A DNA stretch of 58,174 nucleotides, the filler included, from Sphacelaria rigidula (taxonomy: Eukaryota), in the NCBI GenBank assembly GCA_964200075.2. It is 7 parts of 7 records of this genome, joined end to end, with 100 filler letters (N's around TTAATTAATTAA, not from the genome) between each part and the next. Parts side by side here need not be neighbours in the genome. Positions count along the whole stretch, not along the records: positions 49,951 to 58,174 come from CAXNAA020011861.1; 6 more parts are not named here. The stretch is one strand, 5' to 3'. The notes beneath the pieces were generated by a model that made no database searches, was not told the origin of the DNA, and worked only from the letters and a program-made list of their open reading frames with translations. The first letter of the stretch is position 1; each line of letters opens with the position of its first letter. Shown here piece after piece: positions 1 through 58,174 of this stretch. The translations under genes and the position numbers were made by a program.

Positions 1-371
1 AGACGGAGCACCGTTCCTACTCCTAATAGAGACACCTCCAACATTCTGGCGCTCATTACTTTCCTTCCGTAGCACTGTACTGCAGGGGGGGGGGAAGGGC
101 TAGTTAGTTGATTACTCAAACCCGTCACAAAGGTGATTCCTTGCTCCTTCCCGCTGGGGTACCCTACTCGAAAAACAAATCTTGAGAAACTTCCAAACAC
201 CCATGGTTGATTGTTTGTAAGCTTTTCGGTTGATAAGGAAACAGGGCTCCACCCTCCCCTCAAGAAGAACCCCTCCCAGCCCGCTGGAAACCCTTGGATG
301 TCTCTCAACAATCAGCCGGCGGAATCGTTCCACACCCTGGGTGATGACAATAGATTACATTGTCAAAAAAG

Positions 372-1595
372 TAGGGCTGTGAACTGGACCAGTTTATACG
401 TCGATTAAACTGGAACAACTGGCGACGAGGGCGCCAGTTTTTCCAGTTTATTTTAGGTTTGCCGGTACAGGCTATTCTGATACTAATTTTGGTATAGTGA
501 GTTTGTAACAAAGATGCTTACACCATAATATACAATCTGACTGTACATTTGAGGCCTGCACTTTACAGTTGCAAAGGAATATGGGGTACCAATTGAGACG
601 GAGGGCGCTCCGAACGCGTCGACGGAAATGGCCTGCGTCAATCGCGCGTGAAGCAGCAGTACACACCTTAATGCTTCGTCTCACGTGTTTCAGTCGACAT
701 GTACAGCATAGGTCTGGCGTTCTGTGGTAGTACCACAGCACATGAAGAACGGGTTTGCCCTGGGGCCAGTCCGCTTCGCTGGCTAGTGGGTCTGCAGTTT
801 TCCGTCTTTTTCGGCCCTAGCGTGTAGGCCGACGACTAGTCCGTTGAATGGGGAAAAGAAGAAAAAAAAAGGAGTTGTGACTCATATACGGCGGAACGCT
901 TGATGCAGAGCTGCCGACCACCATACCCCAATTGCCAATTGCCACCTGCATGATGAAGAGCGTTTTGAACATGATGCAGGACATGCTCGCTACACCTCGA
1001 AGTGATATATAGCGGATATATACATATATATATATATATATATATGCCAGGGTTTGTCGTTTCATTGCACAACATACGAAAATAAAAAGCAACAAACGGT
1101 AACCCGCGACCACAAAACACAAGATACACCATGCCATTCGACTACGTGCGTGTTTATCGGCCCAGACGTAAAACATTTTGCGCTCTTATCGCCACGTGCT
1201 GCCAGCCTTGGCTTCCTGTTCCCATTCTCCGTTCCTCATGGAGAGTCTCTGCTGCTGCATGCTACAGATGAATGATTTCGAGTCGCTCACCGCTTTGGAT
1301 GGGATTTGAATGTCGTGAAAGCCTCTCAGCTCGTCAATGTGAGGGGTCACATTTTTTACAACATCCACATTTTTTTAAGGGAAACAAGCCAAACATTTTT
1401 TCTTGCCTCCGGCGGCGCTGCCGCGAGGCCCACTCACCAGCCGGGGAGGGACGTTGGGGTTCGCGGCTTCGCCGCTCGCCACCGATGTTTTCCCAGGTTT
1501 TTGACGAACCCGATTAACTGGGAAAACATTGATGTACTGGCCGCGCTAGCGGCCAGTTGGAACTCAACTGGGCAGAGTTCTAGTTTACAGCCCTA
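372..1595. mobile_element. Non-autonomous hAT-like TIR element (~1.2 kb)
   Basis: Left end TAGGGCTGTGAACTGGA (372-388) is the near reverse complement of TCTAGTTTACAGCCCTA (1579-1595). AACTGG/CCAGTT motifs cluster at both subtermini. No clean 8-bp TSD. Confidence 0.6.
1017..1045. repeat. (TA)n microsatellite
   Basis: Directly visible TA run with one interruption. Confidence 0.9.
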
Positions 1596-2672
1596 CTGTA
1601 CAAAAGCGTGTACTGCGTAGTTTGGAATTTACTGTATGTTGCAATAGACGCAACAGTCGATATCGTACGCAGTACACTTCTTGACAAAATAATCTATTGT
1701 GCAGGGTGTGAATTGTTCCGATGCGAGGCTTGCAGTCCAAGGGATTACATGCAGCCATCGCTACAGCTCAATCATGAAAGTTAAAAAGAGTTTCGAGTAC
1801 GAGCTGGGCCAGTCTAGAAGCGAATATAAGCTCTCAAAGCAATATCTCATCGACAAGGACGAGTTGGGCCGTGATCCGCATGTCGTATTTATCGTCTCAT
1901 CATGGGGAAGGTGCCCATCCGCTCAAAAGCCTGGGCCAATATTTTCTCGTTGATTACACCCCATGCCTAGTAATTCCTATACCCAACCGAGATAGCGTCC
2001 ATACAAAAATCTTCATGAAACCCCGAACGATACATTGAGCGGATGACGGCGATTATCGACGTGGACATTCCTTGGGGCACGGGGAGACGATAGACATCCC
2101 CACCTTCACCTAATTCGTAACCTATCTCAAGATATGGCGCACATAAGGTTCGATACTAAAATCAATATACTACGAGCAGAGGCACCAGATGCCCTCAATC
2201 TGGATATCGCGTCCAGTTTTTGAGAGTTGTGCTTTGAAATTTGGTATGGAAAATAAAAATAAACATATTTAGAAAAAAAACGTGTTTTTAGAGGAGTTTT
2301 GAAGAGAAATGAACATTGTTCTTAGGCCTTATCTCACTTTTTAGCCCACTTTTTTAGCTCACTTTTTAGAATTGTGATTTGAAACTTACTGCAGCATGGA
2401 GAACCACAGAGGTGTGCTGAATAAAAAAATGGGCCTTCATTTTTTGGGGAGGGGGAGAGGTTCGGGCGTTTTCGTAAAAAAATGGTCGTTACCATACTTA
2501 AGCGCCCTAAACCAGTGAAAATATATATATGAATATCAACCTGACCCACTTTTCGTGACTCGTTATTCTCTAGCGAGGTCCCCCCAAAATTCAATACACA
2601 AAACACCAAACGTGGGCCGGTAAGTGGCCTACAGAATACTGTTCCGAAATTCTACCAACCCGGTTACAAAAC

Positions 2673-2950
2673 GGTCCATTCGCCGGCCAATATTCAGAAT
2701 TGGACCCTAAAAATTGGTACAGTATGGACAATGAATAGTGCACAATGAAAAAAACATATCCGTGCACACAGAGTTTATTTTTTCATGAGTGAAGGCAATT
2801 AATCCATTTTGAGGTATAGTAAAATGCCCTTGAATCATGAAAGAGAGAAAAAAAACTTGGTGTGCACGCGTAACCTTTTTTATTTTCCCCTATTCATTGT
2901 CCATACCAATTTTTAGGGTCCAGCTCTTAATATTGGCCGGCGAATGAACC
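2673..2950. mobile_element. Foldback/MITE-like inverted repeat (~280 bp)
   Basis: Arm 2673-2738 (ggtccattcgccggccaatatt...tatggacaatgaatag) pairs with 2890-2950 (ctattcattgtccata...aatattggccggcgaatgaacc). Inner gtgcacac...tcatga segments are also inverted. Confidence 0.75.
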
Positions 2951-4639
2951 TGCAAACTATAAATTCGCTCCTGGGCTGGCCCAGCTCGTGGGGAAATGCG
3001 GTGTACTCGGGGACTAATGTTCGACCTCTGACTGACGATAAGTAACATAACATATTTTGAGTACTCGTAGGGGCTGCCAGTAAGGAACTCCAATCCGAAT
3101 AAGCGGAATTTCAGACTCGCAATTGCTTTTGGATCTTGACAGCAGCCACTACTTGCTATTAAAATATTTTTCATTACATATCATGAGGGACCTGGAGAGC
3201 GCACTAACCCTCCCAGCCTGAACCCATGTGACAACAGTATTTCAGTTTTGCTTGCAACGTGATGAAAAAAAGACCATGACGATTGACTTGAATAATGACT
3301 ATACTTGTTAATAACTGTGGTTATCGGCATTATTGTAGTGATTTAGTTCACCGTGTCGTGTGTCCGTGTGCGCCCCTTCTCGCTTTCGGTGTTGTTGGAC
3401 AGCTTCACATGCACAAGAGACAGCTCCGAATATCAAGAGGCATGGCACCTACAGGAACGGCGCATATTTTGATTGAACCGCTGCGCAGAGGGCGTATGCC
3501 AGAGACATTCCAAAAATACCCCCCTAACTTTTGTGCAGCTGGCTTGAAACAAATCTAACTTCGAGCTATTTTACGAGTACATACAGGTACTACAAGAACA
3601 CTATTTTTATCCCCCCTGATTGTCCACGTTCAGCACACAGGTGCATTAGTACAGTCAGTTAGTTCATGACAGTACAGTGAGATCTGATGGTTCAATACAG
3701 TGGTGCAATATAATGATACAAAACGCTACATACAGTAGTAGTATTACAGCAAAGATGGTAACAATAACGTACGATTACTGCTGTGGATGTAAGCGTACCG
3801 ACACATCACTGTTGTGTGCGTTCATCATAATTGTACAGTAGTGGAAAGCTGGACGCGAACAACGGGCAAACAGTACAACAGTAGCAGTAGGCGATACCAC
3901 CCGTTCTGAGGAAGGTTTGTTCGACAATAACGCAAGCATGAGCGTCGCAAAGAGCATACAGCTAGCGTACAGCTAGAGGTGGCTGAAGACGAATATAGAA
4001 CTGCATACCTTCTGCAGGCACAAGAATAGGATCGTATCGTACAGTACTACAATACAAAACGTACATGACAATCGCCAGAGGGGTCAATCGAGTGGGATGT
4101 GCCACAGTATTGTTGTGGTATCTAAAATTGGGCAAGGTGGGAGACATGGGGTGATTCAGATAATGCGACTTGCTGTACAAATAACAGGTGTGTTTAAAGC
4201 GGGTCTGTTTCCATTGACAGTTTTTAGTTGATACCACCTTCCCCGGCGAAACCGTCGTGTACGCAGTTGTACAGCTGTGCACGCAGTCGTACAGCTGTGT
4301 ACGTAGATCTACAAGGATGCCGCGAAGTGGTCTCGTGGTATTTCGCAAGTACCACGGTGTGCACAAGGCGTAGATACAGGTGAAGTATGCAGCAGTAGAG
4401 TAGACAACGGCATATTTCGCACGAGGTACTATGCAGCTCGAAGATTCCTCATTTGCGTGATCGGCGAAGCAGTATACGCTCGACATGTGTGTACCAAAGT
4501 AGGTTGCTGCTGGCACATCAGTGATCCAATGAAATCTACCCGCATATGACAGCCACGAGGTGGCGGTACTACTTCGTACCAGGTACTACTTCACACCACA
4601 GTAGGTACTCAAATCAAACGTAGTAGGCCGTGCGGAGTT

Positions 4640-4690
4640 GGGGGGATGGGGGATGGGGGATGGGGGATGGGGGGGGGGGGGGGGGGGTGG
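4640..4690 (+). repeat. (GGGGGAT)n and poly-G tract
   Basis: Directly visible; lies near a 10-N gap at 4761-4770. Confidence 0.85.
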
Positions 4691-6099
4691 GATAAAATGA
4701 ATTGGGGGGAGTTGTTGTGGATTCCCTTTTAAGTTAGTGTTAAAGGCGAAGAAAAAAGGGNNNNNNNNNNGAGTGGTTGAGTTGGGGAGGGGAAGGGTGG
4801 TGGGTTGTAGATTTGTGGGGTGGTAGGATTGCGGAGTGTGGTGGGGGGAGGAGGTAAACGAAGAGGTGTGATGTGTGATGTCGTTACCTTTACTCCTAAT
4901 GTATAGCTTAGAGAATAGGTGGAATAAGACAAACTACGAATAAATATCGACGCGCAAAATATACAGTCAGTACATCACAGGACATTGCACTGCCTACTAT
5001 TGTACAGGAGTAGAACAGTGTAGGAACCTCAAGCCCGCCAACCCATCCAACACGATACCCGACAAATACCGTCAATAGAGAGGACACAAAATCCATAGAT
5101 CGATTGTGTCGACGCTTCCCGTGGCTAGCGGCCCGCGGGCGCATGGCGGCCATCGCAACACCCGACAACCATACAGAAACATTCACCGAACAAATGCACC
5201 CGAAACGAAAAAAACTCTGAAATAATTTGACCGCGTTAAAAGTACAGCTGCCCACCAATGTCAGATCGGGGGTTTGGTGGGTGCACTCTGGACAACCAGA
5301 GATCGGTTCGATTGGTTGTCTCACCCGTAGCGGTAGCTTCTAACACGTCTATGGTGTTGTTGATGCCTGGAGTTGATGCCGTGTGTTGGGTGGTAGGGAG
5401 GGTTGTCGTAGTGTACTGCACAGCAGCTGTAACATCCATTTGTATCGTTTCTTTTTCGATGCCCTCCCCCCCTATACCCCCAGATTCACCCCCCCCTACC
5501 CCCCCCCAACTCCCACCCACCCCCCCCCAAGTTTTCGGTTCGACGCACCATAGAACCTGTCAATACTTGTGAACAGCGAATACTTATCCCACTATCAATT
5601 GTTGAACGTTGTGGCACCATTACAAGCACCTCTTCTGAGTTTGCCGGAGGTGATCGGCCAGATGCTTCATTGCTTTTGTTGAGGTTCTTGAGCCGAAGGT
5701 TTGTCGATCGTGTTGGGCGTGCAAGGGGAGCGAGGGGGGGGGCGGGCTTATCCTGAACGGGGGTACGGATCTTAGATGAGTACAAAGAGATGGCGATTGC
5801 TGTGATACTCGCATTTCTCAGTGTGAGTATTAACCCTTGGACCGCGAGGAGGGTAGTCCGTCTGGGTCATGTATGCTTTTTTTCAAGCGAGATTGATGCC
5901 GCGATCCAACAGACGACCCACCTCTCGCCACCTAAGGGTTAATTTTACCCCTTGACGAGTTTGTAGCGATTCAAAATCTCACCAAAATTCGACTACACGC
6001 GGTCGACGAGGGAAAGGGATCACTGAACCCCTCTCGCGATAAAAAAAATAAGGCAAGCACCGCAGAAGGTGGGAAACATACCAGGTATTCACAACAAAG

Positions 6100-6524
6100 A
6101 ACAGACAATTCTATAAAATGAGGTTGTTGGATGAAACGAGGTTCAAGCCCGACACAGTGTTTTCCCCAAACTTACAGCGATGGTGCCCGATGACTTTTGT
6201 GTCGGCCTAATGCCCCTCAATCGCGTAGATACTTTTTCAACGCATTACAGTATAACGACTCTGCGAGCTTACATACAGCGCTGACCGAAACCGTCATTTC
6301 CCCTGATTTTTTAGGAGGGGGTGATATCAAGGGAAACGAGGGTTTCGGTTGGCGCTGTAAGCTCACAGAGTCGGTACAATGCACTGAAAAAGTATCTACG
6401 CGATCGAGGGGCATTAAGCCGAGAACAAAGTCATTGGGCACCATCGCTGAAAGTGTGATGAAATCACTCTTGTGGACTTGAACCTCATTTCATCGTACAA
6501 CCTCATTTGATATAATTGTCTGTT
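6100..6524. repeat. Long imperfect palindrome (425 bp, ~205-bp arms); MITE or hairpin-RNA locus
   Basis: aacagacaatt...aaatgaggttg...cagcgatggtgccc...atcgcgtagatactttttca...ttccctgat is mirrored by atcaagggaa...tgaaaaagtatctacgcgat...gggcaccatcgctg...caacctcattt...aattgtctgtt. Confidence 0.85.
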
Positions 6525-7305
6525 AACTGTGGCTCTTACCCTTAGCGAACAGCCGAACAATCACTTAAACCTTCGACCGCCCAGTGGCTTTGGGGAAAGG
6601 CCACAGTATATGGGAGGGCAGTGAGCGCTGCGCTCCTGTTCGTCTTCCGCCAAGCCCAGGTGTGCCCATCTATCCGTTGACGTCGAACAGGCATCATATT
6701 TCCACCCGAAAAATGAACGTGCAGGCGACCAGGTCTTGGTCAGACTGGCGCTCGAAGCAGGGTGGAGCGCAATGGTGTCTACATATACATCTTCGAGAAA
6801 CAGTGTACTCATAAGTGAAAGTATATTTTCGTATTGCAGTTTTCGTGCACGGAGATTTTCCATCTTGGGTCAGAGTGGCCCAGAAGAGTTGAAACAGCAA
6901 CTACCGCGAATAAACGGTGATGATGAGAATGTATGTATAACGGGGGGGGGGGGACAGGAGCGGAGACGCCCAACACCCGTCTGATTTGCTTGGTATACAC
7001 TAGGTATACTCTGGCGCGTTTGAGCGTATACTCGTGGTCGACTCAATGGATTCTTCATGGGAACCCGGCAAGGCAAGGACAGAAGGGTCCGCGGCTCCTT
7101 GGAAGACAATGTCGAGCTTCCACCTCGTTGTCTGTATGTCGGGGCTGCTGGTTGTGTTAGGAACCGACCGAGTATAGGGAGCAAGGTAAAAGGCCTTGCC
7201 ACGACCTGACGAATATCTGACCCTCGAATCAGTACAGCAGACAACACATGCGGTGGAGCATGGCGTACCCAGTTGTAGGAGACAGTCGACGACAAACACG
7301 CTTTG

Positions 7306-7336
7306 TATATATATATATATGTATATATGTATATAT
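7306..7336. repeat. (TA)n-type microsatellite
   Basis: Directly visible. Confidence 0.85.
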
Positions 7337-8189
7337 GTCCTCCATACAAGTACGATATGGAGATGGAGAAACAACAACAGGCAGCCCAGGAGGGGTGCGC
7401 GTTAATCGTCCAAGAACGTAGCCTCTCCTCCCCCCCGGGGGAGTTTCGGGGAGCAAAAGGAGGTTTTTGAACACTTGTTTCAACGTACGTTAACAGGCCT
7501 GCGCTGGCGGCCGAGCACCCCCGGTTGAACTATTCGACGGGATCAACAAAAGGTGGTCAAGGAGGGCGCCGGTGTGTTTTTCCTGCTCTCGGCATAGTAG
7601 GAGTAGGGCAACGATGAGGATTGCCACGCATGAAGGAGGGCAAGGGTGTCCACAATTTTTCTATCAAGACATCAAGGCCCCGAAATTTGAAATTTGTTTG
7701 TTTCGGGGGGGAGGGGGGGGGGGGGGGATATCCGGCGACTGTCGTTCCCCGCCTGCGCATCGCAAGTATTTCTCCAGCAAGTGGCGGAATATCACCCCCT
7801 CCCCCTCCCGCCCGGAAGGCTTTAGCTCATGAGGATGGAGGTGTCCAAGCGTCGTAGTTCATCGCTGGAAGCTGTACCGTTGGTGGTCGGAGCCGCTGAT
7901 GATCAAATAACGTCGTCGGCAACAGCAACAGAAAGACCACTGGTCGCCATATGCTAGAGACGAACAGTCTACCGATTGTCATACCTTCCAACATGATCTC
8001 CCCACCCCCCTTCAGGCCTACTGCCCGACCTGGAAATTTTCTGGAAACACGCACGGTTGCAAGGGTTACTCAATTGCGGGGTATTTTAAAAGTCGTACTT
8101 GAGGTACACAAATTGAGGGTAGGGTTTTAGAGATCGATTTCCAGTCATTTTTTGGGTACGACTAACACTGTGTGTATGTTGTCCTCTTA

Positions 8190-8226
8190 TCTATTCTGGG
8201 CGCCGGTCTACACCTTTCGGTATATG
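8190..8226 (+). repeat. Interspersed repeat (truncated by block end), second copy near 39685-39745
   Basis: attctgggcgccggtctacacctttcggt is identical in blocks 1 and 5. Confidence 0.8.
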
Positions 8227-8326
8227 NNNNNNNNNNNNNNNNNNNNNNNNNNNNNNNNNNNNNNNNNNNNTTAATTAATTAANNNNNNNNNNNNNNNNNN
8301 NNNNNNNNNNNNNNNNNNNNNNNNNN
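8227..8326. other. Artificial 100-bp spacer (N44-TTAATTAATTAA-N44)
   Basis: The same spacer recurs at 16553-16652, 24878-24977, 33203-33302, 41527-41626 and 49851-49950, giving near-equal blocks. Confidence 0.97.
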
Positions 8327-9129
8327 AGCGCGGTCGGGAGCAGGGGCAGGAGTACTAAATCTCAAACAAGCCGCAGCTTTAAAGCTGCGTTTATTTTTAA
8401 AAACAGTTAATGAAAGAAACAATATTTAGCTTTGTTCCAAGTCGCTGTTGGCTTCTCAGTATTTCAGGTACCGATCTTCGAAGCATGACGTCGATAACAA
8501 TGAGTCAATGTGCCTTTATCGTTCAACACATATCTCTGGCACAACTTCGGAGCCAAGTAAGGCCAAGTAAAGTTTATAGGCTTCGGCAATACGCTGCACA
8601 TGACACTTCCACGACAAGAACAAGACCAGACGAATACCACGATGCTCTGCAATGCTTGCTAAATCAAGCTAAACGCATCTATCTGCATCGCCAATTTGCG
8701 TCCACTGTACGTCGCATCTTATGGCGGTAGAGAAGGCCAACAATCAAAGGCGCTACCTCACCCAAGTCGCCCCAAAAGTGCTATTTATTGAGTCGTTCTC
8801 AATGTGAAGGAAAAAAACCCTACGACCGCCGAAGGGGGGGTTGAAGGGTGGGGGGTGGGATTTGGGGGGCGCGGGGGGGGGGCATAGGGTCTGAGATTGT
8901 TTTTGGACACCCTTGGGAGAACTGGTATGTACTCTATTTGGTGGTCCTCTCTCGGTTGTTTCGCAATTTTCATCTATGGCGACTTCGTGGCACAGAAACG
9001 GCGTGCATTTTTTTCCCTCTCGCTGAGGGGAGCATGAAGCATGATTGAAGCGAAGCGACATACTACAAAATGAAAAGAAGACCAGGCACCCTGCTCTCAT
9101 TACAAGTACTCCCGTCTTGCTACGCTTAC

Positions 9130-9263
9130 CGCGAGGTTGGAGCCGTAGAGACTCCATTCTTCCACCCAGAACACCCTGACGCCCAAAAAGCTCTCCCGAT
9201 CCCTCGTCGCCCCATTTGTCCACGTTGAGGTGAACACATGGTAGGCACGCCTTGTCCGCGAGG
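9130..9263 (-). pseudogene. hAT transposase exon, 3' part (first catalytic Asp region), frameshifted
   Basis: Reads LADKACLPCVHLNVDKWGDEGSGE/SFLGVRVFWVEEWSLYGSNLA then a GTAAGC donor. Matches the hAT pattern DxW(T/S)...SFLGVxxHW. Confidence 0.7.
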
Positions 9264-9268
9264 TTTTG

Positions 9269-9725
9269 TGTTGGTAAACTCGTGACTTCTGGAGAAAATA
9301 TGTTGTATTATTGAGACCTAGGTCTGGAGAGACAGGTCGGGAGAGTGGAGTGAGCACGGTGGGCGAGCTCGTGTCATCTACATCCCAGAAACTCTAGAAA
9401 CCGAAGAATCACAGACAGGTTCCGGGAACATTCCGGAACCTCAGCAGCGTTCTACATGGTTCCAGGAACGGAACTCGGACCGACGCACTTCTTTACGTAC
9501 CACAAAACCTCGGGTTGTTCCCCGCACCACAGATACCATGCTCGGACTAATGCAGTATCCACAAAGAGTACTCGTACATGAGCTACAGAAAGGACTGCGA
9601 ACGTTCCTCGCAATTCTCAAACATGTGGCAGCTCAGAAACCTACAGATCGACAGTTCCGTTATCCAAATCGTCCAATCAGATATTCTACGCAAATCAGTC
9701 GATCCTACGGCCGCTATCACGAACT
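9269..9725 (-). repeat. 3' LTR of Copia element
   Basis: 457 bp; six substitutions seen against 14806-15262. Confidence 0.95.
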
Positions 9726-9803
9726 CCCTCCCTCGGGGCTGTTGTATCTACCAGACCAAATACACATGTTACGAAACTAAATCACGACTCAGACTTCTAC
9801 TTC

Positions 9804-10230
9804 TCATCTCGAACCAAGGGCAAAGTCACGGCGAATTTCAAAAAGATCTCTTGGCAGAGCCTTCTTGAGGATGTCCGCACGCTTTTCTTCGCTGGGAACA
9901 TGCGTAATCTCGATCACACCCTCCTCGGTCAAATTCCTGAGAAAGTGGTGCCCCATGCCCATGTGCTTATTCCTGCACGAGCTAAGCGGATTCTCTGCAA
10001 GCGCAATCGCACCTTCGTTGTCCTCAAGTACCTCAATCTTACGAGGCTTCACGCTAGGCCTCAAGAACTGAAGTATTCCGTTCACAGAGCCTCCTTCACA
10101 CCATCACCTGTCGCAAGATACTCTGCTTCAGAAGTCGACTGTGAAACGCATTTCTGCGTCCTCGAAATCCAAACAAGCATGGCAGCCACAAAAACCAACG
10201 CTCTCGAAACTGATCTACGGTCGGTGGCCT
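9804..10230 (-). pseudogene. Copia RNase H (frameshifted)
   Basis: EDNEGAI...ENPLSSCRNKHM...HHFLR...VPSEEKRADILKKAL, the Copia RNase H C-terminus. Confidence 0.88.
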
Positions 10231-11360
10231 TGCTTTGCAAAGTCGACATCAACGTACACCAACGTGCCCACGTCTACCGTACTGTCCTGTTTAAACTTCA
10301 GATTTAGATGCACTGTTTCCAAAAAAAGATATTTCAGAATCTTTTGGGCAGTCTTCCAGTGGCTCTTCTTTGGCTCGTGAGAGTGCCTCGCTACCGCCCG
10401 CACAGCATTCGAGATGTCGGGCCTTGTCTGATTGGCGATCCACATCAGGCTTCCCTCCATCTCTCGGAACGGCACATCTCCTGCCCCCTCATCCTCCATC
10501 AAGGACCTGTTATGGTTGGCAAGTGAAGCAGGGATCGAGCTGGTGCGACAAATATTGAATCTCTCGAGAACACTCCTGAAGTAACTCTCATGAGAAATCT
10601 CAACCGTGCCAGCTTCGCGGTCGCAAATAAATGCGCAACCCAGAAAGAACTTGACCTCATCCAAATTCTTTGTAGGAAGAGAGTCACCTAACGCTTTCAC
10701 TACCACCTTGGCAAGACTCTCAGTTCCTGCATACAGAATGGCATTCACGTGAATCGCGAGCATACCCACCAACTCGTCTCCCATCATGAAACGCAGGGCA
10801 CAGGGGTCAGACAGAGACTGCTCGAAACCAATCCTTTTCAGATCCGACACTAGCCTATTGTAAAATGTTCTAGATGCCTGCTTCAATCCGTACAGACTCT
10901 TGTTCAAACGGACAACCTTTCCTGACATCGACCCGCAGCCAGGAGGCAGCTTCATGAACACCTCATGATCCAATTCCGACTGAACAAACGCTTGCTCAAA
11001 CTCCCAGTGGAGTAATTCCAAGTTGATCTTGCACGTCCACGCTACTAACAATCGCATCGATGCAGCATTTGCAGTAGCCGAGAAAGTCTCAAGATAGTCC
11101 ATACCATATTTCTGCTTGAAGCCCTTCGCTACAAGCCTAGCCTTGGCCTTCACTATCTTCCCTGTTTCGTCTGCTTTCCATTTGAAAACCCATCTAGCAT
11201 CAATCACATTACAGTCTACTGGGGTCTTTGCTGCTAACTTGAACGTTCCTGCTCTTATCAAGCCTTCAACTTCTGCAGACATGGCTCCATCCCAAATCGT
11301 TGTGTACTTCGATTGCCGGGCTTCTTGATAGCTACCAGGCTCTGACTCAACATCCTGCAC
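10215..11360 (-). pseudogene. Copia reverse transcriptase (RVT_2)
   Basis: RWVFKWK...KAKARLVAKGFKQKYG...LNKSLYGLKQASR...QTRPDISNAVR. The catalytic YVDD-type motif is degraded to HVNA. Confidence 0.92.
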
Positions 11361-12290
11361 GAGGTTTTCGGCAATTCCATGACGTCACCTGCTCTTTGTT
11401 CCGCTAAGGGTGCATACATCACCCCTGACGCGGAGATGGGTCCTAGGGTGGCCACAAGGCCACACACGCTCTGCTGATCAACTGCACGAGTTTGCGCACG
11501 AGTTCTACCTTCTCTTACTTCATTCTCACGCGCAGCAGTAATAAAATCAGCAAGCTTAGCGACATGCAGCGGGCGACGAGCGGCTGGAGAAGGTGCCTCC
11601 GCCTCCACATCCTGCCCTCCCGGCCCAATCGACTCTACCTCATCATCCCCTCCTGGATCCGCCGTCTTTACTTCCCTTGTCTCCTGCCCTCCCTGCCCCT
11701 CATCACGATTCACACGAATGCGAATGTGTTGAATTCCCCTCCCTGCAAGCGGCCACACTCCAGCTTCCACATCGTCGTCACTTCCCTCCCCTCCCTCTTC
11801 CGCGATCTCAATCGGCAGAGGAGGTTGCGGTGTAGGGAGCTGTGACGGCAACGCCTCCCACGTCACATCCCTCGTTTCCTGAATAGTCCCAGCCCTCGTG
11901 AGTATTCTACGACAATTACGCGGGTGGTCTCTCGAAGAACCGACATAAAAGTAACTCTCACCCTTCGGTAGCAGCTTAGACGATCGCTGCCACCTGCAGT
12001 ACGCCGCCTTCAAAAACGGATACGGTCTAGCAGGACGAGGTTCTCCATACCACGTCTTATACTGTGACTTGGAGTCAGGGTTAGCAGAGCACGCTGTGTG
12101 ATTAAGTGCTTCGCAAGCCCAGTGCATTGCCTCAGCTCAGAGTCTGTCAGTCTTAGATAACTGCACATACCCAAACAGAACTTTCGCCTGAATACGAGCC
12201 GCCATAGCGGCCTCCTCAACCAATCCCAATCCACGCTCTGCAACACCGCTGTATTGGGGGCTGTAAGCCGGAGTGAACTCTTGTTTGATC
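11258..12290 (-). pseudogene. Copia integrase C-terminal part and linker (frameshifted)
   Basis: WACEALNHTA...NPDSKSQYKTWYG...YVG...TRDVTW. Frame breaks include one at the poly-C run near 12315. Confidence 0.8.
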
Positions 12291-13791
12291 AAAAGCTCAT
12301 TGCACACGGATGCAACCCCCCCCCCCCGAAAAACTCCCCTCCATTGTCAGATCTAGTAACCTCAACCAATGATGGGATTCTATCAGCACGCACTCCAGCA
12401 AGAAAACTTCGGAAGGCACTCCCAGCGTCTGACTTACTTCTCAGGAAATACATCCATGCACGCCTTGTGAAATCATCCTTCACAATCATTGGGTGATGTC
12501 TACCCCCTACGGACGCAACGTCCTTCCTCCCTCCCAGGTCAACAAAAACTCTGTACAACTTTTTATCCGATTTACGTTTAGTTTCATGAGCAATTCCTTT
12601 CCTAATAGCCTTTGACATCGAACATCCCGTACAAGCATGCATGTCACCGGTCAACTCGGTACCTAGTCGCTTTGCAGTAGTACGAAGCAATCCCTCGTGT
12701 ATATGAGCATTAATGTTATGGAACTCGTTCACATCCATCTTCTTTTCATGCTTGGGGTTTGAAGGAGTGAGAGCAGCCAACACCCAACCAACACAGTCAT
12801 CTCCCAGACGATACGCAGTCGCAATTAACATGCCATCGAAGTTCTGAAAAGTAACATGTCCGTCGTAAGCAGTCATTACACCATCAGAACCACCAAGACC
12901 ATTCCATGACTTGCCATCAAACTCTGCGCTGGGAGAAAAGAGGTTATACCCTAAGTTGGGAGAGTGCAACACGTTCTCCAACTCTACGGAAAACTTGTTG
13001 TCAGCAGACACGAACACCAACTCCAGTGTTCCAGAGAGTGCTACCTCACAATTCACGCCACCAATCCCTTTCACGTTCATGTGGCAAGGCTTTACATACT
13101 TCATACAAGAGAGAGAATCAGTCATGTGGAAAGCAGTACCCGTGTCTGCATACCAATCTTCGACACACCTATCCTTCCTTGCAACAGAAGAGTATTCACG
13201 AACAGCATCATCACTGATACAGCGCTCACTCAGCATGGCATCATAAAATGCTACCAGACACGTCATATCACTTAAGTTGTTTAAGCTGGTTTGAGAGAGC
13301 AACACCAAGCTAGACTTCTCACCGTTCTCATCCTCGTCGTCCTCGGATTTCCCCGTCTGGGTAGGATGAGCGATCACGCGAGCCAGGCAGTCCTGCCTCA
13401 AGTCACGCTTCTCCCCACACTTGAAACACTTCCCCTGAAACGTCTTTTTCTTGGACGAATCAGATTCGGAGCTAGACTTCGACTTGTTGTTCGGCTTCTT
13501 GGTACTCTTCCTCTCTGCCCTAGACACAAGAGCAACACTACTGGGCTTCTTCGGTCCACCTTGTGTCTGCACGTCTAGATACCGCTCACGCACTTTAGTC
13601 TCTATGAACGATGGGTCGTTCAGACAGAACACCACAAGAGTTTCACGCAAAGTCTTGTACTCGAGCGACAGTCCCTCAAGCATCAGGTTGCACACCTCTC
13701 TGCCATCTTTCTTGACTTCAAGCATTTGTAGAACACCAAGTGTCTCTCTCATGGATGCAAAGAAGGTTACGGGATTCTCGCTCGAACGCAT
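12289..13791 (-). pseudogene. Copia gag C-terminus, Zn knuckle, protease, pre-integrase and integrase core
   Basis: CFKCGEKRDLRQDC (knuckle, His lost); WYADTGTAFHM (protease); H...H...CTGC; VDLGG, DDFTR, RSDNGGEF (integrase). Confidence 0.92.
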
Positions 13792-14719
13792 CGTAGCGAC
13801 TTCAGTTTCTTCTCCTGCACGCGAATCTGACTCTGGCTCAAAGGTCGGAAGTGATCCTTGAGCACTCGGAACATCTTGCTAGGGCGACCAGCATGCCTAG
13901 CCATGGTTTTCAGACTATCTTTCTTCAAGCAGTCAAACAGAAACCACCAAGCCATCTCTGCCTGACGCACCACACCCACACTGAATCCTTTCTCTACCCG
14001 GGGGGTCAAGTCGAAACCAATGTCTGCAATCGGAATCTCAGCTTCAGAAACAAACGCCTCATACAGATTGTTGTGTCGGGTACTCGACAGAAAATTCAGC
14101 GACCATGAGGGATACGACACGTCGTTACCATCAAAAACAGGAGCTTTGGGAACTTTGAAAGGACCCCTACCCAACTTCTCTCCTGTGTCAGGAGTGTCAG
14201 CCCCAGGAATCAGTGTGTTTCCACTGGCGACGTTTTCCCACCACTTACTCGACAGAGTAGGAGCGGGCGAAACAGAGACTGACCCAAAGCCCCATCTGCA
14301 GTCCCGATCGAACCAAAGTTTACTGCAGCAACAGAGGAACGATTTACAGCAGATACATGAGGGTTCAAGCCTGAGTCTGCAAGACTACTACTCCCAACCC
14401 GCATGCTGGACACGCCTAAGCCTTGGGCATCGCCGCCCGTACCTCCCGCGGTCCCACCGGTAGCATCGTCAGAAGGATGCGTACTAGTCTCTGGTCCGGC
14501 GCTTCTTGGCGCAGCACCTACAGAACCAGAGGACTTCACTTTCTCTCCCTGCAGCTCAACAAGCGACGAGACTAGCTCTCTTTGGTTTTGAACTAGCGAC
14601 GAGACTAGAGTCGTAAGCTGAGACAATTGAGCCTCTATGGAACCCATTCTCTCACCAACCTCCTGCGATCCACCCTCAGCTGGGCCAACCGCAGGATCCT
14701 CGTTCCCCGGTTCAGTCAT
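13767..14719 (-). pseudogene. Copia gag N-terminal region (two ORFs separated by a frameshift)
   Basis: ORF 14719-14210 starts 86 bp after the 5' LTR; ORF 14174-13767 contains KAPVFDG...YPSW, typical of Copia gag. Confidence 0.75.
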
Positions 14720-14805
14720 GATGAGGCAGGTTGATCAAGCCTCCCTCGACAGTCTCGTGCACAGTCCAGGTGGACGAAGTAGCAGTCGACTGATGCGCTA
14801 TAGCT

Positions 14806-15262
14806 TGTTGGTAAACTCGTGACTTCTGGAGAAAAGATGTTGTATTATTGAGACCTAGGTCTGGAGAGACAGGTCGGGAGAGTGGAGTGAGCACGGTAGG
14901 CGAGCTCGTGTCATCTACATCCCAGAAACTCTAGAAACCGAAGAATCACAGACAGGTTCCGGGAACATTCCGGAACCTCAGCAGCGTTCTACATGGTTCC
15001 AGGAACGGAACTCGGACCAACGCACTTCTTTACGTACCACAAAACCTCGGGTTGTTCCCCGCACCACAGATACCATGCTCGGACTAATGCAGTATCCACA
15101 AAGAGTACTCGTGCATGAGCTACAGAAAGGACTGCGAACGTTCCTCGCAATTCTCAAACATGTGGCAGCTCAGAAACCTACAGATCGACAGTTCCGTTAT
15201 CCAAATCGTCCAATCAGATATTCTACGCAAATCAGTCGATCCTATGGCCGCTATCACGAACA
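14806..15262 (-). repeat. 5' LTR of Copia element
   Basis: TGTTGG...GAACA, 457 bp, about 98.7% identical to the other LTR. Confidence 0.95.
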
Positions 15263-15472
15263 TTTCGCAGCGTTCCCGTCTCGGCCGCCTTCGTCGCCGA
15301 GTACGTCTCGAGGAGTACATGTGTCACCCCTTTTGCACTGAGATGCGGCGTCGGTTCCCACCTGCCTTCAGGGTTCATCATCATCGCTGCGTGGTAGCGT
15401 CGCACGTCCTTGTCCTCGACATGGGTAAGCGGCAGGAAGCTCTTTACCAGATCGCGTACTTGCATCACGTGC
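15263..15472 (-). pseudogene. hAT transposase exon, 5' part
   Basis: After a TACAG acceptor: HVMQVRDLVKSFLPLTHVEDKDVRRY...PHLSAKGVTHVLLETYSATKAAETGTLR. Resembles the hAT LPFxxVExxxF...PSRxTI...Y block and joins in frame to 9263 when the Copia and one TSD are removed. Confidence 0.7.
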
Positions 15473-18405
15473 CTGTATCTGCTGTGAGTCCGACACAGAG
15501 ATATGTAATTGGGAGAGGGATCCTTAATGCCATATTCGAGAACAAACCGAAAATGGTGCTGCTACTAAGCTGCTACATCACTTCAAAAGCGGGGGTGTAT
15601 TCTACGAAAAGGGCACGAGGCGATGACGATTTTGCACCGTACTGAAGTATGGTGCGGTACGACTGTACCAAGTACTACCATCGCTGTACACTACAGCATA
15701 TCTGCAACAAATCCCTTTTTGCATGGGCGAAATAATCCCTCATGATTTGCCCATGATATTGAGTCCAAAGATATGGCAGGTAAGGGGGGTATTCGCGTAA
15801 CTGAGTATCTTTGGGGAAAGTCTACGAGTGGCATCTACAACATAGTGACTGACCTGACGTGTGGTAATGTGATTGGACACACATGTAGGGTGTTACACCA
15901 TATTTAGGCGTGTAGTTACATACGTGAAGTCTTGACTTGATGACACGGAGTATATGGTTCGAACACCATCTCACTCCATCTCATCACCGCAATCAGACTG
16001 GCTGAACTGCATCAATGAAGTATCTCAACAACTCTCCACGGGCATCCGAGCCAACCAACACCCAGCATGTACAGCAGCTACTAGCCTGTGGGCCGATAAT
16101 ACAAGAAGCATTTACGCCATCCACGGACTGCGATATCAGAGGTGTCGCTGGTCTTCGTCTAAAGTAAGCCTGGCTTCCCTGCAGCTGGTGTTGCCTCGAG
16201 CACGCGCTCGACGCACTGCAGGTGCAGAGTTACTGTAAACATTAGTTGAACCATCTTGCACGCACAATTATCATCGAGCTCGGTCGGATTCTGGTGCTTG
16301 CATGTCTTTTGAAATGACTGCTCGGGTGCCCATGAACTGACATCCTTCACCTCTAGACATCCACCGCGTGGTTCGTGACAGAAGGATGGAACCAACAGTA
16401 CAGACAGTCGGTGTAAGGCCGGGCCACTTCTTATAACCAGACAAAAATAAATGGGCAATACACAAAAAAGGGTACACCCTGCCGTCTGCTAAAAAATAAA
16501 AGATCGCAAAAGCACCCCTCTGAACTCCGGCCACGGCTACTGGTCGTACGCCNNNNNNNNNNNNNNNNNNNNNNNNNNNNNNNNNNNNNNNNNNNNTTAA
16601 TTAATTAANNNNNNNNNNNNNNNNNNNNNNNNNNNNNNNNNNNNNNNNNNNNTTAGGCGCTGAAACTTCGTCCGCATGTCGTGTATATTATAGGCAACAA
16701 CCTCATGTTGCTAAATCTGGAGTAGCGTTGTGGGTGCGTGCGTATCGGGGCGAAAAGATGTCGGATTCTGTTCCGAATCGAGTTTTTTTTTCTTTCGGCG
16801 CAACACTGCGTAGCGGGATCTGAGGTATGTGGAACGGGTACGAATGTGAAAAATCTAGGCTAATTAGTGTGAGGGCAATTGTGGAACGGTTGATGCAAGC
16901 AAATAGGTGAGTCACCGAAATTGAGATTTAAGCTTGGGGCAATGGGGGAAGATGATGCGGCAGCTTGGTTTGAATTATTTCTATCTTTTTACGATTTCCG
17001 AGGAAATGAGAAGAGGCGTATAGCAGGGATTGGGATAGCAGAGATGCAACACGCACAAATGTGCATGTTACGGTCTAGCTTGGTTCTGCGTTGCGTCACA
17101 TTTGATATTCATATTAATAACAAATACTCCACATTCATGAGAGGAGCAAATGGCTCCATCGACGGGAAGCGAGATCCCCCGAGTCTGTAGATCATCATCA
17201 TCGTACAGGCGGAAATGCGTAATTTTCGACACGGGAAATTTCGCGTTTAGCTTCGACAATTGGTTCTTTAGATGGAAAGGATCCAGACAGACACAACCAC
17301 AGTTATTGGTGACATCCAGCTCTCATGATGCATCCACGGTGGCCGTGAAAAAATAGTCTCAGACTGATCATTACACATTATGCGATTATTCAGCACGATA
17401 TACTGTGTGCAGACGGTGGTGACAGTATCACTGCTTCCGAGTGCCACGGGTGGCCGCTGGTAAACGGTATCCACATTTCATATCGTCTCTACGTTGTTAT
17501 CGGATGGCGCAGTATCGGTGGGTTTACAAGGGATACACCACGCGGCAGAGTGCGCACACACAACCTGATTCACGCTGCACGCACGCCGCTGGATTCACCT
17601 AGGATGCACCATAAACAAGGGGGGGCGCTCCGAAATGCGGAAAATATATACCAGCGGCAACCTGTGTGATAATACCCAGCAATATTATGTAGAGCAGCGA
17701 ACGCTTATATATTCGGTGAGGGACGGGGTTTTCAACACCCCTCGTTATGTCACAGCTTTCAACCTCTATTTTTATTTTTCTCTCGTCAGAGATCATGCTG
17801 CACTTCTAGCGACGTCGTACTGTACGTCGATCTCTTGATGGAAGTGTTCACAACGTTCGATGGTGATTATACGGATTTCCGCAGTATCCTCATGCATCTT
17901 ATTGGGTTTGGAGGAGTTCGAAACCTATTATCCCAACCAAAGAATATTAATTTTATCCCAACGCTTGTTGTAAGCTTCAACGAGCGGTGACTCATCTATC
18001 GAACGAAGATCCAGGGTCTGGGTCAACGACCTAAAAAGTTGGTGAACGGCAAAATCGGGGTCCCACGTTATGGAACAAGCACCGTCTCGGACACCCAGCC
18101 GTATCGCCCCTGCCTCCCACAGTCACTCCCACACCACTCCAACCATCTACACTTGCACAGCTGCTTCCTCGCCCTCTTCTCCCCTCACCTCCCTGCCCTA
18201 CATACACACCACATCCACTTCCAACTTCGCGCCCACCCATACAACCCTGCACAGCCAGTTGCCTTGCCCCCTTCTCCCCGAATCTCCCTGCCCTAAACAC
18301 CGCATACTACATCCACCTTCGCGCCAACCCATTGAGAACATGAAGCTGGGTCTACACATCACCACGGGAGTAGCGGTTGTTGCCGTCGTGCTCTCCCCGA
18401 TCCAG

Positions 18406-20564
18406 GTCACTGGTTGCGACCAGTATGGAAGATACCACCGTTCAAGTCGCCAGCGATGCTCTAGCATCCTACCAGCGCACATGGTTGATGTACACGACGG
18501 TTGGTTCGTTGCGGTTCATGTTGATCGAGCACCCACCGTAGCCCTAGTAAACCCTGGCAGCAACTTGCGCGGAGGGCAGTCACCGTCGTTCCACAGGGAA
18601 CTTCCGCATCAATACTACGCACAGGCCGTGCAGGCCCTGCTAAGGTCTATTTCGGAGGTGGAAGCAGGTGCTAGCGTCGACCTCGCAATCTTCAGTGAGG
18701 GTCGATGGGGAGAGATTGTTGATGAGCAGGGCGTGCCTATCGACTGGGATATCGCCAGCGAGATCTGCGAGGAGCTCGGGTTGAAATGTACGCAGGTGAG
18801 CATGCCCTCTTAAAGCAGGATTAGACTCACGGTAACCGCCTACCTGTGGCTTTCGCTGGCCCACTCAGGCTACCCCGGTCGCGTATGAAGCCGCGACGGT
18901 AATTATTTTCGTGTCTGCAGTCATGATGGTATCATGTTCCTTGTTTGATGTTTCGTCTTGGAATGTTTCGCCGGAAGCAAGAGAACCTCAACAGGGGAAA
19001 GGGGCCAACCTCAACCCCCCGCCAACCCTCCACCCCAACCAACCCCCCGCATTTTGGACAGTAATTACTTGCACGGTGAAGTATCGAACGTCCCAACAGT
19101 GTCCTCAACTGATGGAACACGGTCACGTGAAGCTGCCAACTGAGCTGGTGTTGTTTGTGGCGTTGGGTAGGGTACGGCGTTCTGTATACCCGGGGATTTT
19201 CCCGGGGATTTACCGCACTCGACAGTTCCAAATCCCTTATCCGATTTTCCCGGGGATTTACCACACTCGACAGTTCCAAGTCCCTTATCCGATAGTTGTG
19301 TGAGTCCTGTAAGCCTCCCGTACGAGTACCGGGGGCTACGGGGGATACGCTATTCATAATATACCCGGTTGCGGGTACGGTTCTCTGTGCAACCTCTAAA
19401 CCCTACCCGACAGTTTTTGTCAGTTCTATAAGCTCCCATACCCTCAGTAAGTTCTGTACACAATGTTTACCCGTACCCGGAGCGCGGGTATGCTCCTTAA
19501 CAAATACCCGATTGCCGGCACGATTTTTGTGTAAGCCTCACTTGACCTAATGTCTCGTGATTTCTGTGAGACTTTCATCCCCGAAACCCCACACGAGAAA
19601 CCGTCCTCATCCACGGGCGAAATCGCCCCAATGTGGGGTATTCAAGTATAAAATAATCTGCTGAACTCCCGCGCTGCTTCACATTCATTTTAGAGTCAAG
19701 CTGAACCCTTTTGTGCTTTCAAGCTTGCATCGACCGCCTGGCATCAAATTTTCGAGCTACGCAACACCTCTTCGTATAATCGTCTCTTGGACTACCCCGG
19801 GACTAGTAAAATTCACGTTTTTCCTTTGTACTTGGCCAACTCCTCCCTGTGAAGCCCACCCCTCCAATGAAATTTTGGCACTCCGGAAGGGGTATACATC
19901 TTTATATTTTTTGTCCAAAACTTCTTGATGACGGGTCCACATGGGCTAGATGGTCCGGTGCTGAGGAACGGAAGCATGACGAGTTAACAGAATGGACTAT
20001 ACGACGTTGAGAAAAAGAATGCGGAGAACATGGGAATCCTCGTCTTATGTTCTTTTATTCGCCACTTCTTGTGTTTTTTTGTTTCGCCACAAGCTCACTT
20101 CTTCCGAAAAATAATCGAGTACATCTGAGTTTGGCGTGAAAAATTCTGGGTCTACTCCTAACCCCTTCCTGCGCTCGTCACCTACCCCTTCTGGTTCCGC
20201 CACGCAGGAACTGGTTTTGATGAACCAAAACAATGCAAGATCACTGCAGATCGAAAGCGTCACGGCGGAAGCCCTGGACTGTATCAGCGCAGCAGATGTG
20301 TTCGTCGGCAGTGAAGACGAGTTTTCTCAAGCGGCCGCTCTACTGTCACGTAGTGTGAAGGTTCTCACGGACAAGTGGAGGAGACCAGCTCAAGTCCACG
20401 AGAGCGATGATATGGTAATATCTCTTGACGTAGCGAACACTATTGCTGGTGTTGGAGATGCCACGCGAGCAGAATTGAACGAGTTCATGAAGGAGTGGAG
20501 GGAATGTTCATCGCAGGCCACATCACGAAATTCGCCGGCAATGCTCTCCACGCATGAGTGGTGA
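18406..20564 (+). CDS. Last two exons of a fucosyltransferase-like (GT11/GT23/NodZ-type) protein
   Basis: Exons 18406-18795 (CAG acceptor, CAG|GTGAG donor) and 20250-20564 (TGCAG acceptor, TGA), both phase 0. Motifs VAVHVDRAP, LPHQYYAQAV, LAIFSEG, ALDCISAADVFVGSEDEFSQAAALLS. The upstream part of ORF 18070 is probably intron. Confidence 0.65.
19168..19580. mobile_element. Intronic hAT-like MITE remnant with a 48-bp tandem duplication
   Basis: Starts TAGGGTACGG; many TACCC/GGGTA motifs; 19195-19242 is repeated at 19243-19290 with 2 mismatches. Right end not defined. Confidence 0.5.
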
Positions 20565-20924
20565 ATCGCGTGTTTATACTCTTGGTAGTGGTGTGTATCA
20601 ACGAATGAGTGCTTTCAACTCATCGGTGTCGAATATGTGTATCGTCGTTGGCGTTTTGAGGTGCTGGGGGAGAGTACACTGCCCCACCTGAAACTTGTAC
20701 GAGAGTTTCTACAAAAGTTTCCTCGCGCGGCCACTACCCCTTGCTCGTGCGTGCATGATAGCGCGCACAGGGGTGGGTGATGTAGGCGGACCTTGGTACA
20801 ACGTCTGTATTAGTGTTTGCTGCTGGTTCTTGCAGTCGGATGTATGTGAACGACATGCCCATCTATGCTGCGCTTCGCATGGGCCATTCACTCCAACATG
20901 CTGACTAGATAAAATGCTCCAGCA

Positions 20925-22500
20925 TGGTGTTGTGTTTGATCTGCTGTTACTCACTCCGTGGTGACGGCTTTACTTAGCAGCCATAATAGCCGATCTGTTT
21001 GCTTAATTGTCGCATATTAGCGGATTCCCGAGGAATTGAGCCGCCAGTGGGTAGTAGCTGGTGGGGTTATACGTGGGTGTGCGTGAGAAGGGATCAGACA
21101 CGAGTGATGCCTTGCCTTACTCATTTTGATGTCGAATGTATTGTTGCTGTGAATCCTGTGATCGCTGTACTCGGCAGCTGGTGGGCTAGGGCTATTCATG
21201 GGTCCCGAGGAAGGATCGGTTTGTCGTGTTCGTCTCGATGTTGAATGTATCGCTGTCATGACTCCGCCATGGTGGTCTTTTGTGGCAGCTGGGCGGTTAT
21301 GGCTATCCACGAGTCTGGAAGAGAGACCGGACCGGGTTACCTTTTGTCGCATTGATTCGATGTTGAATGTAATGCTGCCATAATGGCCTTTCACGGCAGC
21401 TGGTAGGTATAACTTTACGAGAGTCTGGAGAGGGATCGGACCGTGTCGAAATTTGTCGTGTTCATTCCGATGTTGAATATTTTGCTGTTCTGGCCCCATG
21501 ATGACCTTGGTCTGCAGTTGGTGAGTTAGTGCTGTAAATGAAACGAGAGGGATCAGACTGGGTCACTTTTTTGTCGTGTTCGTTTCGATGTGGAGTATGT
21601 CGCTGTTCTGACTCCAACGGCAGCAGTGAGCTTATCGCCCTCACCAATCCCTGTAGTGGTTAGCACGAGTGTGATGCAGGTGTTTATCGCCCTCATTACC
21701 GAGCCCGCCAGACTAACAGCTGAATGGTATGCAGAGAGCGCCATGATGACCTTACTCGGCACCTGGTAGGTGAGGGCTGTAGATTAGTCCGGAAAGGGAT
21801 CGGGTTGGGTCACGTTTTGTCGTGTTCGTTTCGATGTTCTGAATGTGTCGCTGTCGTTATTCCACATGGTTGTTTTTCGGCAGCTGGTGGGCTAGGGCTA
21901 TAGATGAGCCATGAGAGCATTGGACCGGGTTGTGACATTTTGTCGTGTTCGTTTCGATGTTGAAAATATTGCTGCGATGACTCTCATCATGATGGCCTTA
22001 CTCGGCAGCGGGTGGGCTAGTCTCGAGAGGGATAGGCGCGGTTGCGTTTCTCGTGTCCGTCTCGACGTTGAATGTGTCGTTGTCGTGACTACATGATATT
22101 CCTCGGCAGCTGGTGGCTAGGGCAATGGATGGGTCCCCAGGGGGATCGGACTGGGTTACGTCTAGTCTTTGTTATGTTGAATGTGTTCCTGCTCTGACTC
22201 CCGCCATGATGGCCTTACTCGGCAGCTGGGTCTCCAGGAGGAATCTGGTCGGGTCACAGCTATGTAGGGGATGTACATGGGTGTACCTAAGAGGGATCAA
22301 TGACGGGCTATATGTTGTCGTGTCGTTTCGATGTCGAATGTTTCGCTGGTGATGAGTTGTACTTGGCTTTTCCACAATACTACTGTTCGGGAGGGAGTCT
22401 TGCTGCCGCGTTCGAAGAGGTCGAGTCCCGCACCTTGCACCAAGGGATCGGGCCGGGTCACGTTTTTGTCGTGTTCGTTTTGATGTTGAATGTTTTGCCT
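20925..22500. repeat. Degenerate tandem array, ~110-125-bp unit, 11-12 copies
   Basis: Consensus gggatcggaccgggtcacgttttgtcgtgttcgtttcgatgttgaatgtgtcgctg...gccatgatggccttactcggcagctggtgggctagggct. Core gatgttgaat near 21128, 21237, 21359, 21469, 21587, 21832, 21956, 22064, 22173, 22330, 22482. Confidence 0.9.
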
Positions 22501-23194
22501 CCTTGAGAGTCTTGTTGCTACGTGCAAAAGGGGCCAAGTCCTACACCTTGCACGCATGTTATCCTTGTTGTCCTTGCTATTTGGATGTTGGTTAGTCACG
22601 TGGATGTATCGGGGGCTCTGCCAACCACGATGATGGGTGACTGTTTTTGCACGGGGGATTTCGGTACACTCGTGAATTCATGGATGCTGTTGTTGACTAG
22701 CACTGGCATCGTCATTGCGCTTGGCTCCAGTTTCGAGTATGGGAGCAGATGTAACTAAACAAAAGTTGAGATTGAACTACCAAGAAATACCAATAAGATA
22801 CAAATATCACTCATGCGTCGCGTGTAGGATATGTTCTGCTGCCGATAGGCATAAAAGCACACCTCAGCAAGTGGAGCTTGCACTGGGCTCGTCTTGCGGG
22901 CCGCTCTTGAGCGATGTGCGCACTTTCGGAAACGTTCCATTGACCTTCACACTCATTTCATTCCCACGGTTCGTGGTTCATGCCCACATTCCATTCCATC
23001 ACCCCATGTCATGCCAGCTGGGGGAGGGTAAAAAAGCATCATGATCGCCCAGACAGCACGAGTTCATTTTCTATGGAGTGGTCACGATGCATATATGCTA
23101 CAGGGGCTGTACATGCTCCCAACTGCATGGAACGAGCAGCAGTGCTCATTTTCGGGCGTGCCCCACGATCGTATTACGTTTGTTTTTGTCACTG

Positions 23195-23335
23195 AATTTC
23201 TCCCCTCCCTCGGGGCGAAGTCCGTGGTGTCGAGGGATCAACCCATGTCTCCCCCGGTACGTACCCTTCATTTTGGCCACACGGATTGGGTCAGCACTCC
23301 CGCACCGCGTCAACTCTCGTCAAACAAACGTAGTC
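23195..23335 (+). repeat. Interspersed repeat, second copy at ~52412-52550
   Basis: tctcccctcc...agtccgtgg...agggatcaac...ttttgg...cggattgggtc...gcaccgcgtcaactc aligns between blocks 3 and 7. Confidence 0.85.
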
Positions 23336-23471
23336 TAACAAGTGCTTTTTGCTGCTCACATACTCACGCTTGCGACGATGGGTATCTGATCTTCAACGTT
23401 TCGGGAGCCGAATGGCGACAATCAGACCATTAGACTACTGGGAGCGCGGTAGGAAGGAATGAAAGCGACAG

Positions 23472-23778
23472 CAGTGTTGAGAATCGAACGGGATGAGAAA
23501 CTCGAAACGATTTTTCAAATATCAACGAAAAAACGTCGATATCGATAGTTTTATCGATACTAGGATTATGCCAACCAATCGGTTTTCTGGTCTTACGGGC
23601 ATTTTTTGCTGTTTTTTGAAGGGACATTTTTGCAAGAAAAGTAGCCCCCCCCCCCTCCCCCCGAGAGAGCCGGTTCGCGTATCGAAAGTATCGGCTTACC
23701 AGCTCGCGGTTCCGATACTGAGAATTTCCGAGAATCGCGATCGATACTCGATATTTCGATACTCGATTCTCAACACTG
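23472..23778. mobile_element. hAT-like MITE (307 bp)
   Basis: Perfect 16-bp TIR CAGTGTTGAGAATCGA / TCGATTCTCAACACTG; many TCGATA subterminal motifs; no intact TSD. Confidence 0.8.
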
Positions 23779-26438
23779 GGAGGCGAACCACGCCATCGAA
23801 GAAAGCGCATGCACCTTTGTTTCCTAAAGCAACAAATAAATAATCGAAAACGTGCATGGAATCCGTACAAGGATGGAATTAATATAAACCCTCTTCTGCG
23901 TCATTTGAAGATAGTCCTGGGACGCGTTGAATGCTTTTCGCTGAAATCTTTGTTGGCGGCATGGTGGAGAGGAGACGCTACTGGATAATAATCCTGTGCG
24001 AACAACGTTGTAACCGATCCTTAGTGTGACAGTCACTATAATAATAGGTCCAGATGGGCTCTTTTTGTATCCATCACCGAAGAGATCAGCTTCGAAAATG
24101 AGGTTGAACAATAAAATTTGTTTCAACTCCGAAAACGTTCTTTTCCGAACCTGAAGTCATGACAAACGACTTTCATTCTAGCGACCTCATGCCCCCCGAC
24201 CTCCCTCGATTGTTACTGGACTTTCCTGCCTTCCGTTCCTCTATAGGTGGGGTATATAAAGTAAAATAATAAAATCAGACCTAAAAGCAAGCCACACAGA
24301 CGCGATACAACAGGAATAAATATTCAAACAAACGAGCAAATAAAATATCAGAAAAAAAAAGGAAATAGGAAGGGAAAAGGAATGCTGCTATCCCTCCAAG
24401 TTCCGACGCCGTATGCGACCATTCGGGCTACCGGAGGCAGGACCCACTGGTCCACTCAACATGCGAGGCCGAACAGGAACGGAGCCAACTCGAGAGCCAC
24501 GGTCACCATATATTATATATTTGTACAAATAAATCGAGAGTGTTCACCATATAAGATGGTGTAAAAATGGCGGGTGATTTCTGCTGATTATCATGTTCTG
24601 AACCAAAGGCTATGACATTACACATAGGCAGTGCACTTTTTTCTGCTCCGATTGTCCGATACTAAAATATATATGAAAAATAATAAAAAAATAAATCGTC
24701 TGTGACCCACAGACGGTGCAGTTGGATATATATATATATACACACACAAAATGGATACATAGGTAGTGACTTGTTTCTGTTCCGATTGTGTCCTATACAA
24801 AAATATATATGAAGAGTCATCCTACGATAGGGGGGGCGGTATTTGGTTGCACGAAAAAAGAGGCTCATAAGTGTATCNNNNNNNNNNNNNNNNNNNNNNN
24901 NNNNNNNNNNNNNNNNNNNNNTTAATTAATTAANNNNNNNNNNNNNNNNNNNNNNNNNNNNNNNNNNNNNNNNNNNNGCTTTGTAGGGATGCGAGGTCAA
25001 TGGTCTGATGACTATGGCATGTATGATTATGAGTACACCCTCTCCTCAATCGTATCCCAAAATCCCTGTTCCTCATCAGAGCAAACACCTGCGCCGCGCT
25101 ACTGTATAATGAGGGTACACCGAATACTTCATTCCCTATTAGCAACGCGTCTCGATGGAGCACATTCGATATGGCGGTTACATTCGTGGCGCGTGCCTGC
25201 GAGGGGTCGATTGCAGCTCAAGATCTCACGGCAGAAGGTAACGCAACAGCGCGAACGAGGGTTGACTAGAAAGCAAGTAATACATTAATCGACCCAATGG
25301 GTTCAAAGCAAAGCGTTCCTGTCGAAGAAGTGAGCACGAAGATCGCAACGCGTTCGGCATAGCTATAGCCCCCCCCCCGAAAAAAAAGCTCTCGGTGATG
25401 ATCGAACCACTGACGCAAACCCCATATATTTTGCGCTGCACACTTGTGTCGTATGATTAACTTCACCGACGTATTGCGATAATGTCGTGGAACCCTATCG
25501 ATAGACGATCCTGAAAAAATGATGACCCGTATGACCGGAGCCCTGCGAGAGGTTCGGGAATCAGACCAGAAGAAATTTCAACGAGTGCGCATCACGAGTC
25601 GGACTCGTACTCATACTCGTTGGATCTATGTTACTGTTGTGCATCGCACCGAAAGTTTCGATACACCGTACCGAAATATCGACCAAATATCGTACCGAAA
25701 TTATTTCGATATGTCGATATCGAAGAGGATGACTGAAGGAACGCGGTCATGATGGCGAGGGTGCTTGAGCAGTTCAAAGACACGGTGGGCGGTGACAACC
25801 TCGACCTGGCGCAATTCTCCCATGGCCGTCTTGAACGCCCACATCGAGGGAGAGGTCACGGTGAAACAAAAACAATATCTGGATGCACACAGCATGCCAT
25901 AATCCCGCCAAGGTTTCAGGTGTTTGGAATATGAGTTGAGCTATTTTTAGCATTATGCCATCGTACATGGCAGATTCTTCACCTGCAAGCACTCGGCAAG
26001 CACACAAGTGGAAACCCAAAATAAAATATCTTGACGTAGAGATCCTCAACCAAGTGGTGGTTTTCTCAATGTATTAACGCGGCCATATATTCAAGTAAAA
26101 CTTATTTACAAGCTGGGCCAGCTGACAGTGATTTTGTAATGTTTCGAGTCAGGCGGTGCTCAATTTGAGTAGCTAGGCGCTGAATTTTTGACATAACGAT
26201 GTTTCATCGACATGCACAGCATCTCACAGGATGCCGAGAAAAAAAAAAGTAGGGTACTGTAGAGCGATTTGAAATTCCAGCAAAAACATGAAAAATGTCA
26301 TAGTTCTGTGAAAAAATATAAAACGGCGGCATCCCCAAAAATGTTGTGTGCACTTGCGTGCAGGAGATTCTGGTAAAATCTCGGCTAAAAACTTCTAAAA
26401 TTGGGCCCAGCCTGGCACTTCTTGTATTACACCGCTGC

Positions 26439-26506
26439 GCCCCGGTGGTCCAACTGATACACAAGTCTCCAATAACACAGGTCACGAGTTCGAATCCTGA
26501 CACGAC
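26439..26506 (+). promoter_or_regulatory. Degenerate tRNA-derived Pol III promoter (A box and B box); pseudo-tRNA or SINE head
   Basis: TGGTCCAACTGA at 26446 and GTTCGAATCC at 26488 with tRNA-like spacing; acceptor stem does not pair. Confidence 0.4.
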
Positions 26507-27436
26507 TGTATTTTCGCCATAATCTGGCAGATTTTTTTTCCAACTGTGGGAATGAACCATCACTATCGGAGATTCAATCGAGGGAAAACGTTGTATCCTA
26601 GTCGCAGTTGGATACTTGTCCCTATGCTCGTTGGATGTGACAATCGGCTCGGAAGTCATTTCCCATGATGGAGCTGCTGAAGAGCTTGATGCCATCTCGC
26701 AGCATTCCCAGCGCACTCTTGACTGTGCGTGTCGAAGGTGTTCTACGGATTCCGCCCCGATTGCTAAGAGCAAAAATTAGGACACGCTCTCACGTCACGA
26801 TATGAGACGCACCCGGTGCTCAATGCAGTATAATAACGCCATTGCCAAAACTGCGCCAGTCGACTAGCGGCGGAGCCGTGCGATACCGGCTTTGTCTGCA
26901 GTTCACAGCGATATGCTCAAGTCGAGCTAATTTGGGAAATTGGAGATGATGTTGTGTGATACGCGTCTGTATGCTTGACGCTTGGCCCAGCTCGTACCTT
27001 TTTAATTTATTACACTTTTTGCAAACATCTCGTCGAAAAGTAGATTCAACAATGCCAGGTTTCAGCAGCTCAATTTTGACCACTTTTGACGATAAATGAA
27101 ACCAAATGGCTGCAGTTTTTCTGCCTCTGGTGGCATCTACAGCGGGCCCCCCTCTCTAGCCGGGGCGGGGCGGGGGGGCGATCTAGCTCCCTCACTGTGC
27201 TCGCCTACTCGCCTGCGGCCCATTGATAGATGTATCGAGATCGCATCGATCTGGTTATGGTTCGGTATACAACACCAGTATGTGGTATCTTCACCGCGTT
27301 GACAGGCGTTCAAAGATAATATTCAAATATGAAAGATTGCAAATGTCCAACAACTGAGTTGAGAAAATAACGACGAATGAACGTCGATTTTCACTACTAA
27401 TTCGGAAAACTATGACGACTGAGTGTCGACTCCTAC

Positions 27437-27770
27437 GATTGATATGATTGATTGATTGACTGATCGATTGATCGATCGCTTGATGCTGATCCCCCAGGAG
27501 TCATGGTCCAGTCGTGGTCATTATACACATGATAGACGTACCCGAGATAAACAACAAGGAAACACTCGCTGAATAAAAGTGAGGAAAGCAGAATAGTGGT
27601 AAAACGGACAACGACTACCAACGAAAAACGACGATTACTTGGGTTACTACGAGCCCCACGAATCTTCACCCTTGGACCGCGAGCGGGGTCCGTGTGGATC
27701 ATGCATACTGCTTCCAAGTGAAATTGATGCCGATCCAGCAGATGACTTAGTCTTGCCGTTTAAGGGTTTC
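27437..27770 (-). mobile_element. Retroposon-like repeat with (AATC)n tail
   Basis: (GATT)n followed by cccccagg...gtcatggtccag...cgtggtca...actcgctgaa, also at 34565-34717. Segment 27668-27765 also matches 5833-5940. Confidence 0.6.
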
Positions 27771-28261
27771 TGTTGCGGTTGTTGGACACGTGAAACATAC
27801 ATGAAACATCGTGTATCCGTAGGTGGAAGTATCCAATGATTTCTCCGGTGCATGCCTAGCCTTTATTCGACAAAACGAAACTCGGGCGGACAGCGAGAGA
27901 GGGCCGATCTCGCTAGCACCAGAGTTGTTCGCCTCCTGAACACTGTTCCCATATTACAGCAAAGCAACAAAACTACACGGTGGTTGTCGCATGGACATTT
28001 TTTGTCAAACCCAGCCTACAAGTGCGGTGCGACATACTGACGACGCACGGCGGCCGCAGTCGATACGGCGACCGGTTGCGTCAGACTTCCCGAGTGACAC
28101 ATGTTTCCCTGCCTCAATACGCGACCGCAATAAAATAAGTAGTCACGGTAGAAGAGGTAGTCACAACTAGGCAACACCCGCGACATTCCACGAGACGTTT
28201 CGAAATGCTTTTCGGGGTACTGCAGTGTCCCCCTATTACGGTAGGGCGACCAGACGCTTAC

Positions 28262-28531
28262 CAGTGTTGAAACGTCGGTGGTGACCATCGAAACGGTCGC
28301 AAAACAGCCGCATGACGGCGAAGCATCACTGCCTCCAACCTCACTGCGGCGAGACCCTTTCCCTACAGCAGCAGCTCGCCCTCCATAAGATCCCTGTATC
28401 GCCCGAGAAAAGGCCACTGGTCCCCCCTCGTGCAACAAGAATGGAGCCGTCGGCCATACAAGAGTAGTCAGGCACAAGAGACTTGTGAAGGTTACCGTCG
28501 CCTGGCTGGCACGATGACTGTGTTTCCGCAT
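28262..28531 (-). CDS. Probable first exon of a plastid-targeted protein (bipartite leader)
   Basis: MRKHSHRASQATVTFTSLLCLTTLVWPTAP-FLL then an S/G/A/R-rich stretch; ends at CTG|GTAAGC in phase 0 (90 codons). Downstream exons not identified. Confidence 0.5.
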
Positions 28532-31491
28532 GTTATCGACACTCCCGCTGATTCCTCGTGATAGTCAAGCAAGTGTCGGGCTGTGTTGGTGCCTCGTGTT
28601 GTAGCGCTTCTGGTGACTATCTCGTGAATTCCCAGAATTCAAGATGATTGCTGTGATATCCACGCAATACAGCCAAGCGTGTGACAGAGGTCATTGCATC
28701 TATCCGTGTATCAAGGGGTGCGCGTCCGGAACGGGACTGTCCTCGTGAGACGACTTTAGGAGTAGATTCTTGGCGGAGGCTGTAAAATTCACCCGTAAGT
28801 TTCAGACCCGCGGTCAATACCTTGATTGATCTGAAAGGACTACACCGGACATCACATGGTGGCATGTGAAAGCTCAACACACGAATGGATATTGAAAAAA
28901 CACGTATTTTTCCTACAAAAACAAGTATGAACTAAAAATAACATATGAAGACCATAATGATGGATCAATAGGAAGGGAAATCTCCAATCAAATTTCAGTT
29001 CACCATAGGATGCAATCCACGAATAAATAATGGCTGGACACGTGTAAAATAGATGATGTCTGTAAATACGCGAGGCAAAGAGGAACGTGTGGCTGGCTTG
29101 GGGAGGATTGCCTTCGATCAGAGCAGCAGCTTGGCAGCCGCGGCAAGGTTAACGGGCTATCTCGACGTGTTAGCTGACCATGGTGAGTACATGGGATCGG
29201 TCAACAAGGCTTACAAATCGTTGTTCGTTGGTGGTTTATTGAGAACCTTTGCGTTTTCAGCGGTCGTTGAGAAACGGCGGCCACCTCGTCAGGTTGCCCG
29301 GTCTAGTAGGCACTGTCCACGGTGAACACTGGTTGCCCTGGAGAGCTGCATCGTGCCTGCTATCCACCTCGCTCTTGAAAGGGGTTGCAACGTATTATGA
29401 TGGCAAAGTGCCAGAACTAGCTTTAGACACCAAACACCATGGTACAGTACAGCATAGCAGGGGACAGCGGCATACTGCAGTACAAAACACCAGTCGTAAT
29501 GCAGCAGGACGTGTGGCACCGCAGTAGTCTACTCTGGTCACGCGCTAAAGTCACTTGAGAGTAGTCACTGCGACAACTGCTGGAGAATCTGTCAGTGTGC
29601 GTGAAGCATCACCGCAGTATGCAGGGCATCAAGTACTCGCGGTACCACCAATCCAGCTGACTGCGCGTAGCCGGTCTGTGTACTGCGTTACTAACACGAT
29701 TTCCATGGCAGAAGATGGTCAGTACGAAGCATCATGTTGCACCCCCATCGACCTTCCATGCGAGTAGCAGTTCGCTGGTAATCGTCTCGTTTGGCTGGTG
29801 CTACCAGGATTTCACTCCCTGTGGATAGCAGGATTCGCTCATGTAACGATGGTGAAGTGTGAAGTGTTTGTATAATGTCGTATTTCGTCCACACTGTTGG
29901 GATCTCGATGTCGTCACAGATGGCGTACTGTAAGTGACGGTGTATAACACCCCCTTTTTTTCGACTACGATGTTGCCTAGAACCAAGACGTTGTACTGTT
30001 GATGAATCTTTATTCAGCTGAGTCGCCGCTCTCCATGTCCGGTACAATCGAGGTCCAGAGATGTCGCACGGCATATAGTAACCGTAGTTCATGAATGTGC
30101 TAGCTCTCGAGCAGGCACCCATGCGTTACTAACAGTCATTCCGGGGAGTTTCATGATTCGGTTTCCTCGCCACACACCGCACGACTGAAGGAACGAGTAG
30201 CATTCCTCAAAAAGTCATTTCCTCCAATCTGCTTGGCTTCGTGGCTCTAATTTTCCCCCCGACAGAGTAGAACAAAGAAATTAGTTACAGACGGTCCGGA
30301 GTGTGGTAAACGCCTTGTCTGGCGTGTGCAGATCGTTAGATTCACATTCCCACATGATTACAGCTGTCGGTAGGTGACGCCCGTCATTATCATGGTTGCT
30401 CGAGGATGTCTGTAACTGTTGTGAGTCTGCCTCCCGGAAATTCTTTGGGGTCCTTTTGATAACTATTCGCGAAAATACTCATTGATGGGTAAATATTTCT
30501 GTATCACGATTCTTGGGTGGCCCCATTAATCATGGTAGGTGGGTAACTAGTTGAGAGTGCTGGAGGGTCTTACCTCCAAGCACCACTCAGCCACCTAAAT
30601 CCCAGAGCGCCCATGTGGATTGGGGTTGTCGGAAACGGTGTTGGCAGTATCGCGAGGCCACTTCTTTTAGACTGAACATTATTCTCTCGGATAACTGCTC
30701 CCGGGAACCCTCCATCACGGATGATTGGCGGAATACGGGCCTTGGCGGATTGGGCCTCCTCGGAAAGATGAGCTCTATTTTTCACGAGGATTGTAGCGCA
30801 CTTTTCCGATTGTTTATACGTCTAGTTTCACGTTTGACCGCGTTTGAAGTTATTACAGTTACCCCAAAAAACTTCGAGTTCTCGGGTGAAAGTACATTTT
30901 GGAAAAAGGCCATAGATTCGACTCGGAAACATTATCGTTTGCTCGCGGCATTCGGCAATATCGTTGAAAATCCTTGTACTCGCTAGGATGTCATGTCCTA
31001 ATCTCTCCATCTAATGTACAGGCTGTTTCGAAGAAAACAACCAAAAAAACCCACGAGTCGTTCACACGGGTGCTCTGATATATTCAACGAGGCTTTATGA
31101 ACAGGACTTCTGATTCTTTCTTCTCGCCAAATACTTTGGGTCCCGGGAGGGGGTGTCTGACAACTCCTCCTTCTACCCCAAATATCTGGCGGGAAAAAAC
31201 CGAAAGATGCCACCCGAACTGCCTTATTGGATATCCTAGAAGATCCGTGTGCAAAATTTCAAGGTCTAGCGCGAAAAACGGCGTGAAAAACTATCCCGAT
31301 TGCGCGTCAAGGTATACAATTTTACTCGGAATCTCCCGAATCATTCCATCATGGTATGCTACGGATGCTTTCCCCGCACGCTTGAGCTATACACGACTGT
31401 TTGGGATGGCTTGTGGAGTGACGCAGCGAAACTTTTCACAAACGTTCCACCTCGGGACGAGTCAAATTCTGAGTTTCAAAGCAATTAATAC

Positions 31492-31704
31492 CGGCTTTTA
31501 GGGGGTCTCCATGCTGGGCAACCGAGGTGTGTCCACCACTTGGCCGATGAAGAAATTTCTCGGAAACATATTCTTTCGAAACAACCCTAACCCCAACCCT
31601 AATCCTAACCGAAGGCACACCGAGACCTCAGGCGACGGGGGTGCCATGCGTTCCCTAGGCAAAGTGTGGCGCTGGTACACTTCGAACCAGCGCCACAGGC
31701 GCCG
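31492..31704. mobile_element. Small element with internal telomere-like repeats and a 3' hairpin
   Basis: aaccctaaccccaaccctaatcctaacc at 31583-31610; perfect 12-bp stem tgtggcgctggt/accagcgccaca at 31665-31697; ends GCCG. Left boundary uncertain. Confidence 0.45.
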
Positions 31705-33839
31705 AATTTGACGGAAATCGCGTTCTGCGCACGCGTGCAGCAGTTGGGGCTGTCAGCCCCTCTCTTGCCCCTTCTTGAAGGAAATTATTCCCTTCTTCAA
31801 AATCCCCTTTCCGAAAAATGACCGCTGATTGGTCGCCGCGATATCGCCCCCCTAAAAAAACCCCCTCAACGTGCACTGAAATCCCCTCCTCTGGGGAGAT
31901 TGCAGGAAGTGCATACACACTTGTTGAAATTCCTATTTGAAAAGGGCATTTCTCTGCACCTTGGAGAGGAACATATATGTAAATTATTGCTACATTGCGC
32001 CCTATAGATGTTTTTTAGTATTGAAATAGAAAGGTTTTCACGTGTTTGAAAAAAAAATGAGACCATCACCTAAATGGAAGTTGAATAACTAAACCTGAAA
32101 TTAAGGACTTGAACTAATAACGTCATTTAAATATATATAGTAATTAATATTGTAAAAACATGAGACTGTATAACAGAAACACGTTGCAAGGGGCACATGC
32201 AAAGGCCCACCAAACAACTCAGCACCATCAGAGCTATGCACGTTGTGCGTTTTTCAGAACTCATTAAAACATTATGATTTGTGGGAGATGCGCACAGCAC
32301 ACACTCACAAAACAGTCAGCAACGACATGTCTTTGACATGCACGCGGCCGCCATTCGTCCAATACAAAACATATTTCCATTTAAACAAAGACTGCCGTGT
32401 GTATATTAGCGAGGGCTAGCAGTGAAACTAATGCGCGCGGGAGGTAGGTGTCTGTGCGTGTTTTTTCGGGGCTGGGTGCGTATGTGATGTGTTGGCTTGT
32501 TGGGCCTTGCCTGCAGCATTACGCAGACCTTGGACTAACAACCATTTCCGGGCCCGCCGCATTTCTGAACCTGCGGAAGACCCGGGGCTCAATCTGTCCA
32601 AAAATGATTCACGATAGGACTCAGGATTGGTCATTATGGGGTCAATTCCCTCTCGAAAAGGGATGGTGAAAAAGGGGATAATGTCTTTGTTGAGATTCAA
32701 CGATCGTGTTGACGCTTGGGTCAAGCATAAAAATTCCGGGAAGGTCCTAATCGACCAATTGGTGAACACTCGGGGGGAAATCTGGAAGCCGGTAGAGAGC
32801 GGATAAACTTTGAAATATTTCTCGACGACTTTTTTCCATTCGCTGCACCCACATCTACCAAACTGCCAGGTTTAAGGAATTATGAAAAGAAAACATCCAG
32901 AGGCTGACTGGGCCCTCGATGCGTTTCGTCAGTGAAAACCCGACGACGCCAAAACCTCACTTCACCGTGATACCACGCTCGATCCCACACAAACCGTTTT
33001 CATATGTGTATTTCACGGTGAGGACAAATCATCACGACTCAAAATCACGAAAATCACGATGTATTCGGCCTGATCGCCCGAAAGGGAGAAGAAAGTTGAT
33101 AGCTGATCCAAGGGGTATCCATGTAACTTTTGCGCCATTCCACGTGTGTGGGCTGCGTGTACCTGGGCTGCAACGCTGAAATATAGCCTAGGGATTGATT
33201 CGNNNNNNNNNNNNNNNNNNNNNNNNNNNNNNNNNNNNNNNNNNNNTTAATTAATTAANNNNNNNNNNNNNNNNNNNNNNNNNNNNNNNNNNNNNNNNNN
33301 NNGACGGGCTGTCGGGATGCGGGTGGGTGGGCTGGGGGGTCGGGGGGGGGGCGTGGTGGGGTGGCCGGAGGGGGCTATCGTAAAAAGTGTCGTAGTCTAA
33401 AGAACGCCTCCGAGAAGCCCCCTGGGATATATTTCCCAGGCTTCTTGATATGGGGAGAACGTAAAAAAGCACTGCCGCTGGGAACAGTATGTATGTATGT
33501 ATTACTCGAAATTTTCATGTGGCGAAGAACGTTTCCGATGAAGAACGTTCCCCTATCGTCAAGCCAGATTTACCGCGTCCTCCTTGTTTTGTGTCTGTTT
33601 CGTTTCGTCAATGAACCGGCGCGGAGCCATTGTGGCCTCGTCGAAACAAGGTGTTGGAGTTGCGGGTGCGAAAGAGCCAATCAGAGAACGTCGTTCAAGA
33701 GTTGGGTCACTTTTACTTGCACATTTCATCTACCTTTCCATGTTGTTGCAAGACCTCGAGCTAGCAAGAGAACGAAAGGAAATAGACAAGGCCGAACACG
33801 TCCACAACGCTTTTGACGTCCGTCTTGTCGATGATTTAG

Positions 33840-36800
33840 AGCGAGATCGCCGAGGCGTCGAAGCAAGATGCTGCAGCTCGAGCCCTGAGGGCAGCCGGTA
33901 AACACGTTGACGTCAACACGGGGGATATGGGCAATGGCGATGAGGGGGCGTCGAAGAAGGAAAGGGAAAAGAAGTTGCATCGCATGACCAGGAAAAAACG
34001 CCGGCGTATCCTCGCTGAAGAGGCAGACAAGCGCGAAGAAGAAGCTGAGAAAGAGGAGCTGAGGGCGCAAGGTTTGTGTCCGTTGTGCCCTGTCTGGTTT
34101 GTTGTGGTCATGTCCTTTGACGGCGTACGTTTTTTTTTTACTTTTTGCTCTCGCTTAATGATTTGGTGCCGGTTGTCCTACGTTAGTTTCGAGTGTGTGG
34201 AAAACGAAGAACGTTCTTTATAAAAAATATCCCCCGTATATTGTAGTGAAGCATTTGTATTTCCTTCCACTCCCATGAAAAAAATGCCCCCGTTTTGACA
34301 GCGTTTTGGCTGTTTTTGACACCATACTGGTACACCTTCGGCACTGCACGGGAGTATGATGTACCCTGCTTGAGTACGTCGTGTTTCCTTTGTCTCGGAC
34401 AGGCAAACCTATTCCGCGGAATGTGTCATCGAAGGGGCTGGTGAAGCAGGCCAAGAAGGAGGCCAGGGCAACGGAAAAGAAGGCCGAGGACATGCCTCTA
34501 GCCAAGGTGAGGAAGGAGACGAAAAAGATGGCTGTACATACACATCGATATATTCATATCTATGGATGATTGATTGGTTGTCGCACTTAAGCTGACCCCC
34601 CCAGGTAGTCATGATCCAGCCGTGGTCACGTGATAGACGTGACCAAGAAAAAACAAAACTGAAATACTCGCTGAAGAAAAAATATGATGAAAGGTGGAAT
34701 AGAACAACATATTGGACTACGGTAGTGGGCGGTCCATCTCTTCAATTTTTGGCATTTTGTGATTTTTTCGTAATTGGTGATTTTCTGGGGCTTTATTCGC
34801 TCTCCACCGCTCATCATATCGGGGATCTGAAGATATTTGTATCCGCTCCACATTCCAAGAAGAAGAAATCATCTGTGCTCAATATTGAGTGACTTACGGG
34901 CTGACCGGTCATCGGGGGTCCTGCAACGTGTCATCCCCGATTCTTACTATCCTGTATTTTCGACCGATCGAGCCCGTCGTGATCATATTAGTCATCAAAT
35001 GTACAGTTTCATTATTTTTTAAATTTTGCCTACTCATTGCACCAGGGCCGAAAAACTATGTTTCACGGTCAAGAAAACCCTCCTGATGAACGGGGTATTT
35101 ACTCGTTTCGCCCGATAAAACCAACATACACTGACTTGGGCACTGTTTTTCGAGGATGCCCTGTTTTGTTGTACCAAAAATCTACCGACGCTGGCAATTT
35201 TGACTTCTATCGGGGAGTAGTACGCGAGGAAAATCCCAAAACACTCCTAAATAGTTAAACGCCCATTTCTGTGTATTATATTTCTCAATAATTTCATTTC
35301 GAAGTCGACAGTAGGATATTTGATTTGACGTCGACAAGCTGCGAGAGTGTTGATCTAAAATATGATATTGAGGTGCAGAGCAAGTGTGTCTAACCGGAGG
35401 GAAGAGTTGATGAATTTCGTGGTACTGCAAGGCGGACTCGTCAAGCAGAGGACGGCAGGTGAGGGTGTACTCAAGATCTTGTATGCCGTTGTCGTATGGC
35501 CATTGACTTCGCATTCCTCCCAAGCCGGGACGGAGCACGCCCAATTTTCACCAAGTGCGAAGCAGCGTGGTATCTTCGGCAAGTCGCATCAGGGGTGATA
35601 CGCATCCTGCTGAGATTGCTCGGCCCGAAGCGAACTAAGTATCTCGGATGTGGATGACAGCTTCGAATTACTTGCTTCGTTTTCTGGTTTTGCCACTTCC
35701 GTAGACAGCCACGGATTAACTTGCCCAGTGGATATCTCATCGTATGGACACTTGGTGGCAAGATCATCCCCCATGCGCGGAGTTGAGGTTTTCCCCCCCG
35801 TACAAAATGAGCTAACTTGGAACTTGGGCATTATGGTTACCGCGAGGAAACGCGAGCAAAAAAACAACCGGTAACCTGGTTGCCTAAAACAGCAAGTCCG
35901 CGGCGTATTGTACAGCGTCGTTATCAACTGACTCCAACCCTTGAAGGGATGGGGGCTCCAGAGGGACATATACGAAATGTCGTTTCATTGTTGCCTGTTA
36001 CCCTACTACTACCATGTGCGGCTGTTGCCGTCACTCAGTGGTGGAACAAGTGTGGGTTACCTCCGACAGATTTCGGTGATATGCTGCTGTCTGTGCAGGC
36101 AGGCTTACGCATGTTCATCGTCGATAAGGCATGGTTCTGACACTTGCGTGTCTTACCGCCAGCCCCGAGCTCAAGCCAAGGCATACCACCCCACACCGTG
36201 GACAATAGATGGCCATTAGTTCCAATATACACGAAATGTACTTCGTAAAGCATAGGTCTATTGTAATTATTGTCCGCAACTATCAACCATATATTACCCA
36301 GGGTGTGAGGCACACGGAGAAAACTCGGGCAGGGCGGAATACCGAGTGTGCGCTTTAGACAGGGGAGGGGTGCTTTTCGCATCCATGTGCTCTCGACGAT
36401 ATTGCACATTTTTAGCGGCTGTTTTTTTGCCTGCTTGTACTCGTAGAATTTACTAACCTATCCCCTCGCCCGTCCCCTCATTTCCGTGTCCATGTTGTTT
36501 CACATGATGAAGTTGCGGGGAGGAAAGCGGGAATTACAGGTCGGTCGTGGATCCGCATTTGACTTCGACCTGAACGCTAGGAAGGAGGCAGGCGGGAGTG
36601 ACGGCAAGGCTCGTGACGGGAAGGCAGGAGGGGGCAAGGGCGGGGGAGAGGCGGCCGCGAGCAGGTCATTCCTCGTTTTCCGGTCTTGCTTCATGAAACA
36701 TTTTTATTTTTCCATGCTTATCTGGCATGAGCTTGCTTGCTTGACTTCGTTCGGGGTCACTTGGGAGGGGGGCATGGGATCACTGAGCCAAGGTGTAAGA

Positions 36801-37847
36801 CACGACTGCTGGAAGATGGTGATGGCGGATACGCGTAGTTACAACGGTAGGGTTTGCAAGAGCTTCCCTCGGAAATACGTGGCAGACTCGGCGATACGTA
36901 CATCGTGCAAACAAGAGTCAATGTATGTTTTTTTGTCGACGCACCCTGCTAGTCCTTCCCACAGGGGTGACTGCAAAAAGAAAAACGGGAACCAGTTAAG
37001 ACGGAAGAGAGCGGCTTTGAGTAACGGCAGATGCATTCGGATATTCCTCCTGAGAAATATCTGATGCCCGTCCATGGAAACGTGGGGGCGGATGTAGCGG
37101 ACAACGTTCGCTTGACGAGATTCGATGCGATGTGGGAATCATGATCCAGCTCGCGATACCATAACGACAAGTGTACCGGGAGAGGGATGGACCGATATCT
37201 CGATCCTCTTTCCTTGAGATCCGCGCGAGTCACAGCTTGCTTCTTCATGTTGAACTGGATTTCGCTGTTATTTGTTGTTCGACAAATTGGCCAGCTGTAT
37301 TCGGTTCAACGTGACGGTATTGTGGATCGTGAAATGGGTGCAGTACCGTGCGCAGCTTCCCGTGCACCCCTCGACAGTATCCGTGAGGTATCATCATGCG
37401 TCGTACCTATCAGTTATGCACCCCACCAATGCTCACTCCTCGAAATATGTTGGTTTATTATCCACCTCGTCATTATCCAAAGGTCAGATTGTGGCCCCTG
37501 GTCATACTGAAATGGTTTACAGAAGGTCACCCTTGACGGATCGCTGCCTTTTACCGTTTTATATGTGGGGCAAAAGTTCAACCTTTCGAACGAAAAATGG
37601 AAGGTTGTACTTCATATTTCCTCAATGAATTGCAAAAAAAACTCGGTTCGTTCCAAACGGGCGCGCGGTGAAGCTTTCGAAATTAATCCCCCACTCATCC
37701 CCTTTCCCCCGAAACCGTATGCCCGATTTTTGGAATATATCCAGGTACAAGTTTACGGAGTTCGACCCCAACCGTAGATTGAAGAGGGGGGCCAAGAAGG
37801 GATCCGCGAAGTTCAAATCTAAGGCCAAGTTCAAGCGCAAAAAGTGA
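33840..37847 (+). CDS. DDX27: DEAD-box RNA helicase DDX27/DRS1, four C-terminal exons
   Basis: Exons 33840-34071, 34403-34506, 36513-36664 (alternative acceptor 36540) and 37745-37847 splice in consistent phases (1,0,2). Product: SEIAEASK...KLHRMTRKKRRR...SAFDFDL...YKFTEFDPNRRLKRGAKKGSAKFKSKAKFKRKK*, the FKSKxxxKRK-type terminus of this family. Helicase core is outside the block. Confidence 0.8.
34720..35271. mobile_element. Tc1/mariner-type MITE (~550 bp), copy 1, in DDX27 intron
   Basis: TA-CGGTAGTGGGCG ... CGCCCATTTCTG; aligns along its length with 44081-44622. Confidence 0.7.
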
Positions 37848-38619
37848 AAGTACAAAGGTCGGAATCTTGGTCGACATGGCTTCTGTACTCTAGGTGGCTG
37901 TGCTTGCTTTGATTTGGACACGGAGTTGCTCGTGTTGTGGTGTATTGTGTGCGGGACTCCTTGGCTGTGGAAGATGCGACCTCGGCTGTCATGTACCGTG
38001 CTTCGGTGTGAGGAGTGCTCTTTCTTCGTTTGTGTTATGAGGGGGTTTCGGTGTTGGTGTAAATGCATGTTTTTTATCTGTACGCTACCCGTAGCTCTTT
38101 TGTTCAGATGCGTGGTCGATATGTGAAAACATAGAACGGTGGTTTTGAGGAGAAGACAGACTACTGTTCTGTGTCGTGGAACCTACTTATTTTCTGTGAT
38201 GTTTGATGTTGGCAGAGGTCGCGTCTCTTCATGAGCACTGAAGAATCGAGTTTTGAAAAAAAATCCTAGCATGTACGGTGTGCCCAACACTTCGACTTAT
38301 GTTTTTTCCAAACCGCTTATCGTGAAATTTTGGCATGTTCATATACATTGGTGGCCGCAGTGAATTATTTTCTGCCCGCTGATGAAAAGGTACAGGGCGA
38401 ATTTTGTTTCTGTTGTGACATCTGCAGTTTTGTGTACCCCCATTTCCGTCGTATGTTGTATCCCTTCAGCTTACAGTAGTGTAGTTGTGTGTACGAGGTT
38501 TCGAAGGCAAAGGTTGATATTCCTGAACTGCGGTCTATTTCCGATATGCGTTGGTTTCGTTTTCCCTGTGGATCGGGCCATGTTGAATGATACTGAGGAA
38601 ATAAAATTGCCTCACCACA

Positions 38620-38935
38620 CGTCTCCGTTCATACGAGGTGAATCACAGGTACCTGTTCCTCAATTTCCGTTTATGCGGTATGAATTATTCGTACGTGTTC
38701 TCCGTCTTCCATCCATACGAGGTGAATCAAGCGTATAAGTTTCCCGATTTCCGTTTATGCAGCATGAATCAACTGTACATGTTCCCCACCCATAATTCAT
38801 ACAGGAATTTTTATTCTTACACATGTTGCATTCTTGATTCGTTCAACAATACCTAGGGTGTACAGATTCCCAGTTCGTGATTTGTGCGGTATGATCTTGA
38901 ACGTACAACTTCACCATCTGTGATTCACACTGGGT
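38620..38935. repeat. Degenerate 42/84-bp minisatellite
   Basis: catacgaggtgaatca at 38630 and 38714; tttatgc...atgaat at 38670 and 38754; weaker copies follow. Confidence 0.7.
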
Positions 38936-39162
38936 GTCTCTTTGGTATATGATGCGCACTCAATATTCATGGAAAGTCAACCCCTATGAACTTTGATTTG
39001 TCCGAACCGTGCAAACGTGGTAGTTGGGTTCCCAGAGCTGCCTGTGCGCTCGGCTTTTGTCGCTTTGACATGGTTCCGACTCCATACTGACTACAGAGAC
39101 TGTCGCTTCAGCAGCCCCTCCATTTTGGCAGCATTCAACACGTGATCTGACAAATTGGGGAT

Positions 39163-39554
39163 GGATCTTTTATTGGGGATGAGAAACCCGGATAATTAAA
39201 ATCTTCATATCCATACCAAATTTGAAATATCGTTCCATTTCTTCACCTACTGATCGCTATCAAAAACTGCTACGCGCCATAGAAATTTGGATTTCGATCA
39301 CCGAAATGTTGGGGCCCCAGGTGAAAAACCAATTTCGGAACCATTTTGGCGTCCGTTCAGACACTCGGAATTCCCCAAAATTGGTTTTTCACCCAAGACC
39401 CCAACATTTCGGCGATCGTTATCCAAATTTCTGTGGCGTGTAGCAGTTATCAATAGCAATCAGTAGGTGAAGAAATCGAACAGTATTTCGAAGATTTGGT
39501 ATGGATATGAGGATTTTAATTCTCCGGGTTTCTCATCCCCAATGTGTAAGATCC
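39163..39554. repeat. Long foldback (~390 bp, ~175-bp arms)
   Basis: attggggatgagaaacccgga...catatccataccaaat...atttcttcacctactgat...ggtgaaaaaccaattt is mirrored by aaattggtttttcacc...atcagtaggtgaagaaat...atttggtatggatatg...tccgggtttctcatccccaat. Confidence 0.88.
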
Positions 39555-40996
39555 CGTGTTATTTCCCCAACGAAGAAATGGCGACGCAGCGCGTTGAAAT
39601 GACGATACCTGGTGTCTCGAAAACCTTGTGGGTATAGGCGCCTTTGGTCCGCTCGATTCATTTTGTTGTTGTGTGTGTTGTCTCATCCATTCTGGGCGCC
39701 GGTCTACACCTTTCGGTTTATGTGGGCGCACCAGCCGGGTGACAGGAGCTTTTTTCCTTCTTTGTTTTCAGTACCCCACCTTCCCTCTGCGGTGCTTGCC
39801 TTTATCTTTCATCGCGAGAGGGGTGCAGCAGTCCCTTTCCCTCGTCGACCGTTAAGTCGATTTTTCCAATTTTCCAATTGGTTGTTGTCTCAGGCTATTC
39901 CAGATTCGGCATTAGATTTTTGTGACAGAAAACACTCTTTTTTCGGAATACTTGAAAAAAACGAGCAGAACTTTTCAAGAACCGCTCAAAACATGACCCC
40001 ATTATCCGGCGTAGAGTGTGGTACACTCAGCACAAGATAACTCTGCAGTGGTACACACGTGGACAGATAGCACCCTGTGGGGCGCACTGTGCAGGGTCCG
40101 TATAGGGTCCTCCACAGTCTTTGTGAAAAAACCCTGACAGTGAAATGCGAAATCTGTACCCCTCGTAGCGTTTTGATAGGGTATTCCCCAGGGTTGGATT
40201 TGCAGCCCTGTGTAGGCACGTCAGCAAAGCCCTGCTCACTCATGTGGTGGTGTTTTGGTAAAAAAACCTCAAGTTTCTCTTTTGAAAATTTAAAAGATTT
40301 TGGTACAAAATCTGTAAATTAATATATCTTCAATAGCTTGTCCTCCTGTCCGAGGTAAATTCCTCTTCACCCGATTTGAATCGAGCGAAAAGAAATTCAT
40401 TTTGGACAGAAGGACAAGCTCTTCAAAACAGATCATTTTCTCGCCCAATTAATTCCGGCAAAGAAAAGGATTTACTTAGAACAGCAGAAGCTGTTCAAGA
40501 TCGATCCTTTTTTCGCCCATTTTTGAGATGAGCGAAAAAGGATCTATTTCGACGAGCTCCTCTTGCTGCGCAAATCCCATGCACACTGACAGATTCGGAA
40601 TTTGACGGGCAGAAGAAGCTCGAAATAAGTATTTACTTTTCCCTCGAACTCGTACAGAGATTGGGGGAAAAGAAATTTATGGCGAGCAGCGTCAGCTGCT
40701 GGGCAAATCCCGCATACTGCATCGTCACCGGCGCATGGGATCCGACACGCAGAAAAAGTTGCGGAAAGGCTCTCATCCATTTGCCCCCCAGTCCATGTGT
40801 ACATGGGCTAAAGGATGAATAGCTCTCATCCGCTTTCGCTGAATAGAGATCCCACACGTTGGATACGCGTGTATGTCCACAACTGTGCTTCGTGTGATGG
40901 TATCGGCACCGGCTGATTTAGACCCACCTTGTGACGGTTTAAGAGACAACCAACTAAGAAAGTGCGTCCGACGGGAACCGAATCAGCGACTAACTT

Positions 40997-41094
40997 TTGT
41001 GACGGTTTAAGAGACAACCAACTAGACTACTGACCAAGTCATCAGCTGATGACTTGGTCAGTAGTCTAGTTGGTGGTCTCTTAAACCGTCACAA
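40997..41094. repeat. Spacer-less 98-bp palindrome
   Basis: 49-bp arms centred on CAG|CTG (41045/41046) with one mismatch; the first 28 bp also occur as a direct repeat at 40929-40956. Confidence 0.95.
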
Positions 41095-41338
41095 CTCCCA
41101 GCCGCGTACCTCTACTGGCAATAAAGATGCTGCTGATACTGCCGCTGTTGCTTCTTCTTCTCGTGCGGAACGCGGTCCGCGTTTCGACCTGCGACAATAC
41201 CCATACCCCCTTGCGCATGATTGCCGCCCTCCTTGAAGTCGCTGGTCTGTTCGCGTGCTGTTTTATCGTTTCTGCATCATCACTTGTTTCCCACCCTAGC
41301 ATACTCGATTAGAACGGCGCGTGATTTCTCGTGATAAT

Positions 41339-41526
41339 CAGGGCTATACACGGTACACGTTCACGTTCACTTTACGTTCATAACGTAAAAACAATTTAAC
41401 GCTCACGTGACGTGACGTAACACGATATTCGTGAGATTCAGAACGTGGTTTCAGATTCAGAGTCAGACCCGAAAAATTTTACTTTCCCGTCGATTTTGAC
41501 ATCCCCACAGTTCGAGGAGTAATGCG
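41339..41526. mobile_element. Probable left end of a hAT-like element
   Basis: CAGGGCT start followed by dense CACGTT/ACGT motifs; cut by the block boundary. Confidence 0.35.
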
Positions 41527-42796
41527 NNNNNNNNNNNNNNNNNNNNNNNNNNNNNNNNNNNNNNNNNNNNTTAATTAATTAANNNNNNNNNNNNNNNNNN
41601 NNNNNNNNNNNNNNNNNNNNNNNNNNCATCGCCAAGCGACGCCAACAACATCGGGGGTCCGCCCCTACAAAGCCGGGACGGAGCACGCCGGGTTCTCGCC
41701 GGATCAGGCTTCGGGGGGGCGGGGGGGGGGGGGGAGGGGCACGTGTTCAAGGGCCATACCAATGAACGTTTTCCGATACCAATTTTTTTATTGGCCAACG
41801 CTCAACATCCACGTGTTCATGTCGAGTAGGCGCATTGTGTAACAACGAGTTGACCCCAAGTACAGCCTGCTTCACCTTGGGCAAAAAAGGCAATCTGACG
41901 GAAAATGGCCAAGGGGTGAAGAGGCAATTGCTATGGTTAAAAAATATACGTGACTCAAGGGTTGGGGACCGCGTAATACACGGCATGCCATCACTGGGAG
42001 TGGTGCGCGCAAGGAGAGAGCCACCGTAACGGTACGGGCCAGGGCAACCCTGTGCGCACGTTTTGAAAGTCATTTGGTTCTTGCTTTTTGAAGAACCCTG
42101 TGCGATAGCCTCGGCCTGTGCGTTCTCTTCGATACCTGTTCGGAAGTCGAATCAGTTCTCTTCTTGCTTTTTTGGCGCACCCCTTGTGCGATAACTCCGA
42201 TACGCGCGAAACTAAAAATCTCGCAGAGGGGTAAAGCCCCTCTGCTCGGTACCGAATAAATGAAAACAACTTCATTTCGAGAAATGCACCGTCACGACAC
42301 CAAACGTACAACGATGGAACCCCGATGATATACTGTATCGCGATATGAAAGCACTGCGACAAACCGTTGCAGCACAGCAAGTGCCCCAGAGCCCTCGCGG
42401 AAGCACGCAGCCTTATCCCCGATGGTGAGGTTTTCCCGGATCCACCGCATCCTTGTACAGGCTCTCCGATACCTGTGAGAATCTGGCATTAAATCGTTTT
42501 GTCCTTGCTTTTGTAGCGTCCTCCTGTGCTTTTGGTGCGTGCTGTGCCCTAATCCCGGACGGTGCCCTGATCCGCATCCTTACGGTGTTCTGGTATAGCG
42601 TCGGGGTTACCGAAGCTGGTGGTCAATGCATGATACTGTTCCGAAAAAAAGGTCCGTCCCCCACGAGACTAGGATCGCGTATGTTATGTGATATACGTGC
42701 GCTGCTTTGACCTCCGATACCCGTCACTCTTTTTGTTTTGCCCTTTTCACGCTTGTAAGTAACCACACTCCCGATTATCTGCAGGGAAAGGTGAAC

Positions 42797-45378
42797 ATGA
42801 GTAAGTCCAAAACGGAGTTGGGGCGCCAGCTGAGCATGGCGTCAATGCAAGGCAACCTCACCGCAGTCAAGAAGTTGCTGGCCGCCGGCGCCGACATGGA
42901 AGTTTCGATACGCATCAGGGGGATGCTCATGTCGGCCCTCAACGCCGCAGCATATGCGAATCATGTGAGCCGATAAAACGAATGAAACTACCTGCAAGTA
43001 GCCCCTTGGGCGTCGAGGTGGCTCAGGTGGACCAAGGGTTGCTCAGCTATATCATGACGTGAAGGTCAGCTAGTGAACCGTTCCGAACAGAAGTTTGGCG
43101 TTCAAGGGTCAAAACCGTTGCAAAATGTGTGTCTTTGGTGCTACGTTGTTTTCTCACTTTCAAAGTCAAAACAGGACAAATAAGTAGCTGCAAATCCATG
43201 GTGGAGCATCACGAGGGGGGGGGGGGGGCACATCTTTCCCGCACTGCTATGCCCGTGAATAAAAGCCGTAGCGACCACAAATCCGTGGGCAAAAAACAAT
43301 AAAAATAAATGCAGAGGATAATGAAGACGCCATAGACTGATCGGACCTCAGCCGAACCTCTGCCGAACAGAACACACGCTCCATCCCAAGTTACCTAGGT
43401 TTAGTATACGACAGCTGTAATTGTTTCATCGCTGCGTTCTCGAGACAGGAAGCAAGCAGGTCAGTGGCACTTCACAGCCCCCCGCACACACACTAGAACT
43501 AGTGACCCATGGGGGCGGATTTGCTCAATTCGCCACAGCGGACCCGAAAAGCCCCGAAACGTTGAAGGAACCGCCTTTTCAAGTACATTTTGGCGGTTTG
43601 CAGAGTGCTGCGGCCTCTGCGGCACGCGTTCCGGAAATACGCCGCATCAATCGCTAGTTCTGGTGTGTGGAAGGCTCACGCATCAAACCGCAGTCCAATC
43701 CTCTGCTTGGTTGCCGAGTTAACCGCGTTGAAAAATGGGCACAACACACAACAACAATAGGGGCACAACAACAACACGAGCAGTAGCTTCTACTCTCCTC
43801 TTCTTGTAACCCTGTGTACAGGTGTACAGCAACGTCAGTCACAGGTTTGTTGGAGAATGTACCAAAGTATTGGTACATTTTGTATGATTGTGGTCCTCAT
43901 TTCGAGCGACCCGTGTAATTGTGGTTGATACTGATTGGCTCATTTGGGTTTCATTTCTTCTGCATTCAACTGTGTAGTTGGTCGATTCATTCCCCCGATA
44001 TATAGTGCCCGAAATCGGGCCCCACTCGTGGGCGTAACTGTCTGTTTTTGGCTGTGGTAGCAACGTCGTGGGGTTTGCTACAGTACTGGGCGCCTGAACT
44101 AACCATTTTGTAATTTCTTCGTAATTGGCGATTTTCTAATGCTCTTTCGCTTGCCACCGCTCATGGCGTTGGGGATCTGAAGATACTTGTATCCGCTCCA
44201 CATTCCAGTTGGAAAAAAAAAACTATACTCAGTATTGAGTGACTTACAGACTGACCAGTCATATGGGGTCCTGACACGCTTCAGCCCAGATTCTGACTAT
44301 TCGGTATTCCCGGTCGATCGAGCCTGTCCCGATCGTATTTATGAAGAAATATACAGGTTTGTTTGTTGAAGTTCTTCCTCCTCGTTCACTAAAGCCAAAA
44401 ACTGTGTTTAATGGTCAAAAAGACCCTCATGATAAACGGGGTATCTACTCGTATCGCCCAATAAAACCAACTGACATTCACTTGGGCACCAGGGGGGGAA
44501 GACGATCTGTTCATTTTACCAAAATTTACCTACGCTAGCAGCACTTTCGAGTTATATCGAAGAATAGTCGCGAGGAAAAAATGAACTTTTGAACGAAAAA
44601 TAGTTCAGGCTCCCAGTAATTGAGTGAGATGAGACATTGTATACATTTTAAAAGCGGAAAGCAAAAGGATGCCTCCGCCGTGTTCGTCTCGTACAGAACC
44701 GTGCGCGGTTGGCGTGGGTCTGTGTTTCTACCCGAAAAGGCTTCGCCGCGGCGCACCTGCCCCCACTCCATATTTTCTAAAACAAACAGCCATGATTTCC
44801 TTGGCTGTGATTTACGCCATCGCTACAGTACTCCGTGCCGGATTCGCCTTGCGATCACACAGCTTCGGCCCTGCGTTTTCGGGTACAAGCAAGCCTTGCC
44901 ACGTAATCCACGCCGTCCCCCGCGATCATGCTGGCTGCGATCCGTGTCTATTGTACACACACGTATTCCAGAAGGAGGGGCGATGGCGTACTTCATGTTG
45001 ACCGTAGAATTTGTCACTTATCTCGAGGATAAAGTGCAGTAGACACTCCTGGTGGTGGTGGTGTGGTGTTGATGCAGCTGTGTACTGTATATGCTCTGAA
45101 AATGCCGCTGAGGAGCTCTGCATCCATTACAATTGCATGTGGGCGGGTCTATGGCTTTTGAAAGTAATAGTCATGATCCATGCATGTTTGGAAGCACGCG
45201 CACAAAAAACAGTGTAATTGATTTATGTGTAGAGTGTGTGCCCCCACCCGCGGTACCAAATTTACCCTCCCACCGGCCCCTCTCCCCCTCCCCCCCCCCC
45301 CCCCCCCCCCCCCNNNNNNNNNNGTTTGTTGGGAGAACCGCCCAAAAAAAACGGTTTAGTTATTTTTTTGGGGGGGTT

Positions 45379-45412
<34 letters not shown>

Positions 45413-48400
45413 CCCTCCCTCCCTCCCCTTGACCCCTCAAATGAGAACAGGAGAATATCGTGCAGGTGCTGCTGAAGGCGGGTGCAGACCCGTCGTCAAG
45501 ACAGAGCACAGGCCACACGCCGCTCCACTGCGCGGCGTTCGAGGGCCAAACGCGGATGATGCGCCGGCTACTGGACGCAGGCGCTGATCCCACCCTCGCG
45601 TCCGTGGAAGGCCAGACGCCGTTGCACACCGCGGCTCAGGTACACTACAACATTTTTCCTTCACTTGTATTCTTCCCATTTCTGTTTTCTATTTTTTTCT
45701 TTTTCCCCTATGCTCTTGGCCTATGCTCTTGTCGATATATTTTTGCACAAACGCAGGCATTGATTATAAACCCTACCCCGCATGCGGTGTTGTCGGTGCT
45801 TCCGCGCCCGAGTTCGCGTGATCACCGACTCGTGACGCGAGACGGCCAAGTTTTTGTGTGCAGTCCTGCCACAAGTCAGACACCAGTCTTGCCGCATTGA
45901 TGCCTTCGTCTTAGCTCGACCGTGCTGGCAACGTTTTCAAATTGTACGTTGTTTTTCCGGACGATAATATCGAAGTGCTGCTCCCCCCGCTGGATCATGC
46001 CCGTTAGATTTCTGGCTCTCCGGTATGACCCTTGAGGCGCTTCTTTTGTACACCTCGTCTTGAACGCATTCGGCCTTTTGTATTTATCGTCTATACCTTC
46101 CCCTCTCGTGCGCTATGTATGCCACAGAATGGTCATGCTCCAGAGGTGGCCATGCTCATCGAAGCTGGAGCGAGCATAAATGCCCAATGCCAACGGGGGT
46201 GAGGAAATACGTAGATTCCGCGATCTCCGTGCGGACAGAAACACTCGTTTTTGATAGTGTTGTACTGAAACCGTAGCCTTATTTTTGCTTTCATACGGAA
46301 GATACCTCATTTTTACTCGATTTCGAGGAAATTTTTCACCTCTGCGTGCAGACGGAAAAACCGACGTGAGGGACTCATGATGTTGCTCTCAAATGTTCCA
46401 CCTTTACGGTGCAGTTGTGATCTTGCGTTTATCGAAACCCCCTGATCAGGTACACACCGCTTCGCCTTGGCTCTTGGATGGGAAATGCGGCGGTCGTCGA
46501 TGAGCTCATCAAGCGCGGAGCGGACGTGCACGTGAAGGACTACACGGGCTCCACAGTGATCCGCGAGTTTTGAGTGTCGCTGTACCCGCCTCTTCTATCG
46601 AGTTTGCTGCTAAACAAACAAGGACCTTTTTGCATGTGGCGTGTCCTTAATTTCGCGTATCAGTGCTTGTACGCAACTCGAAGAAGCAGTTTAGCGAATA
46701 CACAAGAGATCGCTCTTGGCGGGAAAGTTGAGTCAACAGTCGTCGGTGGTATGCGCTTTTATACGTCACCAAAGATCACGGTCCCTCCCTACAAATAGTC
46801 AAACCCTCGATGTAGATGTACTTCCTCTGTGCCATAAGTAAAGGTCCTTATGTTTACACAGACCTTTAGCGGTGTCCGATGCTGCCGGCGACCATTTTTT
46901 TTTAATCTTTGGAGTTTTTTTTGGTAAAGTCCGGGGTTTTTTTGTTGCACGCACCACCCCGCGTGCATGAGCGGCCGAGGAAAAACCAGTCGGCCTGAAA
47001 AAGGCCGTATTTTGCAGGTATTTTGCCCCCCTCCAGGGCGGGGCACTGACAAAAACAAAAGGAAAAAACCAAGAATTATCCCTGACCCCAAACCTAGCCC
47101 CCCCCCCTCTACTCAACAACCCATGACGCGCCCCCCATACTAAAAACCGTATACTAGTGAACCCCCACACTAAAACCAAGGCAATTCTCATAGTAGTTGT
47201 CAAATATATCCCAGAAAACCCGCCAAAATTCCCAATATTCGACACACTATTTCTCAGTAATTACGAATCGGATTCAACTTTTTTTTTTCTTTAGAGGTAT
47301 CCTCAAATCCATAGCTTTTCAACAAGCCTATTGGTAGTATCGTGAGTGACTAGGTTGGCGATATATGATTTGTACCCCATAAGGACCTTTACTTATGGCA
47401 CAGAGGAAGTATTGCTGCTGATAGTCGAATCATGCGCACGTCACCCCCCCCCCGCTCCGTCTCAAAAAGGATGCGTGGTCAATTGTCGAACGGCTAAGGC
47501 AAGCAGCAAATGAGTATGCCCCCCCCGCCTCCCCTCTTTCTTTCTTTCCTTCTCTCTCTCTCTTTTGATGTGCGTATTCCTCTCCCTGTATATTTGTCTT
47601 CCGTGTCCCTGACCCCCCGTCTCCTGTTCCACTATTTGTCTGTCTTCGTACTCATATTTTTTCGCCTGCTGCCTTGTTTCCTTGCCTCTAACTTTGTAAT
47701 TGTCACGCTCGTTTTGTCCATCTTTTCATATGTCTATGCGTATGCTTGTCCCTCTGTTCCTCTCGCTCCGTCTTCCTCGCTCTCTCTCTGACTTCGTCCC
47801 GTGCAGACGGTGCGGTGGAAAACGGGTGCCCAAAAATCATGCGTCGCTTGCTGAAAGCCGGCGCAGATCCCAATGTTAGCTCTTGCCAAGGTTGCGAGGC
47901 TCCTCTTTTTGTGGCCACCACGAAGGCCAATGTCAAGGTGCTTGGGCTTCAGAAACGGCAATTTTCACATACTGGATGGAACCAGTATATATTTGTATTT
48001 ACAAGTCTCCCAATGTCTACACACCCATACACCTTGTTCCCGCTCGTACAACACAGAGGCCACTCCAACCTGGCAATTCTGCGCGAGTCAAGCACGCCCG
48101 TCCGCGGTCCCTTGAGCACAATACACACTCGAACATATTCCCCCCCCTTCACATATGTTGTGTTCTGGTTGGTAAGGCCGCGTCTCAACGAAAGGAAAAA
48201 GTTATACGTACTGAGATTATGGGAAGGATGATGATCGTGTCGAACAACCCACGTGTGGTGACCGTTATACGGTCTCTCTAGTATTCTCATTTTGATTCTC
48301 ATCAAATTCCATCCGTTATTCATTCATTTTAGGGAGAACAGACGGACAATCCGATGAGAGTGCGGAAGGCACCGTGATGCGGTTGCCACGCATGGGCTGT

Positions 48401-49577
48401 TGATCGTTGTCATTGTCATCAACATTCTCACAATTATCATTCTCTTTATTTACGTCTCGATAAGACGGAACCTAAACCCAGAGGTGGGATTTTGGTTCCT
48501 GAAGCATGTTGCTATGTTCATTCGGAATGTGAATCATAATTCAATGTCCAGACCACTTGCGTTTGCATCATATCGTGTGGCCCTGTCCTTTAGATCGAGA
48601 GAGCACGTCCCTGTTTCAAAGGCTCTTGTTTCATGGAGTAAGCAAACCTTAGCTACGGCGGGTGATGTTTTTCTGCGTCTCGCTTGAAACGTAAACAAAC
48701 AATACTGCATACTGCTCTCAACAGCCGTCCACACAACACACATTTTTTCGCCTGGATCGTCGCAAGAACAGGGTGGGACATCGTGGTCAACCCAACCAGC
48801 AAGGATACGCATAACCTCTACTGTACGCGCGTCGACGCAGTGGGCCTTCAAGCTCTCACAGTAGAGTGCGCCCCACCAGTCTACAACCCCTCAACCAACC
48901 CTGCTCCGCCCCCCTCGTGTCCCTTTGTTCTTGCCTCCCAGGTGATCCGACTCTTGCTCGAGGCAGGCGCAAACCCCAACTACATGACTGCCAGCGGCAT
49001 GACGGCGGTCACGGTGGCTACAATTCAGAGTGACGTCAAATCGCTTGCGACTCTTCTCGACGCAGGAGCCGTACCGGACCGACAACGCGTGTCCCCCAAC
49101 GCGCTCCAAACTGCAATCCTGAACAGCAGTCATGTATGCCTCTCGAGACTACTACGCGCGGGCGCCGACCCGTCCATGGCCTACCCCAAGCAGCCGAAAA
49201 AGCTGGTCACAATGCTGAGGGAGTTCTGGAGCAAGAATGCCCCACGCGGCTCCGTGGTGTGGCAAATGCGCCGCATCATGTACCGCGCATACGCCTACAC
49301 GGCTGATAGTTGGCGATGGCCCAAACACGACCCGGTGGTCACCACCGCTACATCGGCCGCAGGGGGAGAGGGTGGGGAAGAGAAAAATGAGGAGGGAAGG
49401 GAACAGGGGTGCGTTGGCGTGAAAAAGCGGGGAACAGAGGAGGAACAGCCATCTAATATCGGCAAGCGCGCGACAGGGGTCGCCAGTTATTGGCGATTTC
49501 GTTCGCGGACGGCTGATGGGAACAGGAGACAGGTGGCTGTATTGAACGCCATGTTCAGGTGGGTGGCTTCTGGTTGA
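42797..49577 (+). CDS. Ankyrin-repeat protein (six exons)
   Basis: Exons 42797-42964, 45451-45639, 46128-46198, 46450-46562, 47807-47937 and 48942-49558 (or read-through to stop 49577) are phase-consistent. Repeats include LLAAGAD, GHTPLHCAA, GQTPLHTAA, GYTPLR, GSTVIHGA, LLEAGANPN. Confidence 0.9.
43487..43669. mobile_element. Small TIR element (CACTA-like termini) in ankyrin intron 1
   Basis: cacacactagaactagtga versus tcgctagttctggtgtgtg (17/19 complementary). Confidence 0.6.
44081..44622. mobile_element. Tc1/mariner-type MITE, copy 2
   Basis: TA-CAGTACTGGGCGCCTGAACTA ... TAGTTCAGGCTCCCAGTAATTG; homologous to 34720-35271. Confidence 0.75.
46821..47409. mobile_element. Stowaway-like mariner MITE (589 bp)
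   Basis: Perfect 32-bp TIR CTTCCTCTGTGCCATAAGTAAAGGTCCTTATG with TA on both sides (46819-20, 47410-11). Confidence 0.9.
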
Positions 49578-49964
49578 ATCATATTCACCGCAGCATGTGT
49601 GTATCGAAATTTGTTCAGTGTGTGCTACTACAACCGGATTACCCATGCCGTCTGTGAACGTGTGTCAAATTTGTCAACGAAACCTGCTGGCAATGTCTGA
49701 ACCAGTTTGACCTCGAAAGGGGGGATCGTCATGGAGGGGGAAATAAGCCGGCCCCATCAACCATCAATGGTTAGACACCCACGAGGCAGTGTCGAAGCTG
49801 TGACTGTCTCTGGAAGTGGTGATACCATAAAACAAAGCAACTCATTGTAGNNNNNNNNNNNNNNNNNNNNNNNNNNNNNNNNNNNNNNNNNNNNTTAATT
49901 AATTAANNNNNNNNNNNNNNNNNNNNNNNNNNNNNNNNNNNNNNNNNNNNAAACAGTTCGCAAG

Positions 49965-50810
49965 TTGGGTTGCCCACTTGAGCCTCAATTCAGAGTTAAA
50001 CCTCAATTCTCACAATTTGCTGTTAACTCTATTCTCGACAGATTTGGCATGGGAAGCTGCAAGCCTCTCAGCATCCCCGGATTCGGTCCAGAGCTGTCGG
50101 TGAAACAGGCAGAGGAGACGCTACTCAACGCCGAGGATAAGCAGCGATACCAGACCATCATTGGTTCCGTCATGTACTTGGCTCAAATCACCCGCTACGA
50201 CATCATGTACTGTGCCAGTCAACTTGCACGGGCGATGTCGAACCCTTCGAAGATCCACATGGGAGCAGCAAAGCATCTTCTTCGCTACCTCTTCGGGTCT
50301 AAGGACTTCAGCATCATGTCCAAGAAAGGGGGATTGGACCTCACGGCATTCTCAGACTCCAACTGGAGCAACAACCCGGACAACAGAAAGTCCATGTCAT
50401 CGTACACCATGATGATGTCCAAGGCGCCGGTGAGCTTCAAGTTCGGACTTCAAAGCCTGACTGTCATGTCTACTATGGAGGTCGAGCTGGTGGCTGCAGC
50501 ACTCGCGATGAAGGAAATGATCTTCTGCAGCAACATGATGACGGAACTGGGATTCGGATATGAGTTCACGAGCGCGCCACTGTACATCGACAACACCGCT
50601 ACACTCAACGTGATCGGCAACCAGACCTTCAGCGGGCGCACAAAGCATGTGGCACTACGCTTCTTCTACGTCCGCGAGATCGTGAAGGAGGGGGGGATAT
50701 CCATCCACTACGTTCCGACCGAAGACAACCTCGCCGACATCGGAACAAAGCACCTCAACAAGCAACGTCACAAGTATCTCATCGACAAGATCACGAACTT
50801 CGGGACGTGA
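49965..50810 (+). mobile_element. Second Copia family: RT C-terminus and RNase H, 5'-truncated
   Basis: YQTIIGSVMYLAQITRYDI...AFSDSNW...MSTMEVEL...DNTATL...RTKHVALRFFYVRE...NLADIGTKHL. Homology starts near 50025. Confidence 0.92.
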
Positions 50811-51180
50811 CAAGCTTAAGGATCTTCAACAAGGATCTGCGACCAAGAACTTCAATCTACAAAATTCAGGGATCGCCCTGTTTTGACTTCGCGATTAGGG
50901 ACTAATAGTCATCAATAGTCCAGTATTCGCTACTACGTAGTTTTAGCAATATTTTTGCGTTGGATTATATACTTTGGTGCTTGGTACAGCAGCGTATCTC
51001 TGTCTCTTGAGTGCATCCTGTAGAAGATTGTATGCCATGAAATGCATTTCAAAGGTTTCCATTCCATGCATTAAGGGGAAGTGGTCGACACAACGTATGG
51101 TCTAGGCTACAGTATGTCTTTGAATGGATTTGAAGCATTTGTTATTGGAGCAGTATCAGGCAACTTCCAATGAGGGGGAG

Positions 51181-51544
51181 TGTTAGGGATAGACTTTGGC
51201 ATAGACTATCCAGGCAATGCTCAGTAACATAACGCAGGCAACATGTGTCGTTTGGTGCTTAAGCGAAGCAACCGCTGTCGGCTGAAACGTTGAAAATACG
51301 AACTTTCTAGAGTACGTCTAAAACAAGTACAGTACACTGTAGATCGATCTGAGTAACGGTCCAGTACGATCGAGAATCTTTGATGAGACTGAGATACGAA
51401 CTATTGGGAAGGGGAGCACAAGAGAACTCACGAGTACATCGCGAGCCCTACTCTTTCACTCTTCACTTCTCCAACTTCTCAACTGGACTTCGACAGTCCA
51501 TCGTACTCTTCAAGTCTTTGTCAGCCGCAAACGCCCATTCAACA
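51181..51544 (+). repeat. 3' LTR of the second Copia element
   Basis: PPT GAGGGGGAG (51172-51180) directly before TGTTAG; candidate end TTCAACA at 51544 (or 51550). Partner LTR not in window. Confidence 0.65.
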
Positions 51545-54144
51545 TCAACAAGTCTACAGCAGTAGCGTCACCTACTACCTGCAAACTAGCTGTAACGACT
51601 AACGTCTGTCGGTGTCAGCCTTTGCTATCACCTGCCGGGAACCACACGGAAATCCTGCAATAAATATAGCTCATCTACGAACATGAGCCAGTATGTGCGG
51701 GGAAATTACGGGGTACAGTATTCTAAGTATTCTAGGTATGTTACGCAGAAGGTTTCTTGTGGTTGAGGAACGTCAAATCGTTCCGCGTTCCTATATATTT
51801 GGGATATGTATTCCTATCTACTGTAGTTCGACTCATGCGCTAGCTGGAAATTTTGAATCGTGAGCAGTCCGGATAAGGTGGTGCTTTACGCACTTCTTCC
51901 TCTAAACTCTCTTCGCCCAATGTCCTTCGTGTGGATAGTAATTAATTACAGTATGAAGACACATTGAAAAGAGATAGTGATCTGTTTGGGCACACAGCAC
52001 GGGGCTGGCGGTGCTACACCCGTCATTTGATAAACATTTTATCAGCTTCACAGGCGAACATCGCTTCGAACAGCACATATATTGTTTTTCGTCGACATCG
52101 AGCGAGTTACGTTCTGGGACACACGTCCTCCTAGAGCTCTAGACGGCTCGAGTCAATGAGGGTTTTGGGCCAGTAAATTGGTTCCAGGCAGCGAAAGGGT
52201 TTGTGTTTTCAATGTACTACTTGGTGTGCGGTGAGCTTGCATACATGGTGTCGGGCACGACCCAGGAAATTACTTTTGACACCTGCCGAACTTCAAATGC
52301 CGGCAGTGCAAAAACATAAGCACGTTGTCACCAACCTGAGTCGGAGCAGTCAGCAGAGTGGTCATCGGGCGCTCGTGATTCAACACATATTATTTTGTTT
52401 TTCGTCGCACGTTGAACTTCTCCCCTCCTTCGGGATGAGTCCGTGGTTTCAAGGGATCAACTCATCTCTCCCCAGGTACGCGCCTTGCACTTTGGTCTCG
52501 CGGATTGGGTCGGCATTCCTGCACCGCGTCAACTCACCTCAAACAGACTCAGTCGACTGCTTTGCTACTCGCGCTTTCACGCTTTCCACAGTGGGAATCA
52601 GACATTCCGAAAGAAAACCCAACGCATCGGTAATCGAACCGTCGTTTTCTCCACTCTAATGGCGGTAGTCGGACCATTACACCACCGGGGCGCTTTATAC
52701 AACACAGACGAATTGATTGTTGTCTAATATCCCATACCAAATATGCCGGTCAGTAAGACCCTCTACTTCTCTATTCGCACATGAAATCGAATCAGAACCC
52801 CCCCCGAGCGCTTGCGGTTCGTATGTGGATGGCACGCAAACGCAGCTATGTGTTGAAAGATAGGTAGATGACAAACCAAACCCACTGCTGCTGGACCGGA
52901 CAACAGCCAACATGCTGGGAAGCTTCACGCGTCACATCATTCCGCCCACGAAGTGTCGCCACAGGATGGCCACAACCAGATTTGCTGCCGTGGGAAGACA
53001 AAGAGTGTAGTACCGCAAAAATAAAGCACCAAGAACATCACATCTTCCTGCCAAGTACGCACATCGATCTACATGGCCTGCGTGGCCAACTACAATCGTC
53101 TTTCGCCGAACGTCTTCACTCCGCTGTTCTCGTGCGACACTGGCAACAATAGAATTCTTCTCGAGCGCACTGGCGAATTCGCCACCTTCGACAGTACAGA
53201 AGAAGGGCCTGTATCGACCCGCGAAAGTCAACGACGTTGAACTCCGCAGATCGTACACAGCCCTGTGCTTCCGCCTCTTACCACTGGCGAGAGGGAGAAC
53301 TCTGGTGCAAGCGCCACCATTACTTACGGTATTAACGTGGACGTATAATGCCCTAGTACTTTGTACGTATCTGTTTCATTCGAATATCATATAAACATCT
53401 GGGATACCACATCACGGAGTCCGCCGCACACCACACGCACCGCCATGAAGCGCTATCGTCGCTACAGTTTTCTCATACTTTAGTGTCGCCTTCTGGTATT
53501 CAGAGCACCTACGTAGTATGGTGCCTGACACCAATAAATTCGTAAAAGACAGGTGTACATATATGTCAAGCGCGACCTTTCCTCCACATAAATGCACCCC
53601 GAATACGCAGAAGCACACCACGAGACGGCGACCGGCGGTATTACCATTCATTCAATGCAAGGATCAGCGTGCATTCCTACATCGTCATCAAGTGCCTCCA
53701 GTAAATGACCTCCGGTATAACCCTGGAGCTGCGGATTGTCATGGATCAACTCCTGATTCGACAACAGCTCGTCGTGGCCTCGCGACAGAAACACTGAAAA
53801 ACATCCCACACACCATGCAGCACTTTGTTGTGCATGAACTACGCAGCTGTTGTAGGCGATGCCCAGTACCACCCCAGAACGGAACGAGAGATTCCGAACG
53901 TAGCAAAGACTGCACACTTTTGCGAAGCACACACAGCCGGTGCGTCTCAACGAAGAGGCTGCCCCCAACAGTCGTTCAGCATATGACCTTTTCGATCCCC
54001 TTTACCACAAGCAGGCCTCGACAACACTTGCTCCAATTCCTTGTACTGGCATACTCGTGCCATTTCCGCACCCAAAGTCATCTGACTACCAGCAAATTGG
54101 TAGCCCTGGTCCTTCACTAAAGCTTGAAGCAGAGGATGCATTCT

Positions 54145-57100
54145 TTATGAAAAGATGTAAACGCTGATTCTGTTCCGTCCGCCGCAGAATTCGTCGGGGT
54201 CACCAGCGCACGCCATGGTGCAGCCGGTGGCCGGAGTGTCGGGCGTGTCAGAAGATTCGCCACAAAAGCACTGCAACATTGGTGGAAGGTAGTGGGAAAC
54301 AAAACGACGTGTGAATTGAGATATTCCTCGAAGTTATTAGCGGTAATACAACCGCGGTGCAAACCGCGGTCCTCCGAACTACTGGAATTCCGTACGCGCA
54401 TATCGGTGTTTCTAAGTGCTTTCGAGCATTGCAATCGAGAACCTCGACAAATGAATCTCGTTGCGGTTGCACCAAGGTCGCAGGAACTGAAAGCGGTTCG
54501 CTCTCAAGCAATGCAGAGTGACAGGCTTGACAACGATATTTTGTGAAGCTGAAGCCCAACTTCGTTACCTACAGGTATCTCAATCCCCAGCCATGGAAGG
54601 GCCCTGCGTCCATCACCCACCTCATTGGAGAATTCGGTGCCGAACTTGGGATAGTCGGTGCAGAATTCCGCGCATACCTGTGAAAACCACCACGGACACC
54701 ACCACGGCGGAGTTCAGTGCGTACACCGGGGGAAATGGCGTGACGGGCACACGGTAGCTGATTCATGGCGTCGAATACGCAGAGACATGAGGCCACTCGT
54801 CGTGCATGAATGGATCCTACCTCAGGAAGCAGCTGCCAAAACAAGTTCGATTGTCCCAATTTTCACAAGACTCCGATTACCAATTCCGAAACGGCACGAG
54901 AGGACACCTGCAGGAGCGAATCTGTGGGACAAGTCGGGGGGTTCAATGCAGTGCCGTAAAGGGCAAAGGTCCGTGGCATATCGCCATGATATTTTGATGA
55001 GATTGAGAAGATCCCGCCACTTCGAAAATATGACCGGAGCAGCGAACGTGAGCACTATAGTAGCTCTAAAGCATCTCCGAAAATCACGTTGTAGCATATA
55101 AGTTCCCGGTATGGTAAAACATCCTCCATTGTCTAGTCACCTCGGCAGTCATATCATCACTCCTAAGGGACGGGCCCGTGAGCACCCGGGCGCCGTCAAC
55201 CCAATCAGCGTAGCAATCGTCGAAAGTGTAGGACAGACTTGGAGTAGGCGTAGGACCACCAGCAGTCGGGACAGGCGTAGTCGGAGTAAGCGTAGTCGGA
55301 GCAGGCGTAGGCGTAGGTACAGGGGTCGGGGTGGGCGTAGGAGGTTCATCAGCCGGGGAAGGCGTGGGAGCAGGGGTCGCGGGAATGCACGCGACCACGT
55401 CGGGTCCCTCGTAGTTGGCGACAATCACCTGCGGACACGAAACGCGCATGAGAAGAGAGCAGCTCCAGTTGATACATGAGATAAAGCCACATGTCAACTG
55501 TACGTGCGACCGTGTCGGTAACTTGGCTTGTCCAACGCATTTGGTCGCAGGGCCTCACGGACGTGTTTCATCCATCGAGGACCTCTTCGCGGGGAAGCAC
55601 GGAACAACTCAAAATATTTTCCTGCTGTGCTATCGTGAGAATAAAGCGAACTGACCGCGTTGTCGTCCAGAGTCCCTGCATTGTCCTGGGTTGGAGAACC
55701 GGTTGGCTGGTCGGCCGTGGGGTACACCACATCGGGGTTCGACCAGGCGTGCAATCCGAAGGAGAATATCCCCAGACCGCACGGTGTACCCATGAGAGTG
55801 TAGAAGTTTCCCCTGAACAATAAGTGATTCAGATCATGGCAGGCAAAGATGTGCATGAACAACTTGATTCACGATGGTGGGTGCGATAGTCGTCGCAATA
55901 CCAAGCGGGTGTGGAACGAACTACCCTGAACACGCAACGCGGTATCACTGCAGGGGCCGCAGCGGTGGCTACATTTAGTATGCTTCAGAGTTTGAAGTGC
56001 TCCGTACTGATAGCTGTAATGCGTGAGAGGACCGCGTGCTTAGAGGACCGCGCCGTAGTTCAAAACGCCTCAGGATAGATTTTTCAAACCCAATCGAGCC
56101 AGTCCCTGCAGGTACCACGCCCCTGACTTGAACCCTAACACTAACCCTGACCCTGACCCTGACCCTAGGGAGGTTCAAATTCCGATGCGGTCCTCTAAGC
56201 ACGCGGTCATCTCACGCATTATAATAGCAACCGTTATTGCTTTCCTCAGCCAAGTGCGCATGAAGATTACGTGGTCACCCGCAGCTTTACCTCGTCCCTG
56301 TGTTGGCTATATGAAATAATTTTACATATATACGCTACCAAAGTAAAATGATCGGAAAAATACACCGGGCAAAGCATCATGCTACGGAGTACGGAGACCA
56401 CGAACTTTTAGGCGCGTGTATGACTCGCCGACACGACGATACCCAAACATGTAGCGTGTGACACTGCACGGAATAGGCGGTGCCTTTTTAGGCGGTGCCT
56501 TCTTACGCCATTTGTCTCGCGAGTGTACAAATACCATTGCGGCGGGTGAGAATCAAGAATTAGCTTTCTCACAGACCAGGGTCCTCGCAGTATTGGTAGC
56601 CAGCGATGCTCGTTGCGCCCAGGTTCTCGCCGATCAGCTTTGAGTGTGCATACTGGAAGAACGAGCACCAAGGATCCACAACCGAGTAGGCGAAAAACCT
56701 TCCCAGCCCGATTGGGTAGCTGCGTGCGGTGGAAAGTATGGGAAGGACAGAACAGGACGGCGATCGTCAGAAGACATCGAAGAAAATCGAGGCAAGCAAG
56801 ACGGTGACCCTGTTTGTTCATGGTCTTTGGTATCACACGGCTTGGTTTGGAAACGGCAGTCGGCAGGACACGTCATGTACCCCCACATATCACACGAGGC
56901 GGGTTTGATTTGAGAAATGTCGTGTTGTTCTGGCTTTTTGCCCCGATACCACAATCCGACAACCGCCATTCATGTTCAGCCTTCTGAAAGATGCCAGCGA
57001 TGTTGTTTTATCTCACTCGACTGTTTTCTTGAGTATATCATGCGATGTATCGAAGGTACACATGACACCTCAAGTCCTGCACCACTCACGCCTGCCCGCA

Positions 57101-58174
57101 GGAGCTGTAGTCAGCCGGGTGGAACACTTGCACGAGGTCAGCCTCCACGAAAGTCCGATACGCCTTAATCTGGGTTGAGTGTTGACCAACGAGCATGCGA
57201 AGAATAGATAGACTCGTGAGTACAACATCCAAAACGTACACTTCCACCAGTGTTGTTGCCGAATCAATCAGTGCATCCACGCTCCATGATAAGGTATCGC
57301 GTCGGTGAACGCCTTTATTCGATCTATTATGCTGATATTCTGACCACTCGGAATAGCTTCGCGTGTCGTCTCAACCCAACCGACATGCGTTAACGCTTGC
57401 TTTTACGCGTAGCAGGGCGACAGATACATGTGTGCGAACAGGTCCAGCATTTGGTACAGTCCAACCAAACGATGGCATGGTATTCAGCAAAGAATATAAT
57501 GTGAGCACAAAGAGCTCTTCGGCTTTGCCGGTGAGAAAACGAATGAAAAACGCGTCTCAAACCGATGTCACTCTGATGTTCTCGACGAACAGCCGGCGTC
57601 AACCAAGGCATAGTGAAGCAAAAACACAACTTCGAGGGGTCCTTTCAGTCTATGAAAATGACGGTTCTCGATCACGCGGACATTCCCTGTGGTTTGATAC
57701 ATAGTCTCACATCGGGGTGGTTCTTCGCCTCGTAGAGAGTGTTTTCCATCGAGTCACCGACCGGAAGCGTGTCGGCGGGATCCTGTGTTGAGAATGGGGC
57801 AACGAATGTCGAGCGAAACAAAAGGAGAGATTCAAACCAGAGGTTGTCAGTTTGTAGCGTCAAAAAACAAAGTCAAGAGGAGACGTATGTAATCAATCGG
57901 GTGCCCACTTGAGGAGTAACTAGAACTACGTATCGAAACTCGGTAATGCAACTGCTGACACAATTTGTGAGGGGGTGGATACCCTAACTATCAGCTTTCC
58001 TGAAGCGTGTGAGGCAGGCGGAGTATGTCGCGCGAAGGGCTGAAGGACGGTTTCTACCATATGCTCCCAGGTGACCGGGCCATACACTCATTATTGTGAG
58101 CAAGCAAGGAGCTCCTGCTGTAGGCTTTCCGTTCGCCTCACCTCAAGAATAGTGTCCAAGTGTATGATATCCGT
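54145..58174 (-). CDS. Reprolysin (M12B)-like domain lacking HExxH, Pro/Thr stalk and C-terminal WSC domain (5'-partial)
   Basis: Eight phase-consistent GT-AG exons: 58174-58142, 57782-57711, 57169-57090, 56719-56573, 55812-55656, 55428-55141, 54677-54621, 54270-54145. Motifs ADLVQ...CGQA, AYSVVDPWC, IGENLGA, FYTLMGTPC, WSNPDVVY, PTG...DNA, VANY; WSC CYAD...RVL...DMTAEVCAEFC...FGTEFSNECFCG...CTMACAGDPDEFCGGRNRISVY. Confidence 0.85.
56017..56233. mobile_element. Intronic MITE carrying telomere-like repeats
   Basis: 35-bp inverted repeat taatgcgtgagaggaccgcgtgcttagaggaccgc / gcggtcctctaagcacgcggtcatctcacgcatta (1 mismatch); internal aaccctaacactaaccctgaccctgaccctgacccta at 56131-56167. Confidence 0.8.

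What the first reader, a model, noticed from the sequence alone, without database searches (positions are those of the whole stretch)
54145..58174. Intact gene for a zinc-dead reprolysin-like domain tethered to a WSC domain
Seen: most exons are invisible in the ORF track, but eight splice cleanly with no internal stop or frameshift. Known: M12B/reprolysin-like peptidases carry HExxHxxGxxH and a Met-turn. Here the flanks are kept (AYSVVxxxC, NLGA, TLMG Met-turn, SNP..PTG..DNA) but the motif reads YAHS-KLIGE-NLGATSIAG, so the His ligands and catalytic Glu are replaced (exon 56719-56573). Inference: a maintained pseudo-protease on a Pro/Thr stalk, bound to wall polysaccharide through WSC, possibly a decoy, adhesin or scaffold.
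Basis: partly seen in the sequence, partly recalled or inferred. Interest (0 to 1): 0.72.

Follow-up and report, generated by a model that had tools for sequence, protein, structure and literature searches.

The report
Seaweed zinc-dead protease-like wall protein
This is a real, spliced brown-seaweed gene for a protease look-alike that has lost every residue needed to hold zinc and cut, and it is one of many such disarmed copies in a family of probable cell-wall proteins.

Summary
Eight minus-strand exons give an open 319-residue frame, and all seven introns are joined in RNA-like runs but not in a DNA-like run. The 5' part is cut off by the contig end. The product is a reprolysin-like metzincin domain (90.5 bits to a family profile, shuffles at most 0.3), a 49-residue Pro/Thr stalk and one 8-Cys WSC domain. 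HExxHxxGxxH reads KLIGENLGATS: three His and the catalytic Glu are replaced; the Met-turn and Cys pairs stay. No alternative HExxH exon lies on the contig. It is not a one-off: 12 of 24 zinc-motif exons recovered from this genome are degenerate, against 2 of 23 in other algal proteins. A dead Undaria relative folds as a metzincin, nearest the O-glycoprotease CpaA (Z 26.1). No orthologue was found, so dN/dS for this gene is untested. Best reading: a maintained, secreted, non-catalytic wall protein whose dead domain binds rather than cuts; partner unknown. Dead metzincins are known in animals (ADAM22); I found no paper on this algal family.

The parts
58142..58174 (-). First visible exon, cut by the contig end; probably the tail of the exon holding the second strand of the metzincin domain (inferred from paralogue exon layout)
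   Evidence: (joint 57781/58141)
57711..57782 (-). Exon 2, helix before the ADLVQ strand
57090..57169 (-). Exon 3, ADLVQ strand and SSCG cysteine (C59)
56573..56719 (-). Exon 4, zinc-motif exon; phase-2 borders at both ends as in paralogues; C80, C106; loop after NLG 5 residues against 16 in most paralogues
56608..56640 (-). Dead zinc motif KLIGENLGATS (His to Lys, Glu to Leu, His to Glu, His to Ser)
55656..55812 (-). Exon 5, Met-turn (M118 at 55793-55791), C122, SNPD, PTG and DNA motifs
55141..55428 (-). Exon 6: end of the metzincin-like domain, Pro/Thr stalk, start of WSC
55237..55383 (-). Pro/Thr stalk, 49 aa (20 Pro, 15 Thr, 13 Pro-Ser/Thr pairs)
54621..54677 (-). Exon 7, middle of the WSC domain
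54145..54270 (-). Exon 8, end of WSC and stop codon; no transmembrane segment or tail
   Evidence: (PF01822, E 2.6e-5 on this exon alone)
52475..54144 (-). Probable 3' UTR of about 1.7 kb (covered by several separate RNA-like contigs; none spans it whole)
   Evidence: tables 2 and 8

Best explanation
A maintained brown-algal gene for a secreted, non-catalytic extracellular-matrix protein. Shown: it is spliced; it descends from the algal reprolysin-like + Pro/Thr stalk + WSC family; all zinc ligands and the catalytic Glu are gone while Met-turn, four cysteines and core motifs stay. Inferred: it is exported like its full-length relatives; the WSC domain holds it on wall carbohydrate; the stalk (probably O-glycosylated) spaces the head away; the zinc-free metzincin head is a binding module for wall or adhesive (glyco)proteins, plausibly the substrates of its active paralogues, which it tethers or shields instead of cutting, as ADAM22 binds LGI1 through its dead domain.
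For: Seven of seven introns joined in RNA-like runs, the dead exon joined on both sides at depth about 4,800 in X1 and 3,400-4,400 in X2. Family profile without the query: 90.5 bits, best of 500 shuffles 0.3. Collinear with Undaria P0004 (intact motif) and P0056 (dead motif) from catalytic domain to WSC. Replacement codons are each at least two changes from His or Glu codons. 12 of 24 motif exons in this genome are degenerate, 6 lacking all four residues. All 28 pairs among eight dead paralogues have dN/dS 0.23-0.68. Dead relative P0056: catalytic domain pLDDT 86-97, metzincin matches to CpaA Z 26.1 (rmsd 2.0, 202 aligned), ADAM8 Z 17.0, ADAM22 Z 16.9. Four full-length relatives begin with a hydrophobic, signal-like stretch. 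WSC proteins are listed among brown-algal wall proteins (PMC8307928, figure legend).
Against: No partner or ligand was identified. The gene's own 5' end, and so its signal peptide, was not found. The query's branch is very long (1.7-2.2 changes per column against a median near 0.3), and dN to paralogues is 0.72-0.94 at dS 0.93-1.87, which also fits relaxed constraint on the head. Dead-pair dN/dS is higher than in the four intact pairs tested (0.12-0.29). No orthologue was found. The query itself was not folded. The role of WSC domains in brown algae is stated as not established (10.1101/307165).
Confidence: 0.55

Rival explanations
1. Vestigial head: the working part is the WSC domain on its stalk (a wall lectin or AGP-like structural protein); the dead domain is a spacer drifting under relaxed selection.
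For: Long branch; high dN to paralogues; cleft loop 11 residues shorter than in most paralogues; WSC still 49-51% identical to relatives while the head is at most 38%. The pseudopeptidase review notes ADAMs whose dead domain seems superfluous (PMC11266112, conclusion passage).
Against: Met-turn, both cysteine pairs and the ADLVQ, AYSVV, NLG, SNPD, PTG and DNA motifs survive that long branch. The short loop also occurs in intact-motif paralogue L076, so it is not a sign of decay. Other dead paralogues keep dN/dS below 1 in the same exons.
Confidence: 0.22
2. Decoy or regulator: the dead copy soaks up inhibitors or microbial effectors aimed at active paralogues, or pairs with an active paralogue to control it.
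For: Family expansion with recent duplicates (L078/L115/L116; L071/L073), mixed active and dead members and fast change are typical of conflict-driven families (own knowledge).
Against: The cleft has lost the zinc and most of the motif, which zinc-directed inhibitors need (own knowledge); no infection or stress data were examined; no interaction was tested.
Confidence: 0.15
3. Rewired catalytic or metal site: Glu93 with nearby His87 or other residues binds a metal and supports a different chemistry.
For: Glu at the second-ligand position can bind metal in other folds (own knowledge); the Met-turn is kept.
Against: Lys, Leu and Ser at the other three positions; His87 is a family-wide residue also present in intact members; dead ADAMs also keep the Met-turn (PMC11266112 Table 2).
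Confidence: 0.05
4. Transcribed pseudogene or assembly artefact.
For: Gene cut by a contig end; no database protein for it came up.
Against: Open frame over eight exons (p about 4e-7), GC3 bias (p about 1e-9), precise splicing of all introns, and the motif exon covered in RNA-like and DNA-like runs, where the one difference shown in it is synonymous (159 rows of that table were not shown).
Confidence: 0.03

Closest known systems
Brown-algal reprolysin-like (Pfam Reprolysin_3/4/5) + WSC proteins, e.g. Undaria P0002, P0004, P0056
   Same: Same domain order and collinear alignment; paralogues in this genome share the motif-exon borders and the intron after the WSC start. P0056 is also degenerate (HWYGHNLGCRD) and is the best match to the head (53 bits).
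   Different: All four catalytic residues lost here (P0056 keeps two His); one WSC instead of three in P0056/P0009; loop 11 residues shorter; orthology to P0056 not shown.
Non-catalytic ADAMs (ADAM11/22/23, ADAM2/18/32, UNC-71)
   Same: Metzincin M12 domain with replaced zinc motif and kept Met-turn, acting by binding (PMC11266112 Table 2 and section 2.3 passages); ADAM22 matches the dead relative's model at Z 16.9.
   Different: No disintegrin, Cys-rich or transmembrane part; WSC and Pro/Thr stalk instead; a separate lineage whose nearest database relatives outside algae are bacterial-type reprolysin-like proteins.
Acinetobacter CpaA (MEROPS M72, O-glycoprotease cutting at Pro-Ser/Thr)
   Same: Closest solved relative of the family by profile (E 1.1e-13) and by fold (Z 26.1); shares the CG and pre-motif cysteines.
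   Different: CpaA is active. Its Pro-selecting Trp493 (PMC7542363) aligns to Gln in the query and to Leu, Ile, Arg or other non-Trp residues in the algal rows aligned, so its specificity cannot be carried over.
Yeast Wsc1-type wall sensors
   Same: WSC domain on a Ser/Thr-type stalk (layout recalled; sensors described in PMC8307928).
   Different: Here WSC is C-terminal, followed by the stop, with no transmembrane segment or tail in the visible part.

Membership tests
Active M12B/reprolysin-like metzincin peptidase | Three zinc histidines in HExxHxxGxxH | tested here: not met
   Lys89, Glu93, Ser99
Active M12B/reprolysin-like metzincin peptidase | Catalytic Glu | tested here: not met
   Leu90, codon CTG
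Active M12B/reprolysin-like metzincin peptidase | Met-turn | tested here: met
   M118 aligns to the nearly invariant family Met
Reprolysin-like family (by descent) | Sequence homology over the catalytic domain | tested here: met
   90.5 bits against a 55-sequence profile, best shuffle 0.3; single exons do not reach any Pfam Reprolysin model
Reprolysin-like family (by descent) | Metzincin fold of this protein itself | not testable with these tools
   Only the dead relative P0056 was folded; the spliced product is not an accepted input
Reprolysin-like family (by descent) | Signal peptide and pro-region | tested here: inconclusive
   5' end off the contig; not found; hydrophobic N-termini in four relatives
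ADAM/SVMP proper | Disintegrin and Cys-rich domains after the metalloprotease domain | tested here: not met
   Stalk and WSC follow, then the stop
CpaA-type O-glycoprotease (M72) | Trp493 selecting Pro at P1 | tested here: not met
   Gln in the query at the aligned place; numbering offset 21 taken from E520
WSC domain (PF01822) | Eight cysteines and profile match | tested here: met
   C235, 261, 265, 279, 281, 295, 299, 307; 49-51% identity to WSC domains of P0009/P0056; last exon alone 24.8 bits, under the 27.8 cut-off as a fragment
WSC domain (PF01822) | Carbohydrate binding | not testable with these tools
   needs a binding assay
Wsc1-type membrane sensor | C-terminal transmembrane helix and cytoplasmic tail | tested here: not met
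   highest 19-residue hydropathy 1.02; stop right after WSC
Pseudo-metallopeptidase (ADAM22-like mode) | Catalytic residues lost, gene still expressed | tested here: met
Pseudo-metallopeptidase (ADAM22-like mode) | Binding partner for the dead domain | not tested
   no candidate partner was available

The most novel reading that the evidence does not exclude
Brown algae run an enzyme/pseudo-enzyme system on their wall glycoproteins: intact members are CpaA-like glycoproteases that clip Pro/Thr stalks of WSC and AGP-like wall proteins (their own family's stalks included), and dead members, arisen several times and about half of the family in this alga, bind the same sites to shield or cross-link them. 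This would be an independent parallel to active and inactive ADAMs in animals. In this copy Lys89 and Glu93, one helix turn apart, may fill the empty zinc site with a salt bridge.
Probability: 0.15. Interest if true: 0.78.

Novelty: new variant of a known kind. Interest (0 to 1): 0.47.

Why it matters
How brown algae build and remodel the protein part of their wall is little known, and the role of their hundreds of WSC proteins is open (10.1101/307165 counts 320 and 444 in two Ectocarpus genomes). This family offers matched active and dead members with the same architecture, so substrate and partner can be sought side by side. Dead members slip past domain annotation: P0056 and P0009 reach only the WSC cut-off in Pfam, so some 'WSC-only' algal proteins are hidden pseudo-proteases. 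For the single gene the result is a well-supported instance of a known principle in a lineage where I found no report of it.

Tried and rejected
Neighbouring contigs C11862 and C11863 as the 5' continuation: rejected, the window is a linker-joined chain of contigs of near-equal length and they gave no family match. Search for the 5' contig by the last 80 bases (self only) and by two paralogue exons (no hit cut at a contig end): not found. Orthologue searches: exon 4 by shared words, 1 candidate, none scored; exon 5 against 1.84 billion representatives, 3 hits, two read and found to be unrelated repeat proteins, the third (P0008) not read; single-exon queries are weak, so this does not show absence. 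Alignments of staggered exons on a full-length relative misaligned and were dropped. Independent loss of the motif in this gene: not shown; the tree leaves it unplaced and the AU test does not reject joining the main dead clade (p 0.37; with L068 p 0.13); three changes on the best tree. Short loop as a mark of death: rejected, intact L076 has it. CpaA-type Pro specificity: key Trp not kept. No listed holder run is on record as RNA. Polymorphism as a selection test: not usable, 159 of the table's rows were hidden. Three look-ups in earlier findings returned nothing. The motif regex picked a shifted window for L065, L069, L071 and L073; their motifs are taken from the alignment, and their class (degenerate) is the same.

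Full report
Setting. The window is not one genomic stretch: six linkers of N44 + a 12-base six-frame stop + N44 divide it into contigs of about 8.2 kb. The finding lies on the last one, G000:C11861, whose end is the window's end. Homologues are labelled Undaria, Laminaria, Ectocarpus, Scytosiphon and Ascophyllum, and four database proteins labelled Sphacelaria rigidula carry the same motif exons as G000 loci L058, L064, L066 and L071. The organism is therefore a brown alga, and those four proteins were counted as same-genome, not as independent.

Gene model. Eight minus-strand exons with seven GT-AG introns give 319 residues and a stop at 54145. The first visible exon is cut by the contig end. 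Laid on the region, runs X1, X2 and X8 show a joint at each of the seven introns and run X5 at none; three intron-only bins away from repeats hold depth 16 or less against thousands on exons. The runs are contigs, only guessed to be RNA, so depth does not rank expression; X1 and X8 look like one data set. The dead exon is joined on both sides at depths like the other junctions, and no joint skipping it is among the 15 shown (17 were hidden). Intron 2 is reported with three letters between the sides, which is a synonymous difference in the first codon of exon 3. Cover runs to about 52475, a 3' UTR near 1.7 kb. An open frame of this length at intron composition has p about 4e-7, and third positions are 66.8% G+C against 49.8% in introns.

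What it encodes. The N-terminal 172 residues score 90.5 bits against a profile of 55 relatives that does not hold the query; the best of 500 shuffles scores 0.3. The alignment puts KLIGENLGATS on HExxHxxGxxH without a gap, so His, Glu, His and His become Lys, Leu, Glu and Ser. Each codon is at least two base changes from a His or Glu codon, so this is not a fresh mutation or one sequencing error. No HExxH occurs in six frames of the contig. Met118 of the Met-turn, cysteines 59, 80, 106 and 122 and the core motifs are kept. A 49-residue stalk (20 Pro, 15 Thr) and one WSC domain with eight cysteines follow; there is no transmembrane segment in the visible part.

Family in this genome. An intact paralogue found with PF13583 has the same phase-2 borders on the motif exon. 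Searches from it and from relatives led to family exons on about 30 contigs, from which 23 further motif exons were recovered. With the query, 12 of 24 are intact and 12 degenerate; six lack all four residues. These are lower bounds, since only the best candidates are scored and the queries had intact motifs. Eight dead copies form a clade (97/89); L115 and L116 are near-copies of one of them and were not in the trees. Over exons 4 and 5, all 28 pairs among those eight have dN/dS 0.23-0.68, against 0.12-0.29 for four intact pairs (simple counting method, 47-107 codons): constraint is weaker but present. The query's branch is 1.7-2.2 changes per column and its place is unresolved; a shared origin with the dead clade is not rejected (p 0.37).

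Other species. A profile of exon 5 gave 539 hits, 120 listed. Among listed or earlier proteins from other algae with the motif region, 2 of 23 are degenerate: Undaria P0056 (HWYGHNLGCRD) and Ascophyllum P0047 (third His to Asn). Left out: two partial proteins, one without the region, Tribonema P0080 (intact), two of unstated origin (intact) and the four same-genome proteins. P0056 is the best match to the query's head (53 bits) but orthology is not shown. No orthologue came.

Fold. The spliced product could not be folded. P0056 with its alignment gave pLDDT 86-97 over residues of about 200-420. Foldseek and VIA both rank CpaA first (E 6e-12; Z 26.1, rmsd 2.0, 202 aligned), then venom metalloproteases, ADAM8 and ADAM22 at Z about 17; the family profile also finds CpaA first. 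CpaA cuts before glycosylated Ser/Thr after Pro, with Trp493 aiding selection (PMC7542363, passages). The query's stalk holds 13 Pro-Ser/Thr pairs, which prompts the idea that intact paralogues trim such stalks; but Trp493 is not kept in the algal rows, so this stays a lead.

Mechanism. Shown: spliced gene, family descent, loss of catalytic residues, kept scaffold residues. Inferred: secretion, wall binding through WSC, glycosylation of the stalk, and a binding role for the head. I put about 0.92 on 'maintained and non-catalytic' and 0.55 on the head working as a binding module; a vestigial head (0.22) and a decoy or regulator (0.15) are the main rivals.

Literature. Searches for brown alga + WSC domain + metalloprotease (one unrelated review), reprolysin + brown alga (none), Ectocarpus + WSC + peptidase (three), WSC + metallopeptidase + Phaeophyceae (none), reprolysin-like + Ectocarpus (none) and searches found no account of this family. 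Seen as passages only: 10.1101/2024.02.19.579948 (five WSC orthogroups expanded), 10.1101/307165, PMC12879055 (WSC fused to PR-1), PMC8307928, PMC11266112 (dead ADAM motifs; no mention of algae), PMC7542363. The other papers were seen as search listings only. The library lacks most subscription papers, and the closed supplementary tables of the two preprints could list these orthogroups.

Verdict. A real and well-supported pseudo-metzincin; a new variant of a known kind. The added point of interest is that about half of an expanded, apparently undescribed algal family is disarmed. Interest 0.47.

Noticed in passing
window 8227-8326, 16553-16652, 24878-24977, 33203-33302, 41527-41626, 49851-49950: Artificial linkers (N44 + 12-base six-frame stop + N44) join separate contigs of about 8.2 kb; neighbours across them are not genomic neighbours.
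   Followed up: yes
window 56017-56221: Element in intron 4 with 58-nt inverted arms (81% complementary) around a telomere-like core; DNA depth about a million in its bin, so a very high-copy MITE-like repeat (the label is my recall).
   Followed up: partly
window 52412-52823: A second high-copy repeat at the far end of the 3' UTR (DNA depth 120,000-390,000).
   Followed up: no
window 49951-50810: Open frame of about 285 aa that looks from memory like a Ty1/copia reverse transcriptase-RNase H fragment; Pfam gave no match at E 0.01, so the label is unconfirmed.
   Followed up: partly
L078 (G000:C12617), L115 (C786), L116 (C9411): Three near-identical dead paralogues with motif WMFAVNLGCFE and the same 11-residue-shorter loop as the query; intact L076 (C794) has that loop too.
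   Followed up: partly
P0056 residues 30-200: The N-terminal region of the family aligns in part with the pro-domains of ADAM17 and profragilysin (model range 30-422, Z about 16), suggesting a kept pro-domain even in a dead member; model confidence there is only moderate.
   Followed up: no
P0047 (Ascophyllum): Reprolysin-like head lacking the third His, joined through a Pro/Thr stalk to a von Willebrand D domain instead of WSC: the head is shuffled onto other matrix modules.
   Followed up: no
Outside brown algae and Tribonema, the nearest relatives listed are bacterial-type reprolysin-like proteins, which hints at a bacterial origin of the family; not tested.
   Followed up: no
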